Shown here piece after piece: positions 1-64,000 of a stretch of 64,000 nucleotides of DNA. The notes below the pieces were generated by a model. It saw nothing but the letters and a program-made list of their open reading frames with translations. It did not search any database and had not been told where the DNA came from. The stretch is taken from the NCBI GenBank assembly GCA_951406725.2, contig OX597817.1:155496001-155560000 (forward strand), written 5' to 3'. The DNA comes from Octopus vulgaris (lineage: Eukaryota). The translations under genes and the position numbers were made by a program. Each line of letters begins with the position of its first letter. Position 1 is the stretch's first letter.

Positions 1-673
1 CCAACCCTGTAACAATGATGGCTGGCGGAGAAATGGAACTCTATTTAATACTGGCTGGCCATACTGTGCCTGGTTTTGTTCATCAGTCATTTGATAAGAG
101 TGACTCTGATCTCTCTGTTGCTGATAGTCAGAAACCCTGTGCCCAGAAGTTGAATGATGTACTGGAGGACCAGATCCCATATGTTCTGATGGCAATTCAG
201 AAAAATAGTCTCCTTGTGAAGATTTAGAACTTACATCACCTTTATGATGTAAAGACTGCTGTCCCTTTGAGGATGCTTCCCACTGAGAAGGGGTGGGATC
301 CATATCAGAATGTGATTGAACAGGGGACCTGAAAGTAGAATATGGTGAGATGGACCTATAAGGTCCTTGCACATCAGGTGAAAGATTCCTAGATTGTTTT
401 GTAAAGTTTTCCATACATTTCAAGATACCAGCTGAAAACAGCTCCTCACTCTTTGGTACATTCACAGCCATTTGAGGAATACTACTACTTCCAACTGGTA
501 AAGGTGATACTAAAGAGCCTGGGACAGATTGCAAAGTAACTGGAATTGGGCTCAACATTGGTCCATTATTCACATGTTTAATAAAATCTTCAACATGGAT
601 TCCATGTTTACGTAGGAAAAGTTCAATCTCATTTTTATGCCTTAATTGCATTTCAGCTAATTCTGTTTTTTGC
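1..673 (-). CDS. WNK1: WNK C-terminal exon (partial): coiled coil RQKTELAEMQLRHKNEIELF followed by an S/P/Q-rich tail
   Basis: tttcag acceptor, phase 2. The frame stays open for 224 codons to the window edge, so the ORF track missed it (no stop). Confidence 0.88.
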
Positions 674-1972
674 CTGAAATTATAAAAATATTCTATAATT
701 AATAATTTACGCAAACAATTAATTTCTTTTACACAGTAATCTGTATTGCAACAGAAATCTGCAGTCAGTCAGTCAAGAAATATTAATGATACATGTGAAA
801 AATAAATTTTTCAAAAGAAAGCTAGTCCCCCCAAAAAAAAAAAAAAAATGCATATTAAAGAATCAAGTAATGATTTTTATTTGGTTTTCAAAATTTCAAA
901 ACAAACATTTTCATCATTATTCCATTTTTCCACAACTGAAAAAAGACATTTCCTTACATCTGATCTTAATAACTTTTTGCCCTAAATATTACCATCTTCA
1001 GACAGCTTCTTGTCTGATAGAATTCTTCATAGCTCTTTTAGATTTGGTATTGTGAGATGTTAAAATTTCAGTTCACATTTTGCAATATTTATCATTAATG
1101 GAATTAAACAACTTTTTCCTATGAAAGTAAAAACTAATGATTTTTAAAAAGAGTTAGTTATAGCTACTAGTATCCTAAATGAGGAGTTCTAACAGTGACA
1201 AATGGTTAAATGCTTGTAAAGGCTAAATATTTGTAATAGTTAAAAATCAAACACAAAATACTACTGGGACTTATTTTAGATCTCAGATGGATGAAAAGTA
1301 AAAACCAACCCTAGAGAATTCAATTTAAAGAGATGAAACTAAATACCTCAAACATTTCAGCCAATCCACTTAAGTAATAATGACAATATAAAGATTTAAT
1401 AGATATATATTTAAAAAAAAATATTTTCATTATGATTTCCAGTTATGGTGGAATAATATTTTCTGACTCTTACCAAGAAGGAATATATATTCCACAAGCA
1501 TTTTGAAAATGTAAGCTTAACACCAGAAAAATAAACAAAAAGTTAATACATTAGCATTTAGTCCTGAGTATTATGAAGAAAATACATATAAACTAATGAG
1601 GGGTATGAAATTTAAACAATTTATTCAAGAATAATATCAAACCTGATAATATTTGTTTTATGCTTTTAATATACTGGTAAACAAAACAAACTTGTGAAAC
1701 TCATATAAAAGTACGAGAAATACTAATATATTAGAATAACAACACACATTAATGAGGTGATTTTTTTGAGCTTAGTATAATAATATTAAATATGACTGAG
1801 TTGAAATTAAGACAATGGGTAGCGAAATTTTATAATCAAAGGGTGTAAAGCTAATATGAAGTTACAACTACGAACTTCAAAAGGCAATCTTTTTAAAATA
1901 TGTACTGAGTGAACTGAAATTTTAATTTATTTTCATTTTTAAAACTTTATTTGTAAATGAAATAATTTCACT

Positions 1973-2016
<44 letters not shown>

Positions 2017-2107
2017 GGCAATTAAAAATATTACAACTTCTATGGACCTTTGAAAGTTATAACTTATGATTAAAATAAAACATATTGCAAAGTTCACTAT
2101 CACATAC

Positions 2108-2184
2108 CTTATCATTAATTCTCGATATTCTTCATCATTTTCAAATGGTAAAGGCCACCTCTGGTCTTCTGAATGGTAAACATC
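2108..2184 (-). CDS. WNK1: WNK exon: DVYHSEDQRWPLPFENDEEYRELMIR
   Basis: tttgcag acceptor, AG|gtatgt donor, 77 nt, phase 0 to 2. Confidence 0.85.
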
Positions 2185-2261
2185 CTGCAAATATTTTTTA
2201 CAATTGCTATCAATGAAATCAAATCACAGCCTAAAGATATTGACAATAAAAAAAAAATTAC

Positions 2262-2324
2262 CTGCAGATAAGATTTAAATATTTCAACAAGCACCACAGT
2301 CTTAGAATAGTCAGACTGTGTCTC
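2262..2324 (-). CDS. WNK1: Candidate WNK exon: ETQSDYSKTVVLVEIFKSYLQ
   Basis: Strong CAG|gtaat donor. Acceptor is caag after a pyrimidine tract, with an alternative in-frame cag giving a start at 2315. 63 nt, phase 0-0, followed by a 77-nt intron. Confidence 0.6.
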
Positions 2325-3624
2325 CTTGCATCAGAGAACAAGGGACACCCACACCAGCATGGAATAACAGACATAAAAAGATATGAGTGGATGTATACAG
2401 TTGTATGTGCATACACATACTATGTCATGGCTGTGGTTAAGAAGTTCTCTCAGCAACTATGTGGTTTTGGGTTCGGTCCCATTGTGTGGCATCTTAGTCA
2501 AGTGTCCAATCACTTGTAAGTGAATCTGGATGATGGTAACTACAGTGCATATGTACATACAGATACACACATGCACACAATTAGATTAATATGTGCAAAT
2601 GTGCATGAATGTTGATATTCCACAATTTCATTAATCTGTGGAGTTAAGAAGTTTTCTTATCAGGTTTTGGTACCTTGAGTATAGATATAGTCTTCTACTT
2701 TAACCAAGGGTCAATAAAAGCTTTGAGTGTATTTGGAAGACAGAAGCCTGTATGTCTCTGTGTGTGTGTGTGCATGCATTTACATATGTATATGTAAGCG
2801 TACATGTTCTTATTTTCTGGCCACAGAAAATCTGTCTCCATGAATTCTGTTTGACTCATACGCTACTATGTGAATTGTTATTGCCAATTCTTTCTCCTGA
2901 TGAAGGAAGCCAGTCTTATGGTAATATTTATATGTGACCATTTACTGATTGCATATCCATGATTTTTGCACATTCCATCAACTAATTATGAACATCATGA
3001 TTACATAATTCTGGGCTTCAAGAAACAGCTGTTGAGTTAAAATCTATGCATTCTCTCACTAGTATTCTGTATTTTTATGTTCTATGTAAATTTATTTGTC
3101 CATATACGTATCGATACCAATGTGCTTGCACATGTGGGTTATCTTCTGAATATATTTAGTTACGTGTATCTATATGTGCATATACATATTGGCACCTGAT
3201 GGTTCAAGTTTTTTTTTTTAAATGAAAAAGTGTCCCAGCATTGGATTGGTCGGAATGGGGCCCAAGACCTTGCTCTTTGTGCTTGGCAGCCCCCCCCCCC
3301 CTCACTGTGTGTGATTTTTTTCTTGTGAGGATATGTAAAAGGCTGCTTTTATGTTCCACCGCTACCCACTAACCGTGAAGACCTTAAGCATTGAATAAAG
3401 ACAGCAATCAACTCAGTTGATTGAGATATGCTGATATGTGTCTGGGAGGAATTCTCTTATCGCATTGATGCCATATTGAACACTTGTATGACAGGAAATA
3501 AAAGTTGATTGTCAATAAATACTTGTGACTGAGCTGGAGTTTTCTATTGCTTTCTCTTATCAAAATATTGCATGATGAAATCGGTTCACTCTTTTTGAAT
3601 AACTTTGTATACGCACACATGTAT

Positions 3625-3790
3625 GACGGGGTTTGGGCTTCTTTCAGTTTCTGTGTACCAAATCCACTCACAAGGCTTTGATTGGCCCAAGATTATAGAA
3701 GACACTTGCCCAAGGTATTAAGCAGTGGGACTGAACCTGGAACCATGTGGTTAGGAAGCAAAGTTCTTACCACACAGCCTTGCCTGCACC
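3625..3790 (-). mobile_element. SINE family A head fragment
   Basis: Matches the 5' half of 23209-23588. Confidence 0.75.
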
Positions 3791-4477
3791 TCTGTATACA
3801 TACATACATATACACACACACACAGATATGTGCACATACATATCATCATCATTTAACATCCATTTTCCATGCTGGCATGAGCTAGCCAGCTGAAGAGCTG
3901 CTCAGGCTCCATACTTGTTTTGGCATGGTTTCTATGACTGGATGCTCTTCCTTATGCCAACCATTTTACAGAGTCTGCTGGGTGTTTAAGCCTGTATGCA
4001 AGGACAACCACGTTTTTACTTAGCTTGGAATTCTTTCTAAAGCACGGCAAGCCACCAAGGGTCTTGGTCCCCTAGCATGTCCCCTGTAAGTCCCAACGTC
4101 TGTAGATCCTTTCTCATCACTTTGTCCCACCTCTTTCTGGGTCTACTCCTTCAACATGTTCCCTCTACAATTTGAGATCAGCATCTCTTGATGCAACTGT
4201 CCATTCATCCATCCACACACACACATATATATATTATATTTATATATGAGAGATAGAGTGGACAAATGGCAGGATGCTATATTGGAAGCAACATCTCCAA
4301 CAGACATACAAATGATGATGTTATATTTATATGAAAACATGCCGACCAAAATTGACCCACAAAACATTTGGCATCCCAGGGCTATAGAAGAAAATGCTAT
4401 GTAGTGAGACTTGACCTGAAACCACATGGCTGAGAAATAAACTTCTCAACTAGATAGCCTGTGATATATTATAGTAA

Positions 4478-4692
4478 AAAGCACCATCCGATTGTGGCCT
4501 TTTTGTCAGCCTTGTCTGGCACGTAAAAGCACCCACTACACTCACAGAGTGGTTGGCGTTAGGAAGGGCATCCAGCCGTAGAAACATTGCCAGATCAGAT
4601 TGGGCCTGGTGCAGCCTTCTGGCTTTGCAGACCCCAGTTGAGCCGTCCAAACCATGCTAGCATGGAAAGCAGACGCTAAATGATGATGATGA
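4478..4692 (+). mobile_element. RTE 3'-end fragment or RTE-tailed SINE
   Basis: Matches the 3' UTR of the 38004-40512 RTE (GGTTGGCGTTAGGAAGGGCATCCAGC...(GAT)n). Confidence 0.85.
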
Positions 4693-5684
4693 TATATTAT
4701 GGGAAGTCTGTGCTTTCCGTAATATATCATCATATTATTTCAAATCTAGTTTTTCATGCATGGATTGGATGTTTTGTCATTGTCCATGCCGTTTTAACAC
4801 ACAAGAACAGCAGAATCTACTCAACTTTGGTGTTGTGTAGGACTGACACTGGAGTGTGTTTTACCAGCCACCAGCACTAGATAGTCTGCCCTTGACTTAT
4901 AGGACTAAATAGTCTCCTTCAGCTCTGTACAATTCTGTAACATGAAAACAAGCTATACATTCTGCACAAGCAAACTGAAATTCAGCTTGCAGAATATACA
5001 TATTATCTATATTTTCCAAGGTGTGTACATGCACACACACCATCATTTTAACATCTACTTTTCCAGGATTTCATGGAAACTGTCAGACAGAAGTTTTAGA
5101 GACAGGTTTTCTAAAGCCTGATGCTCTTTTTGTCACCAACTCTGACTTATTTCCACAGAAGGTAATATTTTCTCTTGCTCATCATACAATGAACAACTCA
5201 ATAGTTGGTCATATTTTCAAAGAAAGCTACAAGATCAGTGCACAAATATCAAGGCAAAGTAAGGCATACAACCACACATGATGGGCTTCTTACAGTTTTA
5301 TGTCTGAAATTCACACACAAAGCATTGGGTGACCCTAGGCTATAGTACAAGACATTTGTCCAAAGTGCCATTCAGTGGGATTGAACTTGAAACCATGTGG
5401 TTGCAAAGCAAACTTTATAATATAGGCATGCATGTACTGAGATATATATATATGTTGTTCAAACAATGAATAGCCTTTGCGTAAACCACTGGTTCGTTTT
5501 GTTCTCTTACTTTATTATCATCTTATAATCATCTCATAATAATGAGTCAATTTAAATGTATATATTTGTCACTACCTGTCATAAATAGCCTTTTTCTATT
5601 TGCAATATGCATTTTCGTTGACTTTTCATATTTTACCCTTACATTTCTACATGTATTTTATATTTTCTTTTCGTAATATATTTC

Positions 5685-5731
<47 letters not shown>

Positions 5732-6476
5732 ATAAAAATTTATATACACATTCAATAATACACACACACACATATATGCATACATATAGTTATGCGCACA
5801 CACACATACACATATATGCATACATACAGTTACACACACACACACAAAATCTTCTGAAATATACCTAATTACTATTCATATTGAAATATCTGCTCTTAGT
5901 AACAAAATAGGTGGGCAGGGCAGCCTATCTGCTGGTGACTGAACAACTAAGTAGTCATCATCATGTGATGTAAGTTTTCTACAATTGATAGGTGTCTAAT
6001 CTGGCTGATTTAATTGATAGAAAGAATCCAATTTTAGCTTTCATGAAAGGTTCTGAAAATGGGCCAGAACTTCACTAATACTGTAAAATTCCTGGATACC
6101 AGCATGAAACCATGACACAGAGCTTATGCATTACTTGCCACAGGACCATCCAGGAATTTCACTGCTTACACAAAAGATAGTAGCACACTTATTACACTAT
6201 GTATATGCACACGCATGTATGGTCATCATCACCATTATTTTATATCCACTTTGCCTTGCTGTCACAGGCTGGAGTTAAGTTCTTATCTGGTTCAGAGGAC
6301 ACACCTTCCTTGCACATTCCATTTTTGGCATGTTTTAGATGCCTTTCCTATTGTTAATCACATTATTAGCACTGGAGGCATTAACATGTCCTTGGCAAAG
6401 CTAATTCTTTTTATTCAAAGTTGTCTCCATTTTCATACTGAGCATCAAATCAACTTGGCAGAGCAAGCATCTTTAA

Positions 6477-6697
6477 CCCTTTAGCATTTAAACTGGCCAT
6501 ATCCAGCCAAAAGTATTCTGCCTGTTTTATGTTCAAACTGGCCAGATCTGGTCTCTCACACCAACCCTACAATATCGTTTTAGAAATTAACAGCTACCTC
6601 ATCAAAATCTCATAGCTACAAGATAATGCATGATTAGTTCAAAACAATGTGGATAAAAAAGGATTAATTGTGGCAGAATAATGCAAACACTAAAGGG
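6477..6697. mobile_element. piggyBac-type MITE (about 220 bp)
   Basis: TTAA flanks at 6473-6476 and 6698-6701. Imperfect TIRs CCCTTTAGCATTT/AAACACTAAAGGG. Confidence 0.75.
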
Positions 6698-7612
6698 TTA
6701 ACCCATATCTATATCTACAAACAGAGATGACAATGTAAATTTAATTTTTGCAGTGCTACAACTTCAAGTGGGAATGAGCTGCCCCTTTTCTACTATACTA
6801 ATACTTAGTTGAGTGGGCAACTGGACACCCAAGTGCCTCTCAATCTTGTGTTTGATACTAAGAAAAAGGAATTCATGGATTATTGGGGCAACAGCAACAT
6901 TTTTTACACTGAATCAAACAACTCAGCACAAGAAAGTCAGTTCCTGTACAGACTATTTGATATGGCCAAAAATTGCAGATTTAAAAGGGAAATGAAGTGA
7001 AACAGCTTAAACTTCCTGTAAAATCAAAGATTCTCCCTACAAATGTTTTACAAATTTTGAAAAATAATTCAACTTAGAATTCTAAAACTAGAAATTTAAT
7101 GAACATATTTACTGATCAAATATATTTTGATTGCATTTGATTAAAAATAATCAAAAATTAAAAATTTTTTTTTTGAAAGAAAACCTATATTAAGACACTG
7201 GTTGTTGTCATTTAAACACTATATATTTAAATTCCTTTGAAACTAACAGACCTATATTTAATCAACTCTAGCCAAACCAAAAATCAATTTATTAAGCTAA
7301 TGAAAGGACTTCCAGATAAAAATCTGAACTTTTTATGTATAGTTTCAATAGTGTATAGTTTTATGTATAGTTTCACTGTATTTTGGTTAAATTTCAATAT
7401 TATAAGGAAAAAATTAGAAAAACCAAATTCTCTTTCTTACAAAATATAGAAAAATGAATTAAGAACATATTTAAAAAAAGACATTACATTAAATGTGTAA
7501 TGTCTCCTTTTAAAGATATACATAACACCTGTTAAATGTAAAATTAAAATCTCTAAAATTTATATCTCAAAATTTATGTGAAATGAAATAGAAAGCTAAT
7601 TTTGTTAGATAC

Positions 7613-9106
7613 CTCTTTAGAGTCAGTCTCATCCATGAAGGAGTTGTTATGTCTTCTTTGATATGAAGGAATCTGGGGAGAGGTCTGTGTAGAACATTCA
7701 TTTAAAGATGCAGGAAAGGGTGAATTAAGCAAACTAATAGTGAGGGGAATGTTATGTGGAGTAAAAGGACTACAAGCACGCTGTGGTGTTATTATTGGGC
7801 ATGAATCTAAAGGTCGAGACAAACCTAAAGGATCACTATTAGAAACATCTAGATCTCCATCAACAAAACTAATGTTAGACAAGCAATTTGTATTAGTTAA
7901 TGTTGCAACTTCTGAATTAAAAGCAAGAGAAACATTTACCTCAGGCAGTTGAGCAGCAGAAGTACAGACCCTTAAACCTTTTACATCAGGTAATTGAGAA
8001 GTAGGAGTGTTAGTAAAGCTAGAAGCAGCAGATGGTTGGCTTTCTTGCATTGTTGTAACATGAAATCGGCCTTTCCTAGCAGTATGGAATCGTTGAGGAC
8101 CAGAAATCACATCATCTTTAGTTTCATCTAGAAGTGCTTGGGGTGATTCCATCAGAGCAGGACTGCTGTCTTCTGAAGCATTTGGTGTTATCACTGGCTC
8201 TTCCTTCACAGTACTGACTACAAACCTAGATCTTCTATAAGCAATATTTTCTTCATTCATCCCATTAATTTGATGCTGAGGATCACTTGCTGGTTGAGGT
8301 GTGAGTGAGTCTGATTCTGGAATTAGAGTATCTTCTGTAGAAACAGTATCTTCATTAAAGCCCACTTCTGATGCTACAGGGTCAACTGCATCATCTTTAT
8401 ATTCAACAGACAAAGATTGCTGATAGTCATATTCAGAGCCACCAGTTCCAGTAGTCATGGAAGATGTCGAAGATGTTGCCTGATATGAGCCTAACAGATT
8501 TGGATCTTTTTTATGTATGTGCAATTTTTCAATCAGAGCCTGTTCAAGGTTGGCAAGATCAGTGGGAGTTTCATATTGTTCTTGTTCTGACATATGACTA
8601 TGTTTATGGTATTGGGCTGATTCTCCTTCTGAGTGAATCTGAGAGGGAGACTGAGGAGGTGATGGCTGAGTGACACTTGAAGACATTTCAGAAGGTGGCA
8701 CATTGGAGAAATTTGTTTGAGGGAATGGATACATTGGTGGAAATAAATTTGGTAATAAAGGTATTGTATTGCCTTGTTGTAACTGTACTTGCTCCATTGT
8801 TTTATAGACCTGATACAACTGCATACGTAAATGCATAAAAGGATCAGCAGCATAGAGGCAAGGAAGAATAAGGCTCTGGTACTGATACTGAAGCAATTGT
8901 TGCTGCTGTTGTTGTTGCAATAGAAACTGTTGCTGATTGGGAGGAATGTGTTGTGGATATGCAGACTGTGGTAACTGTGTATGTGTTGTGTACTGGAGAT
9001 TCGAATCAACAGCAGTATAACTTCCAGAAGTTGCTGGTGTCTGGGGAATGTGAGAAACTGGATTTTGATCTTGAGACTGTAGGTTAGATAACATTTGTTG
9101 ATGGAC
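7613..9106 (-). CDS. WNK1: WNK large exon: polyQ, DLANLEQALIEKL, two RFxV motifs (RSRFVVS, KGRFHVT)
   Basis: tatag acceptor, GAG|gtatc donor, 1494 nt, phase 0-0. Matches ORF 7574..9094. Confidence 0.92.
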
Positions 9107-9829
9107 CTATACGAAAGATATAGTTTAAAAAATAAAATATGTTAGCAGGAAAAACATTAAAAAGCAGAATATGAAGGAAAACAATTTAAATTTGCACTTT
9201 ATGATTTCAAGAAACTGCAACTAACAAATGAAGAATGAAATAAAACAAAATGTCTGGTATAATACACACATAACAATAATGAATAAATATTGTTTTGCAT
9301 ATATATCACTGCTATGATAGTCAGTGTATCATAGACACTACATTAATCATGGCTAGAACAATTTGCTAAAAGCAGTTATATTTAATACTTCTGCAAATAA
9401 ATTAGAAATGTAGTTCTTAGAAATAATTGTGCTGGTCAATGAACACAGGAAAAGCAGCTGTATTGATATTGACATGTAATGCAGGAGACACTAGTAGTTA
9501 TGTTATACCTGCCCAAAAAACTTTTAAAACTGCTTTCATTTTATTTTGAGCTGTTAGCAGCAGAACAACCACAGTAAAAGCAACTTAAGAATTAAAAAAA
9601 AAAGATGAAAATCTCTCTGACATTCAAACTTTGAAAAATGGGAGTTTTTTTAAACTGAACACATAAAAATTCATAATACTAAATAGGTGAAAAAGTGACA
9701 TGATTACAACTGACCACAGCAAATGTAGGAATAAGCAGTGAAGTCAGAGTTAAGAATAACAGCCTTCAGGTGATGTTGAATGAGTGAGACAATTAGAGAA
9801 TGCTGCACCAAGCCCACTTCAGCATGCAA

Positions 9830-10552
9830 TAGATGACATTAAACTGATGTTGATGATCATCATATACCCTACTGCACACAAGCCACCTTGAAGAGAACAT
9901 GGAGATTAAAAAAGGGAGCTTCTATCATTGTTAGTAACTGAGGGCCTACCCTCAGAGTGAAAGGCAGATTGTATGATGTCTCTGTACAAGGCAGTGAAAC
10001 ATGGGGCTTGAACTACAGAGGACTTTCTTGCAGAGGCTTGAAAGAAATGAAGCTAGCATGCTCTACTGGATGGGTAATGTCAATGTGCACACATGACAGA
10101 GTATAAATGATTTAAGTGGAAAATTGGGTATAAGAGGCATGAAATGTTGTGTGCAAGTGAAGACACTGCACTGGTTTGGTCATGTGATGTATATGAAGAA
10201 AGCTGCATAAAGAAGTGCTAAGCTCTAATTGAGGAGGCAACCTGTCAACGGGGTGGACCCAGGAAAATGTGGGACTAAGTGGTGAGAAAGGATCTTCAGA
10301 TGCTGGGCCTCACTGAGGAAATGATGTGGCGATTTGCTGTACTTAAGATGTGCCTAGCAAAGTAAGATTGCTGTCACCCATACACACAAGCTTGTCCTTT
10401 ACAGATGCTGGTGCCACATAAAAAGGCACTGTAAAGTGGTCAGCATTAGGAAGGGCAACCAGCTATAGGAACCATGCCACAACAGACATTTATAACCTGG
10501 ACAGTTCCATGTCAAACTATCCAACCCATGCCAACATGGAAAACAGACATGA
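9830..10552 (+). mobile_element. Old degraded RTE fragment (C-terminus plus tail)
   Basis: LHWFGHV and GGPRKMW remnants colinear with 39500-40500. Confidence 0.7.
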
Positions 10553-11634
10553 CCACCACCACCACCACAACAACAATCATTTTTATGCCTGCTTTTTCTA
10601 GATGGTAGGGGTAGGACGGGTCAGAAGAGAATTTCTCCACTTCTCTTGACCTTTCATCTCCTCTGAGAAGTTAAGCATCCTGAGACCATCCCTTTTCACT
10701 TCTGCTCACATCTTCAGGCTTTCTTTTCTGCAAGATCATTCTATTTGCATCATTTGACATCGCCCAAAAATCATTTTCCCCTCCTCTCTTTCTCTCTTAT
10801 ACATTATAGGGCATACCTTTGATGACCAGCTTTTTTCCTCAGAACATTTGTGCTCCAGTGTCCATGCTAATATTACAAATATCTTCAACATTCAGTGCCC
10901 TTGTCTCTCTAACATGATCAGTGCACTTTATATACAAGCTTCATACATTGTTACTAACACTCATTTGATTGTAGCTCTATATGTGGCTTGCACAGCTCCC
11001 CATTTTTCTTAGTAACCAACTATTAGAATACACAACATAGAACCCAATTAAAAATGTTCTTCAAATCAATGAGGTATAGTGGTTTGTTTTTAGTTAAGAA
11101 CTTCTAGTATAGTTGTGTTACCCAAAAGAGAGCATCAGTTCAATTGTCTCACATGACATCCAAACTGCATCACATCTATGCTAGTTCTCTCTCAGACTAG
11201 CTTCAATATAGCTCCCTTTGTCAACTTAAAATTCATATATCCTTTTATTAATTTTGGTTATTAGACTGCAGCAGGGCTAGGACATTTCCTTTATGGATTA
11301 TATATATAATATGTAAGTATGTCTGTATTATGAATATATTTGTTTCAACATTTTTCCTTTTGTATATGTGTATAACGAAAATCAAATTGCATAATTCAAC
11401 TAATTAAAGCATTTACTCCCCTTTTATGTTTGTATCGATCCATATATCAACCAACCAACACAGTAGTTTGTTTTTTTTGCAACTCATAACTACAACTATT
11501 CTGAAATTTCAATAATATCTTTCTTATATATATATCATCATTATCGTTTAATGTCCACTCTCCATGCTGGCATGGGTTGGATGATTTGACTGAGGACTGG
11601 CGAATATATACGAGACAAAAGTGTACGTACGCCG

Positions 11635-12570
11635 CTATATGTATATAAAAAAGAATACAAAAAATGGGATAAGAATGCAACAGGCAGATACAAAAAGGGA
11701 CAAGAAAAAACAAGGATAGGTCATTCGGAGTTTTCCTTCCTCAGTTGAGTTCCAGATCATCTTTGCAGTTTTGGCTGGTTATACTTGAGACTGCTCCAAT
11801 CTGGCCAGCCCCAAGGAAAATCTAAGCTAAGAACACTAGATTCCTTGGAAGAAAGCAGCGAACGTATACGAAAACAAGAATAGAAATAGAACGGAGAAAT
11901 GGTACGCAAATACAAATGCAAACAACAGGTGTCTTTCAACTAAGAACGAATTAAATTAAGCTGGTGTATGTGGAAGTGAAGCCTTACGGCAGGGACGTAA
12001 GAGATGATAGGTATGAGAAGGAATATAGATGTTGCACAGATGGTAGTCGAACCAAGAAAGAATGGTCAGGCTTGGCAGAACACTGGTCATGTGGAAGGAG
12101 AGGAGAGAGGTAGAAGCAAAGGGTAGAAGAATTAGGGAGGGATGAGAAAGAAAGAAAAAAGAAAAGTGACAGAGTGAAGTGAAATAGGAGGGAAGGTGAG
12201 AATGAAAGGAAGGCCAAGAAATACGAGAGAGGGGGAGCGAAAGAAAGAAGAGCGGAAAGAACAAAGCAAGTGTGAAGATGCTGTTGTTTGCATTTGTATT
12301 TGTGTACCATTTCTCTGTTTTTCCCATCCTTGTTTTCATATACATTCACTGCTTTCTTCCAAGGAATCTAGTGCCCTTAGCTTAGATTTTCCTTGGGGTT
12401 GGCTAGATTGGAGCAGTCAGCTGAAACTGCAAAGATGATCTGGAACTCAGCTGAGGAAAGAAAACTTTGAATGACTCGTCCTTGTTTTTTCTTGTATCAT
12501 ATGTCTGGATGTTTTGTCGCCTGTTGCATTCTTGTCCCATTTTTGTATTCCTTTTATACAACATATATGT
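11635..12570. repeat. Long imperfect inverted repeat (arms about 290 bp, purine-rich spacer about 350 bp); foldback element
   Basis: 11635-11928 is the reverse complement of 12281-12570 (e.g. CTAGATTCCTTGGAAGAAAGCAG / CTGCTTTCTTCCAAGGAATCTAG). Confidence 0.9.
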
Positions 12571-13279
12571 ACATTTCAGCAGCCATTACCGAGAGAAGAA
12601 TCATATAATTTACATATTTACATAGTGACTCATGTAGCACACTGTGTATAGTGTATATAATCATCTGTTTACAGTAGAGAGATTCAATAAGCATTTTATA
12701 CACATATGCATACACTTATATACAAAATATATAATAATGCACATACGTTTCCACTATTGAACATTTTTGTCCCTTGTCTTACATCAGAGAAAACAACAAA
12801 AGAAACTGAAATCCAAGTTCATTTGAAACTCAACTTTTTACCCAGAGTCAAAGGCAACAGAAAGAATTACTGGAGAAAAACACAATATAACAAACATACA
12901 CCATACAATGGATCTGCATCAATGAGGGGATCTTCTACAATGTAAACTTTAAATGGTCACTCGACCTGCTAGAAATAGCAGCTGAATCTTGCTTAAACAC
13001 CACCATGCCATCTTAAAAAGAGAAGGTACACAGTGGATAATATAGTGCGAGATACACCTTCCAGAAACCAAAGTAGGCTGATCTGGATCTAAACAACCAC
13101 AATAAACATGAATTCATAGATGAAAACTAGTTTTCAATCTTTCTACGTCTGAGTGTGTATCTATCTTACCTATCATTCTATCAATCTATGACATCACTTA
13201 CATTTATCTAACTATACAGATGTTTCTGTCTATCTATATGTATGTATTTGTCTGACTATGTATCTATTTTAAATACATG

Positions 13280-14196
13280 TATCTCTATTTATTATTATTA
13301 TTTATTAATTATTATTATTCTGATCCCCCTAGTCGCCACTCTGTTTACTATTTCAGCCTCGCCTCGTTTTTGCATATTCTGTATAATTCACTAGTTATCG
13401 TTATAGATATTTAGGTTCTATCTCCCTTACAGGGCTGATTAGAAATTGGCTGCCGGTTCTTCGCGGGGTTTCTCTCCCCCTCTTTTTACATTGTCTGTCT
13501 GGACTCCTCTTCCTACTCCTCGACATGGCCATGCATACTTAAGCTAGTAACCTGCCTCACTCTTGATTCCGAACTCCTTTTGCCAAGTCTGTCCGTAAAC
13601 GAAGTGATCCCAAGATAAGAAATCTTTGAACTTTAATTCATCCGTATCTCTATTTATTATTATTATTTATTAATTATTATTATTCTGATCCCCCTAGTCG
13701 CCACTCTGTTTACTATTTCAGCCTCGCCTCGTTTTTGCATATTCTGTATAATTCACTAGTTATCGTTATAGATATTTAGGTTCTATCTCCCTTACAGGGC
13801 TGATTAGAAATTGGCTGCCGGTTCTTCGCGGGGTTTCTCTCCCCCTCTTTTTACATTGTCTGTCTGGACTCCTCTTCCTACTCCTCGACATGGCCATGCA
13901 TACTTAAGCTAGTAACCTGCCTCACTCTTGATTCCGAACTCCTTTTGCCAAGTCTGTCCGTAAACGAAGTGATCCCAAGATAAGAAATCTTTGAACTTTA
14001 ATTCATCCGTATCTCTATTTATTATTATTATTTATTAATTATTATTATTCTGATCCCCCTAGTCGCCACTCTGTTTACTATTTCAGCCTCGCCTCGTTTT
14101 TGCATATTCTGTATAATTCACTAGTTATCGTTATAGATATTTAGGTTCTATCTCCCTTACAGGGCTGATTAGAAATTGGCTGCCGGTTCTTCGCGG
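13280..14196 (+). repeat. Tandem repeat, 365-bp unit x about 2.5, copies apparently identical
   Basis: Unit starts at 13280, 13645 and 14010. Confidence 0.95.
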
Positions 14197-14273
14197 CGCG
14201 CCCGCCCTACCTACCCCCACCACCAATACCGGATATCTCTATTTTGCTCCAACTATACCGGATGTCGTTTCTC

Positions 14274-14586
14274 CCACCATTATAGGTGTCTACTCTTTGA
14301 ACCCCTCTCTTCAATACGCTATTTCACCATGCATTACCCCTCTCTCGATATCCTACGTTCTACTTGCCTAGAACCTGTCCTCTGAACCACCCCTCCCACT
14401 GGTGCTCCCCTATATTTCTGCACCCCCCCACCACCATTATAGGTGTCTACTCTTTGAACCCCCTCTTCAATACGCTATTTCACCATGCATTACCCCTCTC
14501 TCGATATCCTACGTTCTACTTGCCTATTACCTGTCCTCTGAACCACCCCTCCCACTGGTGCTCCCCTATATTTCTGCACCCCCCCA
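14274..14586 (+). repeat. Tandem repeat, about 157-bp unit x2, followed by an A-run and an RTE tail (14597-14833)
   Basis: CCACCATTATAGGTGTCTACTC begins at both 14274 and 14431. Confidence 0.92.
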
Positions 14587-15675
14587 TAAAAAAAAAAAAA
14601 AGCACCATCCGAACGTGGCCGATGCCAGACCCCTCTGGCACCTGTGCAGGTGGCACGTAAAAAACACCCACTACACTCGTGGAGTGGTTGGCGTTAGGAA
14701 GGGCATCCAGCTGTAGAAACACTGCCAGACTAGACTGGAGCCTGGGGCAGTCCCGAGCTCTCCAGACCCCGGTCGAAACCGTCCAACCCGTGCTAGCGCG
14801 GAAAACGGACGTTAAACGATGATGATGATGATGAACACTTTTTGCTTCTACCTGCTAATACATTTGCAAATATGTTTAAGCCTCCTATCACTCAACAAGG
14901 ACACTCTTTATGGTTAGTAGTTATTGTAGCAATTTGTGAAGTGTGAGGAAAAATAGCAATTATATGGAGGAACACCTAGCCATCTATAAAAAGTGATCAC
15001 ACAAGCTTCATTTCCTCATCAACAAATTAATATAATTATTTTTTGCTTGTCTTTTAAGAACTTTTTATTTTCAAATGTAGAAACACGTGCTGAAAAAGTC
15101 TTCATTTCCCAGTAAATTCTTTTAATATGAATGGAAAATGATAGATTCTGGGAAGGAGAAAATAATACAAGTGATATAGGAGGACCAAAGTATTAAAATG
15201 ACATACTGAAATCAATAGTATAAAATTTATTAAAAGATGAGTTAATGTAGGTTTCAAAATTCATAGAAAAAAGCCAATTGTGTAGATCCATATGCAACCC
15301 ACATTATCAATGCAAGTGTCCTATTGTTTAAAGAAAAGGATACAGAGAGATACCTAAGATTCTTTATGCCTATTCCTCCTCGTGGATGTGAAACCTTGCT
15401 GTTAAGAGTAAGAAATATCAAGAGGAACCCTGAAAACCATTACATATATTTGTGATATTTGCAATGCAGACATCACAAACCCTTCAAGTCATGTTATCAT
15501 ACTAAGAATGGCAGGTGGACAACAAAATGCAGCCAGTTTTTTTTCACCAGTCAATGCCATGGGAGTGGGTTGCAATATCACCTACTATTTTCAGTATATC
15601 ATAAACAAACATTTAAAACAAAAGATGGCAATGTGACTTAACAACAATTAGTTGAGTACTAGAGGTATAGATTAC

Positions 15676-16347
15676 CTGTTGTGGAAGAGTTTTCGTAGTC
15701 AGAAGAGAATTTGACTGCAGAGAGTTTTGAGCATGTTGTTGTTGCTGTGATGTAAGCATACCCAGTAACTGTTGATGTTGTTGATCAGGTGTTAATTGAT
15801 CTTGCTTGCTTTGAACATTATCCAACCCTGAGAGGCTGCTTACATCAGACATTGGTGTAGTGGTCATTGGTGTGTTTTGTAAGAAGATATTCAAGTGTCC
15901 CTCAGTAGCCATAGAATTTGGTGTTGCACCAGAAGTAGACAATGTACCATTACTAGCTTTTTGGGAAGCAGTCAGTTGCGAAAGTTTTTCTTGCAGATCA
16001 TTTAAATCCATAGGTACATTAGAAGGTAAGGAATGGGACCTTGACAGCCTTTCAAATTCTTGATAGGCGTCAGATTCAGATACCATAGTCTTTGCAGGTC
16101 CAGATACCTCAGGATATTCAGTCTCTTGATTTTCAATAGAGGCATTTCCGGTTGTTGATTTACCATCATCATCATCTTCTGTTGGTCTTTTCTCTAATGG
16201 ATGGAATTCAGGAACTTTACTTACAACAAACCTCTTCTTTTTGGTTTCAACGATAGATTCTTGCTGATCATGTGAATGAGACTTCTTTGGTTCTTTATCT
16301 CCTCCATCCGAACTCTTCTGCTCATCAGATTGGTCAAAGTGAAGTTT
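15676..16347 (-). CDS. WNK1: WNK exon with RFxV motif (KKKRFVVSKV), a DLNDLQEKLSQL helix and a Q-rich region
   Basis: ttattag acceptor, CAG|gtaat donor, 672 nt open frame, phase 0-0. Overlaps ORF 15613..16086. Confidence 0.9.
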
Positions 16348-16703
16348 CTAATAAAATAAAACATTGACAGGATTGTCAAAATTCAAAGACAAAATTTATA
16401 AAGTGATATTTCATTAAAAAAACAAATGTATCAAAGCACTAAATCTTGGGTCAGGGGTCTGCATTTTCTTCATATGTCACAAGTTATTTTGAGTCTATTG
16501 ACACAGTTTACTTTGGAAAGCTTGCTTGTAATAAACTAGCATCCATTAATAGAACAACTAAATTGGCCAGAGTTCTAATTTCATGACCAAAAAGTGGCTA
16601 CTAAAGCAAATCCCACCCTTTATGCCTGCAAATAATTCCAAAGCTTTTCACACTACTAGTTTCTCCCATCAACATTTATTTTCCCAATTATACAAATTAT
16701 CAC

Positions 16704-16892
16704 CTTTGAAGAATCCATTTCAGCAGAATGCCTAGATTTTCTTGAAACACATGGACTTGAAGTTGGAGTATTAGCAGCACTGATACAAAAAGTAACAGCA
16801 TTCATAGGGTCATTCTTCACTTCTTTGATTGCTCCTTCCATCAGTTCAATAAAGCTGTTCACTTGAGCTTCAGGCAAAAGATCTTCAGCGAC
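16704..16892 (-). CDS. WNK1: WNK exon: VAEDLLPEAQVNSFIELMEGAIKEVK...EMDSSK
   Basis: ttttatag acceptor, AAG|gtgat donor, 189 nt, phase 0-0. Confidence 0.88.
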
Positions 16893-17119
16893 CTATAAAA
16901 GATCAAAGTATTACATACACCATAATTTGGAAAACAGCTTTCAAAAGCTGTCTTAAAAAATATCTTTATTCAGACTATAAAATAGAAATACTTTTAAATT
17001 CAAATTCTTTATAGTAAATATATTTAGATTATAACAACTCAGCTTACTTGTAAATAAAATAAAGAAAAAGAAAAGGCAGAACTAATCTTTTTCATGAATA
17101 ATAAATAGACAGATCTTAC

Positions 17120-17333
17120 CAAATTATCAGCAATTTCTTCAGGTTTATCATTTTCAAGAGTAAACTTGTATGTAACTGTATTTTTATTGGCAATATCTAA
17201 TTTACATTCAACTTCTTGTCCAGCTAGGTCTACTCCAAGAATAGTGAGCTTTAAACCCTTTTTCTCTCGACGTTTTACACGAGATTTTCTTCTAGATTTT
17301 TCCATCGCAGGTGCTGCAGAACCATCACTTTCA
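17120..17333 (-). CDS. WNK1: WNK exon: basic stretch and CCT-like domain (LKLTILGV...VECKLDIANKNTVTYKFTLENDKPEEIADNL)
   Basis: ctctag acceptor, gtaag donor, 214 nt, phase 2 to 0. Resembles the vertebrate WNK VECQLET..VTFKF....PEEIA segment. Confidence 0.92.
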
Positions 17334-17437
17334 CTAGAGACAAAATTGCAATGAAAATTAATTAAACTGAACAATAGAAATTGGAGAAGAGAGAATAAGA
17401 AAAAAAAGAAAAAAATAATAAAAAAATTAAATCCAAC

Positions 17438-17589
17438 CTTTCACGCCCAAATTCATCAAGGATACCAGATGAGGTTGGGTATGCTAATGGAGGCTCAGGA
17501 GCAGAATAACTACCAGCAACTATTTGCTGGAGCATTTGTTGCTGATATTGTTGAGCAGCAATTATATCTAATCCAGATAAATTAGCAGC
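17438..17589 (-). CDS. WNK1: WNK exon: AANLSGLDIIAAQQYQQQMLQQIVAGSYSAPEPPLAYPTSSGILDEFGRE
   Basis: ttttgcag acceptor, AAG|gttgg donor, 152 nt, phase 0 to 2. Confidence 0.85.
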
Positions 17590-17942
17590 CTGCAAAATAA
17601 AACAAAAAATTAATTTTATGTCTAATGGTAATGGCTAATCTTTTTCGCAAATAATCAGGTTAGGTTTGAGACAAATGAAGAAGCTTGGCATTATTATTTC
17701 ATGGCCTAATAAGAATTTAGATGATTATCATAAGCTAACTATCAGGAAAATAGTGAAGTTTACAATATTGAAAAGTCAGCATGGCAACCATCAAACAAAA
17801 TATATTGTGAAGACAAAAATAGCAAATTATATTTTTAAAATAAAATACCAAGTTATTTGAGCAAATAAAGTATTTGAAGCAGAAAATTATGAAATTAGCC
17901 TTTCAAATACAGGACAGGAAATAAATTAATCTGATACTAGAT

Positions 17943-17976
<34 letters not shown>

Positions 17977-18229
17977 CACACATATATATAGTGGTGTTAG
18001 TTTAAAGACAAGTATATTGATTATATATTAATTATTTGTTTATTAAATAACTTCAAACTATATATGAATAAAGAGAACTTTTTATTCTTTTAAATGATGC
18101 GAGTTGAAACAATTTTAATTAGCATAATGCAATTAATGACAGCAAAAATAAAGCCACAAAAATGAACAGTTAATTTTTAGAACATTTTAATTTCAATATT
18201 ATTATTGGTAAATGAAAAAACTTATCAGA

Positions 18230-19100
18230 CATGGTCAAGAACTGACCAACTGCATCTGTTGAAATGCTCTTTTCAAGCTATGGCTGATGAGCCATGATGC
18301 AGACACTTAAAATGAGACTAGCTGCCATTCTTACTATCTTACACAGGGCAACTGAGAAAACTATTGAAAAGATGAACTGATGCGCTCACTGTTTGTTGAA
18401 GAACAAAAAAAAAAAAAAAAAGACTACCATCAACACATTTTGAATTATGTTTAACAGATATACTATATACAGACTGTCAAAAATACACAAAAGCAATTTG
18501 ATCTTGTAGGTGTGCAGTATTTAAAAAAGGGAAGCTGTTAGGCTAGTTAGAAACCTTTTGGCTATGTGAAATGGAATTTAATTTGTTTGCTTATGATGGC
18601 TGACAGTAAGCACAACATCATAGGAAAAGATTTTACCCAGAGTGCATGAATAAGCATGGTGATGGCAATGTCAGTTTGGGGTTGCATATCTGGAAAAGCA
18701 GTCAGTCTTATTATACATCAAGAACAGTAGAGCTAACCTGGAGATCTTGCCAAAGACTGTTTCCATATAGTAAGAGTAATTTGGGCTGATCATGGATTTT
18801 TCTGTAAGCATACTGCAGGAACAATTGAAGAATCATTGAAAGCAAGAAAATGCAAATGCTGCGGTGAATAGCTTAATCAGTGGATTTACATCTGATAGAA
18901 TTCTTATGGAAACGGATCGATATGAGAAGCCAAAAAGGAAAATCCAAGAAATTCTATATATAGTTAAAAGGAGGGAAAAATAGCTGATAGTGACATTATC
19001 TGGAAGAAATTCAAGATAATGGAATCATCAGATTTGATCTGGTGAAATTTCAGGTACCATATGATTTAAATCTTCTCAAACTTTAATGTACACATTCCAT
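18230..19100 (+). mobile_element. Highly degraded Tc1-like transposase remnant
   Basis: WLCEMEFNLFAYDG (about 18559; compare WSDESKFNLFGSDG) and KHGDGNV..WGC (about 18652, frameshifted). Boundaries approximate. Confidence 0.6.
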
Positions 19101-22100
19101 TTTGTTGCAAAAAAAATACTTACATGTAAATGTTCTTGTTCATTTCCATGGTATTTATTAACAGCTTTAATAAATGCATTAAGTAATTTAAAATTTTCTT
19201 TTTTAAGCTTACATCATATTGAGTAAAAAATTTCTCTTTCTATTGTTAAATAGCCTGAATTGCAGTGTGGTGACCCGTATGCTTCAATGACCTTCAGAGC
19301 AAAATGCCAGGTGGTGCAAGCTCCTGGTAAGGCCTCCCATACTGGACAGATCAAAGGATAGAAGCCAGACTAATATGGAATACCTCTTCCCAGAGGTGAA
19401 AATAAGTTTGCATAGGGCCAACATTCCTACATAGAAAACAAGCAAAGTTACAGAAACATCAATGACAATTCATCATTCTGTTAGTTAGCAAAATAAAAAC
19501 TGGATGTTGTTAGACTTATCAGAAACCTCTTGGCTAAATGAAATGAAATTTAATTTGCTTATGATGGCTGACATTAAATTCAACATCACACAAGAGAAAA
19601 TTTTACACAGATTCTTCTTCTCCCTGATCTCCCAACAAGCCTAGGGAGAAGAAAGAAAGCCCAGAGTTAAGAACAGTGAAAGAAAGTTATCAATGACCTA
19701 TGATGCAATAAAAAGGGCTTAAGTAGAGTAAATAAATGGAAATAAGCAACCATTAATCTCTTACTACACTCGTCTTTAAGCAATACCAATGTAAGCAATA
19801 AGAATTTTAAAAATTAAGTAGATGTTTACTTGATAAACAGAAGCTGATTAAATGCCATTATATATATATATATATATATATAAAGTATAGTAAGATCAAT
19901 TTTAAGAATTTTCTTCAGCATAAATACCTAATAACTTTGTAGTGATTCTAAAATTAAACCTTTTAGAGAAAAATTAACTAGTTTATTCATTTAGAATTAA
20001 ACATTTAACACAAAATTTATTAAGAATAAATTGTATAAATAACTGATTACTAAGTACATAAATGAACAAAGAAATAAACAAAAAATATTTAAAACATGTT
20101 AATTCCACTTTCAGCTCGCAATAACAAAAAATTAATTTCTATTAAAACCTGTGTAGTTTAAAGAATAGAAATTGTAACAAAAATTATAAACTGCATTTGA
20201 AAGTTGACTGCAGAAAAAAACAAAGGCAATAATGATATTTTTAAAATGTCTTCAATAAATCATGAAAATAAACAAAATAAGAAATCCTTTTACCCAGTGG
20301 CAAAGCAACAGTAGATATATAAACATGCAGCTAAAAATACTGAATATAAAAAAAAAAATCACATAGAAAATGTCTTCTTGTGAGTGCAAGTAAAAAGCTG
20401 CTGTTGATAAACTCAAATATTTTAAATAATTTGATATAACTAACATTCAATATTGTATGTTTAGAGGATAATGTATTCGACTTTTTCCACTACCATACAC
20501 ATAACTTGAACTATACGTTTATACATAACTCTGACAAATGGAGGGGACTTTATAAAATCACCATCTTAACAACTCACAGTCAAGTAGATGATTATCTAAT
20601 GACTAAGATAAAAAAACAATGCCATTTACAACAAAGCTATATTACTTAGTTAATACACAAACAAAATATATAAGATGTGTATTACTAGTTAAGAAAAAAA
20701 AATTACTAAGGTATTAATGCATGAGGAAATCCTAAGAAAATTATAACAAGCATGTAAGAAGATGTGTATCATAGTTTATAATTGTGCATCATAGTTTATA
20801 TCTGACATTCAACAACAAAATACAAAAACTATCATTTTCCAGAGCATTATTTTTACAGTAATTTTCACTATCAGCAACATAACTGAAACAATTTCAATTG
20901 GCATTTAAAACCAGATAGCAGGTTCTATTTACTGACAACAGCTGTGTCTTGTTTCTGAAAACAATTCTAAAATATACACGAAACAAAATTGAATAAAGCA
21001 ATATTCAACTTTAGAAATAAAGCCATTTTTGAAGCTATACCTTAGTGTTCATGTATACAATAACTATCTGAATTATTTACTAACCGCTACCTTTAATCAA
21101 ACTGTAACTAAACACAGAGTCTGCTTGCACCTTCCCTTATTCACAATTGTAGATTGTTGAAGAATCTTTAAAACAACTTAAAATCTACTCAACTAACAAT
21201 TACATATTCTGCTCTCACTGATAATAGCCAATGAAGTACAGAACAGTTAATTGTTCATTCAAGTTCATTCTGAATTTGAAAACTTTCAGAGGATGAAGAT
21301 TAGAAAAGAAAAATTAAGTATTAAAATGAAAATGTATTTATGAACTGTTGAGTGGTGAAGCATTTTTCAGATCTTCAAGATCTTCTAAACAAACCTCTTC
21401 ATTAGACCACAAGAAACCACTAATTAAATGTTCATTTTAAAAATACATTCTTATCAAATAATTATGAAGAAGATTCTATTCTTTACTGAAGAAACAGCTA
21501 CATCACAAAAGAAAGTATGATACTAAAAGGTACTAGTACAATATTTGTAAGTATAAAGGCAAATATCACAGCTTTTGAAGAGTGTCATAATGCTAGCTAA
21601 AATAAAAGATTAACAATATATAAAAAATATATACCAGCTTTAAGAAAATTGTTGAAATGCAACAAATACATTTGAAATAACCAAATCTCCCCTAAGTAAC
21701 ATACACAAATACAACAATCATTTTGGTAGGTATATTGTTTCAATGAAGATATATATCTCCAAAACTTAGCTAATAAATTTTGCTATTTGATAATTAAGTA
21801 GGAGAGCAGTTGGTTTGCCTTATGCCAGATTTATTATTCCCTTTAATAGAAACTGTCAAAAACGTTACATTTTATCTCCATGTAGAAGCAGAAATAAGAC
21901 ACCCAACTGAAAATATTCCTTATTTATATGAAAGACTGCAAAAATGTTTTGTAATGCTGAGCATGATATAATTACAACTTGAGTATATAAAAAAAATTAT
22001 TCAGGTATAAGAAATAAAGATGTCTATGTGGTCTATACTGCTTGTTTTTTCAACAAGTATTCTAAATAAATTTTTTACTATCCCAATTCGTATGAAAAAT

Positions 22101-22368
22101 GAAATAAAAAGAAAGTATTGAAAAGTATGTTAATATCCTAATAAAATACAGAAATTATATGCTTGTTTCTAACTAAATAGTTACTAATATTTTCTTTTAC
22201 TTCCTATTCATTGCAATAATTTTTAGAATGAAAGTGATTCTGTGAAATTTAAAGATGTAATTAAAGTAAACTAAAAAGCAAGCTCAATAGCATTGACAGT
22301 TATGAGTGCAAAATAAGCAGCAATGGCAGCAGGAAAAGTCATAATATAGGAGGCACCATTGAACACAC

Positions 22369-22464
22369 CTTGGCCTGTAACCTGCTAATGCGTGGACTTC
22401 TGTGTGAGTCCGAACGCCTGGCTTCACCGGACCTTTTTACATGTGACCTCCTATGTGCCGAGCT
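22369..22464 (-). CDS. WNK1: Candidate WNK cassette exon: SSAHRRSHVKRSGEARRSDSHRSPRISRLQAK
   Basis: Polypyrimidine tract and ttcag acceptor, AAG|gtgtgt donor, 96 nt, phase 0-0, open frame. A GC-rich island in a very AT-rich intron. Confidence 0.6.
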
Positions 22465-23172
22465 CTGAACAACAGAAGAAATAGCAGGAGGGTATTGAAT
22501 CTGAGCTATATGACCCTGAATGATAAATGGGCAATGAAGATGTCAAAGTTTGGATATATATTTTTTAATACAAAAATTGGAGGAATATGTTCAGCAAAGT
22601 GTCAAAGGAAGAGAGACATCTACAATAAGTTGTTAGGTAACAAGAAAATAAACTGAATCCATTAAAATAGGGACAGTTAATTTTTGTATTTAAAATATAA
22701 CAATCCTTCATTAACCAACATCTTAATTACAACTGAATCTTTCATTCAACAAATAAGGAAATTTTAAAAAATAATTTCTCTTTAATAGTTTAAAATTTGA
22801 ATTTCATTACCTTTGGGTTTAATCTAAGCAGAACATTAAATAAACTGGAAACTGAAAATTTCCAACTCAATATATAGAACTGAAATAGGGGAAACAACAA
22901 GTGGCCACCAATTAAATGATTTCCCAGTTGAAACTTCAATACTAAAATATTTAAATAAATTTCTTTCTTAAAAGCCAAGATGCACACGTCAAGATTTGTC
23001 CACTGTTGAAGATATATGTAAGGAAGGTTTCATGTAGAACCAAGTTCAAAACCAATGTTTTGTATGAGTTAAATAATTGAGACGAAGAAAGAACACAACA
23101 AAGCACTTGCTCTATACAAGCAGGCTGACAAGTTTAACCTAACAAAAACAAGAGACTATGCTTCATATCAAG

Positions 23173-23206
<34 letters not shown>

Positions 23207-23208
23207 CC

Positions 23209-23584
23209 CTTTACTCTTTTACTTGTTTCAGTCATTTTGACTGCGGCCTTTAGTCGAGCAAATCGACCCCGGGACTTATTCTTTGTAAGCCCAGTACTTA
23301 TTCAATCGGTCTCTTTTGCCGAACCGCTAAGTGACGGGGACGTAAACACATCAGCATCGGTTGTCAAGCAATGCTAGGGGGACAAACACAGACACACAAA
23401 CACACACAGGTATATATACATATATACGACAGGCTTCTTTCAGTTTCCGTCTACCAAATCCACTCACAAGGCATTGGTCGGCCCGGGGCTATAGCAGAAG
23501 ACACTTGCCCAAGATGCCACGCAGTGGGACTGAACCCGGAACCATGTGGTTGGTTAGCAAGCTACTTACCACACAGCCACTCTT

Positions 23585-23588
<4 letters not shown>
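23209..23588 (-). mobile_element. tRNA-derived SINE, family A, full length
   Basis: Head TGGCTGTGTGG...GGTTCAGTCCC, internal (TG/TA)n and an AGTAAAAG-repeat tail. Near-identical to the copies at 27152 and 50586. Confidence 0.9.
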
Positions 23589-23620
<32 letters not shown>

Positions 23621-24563
23621 ATTACCATTTACTAAAATAATTATTTCAGATTATTAACACATTTGCGGGAGGGGATATCTGTTAAGCTAGCAATATATAG
23701 GTAAAATTTAAAAAAGAAAATAAATATATAAATTGCAAGAAAAAAATATTTGATAAAAGCAATTGCTGAGTGGAATAAAAAATATATGTAGAAGTCTTCA
23801 TTATAATAGATGTCTGAGGTAATAAGGATTATATAAAATAGGTTAGTAAGGCTGCAGTTTAGAGTATAATTAGCTATGAAAGCAAGAGCTAATTAGCAAA
23901 TATCTTAAAAATTAACATGAAATACAATCACCTACAATAATCATCTGATTTTTAAAAAATATACATCACTTTAAATGTCTCTATACAAATAACTGGATAT
24001 TTGCACCAATCTTGCAATATTCAAACCATTTAAGGAATTATTAGATCAATTAAGATTATGAACTTATTTGTTATTAAGCTCAGGGAAATAGTCTAGCGCT
24101 ATAAAATTTGATAACACTCTAAAGATATGTTGCTTCAGAAATGCAATGTAAAATTACAAATCTCTTATTTAAGTACAATGATTAAAAGCTTAATATGGTT
24201 TAATGTTTTCAGTATTTCTCCTCTCACTTTTCGAAAGCTTCAGTTGAAACAAAACCACAGAATCAAATTTTATGATGTATATGTGTGCATGCATGTGTGT
24301 CTATATATATCATCATCGTTTAACGTCCGCTAATAAACTAATGTACCACCTTTTAAATATATATAGTATATCTAAACTAACCAGTGGTCTGTTATTTTTG
24401 AGTTTCCCTGAAATATAGCCAATTCCACAGACAAGAGGAGGATAATAAAGATACAGCATTTTGATGATGGGAGGAAACTGGAACACACAAGACTGGCTGA
24501 ATTTACAAACCAACTTTTGACTAGGGTTAGAGTGAAATGAAGAGAAAGGTATTCAAGTGCACA

Positions 24564-24708
24564 CATCATCATTTAATGTCTGCTTCCCATGCTTGCATGG
24601 GTTGGGTGGTTTGACTGAGGACTGGCAAGCTAGGAAGCTGCACCAGGCTTCAATCTAATCTGGCAAGGTTTCTACAGCTGGATGCCCTTCCTAACGCCAA
24701 CCACTCCA
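24564..24708 (-). mobile_element. RTE 3'-end fragment (others at about 3843-3985, 11537-11602 and 48107-48240)
   Basis: Reverse complement of the RTE tail. Confidence 0.8.
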
Positions 24709-26524
24709 CATATACACATGAACATACAAACATATCAGTCTTAAGCAGAGCTAGTAAGGAGAGAGGAATAGAAGAGATATATAGAGGGAAACAGAAAGAG
24801 AGAGTAAAAGGAAAGAGATCAACAAAGAAAGGGAACAAAAAAGGGGGGGAAAAGAGAAGGAAAACAGAGACACAGACCAGTGACTGACAACTGAACAAGT
24901 TAATAAATGGGTACACAGGATGAAATCTAAAGGATTGGTCAGACTCACACATGCCTGTATACAAGTACACACTCATATGCATGCATGTACACAAATAAGC
25001 AGCCAGATGTGCACCCATATAAGTTCACATGGACACATAAGGGAGCAAGCAAGCTGGCAAACAACCAAAGAGGGAAAGTAGTGAACATCATTCATTTCTT
25101 GTGAAAAATTATCAAAATAATGATGATATAATATCAACAGTAATTGTAAGGTGATAATATATGCAGTACTTTATAGGTTACAGAGCCTACTGCATAGAGT
25201 ACAACAACAATAAAGTAGGCCTGTCCATGGATAAGTTTGGCAGCTTGCTTGTATGCCTGTGTCTGTATCTTTGTATAAACATGCCAGAGTGCACGGGGGA
25301 CAAACCCTTCAGCTTTTGTCCTGTTATACCCACATGCATGTATCTATGTTATTATGTACATGTGTTCTTACTTTCTCATTCCCTTCTACCGGCTCGGTCA
25401 AAAGCCAGCTTAAAAATTCAGCCAACTGTGTGTCCCAGCTTCCCACTGTTATCCATTATCCCACTTTCTGTCTAGGGAACCAGTTAGACACCATGGAAAT
25501 TCCAGACAAACAGGATCAGCTTGAACTATTGCATTCTACTTTTGTATTAAGCACTTATCATTATTCCTAATAGAGTGGGGTGTAATTGAAATTAAAGGAC
25601 TCGATACACTTGTAAATCTATTATATATCATAATTTGATTGACAGTGACTGAAGTTTTACAGGTTTTGCTAATTCAAGCAGTTTGAATAAACCAAAAACT
25701 TCAAAGCCACAGTCAGTTTTATATATGTATACACACACATGTTAAGCAAACATTTCAACTCGCCTCACCTCACAAAAAAAAAAGTGTTTATACAGATGCA
25801 AAATTAAGTGTTCACACTGGATATAAAACAATACAAATTAGTTAAAATATATTCAATTTCTATCACCCCTAAAAAAAATCAACTGACTAAAATGAAAGAA
25901 ACAATTTATGTATATATACTCAGTGCTATTTTCTAGTCACTAACTTTTTTTTTTCAATTGAAGTAGTAGCCTACTGTTGTTTGCTACTAACTTATCAGGG
26001 AATGAATAAATAAAAATAGTGATGACTTTATAATTAAGATAAATCCCATTTCAATATACCTTTGTTTAATGTTAGAAACCAGATTTTAATAATGATTTAC
26101 AAAAGATGAAGGGAAAGTGAGGGCTGCAAGTGAATTGACCACACAAAATGTCTGACACACTGACTCCCAAGTTGATTCTCATGAAATTTGAACTCAAAAT
26201 ATAGAGGATTAAACACAAATACTAAAAGTTTTCAAGCACAATTTCTTTTTGCTACTTACACCATTCAATAATTATATATATATATATATATACATACACA
26301 CACACATACATGAAATTATGATAAAAGCCAGTTTATATCATTTGTTCCTTATGTACATTTCACTGTTTGTGGTTGTTTGGAATCACAGAATTAGATATTC
26401 CAAGTCCAACAGAATGCTTAACCACAATGGATCATCAGGGGAACATTTTACTGCATTATGTTACAAAGATCAAATAATGCAATGAAATATTCTCCTAATG
26501 ATTCGTTATGGATAAGCACCCAAC

Positions 26525-26838
26525 TGCAGAAAACAGCACAGCTCCCATGACTTCAGGAAACATTTTTTCACGCTGAGAGTTGCTGAAGCATGGAACAAAC
26601 TGCCGGCATCGGTTGTTAGTTGTCGGAGCACTGCATCCTTCAAAACTTCCATGCTTCCTGAGATTCGCCAACACTACACTTGATTTTCTCCCCTCCATAC
26701 ACACACAAGCATGTATCTGACTCATACACTGTTCACTTTCCAGACATTTCTACATTACTGCATGTACTTTATATGCACTTTCTGACAAGTTGTGGTGCAC
26801 CTGAGCACTGTATACAATAATTTCATTATTATTATTAT
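26525..26838 (+). mobile_element. CR1-clade LINE 3' end
   Basis: RKHFFTLRVAEAWNKLPASVV...SFK, then a short UTR and an (ATT)n tail. Confidence 0.85.
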
Positions 26839-27073
26839 TGCACTTGAACACCCAATGCTGTGTGGTTCCAAATAATCACAACAGTGAAATGTATTCAGGG
26901 AACAAATTATATAAACTAGTGCTTATCATTTCTCTTACATTTGCTCTGCAGAGCACAACCAATAATACTACTAAGTACAGTAGTAACCTAAGCATTATAC
27001 TGAAAGCAGACTGGATGAAGACAATCAGCATGGAGCTCTAAACTCAACAGTAGCAGACATACATCTAACTGTA

Positions 27074-28303
27074 CAGGGTGCAGTGAATAAACAATCATCT
27101 AAATTATGCAAAAATGAAAATAACACTGACATCTCATTTTAACAGATATAATCTTTTACTCTTTTACTTGTTTCAGTCATTTGACTGCGGCCATGCTGGA
27201 GCACTGCCTTTAGTCGAGCAACTTGACCCCGGGACTTATTCTTTGTAAGCCCAGTACTTATTCTATCGGTCTCTTTTTGGCCGAACCGCTAAGTGACGGG
27301 GACATAAACACACCAGCATCGGTTGTCAAGCAATGCTAGGGGGACAGACACAGACACACAAACATACACGCACATATATATATACATATATACGACAGGC
27401 TTCTTTCAGTTTCCGTCTACCAAATCCACTCACAAGGCTTTGGTCGGCCTGAGGCTATAGTAGAAGACACTTGCCCAAGGTGCCACGCAGTGGGACTGAA
27501 CCCGGAACCATGTGGTTGGTAGGCAAGCTACTTACCACACAGCCACTCCTGCGCCTCATATATTTACCAAAATTACATAAAAATATCTTGAAATAGTAAA
27601 GAGTAAATTTATTCAATAAAATCTCCATTGGCTTCAACCACGGCCTCACAACTTCAGAATCTCCTGCAAGTCTTCTGGATATCTCTTTGTTTAAGTTGGT
27701 GAGTGCTGCCATAATCCTTCCCATCAGTTCATTTTTGGTGTTACAAGGAGTTTTGTTGGTCTCTCACTCAATTGCGCCTCACACACAATAATCAAAGTGG
27801 TTGTGGTCGCAGAAATTGCCCGACTGCCATGACTGGGCTCTTCTGTTTGTATGGCAAGGTGCAGAGTCCGGTTGTCAGACATAGGGTCTTCCAGCAGCCA
27901 CCCTCTTGATCCAGGGCAGCACTACCTCCTCTAGGCACTTGATGTAGGCTTCCATGATGAATCCAGGGCCATGTGGTAAGATGAATGTTGCCATCACTTG
28001 TGATCACTCAAAACACCGTGATGTTGACTGGATGTTTGATTTTTATCACTCTCAGTACATGTCTTCAGATTGACACCCCAACACTCTGAAGTGTTTGTAT
28101 TGGAGCTTCCAGCATGAATGCCAAGCAGTACTGCATGTAATTTCCAAATTTCTGGCAGAGTAAATTGCATCATGGTGCTGTTTTTCTCACAGATGATGCC
28201 CAACTGACCCTACTATACTGCATAGTTGACAAAATCAAAAACAAACAATGCACATGTGCGAAATTAAAAATATAAAATGCAACAGTTTACCCATCGCACC
28301 CTG
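27074..28303 (-). mobile_element. Degenerate Tc1/mariner element (maT/DD37D-like) with a nested SINE
   Basis: TA flanks, imperfect TIRs CAGGGTGC..TAAAC. Minus-strand transposase remnants KHPVNITVF, ITSDG and DSAPCH. Confidence 0.75.
27152..27557 (-). mobile_element. tRNA-derived SINE, family A, full length
   Basis: Same sequence as 23209-23588. Inserted in the mariner element. Confidence 0.9.
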
Positions 28304-28566
28304 TACACACAAGACATACTCTGTGTGTGTGTGTGTGTGTATAAAAACCTATCAGATACAAAGCCAAAGAAATATCTTGTATACAGATATACTAGCAGCT
28401 GTGTGTGTGTGTGTATTTTATAGATCATCAGTGAAGTATTATGAAGTAGATCCGTTAATCTGAAGTGGAGATTACAGTTGTTAATGCATAGTTTGAACTA
28501 ATGTAACTTAATTGAAAGAAAACAAAAACACAGAACATAGACATTTGAGAAATAGATATATTCTTC

Positions 28567-28951
28567 GAACGTGGCCGTGGCCAGCGCCGCCCCGACTGGC
28601 CTCCGTGCTGGTGGCACGTAAAAAGCACCATCCGATCGTGGCCGTTGCCAGCCTCGCCTGGCCTGGCCCCCGTGCTGGTGGCACATAAAAAGCACCACCC
28701 GACTGGCCTCCGTGCTGGTGGTATGTAAAAAGCACCATCCGTCCCTGGCCGTTTGCCACTTGTGTGGGTGGCACGTAAAAAGCACCTACTACACTCACGG
28801 AGTGGTTGGCGTTAGGAAGGGCATCCAGCTGTAGAAACACTGCCAGATCAGACTGGGCCTGGTGCAGCCTTCTGGCTTCCCAGACCCCAGTTGAACTGTC
28901 CAACCCATACTAGCATGGAAAGCGGATGCTAAATGATGATGATGATGATGA
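28567..28951 (+). mobile_element. RTE 3'-end fragment with internal GGTGGCACGTAAAAAGCACC sub-repeats
   Basis: Four copies of the motif, then the RTE tail and (GAT)n. Confidence 0.85.
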
Positions 28952-31430
28952 TTTGAAGGAGATGTGGTATTATGTGGTTGATAGAACAAAGACTGATAGA
29001 TGCTTAGAATGAGCTTAGGTGAAGGTGAAACAGTATAAGATATGAAGTCATAGGTTATTGTAATTGAATAAGAATACTAGACTCAGAGGTAGTTGGGAGT
29101 TATTTGAAGGTACACTTATAAAGTAAAGAGTTTTTATATATAGTCTAAATTGTATGTATATACAAACTAACACATATACTCAGATACACTCCTGCTTTCA
29201 GGAGTTGCATCTGTATTTTGTACTTTTGGTTCTGATGAGTGAGTTAGGTGGTTCCAGTGAGGACAAATATGTAATATTTGTTGTTAATATGATTATATTT
29301 TTCTGACTATCATCTCCCTTTCCCCAAATACCAACCATTTTCAATATTTACATCTAGACTATGAGAAAAATGTTGCTGTAATTGAATAATGTAAAGGGGA
29401 GAAGGACAAACAATCCTAAAAATAGAAAGTTTATTTTCCATGAAAGATTTTTTATTAAATAGCTTTAAATTAGAAAGAGAGAGAGAAATATTGATATTTT
29501 ACGGTATAATATTCCTACTGTACCACAATATATCTTCCATCCAACTCCAGAGTCACTGACTATATTCCCAAACCCTTCATTACAGTTTCTTTTTCAGATA
29601 TCCAAACTTAACTATCAGTTTCTCTTTTTTACCACAATATCACAAACTTCATTCTTCCAGAATTTCTTTTATTCATCTTTTATACCAATTTTTTGATTTG
29701 TCTTTTTCTGTACTCAAACATTCAAATGGAGAAAGAAAACAAAAACTTCCTTAAATACTGATTACAGTCTGCTTATAACTGTTCCTTCTCCACATAAAGT
29801 CTCCCTGTAAGGGAGACTATACAGGGAGACTACATGTGGAACTAAGGAGAAAGAAACTAAAAAGAAGTTTCTTAAAACCACAAAATACGTTTTTCTCAAC
29901 TACTTCACAGGGTATCAAATGTTAGAAAATACATGCAAAATTTGTTACAAGGAAGCAGGAATGACTTTTTTCTTAAGAAGAAAGATAACTTTGTCTCCAA
30001 CTTTAGAGTACAGATCACATAAGTAGTCTATTTTAGATACTAAGTAAGATATACACATGCAACTTGGTTGCTAATGATGGAAAAAAATACAAAAGTTTGA
30101 TAAAAGGCACTAGTCTTTCATTATGAAAAAGTCAAACAGTGTAAAACATGCATCCAAATTTAAATAATCTTCAGAATTTACTACTGGCTTTTACAATGAA
30201 AGTAAATGAAATTTATTATTTCATAACTATTTGTTAAGTACATTAATTGAAGCTAATAATGTTAACTAATAAAAATAAGCTTTGAATTTTAATTATTGAA
30301 ATCCAAGAATTACGATTAGCAATAACACTAAACTTGATTTTAACATTAATACATTAAAGGATAGTAAGTAAAAATTATAGGGAAAAATCTTAAAATGAAA
30401 AATTTATAGAACTTTAATCAATACATTTTTTTAATGTATTTAATGCAATAGTCCACTACATTACTGAAGCCTTTATTACAAAAAGACTTTTAAGAAATTT
30501 GTTAAATATTTTCAGCAAATGGCTGCTCCCAAGTCCTATTTAAAGGGAAAATACTTTATAACATCTGAAATTCATTCATATTATGAAACTGCAGCCTAAA
30601 TACTATAGAATAATTTGATTAGCTGCAAAAAGCACTCAGTTATGTTTTACTTTGCCTAACCCAACTGAATATAGAGAGAAGAAAAAAAAACAAACTAAAT
30701 TTGGCATTATAAATATAATTATAAACCGGCTTCAAAATTATAAATTAGAATGTATCATTAAACTAGATTTCTACTGACATAGATGATCAAAAAATATATA
30801 TGCTTATAATAAAAAAAATTAAGATAAGTTATATTTTAGAAATAAATAAGAAAAATTGTTGATTATGTAAAAAAAATTAATAATTAGTAACATTAGATTG
30901 TGAAAGCATACAAGTAAACTAATAAAAAAAAAGCGTAATATAAAAATGCAATCATTTGATGACATAACACGGCCTCATTTTGCTTTACTTCCAACAAAAA
31001 TCAATTTCTAAATGCATTTATTGCAGAAACTTTAGTCAGAAACAAAACTTAAGAAATGTCCAGCAGAAATGATAATTTTAAAATAACACCTAAATGATGG
31101 TGCTATGCTGACTTTTAAGGAACACGACAAATACAATAGGATCGTGGAGTATAATTTTATATTCAATTTATCTAAAACTTTTATCAACCAAAACACTCCT
31201 TTTCTTTCTTTTTAAATATCACAAGATGCCTTGCATAACTGAATAATCAATGATAGCCATGACAATGATATTTAACTAAGACAATAAATGAACACAACAC
31301 AATATCAATTATAGACTTCTACATAAAGCACAACATCAATTTGCAATAACACATTATAGTCAATCTAAATACTGGTTATTCAGTCCAGTGCCACAGTAAT
31401 TGAATTAGTTTAAAAGATCCTGATGACTAC

Positions 31431-31541
31431 CTGATACATTGATGCCTGAACCAACTGCTGGAATTGTGTAGCAGCTTGAATGTGGTATGGATTGAATGAT
31501 GTAACTGATGGTAATTGCACATGACCAGAAGGAAGTCCTGT
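31431..31541 (-). CDS. WNK1: WNK symmetric exon: TGLPSGHVQLPSVTSFNPYHIQAATQFQQLVQASMYQ
   Basis: tttttccag acceptor, CAG|gtagt donor, 111 nt, phase 0-0, open frame, Q/P-rich like neighbouring exons. Confidence 0.75.
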
Positions 31542-33205
31542 CTGGAAAAACACAAGTAACTTTAACCTAAACTGTTTCTACAGAAATTGAAATATTGTAA
31601 AATATTTTTGGAAAGAAAAGGAAAAAAAAAAGAAAAGAAAATACATTGCAAACAAAAAAGAATTTATTTCATTTGATTATTGTTTTTAATATTGAAAATT
31701 TTGTAAAGTTTTCAAACTATAAAATCTATTTAAGCACAACTTGTAAACAGAAAAACTAACAGCATTTCAATAGAAAAAAAAAAGACAAACCGATTAAAAT
31801 TAATTACATCAATATTTTTTTGTTTGTAACAAACACTAATTGAGTAGGTAAGCAAAATGCAAGTGGAGAAATAATCATAGATACTAATAACATGCTTTAA
31901 CAAAGAAGGAAAATATACAGCAAACAAATTTTTTAAAAAATTAATTCAGAAACACTTTTGAGAACTCTATATTGAAGAAGCATTAACTAATATTTATTCT
32001 GATTTTTATTCATATCTAAATCTTCAAGAAGCTATTGTATTTCTTATAACTATTTCAGTAAAATAAATTCTAAGGAAGGGCAGAATAATTGCAAATTATC
32101 TAAACTGGACAAATTAACATTTTCATAGTAAAAACATCAGCAAAAATTTAATGTTTGCTAAAATCAAATACTGAAACTTGAGAATCATAAGCCAAGAAAA
32201 CTTCTACAGAGTTGCTTTTCAGGTTCTATAAAGCAACCAAATCTGTCTAAGTTCACATCTGTCATTAAAATGGAGAATAAGTTTATGTTCTAAATCATTA
32301 GCCAGCATGTTCACAATAGTCTTTGTTTTCAACAATGCCAGTTACAATAGCAGCTGAAAGATTCTTCAATCAGACAGCTCCATGCCATAGTTAATGGGAG
32401 TATTCAATAGTAAGTTAAAAATTAATACACTATTCTAATTATTTACCAAGGTATTAACTTTTAGTTCATAATCTTTAGATGGATGGCTTTTAAAATTAAT
32501 TTTTAAATACACTTATACGTGTAAGTAATGTAAGTACAGTAAGTAATGTCAGTAATGTAATTCCAAACAATGGTTTTCATACATTTATAATACAATTGAT
32601 CATTACATGAATTAAAAGTAAAGCAGTCAGTTGAGATAGTTGCAATGTCTTTGGACTTTGACTTTATAAAAACTGTTTTTTTTTATTCTATAAGTTCTAT
32701 ACAGAGGAGAAAGAGGGTATGAAAGTTAATTAACGAGCATTACAGCAAGAGATGTGTTGTAAGCGAATTCAAAGACTAATATAATTAGACCAGTTCAAGA
32801 GAATAACTCTAAAGTAAATAAAAAATTTTTTTAAATAGCATTTTTAGATGAAAATTTGGAAGAACAAAAATTCCAAATAATTTCATACAATTCTCAAGAA
32901 ATATTAATTTGTTCATTTTTATTTTTCTACTGGTCTCAATCATTAAAGCTAATTCTAAATTCAATACAATCAGCTGTACTACATGACCACCATCACCATT
33001 CTAATGCTCCCTTTTCCATACCTGTACAAGTCAGAAGTAATTCACTGAGGTAAAGTTTCTACAGCCCTCCTTGTTACCAATACACATATTTTCAAACAAG
33101 GTAATATTTCCCAGTCAGTCACATTTTCATGGAAGAGTGAAAACAAATGATACTGCTGGTGTGGTGGTGATACTTGTTTACAACTGTTGCATGATATCAA
33201 GAATG

Positions 33206-33263
<58 letters not shown>

Positions 33264-36200
33264 CACACACACACACATACACCTCCAGCCTATGTAAGCA
33301 TGGAACATTGATACTATATACCGGATCGACTTGTTTCAGTTTCCATCTAACAAATCTACTAATAAAGCTTTGGAAAGTTAAAGACATTTGGCCTATGTTA
33401 TTGCACAGTGTGATTGAAATGAAACCAGGTAACTGGGAAGTAAACTTCTTAACCACACAGTCATGCTTGAGGAAATTATAAACAATTTCCAAAAGGCTCT
33501 TTCAGTGATAATTTCAATAACTTCATTAAAAGCTTTCATATTATATTTAGTTTTATTTAAAAAGATTTTTTAAAGAGACATTACAGACACATGTCTGAAT
33601 AATTCCTGTTATAATTTACATAATGCACAGGAACCTATGAATAACAATTTATATACGAGGGAACAATTTATATGTATCATTTTCATGAATTTCTGATAAA
33701 AATATATTAGTGTTATATATATCAAACGCAAATGTAATAATAGGAAGCAGAGGGAAAGAAAAAAAACAATCTCTAGTGATCTAAATTTTCCATTTCAAGC
33801 AAATTTTAGCTATTTTGAAAAGCCATAAAAGAAACCAAACAGGTAAAATAGTAATTTGTAGTCTAGCAGCCAAGATATTAGAAAAACCAAATAGTCATAA
33901 AAATGTATCACACAAAACTACTTGTCAAAATAACACAAAGAAGTATATAAAGTTAAAATACCAATGCAATTAGCAAAGATATTGCAATTTACACACTGTG
34001 TGTGTGTGTATGAAACAAATTCAAGCAGTAAATATTAAATTTCTAAATTGTTTCTCAATGTTAGATAATAGAAAAAAAAATTAGTATTTGTTTTTATTTT
34101 GAATATGAAATTAATAAAATTAAAAATCAAGTTTAACACAAACACAGTAAATAATAAATATATTAAAAAGAAATCGAAAATCTAAATTCATTTAACTGAA
34201 GCAAAATTAAAAATGAAAAAGTGATAAAATATTCCATTTCTTTATAACATTACCATTATCTAAACCTTAAGATAAATTTTAACTTTCTTCAAGAACACAA
34301 ATTTTGTCTGCAAGACTGGTGTTATAAGAAACAGAACATGATAAAATGTTAAACGAATATGAAAACAAAACAATTCTAAGCTGGCTAACTATGAAAGTAG
34401 TTGCCTTCAGAAGCCAATTTGAATTGAACCATATTAACATATAGAAAGGAGAAACAGATTCCTTATGTTTGATCTTATAATTCATAACATTACTATATCA
34501 TAAAAACAAATAATTTATTGCAAGATATTAACTTTTAAAGTAAGGCCGAAACTGGAAAGTTTTCAGAATAACTATCAAAACAGTCTCCTTGATTTCCATT
34601 ATGAAATAATCTAATGAAGGTAAATTGGCTTTTATTGAGTGGATCTTTTAAAGAAAGATAACCCTAGTTTGTAAAAATTACTTTTTCCTCAATTTCACAA
34701 TTTATACAAAAGCATTTTATTAAATTCATTAAAAAAAATCCCCATATCAAGAATTATGATCTTTGTTGTTTTATTGGTTGGTGAAAATAAAATAGTACAA
34801 TACAGTAGTATTTAAGTGAACAAACATTTAGTTAATGACACCCAATACCATACCGGAAACCAATCAGTAAGTTACTTAAGGAACAATGAAACATTAACTT
34901 TCAAACCATATAAAATTAATAGTTCAATAGCTTCTAATCACAATAAAGGTAGCTGATATTGTGTCTTTTCTGCACAGTTGGCTTCATATGTCAAATAAGG
35001 AAACTGATTCCATAATTAACACTTTGTGAAAAAATTTTGTCTGGGTAGTACAATTTTATCATACATACATATAATAAATAATGAAATAACTGCTGAAAAT
35101 TCCACCAGGAAAGCATTTACTAATGAATAACTTACAATTTGCACAGAAACATACTTACAGAAATATAGCTAAAATTTATTTTTTCTTATAAGAGTTACAG
35201 CTATGCAATCCTATGAAAACTTAGTTAAGAGCACACAATTGTTAATGATAGTACACAATGCTACCATAATCATTAAAAATTTCTCTCCAAATAAAGGGCT
35301 CTGTCCAAAACGCCAGTATTCTTGTCTCATAAAGATAAGAATACTAACTAAAAATAATTTAGTAAATATGCAAATTTACTAAACAATTTTTGCTGACAGA
35401 CTGATTCCTGTTATTTACACATGATTGTTTGTTACATAAATGTTCCTTGAAAATGGCTGCTACAAGAGTGATCAAAGTTTGAAAAGCTAAGATACCAAGT
35501 TGTTTGTAATAATGAAGATCCTAATTTAGCAGCAGCCAATAGCCAACTGAATCAAGTATTTGTTTAAACAAAGATGCATAAAAAAAAAAAATAAACTGTT
35601 GGAAACTGATTTCAGAACAACAGAGCCCAATGTAAATATAATTCATTCAACTAATTAGAAAAAGCTTTAAACAGGTGATGGCATTCAAACCTACATGTGT
35701 GGAAACCTGTAAGCTTATGTATAACCCGTTTTGGTTTAAAATTGGAGGAAATCAAACCTCTTTCACACACAAACACACATTCCATAAAACATAAATATTT
35801 TATAATGTAACTTCATTTCAAATGTTTAATTTGAAGGCAAACAATAGAATTTCCTTTATTTTTTAACAAATAAAAGATTCAATTTAATTATTCTATAATG
35901 TATAGAATTAACCAACAAGAGTTGTAACCGGATAAAAGGACATCTAACACTGAGGCTTTGAAAGAAAGAGATTCAGAATATTTTCCTTGGTAAGCAATGT
36001 GTCTATAGATACATAAAATAGAATTTAAATGTTAAAAATTCTATAATATAAAATATAGTATAAAAAATATTTCAAATATCAGGACTTTTAAAAATTTATG
36101 AATAATTTGATTTTTTAAGAGATACATAGATTATCAAACTTTAAACATTAATAATATACTTTTAAAATTCAGCTGCATTGGGATTTTAAGAAAATTTTAC

Positions 36201-36276
36201 ATAATATTGTCATCTGAGATTTTCAATGCAAATACTTAAAAATGAAGGTGTTTTGTTACCATAGTAATAAACTTAC

Positions 36277-36332
36277 CTTATGAGAAGGAGCTAGTCCAAT
36301 AGGTTCAGTAAGCTGATGTGAAGATTCATTCA
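36277..36332 (-). CDS. WNK1: WNK small exon: (V)NESSHQLTEPIGLAPSHK
   Basis: ttttag acceptor, AAG|gtaagt donor, 56 nt. Phase 1 to 0 is exactly what is needed to rejoin the downstream phase-0 exons. Confidence 0.8.
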
Positions 36333-36776
36333 CTAAAATAAAATGTGTTTGATAAATTCATAAAATGCAAGGAAACTGGCTTCTTAAAAAAATCATGAAA
36401 TGCTGATAAAATATAATGCAGTGTTGGTTACAGTATTAAGAAAATCTTTTAGAATCACAATAATCCACTGATTTGGATAAAAATTGTTTTTGGTGGTACA
36501 AATTGCATAGAATACAGAAAAGATTTAAAGAAAAATATGTACAATTTTTTTATAAATGAAATTTTTTTTTAAATTTTGAAAAGTATATTAATTATTGAAA
36601 TCAGAAGAATATTAATGCTAAAAATCAAGGCTAACATGACAATGAACTGAGTTCATTTTGTAACTGGTTCTCTTACATTTTAAGTGATTCATCAAAGGTT
36701 CTCAACTGTTCGAAAATAACTAAAAAGATGACAGCACATATAAATATACACGTTATGTATAAAGGATAAAAATTAC

Positions 36777-37212
36777 CAGCCGTGGGATGTTCTGCCTGGG
36801 AGCCTAAGTTACCTTGATGTCCCTCTGTGGTCCCAGTAGTAGTAGTGGCGGTGGTAGTGGTGGTAGTAGTAGTACACGTAGTAGTAGTAGTAGCTGTTGT
36901 TGTTGTAGCAGCAGTAGGTTGCTGAGGTTGTTGTGAAGTAGACGGTGGTTGCGATGTTGGCAGACCCTGTGACTGATGAGGTGTGGCCATCTGTTGTGGT
37001 TGTAGAGGTAATTGTGTTTGAGAGGTCTGAACATTTGGAGTTTGGGATGTAGAAGTTGATGGTTGTCCATCTTGGCCGCTTGGAACATCTGATGCCTTCT
37101 GTTGGGCTTCAGCAGCCTTGCGTTCATTATCACGCCGAGCTTGAGAAATTCGTTCTCGAATTTGTTTACCTACTATTCTAATTTCTTCCTCTTGTAAAAA
37201 TCCTGATTTCAC
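36777..37212 (-). CDS. WNK1: WNK exon: end of PF2 domain, coiled coil, then Q/P/T-rich low-complexity region with a poly-Thr tract
   Basis: aaag acceptor, gtaat donor, 436 nt, phase 0 to 1. VKSGFLQEEEIRIVGKQIRERI. Lies within ORF 36673..37212. Confidence 0.9.
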
Positions 37213-37353
37213 CTTTAGAATAAATATGTCAGTAATAATTAATTATGCTTTATATACATATAAATATATATATATATATATATATACATACACACTTAAG
37301 TAAAATGTAAAATATGTCCATTTATTTTTTAAAATATGCTTGAAAAATTTTAC

Positions 37354-37585
37354 CATTTCTCTTGCTACATCTTCAGGACTATCTTTCTTTAAATCAAAGC
37401 CAAACTGGATAGCTTCATTTTCTTTATGTTTATCTTTTCGCTTCTTGGGGTCCACCACTCTTAAGCGGAGTTGAATAATTTGGCTTTTGTCCACATCATT
37501 TTCATCATGCCATGAAACCAGCTCTACTTTCAAACCAGTGTCTTCTAAGAAGAAGTTCAGCTGCAATAATTCTTTTACCATATAT
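37354..37585 (-). CDS. WNK1: WNK exon: kinase C-terminus and autoinhibitory/PF2-like domain (LRLRVVDPKKRKDKHKENEAIQFGFDL...EDVAREM)
   Basis: ctag acceptor, gtaaa donor, 232 nt, phase 2 to 0. Lies within ORF 37243..37620. Confidence 0.93.
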
Positions 37586-37867
37586 CTAGTAGGATGATAA
37601 ATAAAAAAATTAAAAACCATTACGAAATAAGTTTACAATACAAAATATTCTGTTTAATACCTATTTTCCAAACTGGCTTGGGTTAGATTGCTCTATCACA
37701 TTTAACATGTTCTAAAAGCAAAATTTTTAATACAAGATCACATTTTTGCTTCATTTAATGCAAAAGAACATAATTATTCTTGTGTTGACCATTTTTAAAA
37801 ATAAAAAGCAAATTTGTGAAGCACACAAAAACTGCAATTTGTTTTATAGAATTCAGCTAAAATTTAA

Positions 37868-40800
37868 CCCTTTCGTTACTATATTTCTGACCAAATTACA
37901 CCCCTTATGTGTTTCAATTAATTTCTAACATAATCATAAATTTAGTCTGATTTCATTAAACAACTATAACTTTTTTATTTATCAATATATTAATGTGATT
38001 TTTGGAAGGACTGGAAGAACGGTGGTAGCAGGGAAATGTATCAGACTGCCAGAAGGGAAGCTAGGAGACAGGTCTATCTAGCCAGAGGGGAAGCAGATAA
38101 GAAAAAATTTGCCAATGTTCTGCGCCGTGAGGATGAAAGACTTGAGGTATTTCGTGTTGCAAGACAGTGTGTGAGAGAGAATCGTGACGTGGTAGGAGAG
38201 AAATGTGTTCGCAAGGATGACGGTTCACTTGCGCTAAATGAGGATGCAAAGAGAGAGGCTTAGAGACGCCACTATGAAAGGTTGCTGAATGAGGAAAATG
38301 AATGGGATAAAGAGAGTCTGCCGAATGTCGACCCAACAGAGGGACCAGCAATCCGAGTTAACAGTTCCTTAGTAGTTAAGGCAATTACAAGCATGAAAAC
38401 AGGGAAAGCCCCAGGCCCATCAGGAATTACTGCAGAGATGCTCAAAATATCTGGTAGTGTCGGCTATAGCCTAGTCACCCGTATAGTTAACCAGGTGATA
38501 CACGAAGGAGTCATACTCAATGACTGGTGTAGCAGCATAATAGTCAACTGCTACAAAGGTAAAGGTGACGCCCTAGATACAAATAACTACAGGGGTATCA
38601 AGCTGCTGGATCAGGTAATGAAGGTTACGGAGAGGGTTATAGCCCAATTAATTAGAGAGAGAGTTAGCTTAGATGAGATGCAGTTTGGGTTCGTGCCAGG
38701 GAAAAGTACTACTGATGCTATATTCCTGGTAAGACAGCTGCAGGAGAAATACCTAGCCAAAGATAAGCCCCTGTACCTGGCTTTTGTTGACATGGAGAAA
38801 GCCTTTGACAGGGTCCCCCGATCCCTTATCTGGTGGTCAATGAGGAAACTAGGGATAGATGAATGGTTAGTGAGAGCTGTGCGAGCTGTACAGAGACGCT
38901 GCTAGTAAGGTGAGGGTTGGCAACGAGTACAGTGAAGAATTCCGGGTAGAGGTTGGGGTCCACCAAGGTTCAGTCCTCAGCCCCCTCCTATTTATCATAG
39001 TCCTCCAGGCAATAACGGAGGAATTCAAGACAGGATGCCCCTGGGAGCTCCTATATGCTGACGACCTTGCTCTAATTGCTGAGTCACTATCAGAACTGGA
39101 GGAGAAGTTCCAGGTGTGGAAGGAGGGTCTAGAATCGAGGGGCCTTAGAGTCAACCTAACTAAAACCAAAGTACTAATAAGTAGGAAGGTAGACAATCCA
39201 CAAATGTCTTCAGGAAGATGGCCCTGCTCGATCTGTAGAAAAGGTGTAGGTAGAAACTCTATAAGATGTACCCAGTGTAAGCTATGGACACATAAGAGGT
39301 GCAGCAATGTCAAAGGAAGGCTAACTGGGAAGATAGTTTTTGTATGTGGCAGATGCTCGGGAGCATTAACCTCTGAAAATCTGCAGAAAACAACTTCCGT
39401 CACTTTCCAGGGGGAAAAACTAGAAGTAGTTGATAGCTTCCGTTATATTGGTGACCATGTCAGTAGTTGGGGTGGGTGTGCTGAAAGTGTAACGGCTAGA
39501 GTAAGAATAGCCTGGGCGAAGTTTAGGGAGCTCTTACCTCTGCTGGTGACTAAAGGCCTCTCGCTCAGAGTAAAAGGCAGACTGTATGATGCATGTGTAC
39601 GAACAGCCATGCTACATGGCAGTGAAACATGGGCCATGACTGCTGAGGACATGCATAAGCTCGCGAGAAATGAAGCCAGTATGCTCCGATGGATGTGTAA
39701 TGTCAGTGTGCATGCTCGACAGAGCGTTAGTACCCTGAGAGAAATGTTGGACTTAAGGAGCATCAGTTGTGGTGCAAGAGAGACGATTGCGCTGGTATGG
39801 TCATGTGGCGAGAATGGATGAAGATAGGTGTGTGAAAAAGTGCCAATCCCTAGCAGTGGAGGGAACCCATGGAAGAGGTAGACCCAGGAAAACTTGGGAT
39901 GAGGTGGTGAAGCACGACCTTCGAACTTTAGGTCTCACTGAGGAAATGACCTGTGACCGAGACCTTTGGAAATATGCAGTGCGTGAAAAGACCAGGCAGG
40001 ACAAGTGAGTCCAGCCCACTTATGCATGCCTTTCTTCCCTTGGACACACAAAGACCTGTTGAGGCAAGCGAAGTCGATATTGAACCTCATCCGACTTCAG
40101 GCACCTATGCCTACCCGCCTTTGCTTGCGAAGACCTGTTGGGGCAAGTGAAGTCGAAATCGAACCAATCCTATGACTGGCACCTGGCAGATGCCAGGACC
40201 CCTGGACTGGAGATACGTAAAAAGCACTATCCAAATCGTGGCCGATGCCAGCGCCGCCTCGACTGGCTTCCGTGTCGGTGGCACGTAAAATGCACCAATC
40301 CGACCGTGGCCGATGCCAGCCTCGCCTGGCTCCAGTGCAGGTGGCACGTAAAAAGCACCCACTACACTCACGGAGTGGTTGGCGTTAGGAAGGGCATCCA
40401 GCTGTAGAAACATTGCCAGATAAGACCAGAGCCTGGGGCAGCCTTCTGGCTTCCCAGATCCCGGTCGAACCTTCCAACCCATGGAGAACGGACGTTAAAC
40501 GACGATGATGATCTCAACCAATTCTATACTATAATTTTTGTCACAAAGTGACTCTAATTGCAGGTAGATACAGGTAAATTCAACAAAATATAAAATTATT
40601 AAAATTTTGTTCAAACATCGCTATAGAAAATGGGTTATTAGCTAATATTCAATTGGGTATACAACAAAATTTTACGATAGAATTTGTTATTCTGGGTAAC
40701 TTTCTGATACCCATAATAATATTTATGGCAAAATAGTCTTAATTTCATTTAAGATTGTGGGAAACCACTAACTATCCTTTCTTTCGCTTTTTTTACATTT

Positions 40801-41430
40801 AGCGTAACGGTTCGTTTCCGCCGTAATGATTTCAAATAGGCTCATTCGAAAAAGTAAAAAGAAATAGTCTAAGGCTTTACTCTCCTGGGAAAGTCTGTGG
40901 CTTGGTCCAGTTTCTTCAGAAAAATCACCGAAAGAAACAGTTTTTAAATTTTCACTCCATTCAGGTGCCAATTCATTTTCTTTATTGCTGTCGGAGCTCT
41001 CGGATTCACTGTTTTCACTTTCGGAAAATGAAACATCAGATTCATTATCAAATACCATGTGCTTTTTTTTTCAGTCATAGAGTTAGATTTATCAAGGTCT
41101 TCGGTAGAAAATCCTTCGAATTCTGACTCGCTGCTTGATATAATGAAATTCGTATCCATTTTTTGTCAGAATTACAAATTTTGAAAACACAATAGGAACA
41201 AATTTCGGAAAAATATCTCCCAAAATTCACGGAATTAAAATTACACTTCAATCGTTGTACAAAACTGTAGATGAACTGTTTACGAAGTATAATCACATGT
41301 TTTCACGAAAGTACTAAAGAGATTTGCTCTGATATTCTCATTTAAATATGAATAGGTAAATACAGGCGGGTTTGGTCACATTAACCAAAATTTTTTTTGG
41401 GCGGCTTTGGGCGGTTTGCTAACGAAAGGG
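37868..41430 (-). mobile_element. Internally deleted piggyBac DNA transposon hosting the RTE insertion
   Basis: TTAA at 37864-37867 and 41431-41434, TIRs CCCTTTCGTTA/TAACGAAAGGG. Minus-strand 40768-41159 encodes an acidic N-terminus plus DYFFLLF...IITAETNRYA, typical of piggyBac/PGBD transposases. Confidence 0.88.
38004..40512 (+). mobile_element. 5'-truncated RTE-clade non-LTR retrotransposon (RT disrupted) with 3' UTR and (GAT)n tail
   Basis: ORFs 38036..40008 carry KAPGPSG, NYRGIKLL, QFGF, FVDMEKAFD, GVHQGSVLSP, YADD, RLRWYGHV and GRGRPRKTW. One stop (about 38261) and two frameshifts (about 38885 and 39770). Confidence 0.95.
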
Positions 41431-41787
41431 TTAAGGGTAAAAATCTAACATCAAAAATATTTCTGCAAATGTCTTTCAGAAAAAAGATATTTGGAAACAT
41501 TTTCACACATCTGGATATTATTTAAAATACAGGATGAGGCATACACATATAACAAAAACAAAAATAAAAGTTGACAAGTTTACTTTTGTTGTGCATGACA
41601 CATAAGGATTGCAATAATTGAAGAGACATGACAAAGCCTGCCTATCTCATGCCAGCATAGAAATGATGGATATAAAGTGATGGTAGAAGAAAATGATCAA
41701 TAAATTTGAACAAACTAATTAAGAAAAAAAATAAGATATCAAGAAATGGTTTCTAATATAAAACTGTCGACAAAAATACATTTATAC

Positions 41788-41876
41788 CTATCATCTTTTT
41801 TTGTTTGTATTGAACGTTCAATAATTTCCTTGATCTCTTCATTTTCTACCTTTTCTATAGCCTCTGGTCTAATCCC
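41788..41876 (-). CDS. WNK1: WNK kinase exon 5: GIRPEAIEKVENEEIKEIIERSIQTKKDDR
   Basis: atag acceptor, gtata donor, 89 nt, phase 0 to 2. Subdomain XI. Confidence 0.93.
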
Positions 41877-44147
41877 CTATTTAAAAAGAAAATATAAGGT
41901 CAAATTTTATCCAAAACTTTAAATACATTATCACGAAAATGTGTATACAAAGAAATAAACAGCCCAAATAAACATATATACTGATGCCATTTCAAATTAA
42001 TGGCTAGTAACATACAAACCAACTTTTAGCAACTGACAGAATTCTTTAAGCCAAAATCTGAAATATATTCAAAAACATCTAAAATAATTCAACAATATTA
42101 TTTAACAAGAAATTCTCAAAAAAAAAATTATATAATTACCCTTGTTATTTTTTACATAAAATATTTTATTTAATTCGATGGTTTATCAAATCAAATAATA
42201 GCTGCAAAGTGATAATTTCCCTTAATATCAGGACAAGAATATTTAACTGAAATTATTTAAGAAATTTCTTTTAATGCATCTTTTATTAAATGTAAGGAAA
42301 TATTACTTTTTGCATTCAGAATTTTTCAAATGCATATGGAAAATTTTGTTGCTTGTATACAATTGTTTTTCATCAATGTTCATCAAAAAGGATTTGCTTT
42401 ATAAAATAAAGCATTTTTTTTTTTTTTGAGAATAACTATATTTTAATAAGTAAATTCAAATAAGCATTAGGGTTCTTTATCTTGTCAAGAATGTTGAATT
42501 TTATGGCTGACAATGAATAAAAAACAATACAACAAAGACAAACCAGTTGTCTAACAAGGGGGATCGATTATATTTCTCTGAAAGCTGTTTTTTCACTTAT
42601 TCATAAATTATTAATGACTATCTAAGTGTTGAATCTAGAGTAATTTCCACAACATTATTAATCCCAAATGTATTCAATTTACTACTTGTATTCAATACTT
42701 ACTGAGGAACCATTCAGTTATTTTACATATGAAGAAGACAAGAAAGTTTCATTTCTTAAAACATTTTAAAATAATGTTACCTCACACAGAATTTTTTAAA
42801 ATAATGTTACTTGACAGAGAAATTACAAAAATGAAAAAAAAGGAAAGAAAAAAACAGAAAAGAAAACTAAGTAGAATGTTTTTGGTCACCTTGATGAAAT
42901 TATTTCACTTGTATTTGAAAATGAAATGTTTGCAAAAGAAAAATTTGGAATTAAACAAAAGAAAATACAAAAATAGACGGTCTGCCATCAGCAGTTCTGT
43001 GACAAGAGAAAATGAAAATAACTGCAAAATAATTAGTATATGATGTAGTTTAATATGAAAATACAAATCTGAGTACTTCAAAAAAAGTTACATGTCAAAA
43101 CACTAGATAAGGTTTCAAAAACCACTTTTCTTTTCTCATATTTTTAAACTGATTTATCAAAATCAAATAAAAGCTACAAGGTATATTTTCTTTTCAATGC
43201 TAAGACATAAGAATAGCTAACTTAAAACTATTTTTAAAAAAATCATTAAGCTTAAAAAAAAAAGGGAAAGAAAATTTTACTATTGCATTCAGGGCATTTC
43301 AAATTGATATGGAAATTTTAATTACTATATGTAATTGTTTTTCATAAATATTGATCAAAAAACTTTGCTTTAATTATAATAAAGCTTTTTTCTCTTTTTC
43401 TTTTTGAGAATTATCTCAAATGGGATCATGGAATTATCTCCCAATCTTACAATATTTGGTTACCAACTGATACTCGGGAGACACTTGGATGAAGATACCA
43501 ATCATGGAAATTGTATTCAGTTACCTAATCTGCCAAAGAAATAATTCTGAGAATGATTAATGTAATGCAACTCCTTTCTTACAATAAATACAGCAGCAAT
43601 GATGGCCAAATATCAAAAGTAGATAAAGAAATTGGATTACATAAGGTTCAAACTCAAATATTTAGAGGAATTAACAGATTGTAGTAGTTTGTTATTTTTT
43701 TTCATGCATCAATATTTTGATGTAACGACCACAGAAAAAATTCAATCAATAACATTAATATCAGGAATTATTCCATTAGTAATTTAAAGAACTGTATACT
43801 TAACAAGAGCTCGAAATTAAGAGGGCAACATCAAGCATTCCTGATCCCTTCAAATATTCACAATATTGAGGCAATTTCTTAGAAACTTATAAATGGCTTA
43901 AGTAAGAAAACAACACTTTTCTCTTTAAGAATGAAACTACAAAAATGTGTAAGATAAAAGCAAACAGAATTCCTATTTTGTTGATATATTCAACAATTCC
44001 TTAACTATGTTGACAATATGACCCTAAACTACAACAATAAAACTAAAAAAGATAACTGGTGTTCATTAAACAGAAGATACCTTCCCACTGTCTGAAATTC
44101 TCATTTAGGAAATGCTATAAAAAACATACTTAAAATATATAACTCAC

Positions 44148-44305
44148 ACTGGTGACTCTCTTGTAGATCTGCGCAGCATTCGAACATTCTTTGTAAGGGT
44201 ATTCTGACGTGGCCATCTCTAGCATGCACATTCCAAACGCGTACACATCCACGGATTCGTCATAGTGCTCTTCATACATCTCGGGCGCCATGAACTCAGG
44301 TGTAC
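44148..44305 (-). CDS. WNK1: WNK kinase exon 4: [53 protein letters not shown]
   Basis: ttaag acceptor, gtgag donor, 158 nt, phase 1 to 0. Subdomains VIII-X. Confidence 0.97.
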
Positions 44306-45183
44306 CTTAAAAGTATACAAAGATGATGTCTTTGTATGTTGTCTCGGCAGTCTAGAAAGGGAAAGACCGTGAGGGAATACAAGGTCATTAGTACAAGTGC
44401 AATCACCAGGAGTCCAGCGTCCTAGAATAAACTAGCGCAAAATCAAGAGCTAAGAATGACCCCCACGTCTTACCTTCTTGTATCACATACTGTAACAATC
44501 AATTTAACGGGAAAATCTGTTTCAAAACAGAAAGAACTGCATAATTACAGCCACAAAATAATATTAATACAAGTGTATTAATAACTGTAAAAAAAAAAAC
44601 AAAAAAAATTTTTTAAAGTGAAAAAAAAAAAAAAAATCTTGCAAATGTATATATGGGGAAACAATAGGTTTTAACTCACCCTTGTTAACTGCAGGCAGGA
44701 ACCTTTCAACTAAACTAAGCAGCATGACACAGGGCTTGTGATGGCAACATATTCAGTTTGAGAGAATTTGATGTTAAAAAAAAATACAATTCTAGATCCA
44801 ATGTAATACAATGTTAAAAATTGATAGTTATAAATATTGTTTATAATATTCAAAATGAAACCATTAGTCTGAAGCAACCATAACAATTACCATTGAAAAA
44901 AAAAAAAAAAAAGAGGAATTATATATAAAAAAAAACTGAAGATAAAATTTCTGCTGATCACAAGCAATGTGCACACTAAAGTTCTAAAAAAATTGAAATA
45001 GTTTAGCATTTTTCAAATGAAACAAATAATAAAACAATCAAATTGATGGTGAAGGAAATTCTGAAAGGCAAATTATTAAATTCCAAAATGAATACAAAGT
45101 ATATCTTCATATATGTATATATATTGTATATATCTATATATACATATAGATATATAAATATATAATTAGCATAAAATACATAC

Positions 45184-45404
45184 CTATAACACTCTTAGCA
45201 AAGGACTTATTTTTCAATGTGGCTAATCCTAAATCTCCTATTTTCACAGATCCAGTTGTTCCTGTTATGAATATGTTATCACATTTAAGATCACGGTGAA
45301 TCACAGGAGGTGTTCTAGTATGAAGAAACAGAAGTCCTTTAAGAATTTGTCGACACCAGTTCTTTAATACTTTGATGTTTATTTTTTTAAACCTTTTGAT
45401 GTAT
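45184..45404 (-). CDS. WNK1: WNK kinase exon 3: [74 protein letters not shown]
   Basis: ttctag acceptor, gt donor, 221 nt, phase 2 to 1. Catalytic loop, DLG motif and activation-loop serines. Confidence 0.97.
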
Positions 45405-45574
45405 CTAGAAATAGAAAATGAGAAAAATACTCATAGCTGGTATGTGCGTGTGTGTGTGTGTATGCAATTCCAAATTCAGCAGTAATGTCTTAACTTCTAG
45501 GTTTATAGAATTGTAAGTGTTGGTGTAAAAATTTTTTAAGATGCTGTTGTTCTATTATATACAGTTCTATGTCT

Positions 45575-45963
45575 GGAGGCGCAATGGTCCAGTGGTTAGG
45601 GCAGCGGACTTGCGGTCATAGGATCGCGGTTTCGATTCCCAGACCGGGCGTTGTGAGTGTTTATTGGGCGAAAACACCTAAAAGCTCCACGAGGCTCCGG
45701 CAGGGGATGGTGGTGATCCCTGCTGTACTCTTTCACCACAACTTTCTCTCACTCTTACTTCCTGTTTCTGTTGTACCTGTAATTTTTCAAAGGGCCGGCC
45801 TTGTCACTCTCTGTGTCACGCTGAATATCCCCGAGAACTACGTTAAGGGTGCACGTGTCTGTGGAGTGCTCAGCCACTTACACGTTAATTTCACGAGCAG
45901 GTTGTTCCGTTGATCGGATCAACCAGAACCCTCGTCGTTGTAACCGACGGAGTGCTTCCATCC
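45575..45963 (+). mobile_element. Young full-length tRNA-derived SINE with a 12-bp target site duplication
   Basis: A box TGGTCCAGTGG, B box GGTTTCGATTCC. TSD ACAGTTCTATGT at 45561-45572 and 45964-45975. CpGs intact. Confidence 0.9.
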
Positions 45964-46072
45964 ACAGTTCTATGTATGCTATAGGGATTGTTAGTCTTAC
46001 TGGGAGGTACAGATTTTTTAAGTAGTTTTGGAATGTGCAGTTGATTATAAGTTACTATAAAGAAAAACTTAC

Positions 46073-46248
46073 GTTTTCAGTGTCCCAGAAGTCATCAGTT
46101 CAGTTACTAGAATAATTATTTTTCGACCTCGGGTATTGGTTTCTTCCCATGAATCATAAAACCGTACAATATTTGGATGTTGTAGGTCTTTTAACATTTC
46201 TGCTTCTTCTCGGAAACGTTGTTTTTCACTTTTATTCCATTTTTTATC
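46073..46248 (-). CDS. WNK1: WNK kinase exon (equivalent to WNK1 exon 2): [34 protein letters not shown]...[10 protein letters not shown]
   Basis: tttag acceptor, gtaag donor, 176 nt, phase 0 to 2. Kinase subdomains III-V. Confidence 0.95.
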
Positions 46249-47199
46249 CTAAATAAAAGAAAAATTTAATATCATTAAATTACAATGACTCAACCACTGT
46301 ACCAACATAAACACATTGTATTAAAAGCTACAAAAAAGAAATCATAAACAAGAGCAAGTTATAAACAAAAACTACTTCCAAAGTCAACAATTATTGAAAT
46401 AAATTTTAATTGTTAAAGGCTTTCTTAAAAACAGGACAAAATAAAAGGTGATATGTTCTCAAATTATTTGCAGTCAATAAGATCTGAGTAAGTCTCGCAA
46501 AAAATAAAACATTGTAAAATTGAGAATCATTTTCAAACTATAAAATGAAAACCTTCTGATTTATAATAAAAATGAGTTAATCATTAGCACAAAGCTACAT
46601 ATTTGAAAATGAAAATTTATAGACAATTGAATCAACAGCAGTATAGATTCTAAAAGAGTGAAGAATATCCTAAGAGATACTTCAAAGCGATGAAAAACAA
46701 GATTAGTCCCAGTAACATTTTAAAGAAGAATATAGAGGGCCAAAAGTAAATACTGTAAAACATTTACTCCAGCACTCTATGTAAAGAGACCTTCTCAAGT
46801 TGCTCAGAAATCCGGAAGTTTCTTCAGGTCAAGCCACAATTTCTCTACATTGCGAGGTTACAGATCTGGTACTATGGATATGTAATTACAATGTTGCAGG
46901 ATTCTGGCAAGACACTTAGCGGTAGACCAAAAATGAGATGATTGAATAATATCCATAGTCTCAGTTGGTCATAGCTGAGAATCCAGAGGGAAGTCTAATG
47001 ATAGGACCTTGTAGATGAGGTGTCTGAGAACTCTACCCCCATGATCCCTCCTCCCAGGAATAGCAGACAGAGAAGATGGAAGGCTGGATACAATGTTCTG
47101 CTTGAAAAATTATCAAAATTAATGCTATTCTATGTGATATCAGTAAAGGCAATCATACCTAGCTTGATAACCATCTCGCTACTTTGTCCAACTATGAGC

Positions 47200-47890
47200 A
47201 CTATCCCTCTTTAAGCACCTGGATCAAAAGTTTCCTGCCTAACAAGTACATGCACTGCAAACTGACAGGCTCCATCAATCCAACAATAAAGTTAAAGTTT
47301 GTGAAGAGTTATACAAGCTGCATACAGGTGCAATCAGCAAAGAGAGAGTGAGCATGTTCAGTGATGAATTTAGCATGAAAGTAAGGATCTACAAGGGCTC
47401 AGTCCTCAGCCCACTTCTATTTATTATAATAAAGGAGTTTATGGCTAGTTGCCAGCGGGAACTCTTGTATGCTGATAACCCTGTTCTTATAGCAGAATCT
47501 GTGGACAATTTGGAGAAGAAATTTTAAACATGGAACAAAAGCTGGAACTGAAGGAGCTTAAAATAGACTTACTCAAGACTAAAGTTATGTTAAACAGAAA
47601 AGGAAAGAAATGTAATGATGGATTATAGATGAGTAGAGGAAAATGATGATTATAAAATGAATTAGATGCAGCATGCAAGAAGACTACATTGGTATAAGCA
47701 TGTGATGAATATTGATAATGACAGCTGTGTAAGGTGATGAGCATTGAAAGTGGATGGAATCTATGAAAGAGAAAAACTTAGAGAGCCATGGGATGAAGTA
47801 ATAAAGACTGATCTCAAGATGCTAGGCCTAACAAAAACGATGACAAAGAATTGCTAGGTTAGCAGCATGTAGTGTTAGAGAAAACCCACT
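47200..47890 (+). mobile_element. Old degraded RTE RT fragment
   Basis: QGLSPQPT/GSVLSPLLFI-like and ELLYADN remnants colinear with 38900-39990. Confidence 0.65.
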
Positions 47891-50585
47891 CTCATACAAG
47901 CACAGCAAAAAGAACACTAAAATAAGAGCAGTGGTTGTGGTTGTGAAGCTCTTGCTGCTTTCAGTCTTTGACTACCACTGCCTCTCTTCCAACATCGTTT
48001 CCAACATCTCAACAAATTCTTATCTTCTTCTCTCTAACTATATACAGACAAGCACACAATTTACACACACACACAAACATGTACAAGTGTGTGTGTGTGT
48101 GTGTACACGTCATTTAACATCTATTTTCCATGTTGGCAAGGGTTGGACAGTTTAACAGGGGCTGGCTAGGTATAAGACCAGGCTTCACTGTTTTGGCAGG
48201 GTTTTTATGGTTGGATGCCCTTCCTAACACCAACCACCTTACAGATACACACACACACACATAATATATCCAGCCCCTTGAAAGGCTCTTGACTGGTGAG
48301 TCACATTGCTTAATGACCTCACTGATGCTGGTGCCATTGCCAAAGCAGACTTTAGAGTTTGGCAGAGTCCTCTGGCTCGCCAGCTTCTGTCAAACCATCT
48401 AATCAATGCCAACATGGAAAATGGACATAAAATGGCAATGATTACACACACAATGTGTGTGTTAGTAAACACTGCAAAGCTGCCATATTTTGTCTTGGAG
48501 AGACTCCTTTAAAGATTTATTTTCTTTTTAAAGGGAGTGAAGCAAAATGAACTACAAATAGATTTCAAATCTATATTCCACTGAAGTGACATGCTGAGCT
48601 AGATGCATGTTAAGCAACTAATCTATTCTCACAATTACCAGGATACCAATGTAGAACATTGCAATTATTATGGCAATTATTTTCTAATTCCTAAACTCCT
48701 GAACTCCACTTTATGGAAACCAAAACAGTCTACTATAAGAGTGTCTTTTCGTAACTTTTATGGTGCAAGCAGTGAATTGGCAGAGTTCTTAGAACATTGG
48801 GTAAAATGTATTTATTCTGGTACTCTATGCCCTCAAGTCCAAATACTGCCAAACTGATTTTACCTTTCATCCCTTCAAGGTTGTAAAATAATGTACTAGT
48901 CAAGTTCAATGGGTGTTTTCCCTCTCTCTTGGAATCAGCTTCATTAAAGTGATCAAGAACAGATCATTCCAATCATTAGATGCCCATCAAGCCTTTCACA
49001 ATCAGAGTGGTGAAAGGATTAGTGGGGCTACAACAGTGTGGTAGAACAAACTCTTTTTAACATTTCAATTAAGACAACTTTGAGCAAAAAAGAAAAAAAA
49101 AACTATTGAAATAGATGATAGCTTTGACCTCCAGTTCAACTATACTATTGTTTGTAATAACTACTATTAGCTTTCTTAAAAGCAATGCTATTTATAAAAG
49201 TTTTCTCTAAGCTTGAAATCTTCTCATCAAAGACCTTGAACCTTTTTAAAACTGTCTTCAATTTTTAATACTCTTGCATCATGTGTATGTATCTCTAACC
49301 TCCTAAACCTGTATTCAGGCCTTACAAGAATTTTTACATTGTTCCTGAATTTTTTTTTTATTTGTTATCCTTTAAATTTCCTAAGGGTATATAAGGATTA
49401 CCTTATATAATCATAGAATAGCGTATGTCCATTCATAAATTTTCATTACTTATTGAACATATTTCATATGTATAAAGCTCAACATGAAATAATCAAACTA
49501 CTTATTGACTTTACCATTCTCAGTTCAAATCTTACCAACGGTAATTTATGAAGTTGATTACATAAGTATCAATAATATATTGAATGTAGGCCATTACTGG
49601 AGTTTGCTTTTAAACAATCAGTAACCTAATAGTTGGCGTCACTATAGAGCTCTGTAGAAGAAAGACAAGCACAGTTTGACCACGCAAAAACCCACATTTT
49701 GGTTGATCATTTTCATGTCAAAATACATTTTTTTAGTGAACAATTACATAACATTTGAAAGTTCTGGATGTGAACTTTTATCGTTAATTTTCACTTAAAA
49801 TCTTTTTGGATGCTCTCCAAGGAAAAACCAAAAATACAGAAGTTAGATTTCGATATTTTCAAAGATTCATAGGGATACCTACTACTGGTATAAAAATGCT
49901 AAGTTAGGTAGACTAATAAAATAAAGGTTAGGAATTGAAACCTTATTGCAATTATTACTTATTCTTTATGCAAACTTTGTACTTGCTTCAGTCTACACCG
50001 CGAAAATGGTTTTTATTCTCTTTAACACTAAGGGAAACTATAAAGGGAAAATAAGATACAGTCGCAAACTTTACTAAGATATATTTGAGATTGTAGTTTC
50101 TGTAATATAGAAAATGTATGTTTCTTCTTTGGTCACGAGATACAAATAAGCAACAATAATGATAATTATGCACACATTTTCATATAGTAGATTTGTTTGC
50201 AGTAGAAACAAATAACACTAATTTTAGAATGTCCAAAATGATTACAACAAAAGCTATTAAATATATTTTTATCCTAGCAACAAAGTCTATCAAATCAAAA
50301 TTTATCAAAACTTATATGAGAGAAATTACAAAGCAATTATGCTCTTTTATGTCATTTGTACAAGCAACAAAAATCTAGCTTCAGAGGATTTTTTTTTTTA
50401 TTGTTGTATTGGGAATTATGATACCCAATTACACTTCTGAGAGTGCTAATAAACTTGATATGTGAAGCACAATATCAGAGTAAATGTATCAAGATTCTTC
50501 TGAGTTCAAAACCTGCTTAAGAAGTAATCTAGTTGACAAACTAAGAACTAATAAAATATTGATGGTCAATTCATATGACTGTGTA

Positions 50586-50972
50586 CTTTTTACTCTTTTA
50601 CTTGTTTCAGTCATTTGACGGCGGCCATGTTGGAGCACCGCCTTTAGTCGAGCAAATCGACCCCAGGACTTATTCTTTGTAAGCCTAGTACTTATTCTAT
50701 CGGTCTCTTTTGCCGAACCGCTAAGTTACGGGGACGTTCACACACCAGCATCGGTTGTCAAGTGACGTTGGGGGGGGGGGGGGGGACAAACACAGACATA
50801 TATATATACAACGGGCTTCTTTCAGTTTCCGTCTACCAAATCCACTCACAAGGCATTGGTCGGCCCGGGGATATAGCAGAAGACACTTGCCCAAGATGCC
50901 ACGCAGTGGGACTGAACCCAGAACTATGTGGTTGGTAAGCAAGCTACTTACCACACAGCCACTCCTACACCT
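50586..50972 (-). mobile_element. tRNA-derived SINE, family A, full length
   Basis: Same sequence as 23209-23588. Confidence 0.9.
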
Positions 50973-52099
50973 ATGAAAGAAAAAAAAACTGATCTAGAAC
51001 CAAGCCCAACATAATCTTTCAAGTGTCATAAAAAGCTGCTAAATAAGGAAGCGAGAATTCTTCACACTGGGTTACTTATGGAAATAAAATTTGCTAATGC
51101 ATGTTGAAAGGAAGAAAATAAAGTAAAAAGCTGCATCTTGCAGCTTTTAAGTTATTTACTTATGAAACCAAATTTTTCATTTCAAATAGGGATTATCTGT
51201 AATAGCATATTATAATAATGAGCAGAAAGAGAATGTGCTGAAATTCAGCACATTGTCTTGAGTTCACATCATGATCATATAGTGAGCAAAGACAATACAA
51301 AATGCACTTTTTGGCTGTAAAAAATGCAAAAAGAAAAAAATATATAAAAGAGCCTCTTGCTTGCTCGTTAACATTTACACACACACACATTGTCTATCAG
51401 CTAATAATAGATATTTCCAAAGCCAAAAGGAACTGAAAATTATCAAGATGTGTGTATGTATATAAATATATACATACACACATATCAGTTTCAAATTTTG
51501 GCAGAAGTTTGGCATTGGGGAGGGTACAACTCCAGTGCTCAGCTGGTACTTATTTTACTGACCCTGAAAGGATGACAAACAAAGTCAGTCCCAGCAGCAT
51601 TTAATACAGAATATAAAGGCAGATGAAATGCCACTAAGCATTTTTCTAAGTGTGCTAGCAATTCTGCCAGCTCATTGCCTTCACACATACATTTATACCT
51701 TACCATCATGTCTCAATGCTTGCACAGGTCAGCTGGAATTTGCTGAAGCAGACTTTCTACAGTTGTATGCCATTCCTGTCACCAGCCCTCACCTGTTTCC
51801 AAGCAAGGTAATATTTCCTCATGGCCAGACTTCTATTCACAGAAGATTGCAAATGAAAAACACTGCTTGTATGATGGTGACAGCTGTTTTACAGCAATCA
51901 TGCTATGGCAAGACAAAGGAGATGCAAACCCAAAGGCGCGCACACACACACACACACACACAGACAGACCCGTCAAATTTTTTAGCAATATTTGGATATG
52001 TGCTAGTTTGTGGTAGGTATGAATATCATGCGGCTGAAGCAGTTCAAGCTGTGTAAAGTGCCCACTGAAGTTGGTAGCATCATGCACTAACATATGCAT

Positions 52100-53110
52100 T
52101 GCTTCACAGTGTGAGATTTGAAAATTGCAAAGACGAATGTGCGATGTAGTCAAATTCAGGAACTTATGCTTTACAAATTCATGTAAATGTCATGGAAGCA
52201 ACCCAAAACATTGTGTGAAAGGTGAAGGCACAGTTAATCACACTCCAGTAACCAGATGGTTCAAGAAATTTCACCCATTCCAGTTGCAAGAACCTCGATG
52301 AGCAGGCAAGATCAGGTAGGCCTAAAACCATGGATTCCAAGGCTGTACACCAAGCCATAGAGGCAAATCCAGTGGGTAGCACCTGGAGGGTACCAGGTGA
52401 GCTTGGCATCTCACAGTCCAGTGTGGTTCATCATCTCCACAACTTTGACAAAAGCATCCAGAGTGGCCAAATTGTGTCTCATGAATTGACCCCAACAAAG
52501 AGGCAGATGGACTGTAAGGAACTCCTAGAAAACCCATATGATCTGTGTTTCCTCAAGAGGATAATAATGTGCAATGAAAAGTGGATATATTTTCCCACAA
52601 TCCTTACATGCATAAGCAGTGGTTAAGCAAGGGCCAGCTTCTAGAACCTGTTGCCAAGCAATGGGTGTTTCAAACACAAGGTGATGCTCTGCGTCTAGTG
52701 AAGTTGAGGGGATAATGCACTGCAAATTTGTTTTGGACAGTCAAACCAACAATGTCAATCTACATTCTGAACAGCTGTATGCTATTGCACAGCAAAAATA
52801 CCTGGCATTGGTTAACAGAAAGTAAGCTCTTCTGCAGCAAGTCAACACATACAGCTTGAATGATCTGGAATAAACTCCAAAAGCTTGAGGGAATCGCAGT
52901 CCAGACCTAACTCACTTGGATAATAACTTGTTCCAAAACATGACTCACTTCCTGCACTCATGATGCTTCATCAACCAAGAGGGGGTGGAAGCTTCAGTGA
53001 AGGAGTTTTTCATCTTGAAAGACAAGAACTGTTATCAGCATGGGATCAAAGAACTAGCAGAAAGGTGGTTTCAGACAGTAAAACATGATGGCCTCTACTT
53101 TGGATGCTAG
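52100..53110 (+). mobile_element. Degraded mariner transposase
   Basis: RWFKKF, RSGRP, ELGISQSSVVHHL, VSHELT (from WVPHEL) and RIIMCNEKWIYF, with multiple stops. Confidence 0.85.
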
Positions 53111-53304
53111 GCTGCTTTTGCTGTAACTTGACAAATAAAGCAAATACATAGCCATGATGCAATTTTAGATAAGTGAATGTACAATTGAAAACTTATACAT
53201 ACCACAATATCAATTTTCTTTATATAAATAGTCCTTGAGAATAATTTCTTTTCCTTGGATTCATAAGAAAATAAATACAACCAAAATATTTTCTGATAAA
53301 AAAA

Positions 53305-53720
53305 AACAAACTGAGAATAGGCAGGGTGATCAACCAGTTCAAAGCCATAGTTACGCACAACAGCCATTGAAACAAAGGGTTTGTGTGCTGGAGCACTGTC
53401 CTGATGAAACAAGATCCCTTTCGTCAGTTTTCCTGGGCATTTGGTCCTTGATAATCTTTTATAACTACCTCAGCCAGTTAGTATAGTAATCTCTATTGAT
53501 GGTGTAGTCCTTTTGAAGATAGTCAATAAACACAATACCTTTTACACTCTAAAAAACTGAGACCATCAACTTCTCAGCAGATGAAATGCCCATGGCTTTC
53601 TCTGGAGTAGGTGAGGAGGGGGGTGTTTCCACTGCAGGGATTATCTCTTTGTATCTGGCTTAAAGTGATGAACCCAACACTCATCCTGGCTTAGAAAACA
53701 TTCAAAGAAACCAGTTGTGA
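53305..53720 (-). mobile_element. Second mariner transposase fragment
   Basis: FHQDSAPAHK...GFELVDHPAYS in ORF 53107..53412. Confidence 0.8.
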
Positions 53721-56524
53721 TCTAATTCTGACTTAGTCAATTTTTCAGAAACATCCATGAAAAACATTATTCAATTAATTCACTAAAGAAATTTTGTAGT
53801 ACAATTAATAACCTTCCACAGGAATTGTAATCATAAAATATTATGAAAACAGTATTTTTACAGAACTTAACAAGATATTAAAACCTTAAGCTCTCTCTAT
53901 TAATTCATGTCAAATTATCAAAGAGATTCAGTTTCAATTCTAAAAATGAATAGGGAAAAAAAAAAGTTGAAAAAGAACTGCTCTAAAAATGAAATATATA
54001 CTTGAAATCTTAATAACTTTTCTGAGAGTATCAACAATTATAACTATCGAAAACAAAGCAGATAAACTTTTGACAATGTAAGTAAATTTTTTAACAAGAA
54101 GTTTCTTGGATAGATTGATAAATAATATTAAAAATGCTCTTGTCAAGTGATGTTAATTGAAAGAATTATACTAATCAGCTGGGATGAAATGAATGAAAAT
54201 GAATAGGATTTTAGTGTGATAAATGAAAATTAAAACTTTGATTCTACCACCTTGTTTGTTTTATGCTCATTATATCTTTATTATAGACTTCAAAAGTAAC
54301 TGTTTAGCAATTACTAAATATTGAGGCAGCCAAATTATCAAATCTATTCAGCTTTAATTTTTCCCTCTGTACAAACTGATACCTCACATAGTCTCTCTAC
54401 CAGTGGTTATTAATCTTTCGCTTCATGACACTTTGAAGATCAAACAAAATATTATTGGTGCACTTAGCATACAAAGTTTTAAAACTTCAAGTGCACTTCA
54501 CATGAAAGTTAAAAATATTATCATTAACTGCACTAGTTAATGGATACAACACGATAGAATCAGAACTTACTGATCCATTATTAGTTACTTTCATTTCAGG
54601 TGGAGCGCCATATAATTCCCATCAGGTTGTTGGTTGAAAGGAAAATATCTCAAAATGACTGAAACTGTTTGAACAAAGCTAAATCTAAGCATTTTGTGGT
54701 CAGAGACCAACATAGATAATACTACACAAGCAATCAGAGTGACATTTCAATCAGCAAAATAACACTGCTGAGACAAGTGATTCATGTAGCCCTGACCTAA
54801 AGACAGAATTGCATAAATAGGTTCTGTTACTAAGCTGATTTAATCAGAGCTGATAGAAAATTTTAGAATAATGGTTTCTAATTGATACAGAGTACTAACC
54901 AGTGTGTCACAAGAATATTTAAAATATAAATCTAATGCTCTTACTTTATAAATGGTTAATTTAAATAAATCTTTTTTGAATGGCAACAGGTCTTAATTCA
55001 TACACTAATTTTTAAAGGTAACCAGATGTTCAAGTGAGTGACTTTTAAATAGTTAACAGAAAAAAAAAAACCAAAACAAAAAACCCCTTGTAAAAGCAGG
55101 ATGGTTATTTATGATGAATTTAATGGATAAAATAAAATAGAAATTAACTGAATTAAAAGGATCTGATAATTTCTCATAAAATCTATACACACTGGTTAGT
55201 GACATGCAATATATTGTAAAAGATATGGGTTTTGAAAAAAGGAACCAAGTGAAACAATTCACATAGAAGAAAATGCTGACATCAAAATGAATGACGTTTA
55301 AAGAAATTATACAATTCAGCAAACTCAATTTTGATGAATACATATATGTTACATAAATTTCCATACACTAAACATTAATTCATTTGTAATGAATGTTTTC
55401 TTTACATAAAAATGCTGCCAAAGGTATTTTACGAACATATATTAAACATATATGTATATAACTGAATGACAGAGGCGGTCTATTTATTTTAAATGATGGA
55501 AAAAGAAAAACCAAAATATAATTTGTCAGTAATAATTCAGATTAAAATTTCTGATTTTTAATTAAACGTTTACAACTACAGCTTATCAAAATTTACTTAT
55601 GCCACTAACAATATTTTCACTCTTATTGATGATAGTGATAATGATTAAATAATTGAAATAATGACATCGGGAGGAATAGCATTCCTTGTCCTGAAGTCTA
55701 TTTATAAAATACTGATAGGTTTAGAAAGATATTAAAAGAAAAATGTATCAAGAAGGTTGAATGCTTTCTCACAGTGATACAGAAATATATTTGATATTGA
55801 AAAAAAGAAATTAAAAAAAAACTGTTCTGTATTGAATTTTATGTTGTGGTGACATCAAGATGATAGAGATATCACGCAGAAAGAGTAATTTGTGTGCGAT
55901 TTCCCATTAAATGAGAGAGTGTATGTATGCGTGTATGTTCAGGCATTCAGTATAATCCACATCTTGAACTTTCCCCTCACCTTCTGATGTAGGCAGAAAT
56001 GTCAAAAAGAGGGAGTGGAATAAAAAAAAGAAAACTAAGTGGGGCAAAGCATTGAATAGTAATTTCATATTCAAAACAACCACCCCAACCCTCAATAGTC
56101 ACTCAGACAGCTATGTTCAATGAGCAACATCAAATGTGAATGTGTGGGTGTTACTACTAAGTCAGCTCTACACAGCTTTGCTAAGTAACCAGCCTCGTCT
56201 TAGAGAAAGTAATGCAGAATAGGAGTTAGAGCATTACATAAAACTACAGTAAATAAAACATCTGAAGAAAGCATGTAGTAGATGAATGAAACAAGACGTA
56301 GTAATATACTAAGCATAACATTTTCCAATTAAAAAAAAAAAATTCCTATTTTAGCTTGATGTATTAGTGAGTGAGTGTTAGTTATAATGTCCCAATCCAT
56401 GAAATTTACATAAAATTTGACAACTCATTACCAAGTACCCACCACCTCCTCAGTAAATGTTCTGTGGTTATTCTTCAATTCTTACAACTTCAAATCAGTG
56501 TGTGTGTGTGTTTGTATAATACAT

Positions 56525-56527
<3 letters not shown>

Positions 56528-56583
<56 letters not shown>
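56528..56583. repeat. (TA)n microsatellite (others at about 5687-5727, 17943-17970, 23177-23204, 33231-33261 and 59514-59549; (AAT)n at about 1975-2013)
   Basis: Direct inspection. Confidence 0.95.
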
Positions 56584-56586
<3 letters not shown>

Positions 56587-56879
56587 CTATGCAGAAAATA
56601 TAAACAGCAAATTTAACTATTTCTCTGGAGGTTGAAAAAATGAAGAACAGTCTTGATTGGTTTTTGAACCTTATCGGATTCAAATCAGGAGTCTACATCT
56701 TTCTCATGTATATGAACAACCCAAGATGGAATGCACACATCAACAATAAAATTAATATGGCCCACACAATGTATTCATAGATTTTAAGACTGGAAAGTTC
56801 TTAGTCCAGAGATCTTAATACTACTATCTTTCTCTCCTCTACATTTGCCTTGAATACTTCTGCCTACTGTAGTCTTCCT

Positions 56880-57310
56880 ACATGAAACAAAATATGAGAA
56901 TTGAAGAACCTTAGAGATAACCAAGATAAATGACATGGCAGGCCCTGTTTATTAAGGTTATCTAAAAAAAGCTCAAACTGTATTCTCTCCAATGCTACAG
57001 TGAGCACTATATCATTTGTACGATGTGTAAAATACTCCATCAACACGGCCCAAATGCAAAAGTTTACCTAAATTTTTGGTCACCATACCATACGTCCTAA
57101 ACAAAAATTAAGCTCACATCACAAAACACTGCACAACTTCTTTACCTCATTCAGCACTGCCTTATTCAAAATTATCCCAAAAGAAATGAAAGACGCAATG
57201 ACCTTCAAATGGAATTTGGATAACTTCTAAGATGTACTAGACAGACCATCAATACCCAGAAACATTTTAGCAAATAACTTCCTAATCAAGTGGGATATCC
57301 TAAAATAGGA
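56880..57310 (+). mobile_element. Degraded CR1/L2-like LINE 3' remnant
   Basis: LFKIIPKEMK..FKWNLDNF-like C-terminal motif. Boundaries approximate. Confidence 0.45.
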
Positions 57311-58472
57311 CTCAAAAGATTGCTTCAGATATGAAGTTAAACATTTTAAACACAGCATCTACTATAACCATGGGTTGACCAAAATCTTTTGAGTAGATTT
57401 GTTAGATAGAAACTGAAAGAAGCTTATGAATGGATGGATAGATAGATACTCTCTAAACATTACTGTTCCAAGTTGTTAATACAACACATGTTCTTTCCTA
57501 CATAGTTTTACATTTTACAAGATAATACAAAATTCACAACATATTTGCTAATTAGCATTATGCAATCTTTCAATTTTATTGAATTGAAAGAGCATTCAGA
57601 TTTTTCAGATAAAAAAGAAATTAATATGAAAATTAACCAAATAAAATGAAAAAGTGTGGAATATTTTCATGAGAAAATGACATGGTTAGTGTTACTAGCA
57701 AGACAGGAAGGTGTAAGTCTAATTAATTAAAAGTCTCAACAAAAAATAGTATTTCTGGTAAACTAAGGAAGTAAGATACACTTTGTTCCTACTCCACAAA
57801 ACCTACACATGGTTTGTTAATGGGAAGGGCCTTCATTATTCACTAGTTTGTACATTCTCATTTGGAATTCAGAGAACAAGATACATATCCATATTTATTG
57901 TATACACTTAATGTATATGCACAATATATATTCATTACATGCATATAATTAAAAATATACAGTAGATTAACTATTTATATAGCCTAAATACCCACACCCC
58001 ACAGATACTTTACTCACACACATTCATACACAAGCCATACAATTATATTACTCACAATGCACGCTAGTTGATATCTTTCCCCCATCTGTAAATACTGGCT
58101 CCAACACAAATTCAGCAACAAAGTGGGGAGGGGATGCTAGAGTTCAAGAAGCCAATGACAGAATCAATGTTTGCATAACTTGCTAGAAATAGCAGCCAAA
58201 TCATCTACAAATCATTGTTTTAAAGTCCAATGATTACATGGGCCAGACAAAGTTTATTGTGGTTGATTTTGTATGGCTGGGTGCTCCTCCTCCTGCCAAC
58301 CCTCAGTTGTTTCCAAGTAAGGTAATATTTCCTGATGGCCTAACATATTTTCACAATGAATGACATTGTTTGTATGATAGTGACACTCATTTATAGTCTC
58401 GAAACAAGGAGATAAACACACACACAAAAAAACAAAAACATATTCATATACATATACAACAGGTTTCTTTCA

Positions 58473-58690
58473 TTTTCTTATTTCTATTGCCCACAAGGAG
58501 CTAAACATAGAAGGGACAAACAAGGACAGACAACGGGATTAAGTCGATTACACTGACCTCAGTGCGTAACTGGTACTTAATTTATCGACCCCGAAAGGAT
58601 GAAAGGCAAAGTCATCCTCGGCAGGATTTGAACTCAGAACCACTAAGCATTTCGCCCAGCATGCTAATGTTTCTGCCAGTTTGCCACCTT
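58473..58690 (-). mobile_element. tRNA-derived SINE with a Nin/Deu-type central domain, nested in another SINE (diverged relatives at about 51500-51680 and 48765-48920)
   Basis: Minus strand reads TGGCAGAAACATTAG..GAGTTCAAATCC..GCCTTTCATCCTTTCGGGGTCGATAAATTAAGTACCAG. Confidence 0.75.
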
Positions 58691-59287
58691 CATTTTCTGT
58701 CAAACAAATCTACTCACAAAACTGATCAACCTAGGGCTAGAGTAGATGTCCACAGTGCCATGCAGTGGGACTGAACCCAAAACCACATGGTTGGGAAGCA
58801 AACTTAATCCCACAGCCATGCCTGCAACTTCTTCAAATCAGACTTAAAAAAAAAGTAAAACAAAAAACAGAAAGTATTGGATAACGTAGTACTAAACATA
58901 AAAAGATAAGACGGTGTAGAATACTTTGAGGTCTTCTACAACAGAACACAGATTGCGTTAAACAACAAATACCACTGGAGCCTGCCTACATGTAAACAAA
59001 TTAATGCATTTCATAGGACCACCTTCAAATTTAGAGCTGGGAGCTTGATTTACTACATGTAAGCCCTCATATTACAGCAGTCAAACTGCAAGCTAACACA
59101 GATAGTAAACAGAATAAAAAATGCAAAATAGAATGGTCACTGAATTTTCAAAAGAATCAAGTGCACATATAACTATGTCCATAAATATATAAGACTGATA
59201 GTACTGTTTGATCTAGAAAGAGTACTTCTTGTTTCATCATCTATACAAGAATCTAAAAGGAGTTATTCATATATATATATATATATA

Positions 59288-59443
59288 CTTTATTTAAAAG
59301 CAGCAGAAAATTCAACAAAACCTGTTACTCTGAGTTTCCCGTTCCCGTTCGTCGGACAGTTTTTGTTAAAATAGAACTGGTATGCCGATTCTATCAAGAC
59401 TAGTAACAGGTTTTGTTGAATTTTCTGCTGCTTTTAAATAAAG
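59288..59443. repeat. Perfect 42-bp inverted repeat overlapping a hammerhead-like motif (Penelope-like pLTR remnant)
   Basis: Arms at 59288-59329 and 59402-59443. Confidence 0.85.
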
Positions 59444-59512
59444 CATATTACTCTACCCCTGGTATTTGAGTACTCTTTTTTCACCTTGTTTCACATTTAT
59501 GTGTTTACTCCA

Positions 59513-59549
<37 letters not shown>

Positions 59550-59553
<4 letters not shown>

Positions 59554-59937
59554 GCGTCCACTCGTGACTGAGGAAGACCATTGCCGACCTTCAGGAACAT
59601 TGTGCGCTCTAGGACTAATTTATATTTTGCATTTGCGGCTCCGTTGGTGGCTAACGAGCCCCGCTCTTGACAAGCACACACGACTGCAAACATTGCAGAC
59701 CAAGCTTTCCCCATTCACTATACGAGCCGTGCGCTTTCGCGCAGCTCGCCGAAGTTCTTCATGCTGGATACATGCTCTCTCAAAAGTGTTGATCCCCTCC
59801 TTAACCTGCTTCCTCCATATCAAAGGCCTTTAACGAGGACTTAACACAGTCCTTAAATCGCAGCCTTGGTTTCTCCCGGAATCTCCTTCCATTCACAAGT
59901 TCTCCATAGAGCATCTGCCTAGGAATCCTTCTATCCT
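59550..59937 (-). mobile_element. 3' end of a different RTE/BovB-like LINE with a C-terminal zinc finger
   Basis: RIPRQMLYGEL..PRLRFKD.VK and CNVCSRVCLSRAGLVSHQRS (ORF 59620..59823). Confidence 0.85.
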
Positions 59938-60029
59938 ATATATATACATACATACATAGATATATATATATAGAGAGAGAAAGAGTGTGAGTAGGATATT
60001 TGAGGACAGATTTATGTTTATCAAAAAAC

Positions 60030-60635
60030 AGATAACTTTATTTATCAAAAAATGCTAGGAGGATAAAAATAAACCTTTTCTATAATTGTTATTCAATAAA
60101 GCCTCCTTCACCTTCAACAACTGCTTCTATGTGAGATCTAAATCATCTACATGCTTGAATCAAGTGGTCCTGGTTCATTTTGGACATTACTCTGACTATG
60201 GCAACTTTCAAAGAATCTTTGGTGGTGCTATGGATGTGTTCATTGACCTCTCTCTCAACAATGCTCCATATATAATAGTACAATGGATTGAGATCTGGAG
60301 AATTAGGAGGCCAAATGTTAGGGGTTATGTGATCATGAAAATTTTCAGCCATCCATTCCTGTGTTACTAGAGCCATGTGTGGTAGTGCAGAGTCTTACTG
60401 AAACACATATGGCCTTTTATTGCACACACTGTCTATCCAGGGCTCAACAATTATTTCCAGGACCTCAATGTAGGTGGCAGAATTAACTCTAAGGCCTTGT
60501 GGAAAGAAGTAAGGAGGCATCACATGTCCTTCATTGCTGACAACCCCTAGAAACCATGATAGTTGCATGAAATTTTGTATGCATAACACTTGGAACTTCA
60601 GAAGGGTCTGCACATAACCATCTATCATTTCTTCT
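60030..60635 (-). mobile_element. Tc1/mariner (maT/DD37D-like) transposase remnant
   Basis: ORFs 60395..60628 and 60143..60376 give GVVSNEGHVMPPYFF, PYVFQ and WPPNSPDLNPLYYYIWS. Confidence 0.85.
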
Positions 60636-63017
60636 GTTATCGTTTTGATTTTGGTTGAAGTTTTACTCGTTTCAGAAAAACCAAATCAAATCTTCTGATT
60701 GGAAGTGTTATCATGTACATTGTTTTGTTTTGGTATAAAAGATGGGCTACAGCAAATATTCTGCTCAATACCACAGATTTGCTTGTCAGTTGTCTGACTG
60801 TAACCAGCTGGGCATGTCCCTTAGTGGCTGACAATATGTGCATCTCTGATCACGAGCAGTGGGGGAGCATCATAGCTATGTGTTGAGAGGGATTTTTGGG
60901 GGTTTGAATAATTCACCTCAGGAAACATGGGTTTTTCGTTCAACATCCTTAAACAACCCTTATTCAGGGATCTTTTGAGCAGGATGGGCTACTCGACCTG
61001 AAGAAAATTCTAACTGGGCCCCACCTGCAAGGTCATGTGCTGTTTATCTTGATATGAGATCACCATGTTGCACATATATGGTTGTGATGCATGTGCCTAG
61101 TGTATCTTTATCAGACAGGTAGTCATGATGGGTATACTGGGCTTTGTATATTTTACCCCAGTGTCACTTTGATGGTATGCACTGCTCTCTCACTCAATAA
61201 TAACATCGAAAAATAGATTAGGAATGAGAACCCAGGTTTGAAATTTCTCCAAGACACCTGATGAGGACAAGTATCCATCAAATGTAAATAATGTACATAA
61301 TTCCTCATCTCTTAACTATAGAACTGTATTCAAGAAACTTGTTCCCACCTTGTTCCTCAAAACAAAGCCAAAGCTTCCATGCACACTACAGAATCCATCA
61401 TGTTGCAACTCAATGTATCTGTCAAAGTCTCAAGCTTTGACAATAAGGTCATTGCCATTCATCATGAAGGTACATAACAATCTCATAGAATCTGTCATTC
61501 TGTTCATCTGCCAACACAGTGTGGAGCATAAGCAGATATTAATATTGTTGTCATAGAGTCCAAACTAGTTGAGTTTAATTATCCTACCACATACACAGAA
61601 AAATGTTTATTAAAATTATGGGTTTCCTTGTCTTTAAAATTCATTTGAAAGCACTGGAATAAAGAAAAGTTTTAGGTACATGTGCTTGAATGTTAAGGTT
61701 TGGATGGGGTAGGCTGGTGGTTAATTGCAGACATTATATGTGCATTGACAAGTCAGTAAAATTTGAATTAATTAAGAGTGTAAACAATGTACTGGGGGAG
61801 CAAATGAAGTAGTAGTTATAGGAATGCATCTAAATTGGTTGGCCTCTAGGTGAAGAGGAAGAAAATATTGTTATTAGTGACTGTGGTATGATATAAATCT
61901 GCTTTTTAATAAATATGAGAAGAATGAAGAGATGTTTATAATATACTGATAGGTGCAACAACATCAACACTCTAACAAAGACTATTTGTTATTAAATTCT
62001 GAAATCCAAGTATTTGAAACAATAAAATGTAATTTGTGTTTGACCTTTTATAGGTTTTAGGAGGAAAAGTACAGTAACTGGGAAAAATTTGAATATATGA
62101 GGGGACAGAAATTGTAAGATGAAAACTAATATAATAAATCAAAACTTGTGCCTAATAAAAAGAACATAATAAATTAAGAATGATTATAAAGAGCAGGTTA
62201 ACATATCCATTAGGTATTAGGTTTAAAATATTCTAAACTTTAGAAATCCTGTGCATGCAAGATGAAAAAAAGTCTTCAGATTATTTGTTTAAAATTTCTA
62301 GGCTTTGCATATTGCAGAGATTGCATAGTTTCTTATCTGAGTATGACTGTTTTTTTCATGATTTTCCAGACTAGATGTTAGGCTGTAGGTTTGTCAGTTT
62401 CCAGATGTAGGAAACTAATGTTGTCCAGTTAGACCAATTAATGTTTCTAAAGGTGTGGATAATAGATGTAATACTTTTGTTTGAGACGGCTCAATATCAT
62501 ACCAACAAAAACCTTACATGGTGCATTGAGAAATTGTTCTTGAGTTTGCAGAATATGAGTCAAGGTTTGAACAGTTTCAGTGTCCACTAAACTTGTGTTC
62601 GATAAGTGATAAGCTTAGAGATATTGGAACTAGCAATATTTTGGGCTAAGTTTGGAGTAGTTAAGTATATTTCATTTTTTGAAAAATTGAGTAGTATCTA
62701 TATTAAATGATAAAGTGCTTTTTAAGGAATGTGAAGAATATTGTAGCTACTGTGATTGTTAAGTTGTAGGGTAAGTAATGCCAGCTAATACTTCTACAGC
62801 TATTGCAATTTGGGATTGTAGGTAAGGTATTATGTATATCTTGAAAAAATGACTTCTAGATAGGGCATCATTTTGTGAAAAGCCAAAGATGTTATTCAAC
62901 ACAGTGGTCCCTAACCTTTTCACTACCAAGGAACCCTTTTATTTGAGTTTTCCCATATATGTATATCATCAGCCAGGTGCCCTCCCTGTGTCCAGGGGTC
63001 AGCTTGCTAAGACTCTT

Positions 63018-63395
63018 GGCACAGGCATGGATGTTTGGTAAAAAGTTTGCTTCCCAACCACATGGACCCAGGTTCAGTCCCACTGCATGGTACCTTGGCC
63101 AAGTGTCCTCTACTATAGCCTCGGGCTGACCAAAGCTTTGTTAGTGTATTTGGTAGATGGAAACTGAAAGAAGCCCATACACACACACACACACATGTAT
63201 GTGTGTCTTTGTGTCTGTTCCCCTACCATCGCTTGACAATTGATGTTTGTGTGTTTTCATTTCCATAATTTAGTGGTTTGGAATAAGTGACCGATGGAAT
63301 AAGTACTAGGTTTAAAGAAAAAAACCTCAGTTGATTTCTTCAATTAAAAACCAGCATGGCTGCAGTCAAATGACTGAAGCAAGTAAAAAGAAGAA
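63018..63395 (+). mobile_element. tRNA-derived SINE, family A, diverged
   Basis: Plus-strand copy of head, body and the CAGTCAAATGACTGAA..AAGTAAAA tail. Confidence 0.82.
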
Positions 63396-63559
63396 AAAAA
63401 GGAAAAGTGTATGTGTATATATATATATATACATAGATAGATAGATGGATGGCTAAACTTGTGCACACCCACTCATATCTACATGCATTGTATAAATATA
63501 TAATAAGTCAGTGACTTGGCTTAACTGATAGAGTGAGTAGATTACAGGGTTTATTTTAT

Positions 63560-63985
63560 AGGTGCAGTGGTAGCTGTGTGGTGAAGAAGCTTGCTTCCCA
63601 GCCATGTGGTTTCAGGTTCAGTCTCACTACATAGCATTTGGGCAAGTGTTACCTACTAAAGTCTGGGCAGACCAAAAACTTGAATGGATTTGATAGATGG
63701 GAACTGAAAGAAGCCAGTTGTGTGCGCACGTGTGTGTATGTTTGTATATACATATATGTGTATGTTTATGTGTATCCTTGTCTTGACATCATATGATGGT
63801 TGTAAAGAAGCATCACCATCATACAAGCAATGTTGTTCATCTCTAGACCTCTGTGAAAAACATGTATGGCCAAGGAGAAATACTACCTAACTTGGAAATA
63901 GGTGAGGGTCAGTGACAGAAAGGACATCTGATGTAGAAAATCTCCCTCAGTGAAGCATGGAAAAGTAGATGTTAAAACAATATTT
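63560..63985 (+). mobile_element. SINE with a family-A head and an alternative body/RTE-like tail (related minus-strand copies at about 5040-5430, 33050-33470, 51700-51960 and 58260-58825)
   Basis: Shared tRNA-like head, then ...TACCT..CTTGGAAA.AGGTGAGGG..GTGACAG.AAGG.CATC and a CATGGAAAA..GATGTTAAA end. Confidence 0.65.
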
Positions 63986-64000
63986 ATACACACATACAAG

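What the first reader, a model, noticed from the sequence alone, without database searches (positions are those of the whole stretch)
44148..44516. Constrained-looking regulatory block at the WNK activation-loop intron/exon 4 junction
Seen: by hand count, exon 4 has G/C at 32 of 53 third codon positions and 9 CpGs, none from Arg CGN codons. Adjacent exon 3 has about 19 of 74 and 2 CpGs. The elevated-GC, non-repeat sequence continues about 200 nt into the upstream intron, which is crowded with splice-like signals (see the next findings). The intron segment GACGTGG-GGG-TCATTCTTAGC can form a bulged duplex with exonic GCTAGAGATGGCCACGTC. Known: this intron interrupts the activation loop ([12 protein letters not shown]), and coleoid editing sites and regulated exons often have conserved flanks. 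Inference: nucleotide-level selection for a splicing, editing or RNA-structure switch controlling kinase activity.
Basis: partly seen in the sequence, partly recalled or inferred. Interest (0 to 1): 0.75.

Follow-up and report, generated by a model that had tools for sequence, protein, structure and literature searches.

The report
Ancient poison splice acceptor in WNK
The intron that splits the activation loop of the octopus salt-sensing kinase WNK carries a second, stronger-looking splice acceptor 46 bases before the normal one, and a limpet and a brachiopod are annotated with the cut-off kinase that such an acceptor gives, so it is likely an ancient splicing off-switch that would set kinase levels.

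Summary
The composition claims hold: exon 4 has G/C at 32 of 52 third positions against 14.5 expected, and 9 CpGs, none from Arg codons. The proposed intron-exon duplex is no better than chance, and no editing was seen. The real feature is a pair of competing acceptors. A consensus branch point, pyrimidine tract and TAG lie 46 nt upstream of a weak TTTAAG productive acceptor; use of the TAG would shift the frame and stop the kinase mid activation loop. The same layout (46, 52, 54, 46 nt) occurs in 4 of 17 other animal WNK loci although the introns do not align. RefSeq proteins of Lingula (46-nt extension) and Patella (37-nt) carry the frameshifted product, and 8 of 20 lophotrochozoan species have isoforms that begin at the exon-4 Met. 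In octopus RNA only the normal junction was seen, in 10 reads and one contig. Verdict: likely a conserved unproductive-splicing (NMD) switch in a kinase gene, a known mechanism at a site not found in ten literature searches. Trigger and decay are untested.

The parts
45184..45404 (-). WNK exon 3 (kinase subdomains up to SFAKSVI), donor G|GTATGT
   Evidence: spliced to exon 4 in RNA reads
44387..44393 (-). Consensus branch point TACTAAT (predicted branch A at 44388)
   Evidence: the only TACTAAY + 17/20 pyrimidine + YAG site on the minus strand of the 64 kb window
44354..44386 (-). Pyrimidine tract of the upstream acceptor (17 of the last 20 bases are pyrimidines)
44352..44354 (-). Upstream (poison) acceptor TAG; exon would start at 44351
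   Evidence: same position in L003 and L010 (-46), L007 (-52), L004 (-54); Lingula product implies -46. Use in octopus not seen
44306..44351 (-). 46-nt extension (3n+1): purine-rich 5' half, pyrimidine-rich 3' half
44315..44337 (-). Predicted 9-bp hairpin that buries the pyrimidine tract of the productive acceptor
   Evidence: pair probabilities 0.83-0.99; z -2.65; perfect inverted repeat; covariation across loci not shown
44306..44311 (-). Productive acceptor TTTAAG; its TAA is an in-frame stop for any 3n extension
   Evidence: invariant with the next four bases in 5 of 5 loci with the layout; used in RNA
44148..44305 (-). WNK exon 4, GC3- and CpG-rich against the rest of the gene
   Evidence: 0 differences in 158 nt in organisms D and E
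44296..44298 (-). Stop codon of the shifted frame, 148 nt before the next junction
44289..44291 (-). Exon-4 Met (residue 468), start of the downstream ORF annotated in relatives
44474..44516 (-). Candidate second decoy: acceptors at 44516 and 44489, donor AAG|GTAAGA at 44473 (43 or 16 nt, frameshifting); unverified
   Evidence: sequence, donor 8/9; acceptors at -205 and -195 in L004 and L010; no joint in reads

Best explanation
The block holds two competing 3' splice sites in the activation-loop intron of WNK, and the upstream one likely diverts transcripts to a frameshifted, kinase-dead message that nonsense-mediated decay would destroy. Shown: a strong acceptor 46 nt upstream of a weak productive acceptor; a stop 148 nt before the next junction; the same layout in four other animal loci; annotated products of such an acceptor in Lingula and Patella. 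Inferred: that octopus uses the upstream site, that the product decays, that the ratio is regulated, and that exon 4 kept its G/C third positions while the rest of the gene drifted to A/T because it carries splicing signals needed by the weak acceptor. A purine-rich arm between the two pyrimidine tracts is predicted to pair with either tract and may bias the choice.
For: Layout: (1 of 15 acceptors of this gene has such an upstream site; 0 of the 13 loci without TTTAAG have one 30-60 nt upstream). L003 -46, L007 -52, L010 -46 pass the strict filter, L004 -54 passes on tract but has a variant branch point. All five give a stop 112-159 nt before the next junction. XP_013401498.1 (Lingula) and XP_050413125.2 (Patella) run SFAKSVI, 16 or 13 new codons, then exon 4 in the shifted frame: 46 and 37 nt, both 3n+1. 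Isoforms starting at the exon-4 Met in 8 of 20 lophotrochozoan species listed and in Glandiceps; in Ruditapes and Mizuhopecten exon 3 has its own Met, which places the break in this intron. Organisms D and E differ at 1 of 398 nt in exon 4 plus block, 2 of 23 nt in the intron-4 flank. Unspliced reads are commoner at this junction than at the next in two raw runs (about 23:10 against 19:50).
Against: No read or contig showed the upstream acceptor in octopus RNA: 6 and 4 junction reads and one contig all use the normal site (about 6 in 100 of each raw run read, one loose end not shown). Contig run X6 shows no excess of unspliced intron 3 (22.7:93.5 against 19.2:97.8). None of the 5 proteins in the octopus cluster is such an isoform. 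12 of 20 lophotrochozoan species list none. Transcripts behind the Met-start isoforms could not be seen; in 6 of the 8 species the break could lie further upstream. Synonymous identity with distant loci is near saturation in both exons (70/178 against 81/260, p 0.08). Hairpin covariation not supported.
Confidence: 0.68

Rival explanations
1. The upstream site is a decoy that is engaged but rarely spliced; it slows removal of intron 3 and holds WNK transcripts in the nucleus until a signal releases them (detained intron).
For: Unspliced reads at this junction match or outnumber spliced ones in X21 and X22; 14 RNA-like contig runs hold 0.73-0.95 of the words of 44140-44780, most of it intron (kind guessed, only X6 laid); two strong unused donors lie at -168 and -374.
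Against: X6 shows the same unspliced share at both ends of exon 4; a filter may drop conserved junction reads; Lingula and Patella products show real splicing to the upstream site. Not exclusive of the best explanation.
Confidence: 0.15
2. The block is an internal start (promoter or alternative first exon) for a kinase-dead short WNK that begins at the exon-4 Met, working like kidney KS-WNK1.
For: Met-start isoforms in nine species; CpG o/e 0.98 in exon 4; depth in X21 falls from 19 to 6 upstream through the block, and exon 4-5 junction reads (27, 23) exceed exon 3-4 reads (6, 4).
Against: No place where many molecules begin (table 6); X6 depths balance on both sides of exon 4; the conserved elements are acceptor signals; the position of the shifted-frame stop against the Met varies (-1 to +46), which argues against coupled reinitiation.
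Confidence: 0.09
3. The upstream AG is a cryptic site used only as splicing noise; the branch point and tract serve the productive acceptor from a distance and no regulation is involved.
For: The spacer has no consensus branch point of its own in octopus (sequence); the poison junction is not seen in octopus reads; annotation pipelines model rare junctions.
Against: A frameshifting YAG directly behind the tract is kept at 37-54 nt in cephalopod, bivalve-like, limpet and brachiopod genes; a harmful cryptic site would be lost by one substitution.
Confidence: 0.06
4. Exon 4 and the intron are constrained as double-stranded RNA for A-to-I editing.
For: Coleoid editing sites have conserved flanks (recalled); exon 4 is invariant in organisms D and E.
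Against: No sense-strand A-to-G difference listed in X21 or X22; duplex at chance level; block z 0.23.
Confidence: 0.02

Closest known systems
C. elegans sams-3/4 intron 2 (PMC8208822, passages read; PMC10018337, listing only)
   Same: An enzyme gene in which a productive 3' splice site competes with an upstream non-coding acceptor and with intron retention, with a stem-loop at the acceptor and conservation among invertebrates.
   Different: The METT-10 motif UACAGAAAC is absent at both acceptors in all five loci; the hairpin here covers the tract, not the AG; no trigger is known.
Unproductive splicing of splicing-factor genes, poison exons (PMC4379411, PMC11357089; listings only)
   Same: A conserved splice choice that puts in a premature stop, with constrained flanking sequence.
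   Different: An alternative acceptor, not a cassette exon; a signalling kinase, not an RNA-binding protein; layout conserved without alignable sequence.
Distant alternative acceptor pairs (PMC2018619, abstract and section 19 read)
   Same: Raised intronic conservation upstream and a branch point far from the distal site.
   Different: That study is of human-mouse pairs and reports weaker tracts; here the upstream tract is strong and the event is shared across phyla.
KS-WNK1 (PMC3365125, passages read)
   Same: A WNK form lacking most of the kinase domain.
   Different: KS-WNK1 starts at its own promoter and exon 4a, which replaces exons 1-4; the paper states that the WNK1 alternative exons give no frameshift or stop. 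Here the break lies before exon 4 and shifts the frame.
Decoy-exon intron retention, SF3B1 and OGT (PMC6097662, PMC12017769; listings only)
   Same: Strong but rarely used splice sites inside an intron.
   Different: Detention is not shown here; one of three RNA runs laid shows no excess retention.

Membership tests
Unproductive splicing (AS-NMD) by alternative 3' splice site | Competing acceptor with branch point, tract and AG | tested here: met
Unproductive splicing (AS-NMD) by alternative 3' splice site | Premature stop more than 50 nt before a downstream junction | tested here: met
   148 nt in octopus, 112-159 nt in four other loci
Unproductive splicing (AS-NMD) by alternative 3' splice site | The alternative junction is used in RNA | tested here: inconclusive
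   0 of 10 listed octopus junction reads; annotated products in Lingula and Patella
Unproductive splicing (AS-NMD) by alternative 3' splice site | The isoform rises when decay is blocked | not testable with these tools
   no such data reached
Unproductive splicing (AS-NMD) by alternative 3' splice site | The ratio responds to a signal or feedback | not testable with these tools
   run conditions are not given
METT-10/METTL16 m6A-controlled acceptor (sams type) | UACAGAAAC-type motif over the AG in a stem-loop | tested here: not met
   motif; acceptor sequences
Ultraconserved poison exon | Long near-identical sequence across distant taxa | tested here: not met
   blastn of intron 3 against 80 loci gave only four short chance matches; codon identity 0.31-0.45
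Ultraconserved poison exon | Cassette exon included between two donors and acceptors | tested here: inconclusive
   candidate 16/43-nt exon has no joint in reads
Coleoid A-to-I editing site with complementary sequence | A-to-G differences between RNA and DNA | tested here: inconclusive
   none listed at depth about 10-50, tissue unknown
Coleoid A-to-I editing site with complementary sequence | Stable intron-exon duplex | tested here: not met
KS-WNK1-like internal-promoter isoform | Transcription start or first exon inside the gene | tested here: inconclusive
   no clustered starts in reads; coverage slope ambiguous
RNA-thermometer acceptor (yeast APE2 type, recalled) | Acceptor accessibility switches with temperature | tested here: not met
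   predicted accessibility shows no sharp or consistent change from 10 to 32 C in five loci; model only

The most novel reading that the evidence does not exclude
An RNA toggle older than the mollusc-brachiopod split: the purine-rich arm between the two tracts flips between two equally stable folds, opening one acceptor and closing the other, so that ionic or osmotic state, or WNK activity itself, sets how much chloride-sensing kinase is made. Opening either site costs the same in octopus (11.0 and 11.0 kcal/mol) and within 2 kcal/mol in four other loci; burial of the productive tract exceeds spacer shuffles weakly (combined p 0.01 for five non-independent loci, 0.015-0.07 for three, 0.29 for 12 controls; post hoc).
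Probability: 0.2. Interest if true: 0.86.

Novelty: new member of a known kind. Interest (0 to 1): 0.66.

Why it matters
WNK kinases sense chloride and osmotic stress and are activated on this loop (PMC13686953, passages read); the known controls described there act on the protein. A splice choice that cuts the loop, kept across cephalopods, bivalves, gastropods and brachiopods, would be a transcript-level control of the single WNK gene in marine invertebrates. Such deep conservation is mostly described for splicing-factor genes. It is testable at once: the junction is one defined sequence, and public salinity and temperature RNA-seq for oysters, mussels and clams can be recounted for it.

Tried and rejected
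Rfam: nothing in the block. Repeat or second copy: one match each for the DNA block and for exon 3 in the own genome (lower bounds). Whole-block folding: z 0.23. Long duplex scan without shuffles was uninformative (one search timed out). In-frame microexon in the activation loop: 0 credible inserts among 308 proteins with both sides, of 439 held; the four odd joins are three fish models lacking the Gly and one intron read-through. Hairpin covariation: 48% of cells paired, no better than shuffles, on a poor five-row alignment with a structure I drew; spacer folding is significant only in octopus among the five, and 2 of 16 controls score alike. Temperature switch: not predicted. Deep synonymous conservation: not shown; exon 4 is not richer in GC3 than exon 3 in the four other loci with the layout, so the contrast is particular to octopus. 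Search with the Lingula tail found 9 weak hits and no further poison product (P0359 from Timema has an unexplained tail). Acceptor pattern in prokaryote and viral contigs: 0 matches; no RNA holder listed on record (kinds guessed). Vertebrate WNK2/WNK3 and amphioxus clusters: 0 Met-start or poison forms among 52 listed of 62 members; human WNK1 not examined. Earlier scan findings: none.

Full report
Gene and observation. The window holds most of a WNK kinase gene on the minus strand; its protein P0012 is 98% identical to an Octopus bimaculoides entry, and exon 3 has one match in the own genome. Exon 3 is 45404-45184, exon 4 is 44305-44148, and the 878-nt intron between them splits the Gly codon between SFAKSVI and TPEF. 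Given its amino acids exon 4 should have 14.5 (z 6.5); the other 14 coding blocks lie between z -2.0 and +1.4. The block is single-copy and matches no RNA family. The proposed duplex does not hold: pair probability about 0.01, and 40 of 150 shuffles reach the best real pairing, which is itself stronger than the proposed one.

Anatomy. Read on the sense strand, the intron ends with TACTAAT (44393-44387), a pyrimidine tract, TAG (44354-44352), a 46-nt spacer, and then TTTAAG at the annotated acceptor. The upstream site is the only TACTAAY-plus-17/20-pyrimidine acceptor on the minus strand of the window, and exon 4 is the only one of 15 acceptors of the gene with a strong site 10-100 nt upstream. 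Use of the TAG adds 46 nt, shifts the frame and stops at 44298-44296, 148 nt before the next junction. The spacer holds a perfect 9-bp hairpin (44337-44315) that covers most of the productive tract.

Other animals, DNA. A metagenome scan kept the best 80 of 439 WNK-like stretches. For 17 of these both ends of the intron could be placed. Four end in TTTAAG|GTAC like the window, and all four have a branch-point motif, a long tract and a CAG at -46, -52, -54 and -46 (L004 has a variant branch point and fails the strict filter). None of the other 13 has such a site 30-60 nt upstream. All four give a stop 112-159 nt before the next junction; in L004 the 3n extension ends on the TAA of the acceptor itself. 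L003 and L007 resemble heteroconch bivalves; L004 and L010 match no named mollusc well and their group is open. They pair up by similarity, so these are about three lineages with the window, not five. The introns do not align by blastn.

Other animals, annotated proteins. Cluster listings (lists capped at 15 per cluster, so four lophotrochozoan clusters are incomplete) cover RefSeq isoforms of 20 lophotrochozoan species. Lingula XP_013401498.1 ends in SFAKSVI, 16 new codons and exon 4 read in the shifted frame, which is a 46-nt extension; Patella XP_050413125.2 does the same with 37 nt. Eight of the 20 species (Mytilus galloprovincialis, Crassostrea virginica, Pomacea, Haliotis rufescens, Ruditapes, Mizuhopecten, Patella, Lingula) and the hemichordate Glandiceps have an isoform that starts at the exon-4 Met, which is what an annotation gives when the frame breaks just upstream (my inference; transcripts not seen). 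In Ruditapes and Mizuhopecten exon 3 has a Met of its own, so the break lies in this intron. Twelve species list none, nor do 52 listed frog, rodent and amphioxus members, nor the five octopus proteins.

RNA and close relatives. Four runs were laid on 44125-44545. In two raw RNA runs of organism E (86 and 45 reads, about 6 in 100 of each run) the 6 and 4 listed junction reads all join exon 3 to 44305; no joint and no sense-strand A-to-G site is listed; one loose end is not shown. Contigs of run X6 show the same junction and an unbroken intron piece; contigs drop rare forms. A decaying isoform could be missed at this depth, but the result is against, not for. Unspliced depth is high at this junction in the raw runs (about 19:6 and 4:4, against 12:27 and 7:23 at the next donor; rough Fisher p 8e-5, reads not independent) but not in X6. 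Organisms D and E differ from the window at 0 of 158 exon bases, 1 of 240 block bases and 2 of 23 intron-4 bases (p 0.008, very small numbers).

Exon 4 composition. In the four other loci with the layout exon 4 has GC3s 0.43-0.45, no higher than their exon 3. Octopus exon 4 (0.57) is therefore close to the level seen in other animals, and the rest of the octopus gene (0.24) is what moved. Slower synonymous change in exon 4 explains this; local lack of methylation would also raise CpG and was not tested. Codon identity to distant loci is near saturation.

Mechanism. Most likely: one strong branch point and tract recruit the spliceosome; the first AG gives a dead message, and the weak second AG gives kinase; the ratio sets WNK dose through decay. 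Shown: the sites, the frame, the conservation of layout, the products in two species. Inferred: use in octopus, decay, regulation. A structural part is suggested but weak. Opening either acceptor costs nearly the same in all five loci, and in octopus the purine-rich arm swaps from the productive tract to the tract beside the branch point. Against spacer shuffles the burial of the productive tract gives p 0.04-0.38 per locus, 0.01 combined, 0.015-0.07 for three lineages, 0.29 for 12 controls (post hoc). Covariation was not shown and no temperature switch is predicted.

Known systems. It works like the C. elegans sams intron, where an upstream non-coding acceptor and retention compete with the productive site (PMC8208822, passages), but lacks the METT-10 motif. 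It differs from KS-WNK1, which starts at its own promoter; the WNK1 isoform survey reports no frameshifting exons (PMC3365125, passages). A 2026 WNK review has no mention of introns or nonsense decay in its main text (PMC13686953, term search and passages). Distant acceptor pairs with conserved flanks are a known class (PMC2018619, abstract and section 19). Ten full-text searches (listings only) showed no report of this event. No supplements were read; genome-wide tables of unproductive splicing may list WNK, and subscription journals are not covered.

Verdict. A real constrained element, best read as a new and deeply conserved case of unproductive splicing in a kinase gene (0.68). Interest 0.66; the missing octopus junction reads and unknown trigger hold it down.

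Noticed in passing
window 44680-44709 (-): GC-richer patch with a strong donor (AGG|GTGAGT at 44679) and two acceptors that would give in-frame 9- or 30-nt microexons inside the activation loop. No protein among 308 shows such an insert and the junction reads at exon 4 all come from exon 3.
   Followed up: partly
window 44487: Organisms D and E carry a change that makes a tandem CAG TAG acceptor at the candidate 16-nt exon.
   Followed up: no
L004 (-205) and L010 (-195) from the productive acceptor; window 44516 (-211): A second acceptor-like site about 200 nt upstream in three of the five loci.
   Followed up: partly
window 44188-44195 and 44316-44323: Exon 4 repeats 8 bases of the hairpin's 5' arm and could compete for the productive tract; may be chance.
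   Followed up: no
window about 22340-22450 (-): A 32-residue cassette exon is present in P0121 and absent from P0012 and P0122; the C-terminus also differs between isoforms.
   Followed up: no
window about 37990-40010 (+): Broken LINE-like reverse-transcriptase reading frames inside a WNK intron (name recalled from the translation).
   Followed up: no
window about 45570-45970: GC-rich interspersed repeat, SINE-like by eye, in intron 2.
   Followed up: no
window about 52250-52620 (+): Mariner-like transposase fragment (name recalled from the translation).
   Followed up: no
proteins P0103, P0105, P0118: Three fish WNK models lack the Gly at this same junction; tandem acceptor or annotation error.
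   Followed up: no
proteins P0152/P0199 and P0173/P0187: Babylonia and Nucella each have two WNK genes; one Nucella copy has a changed activation loop.
   Followed up: no
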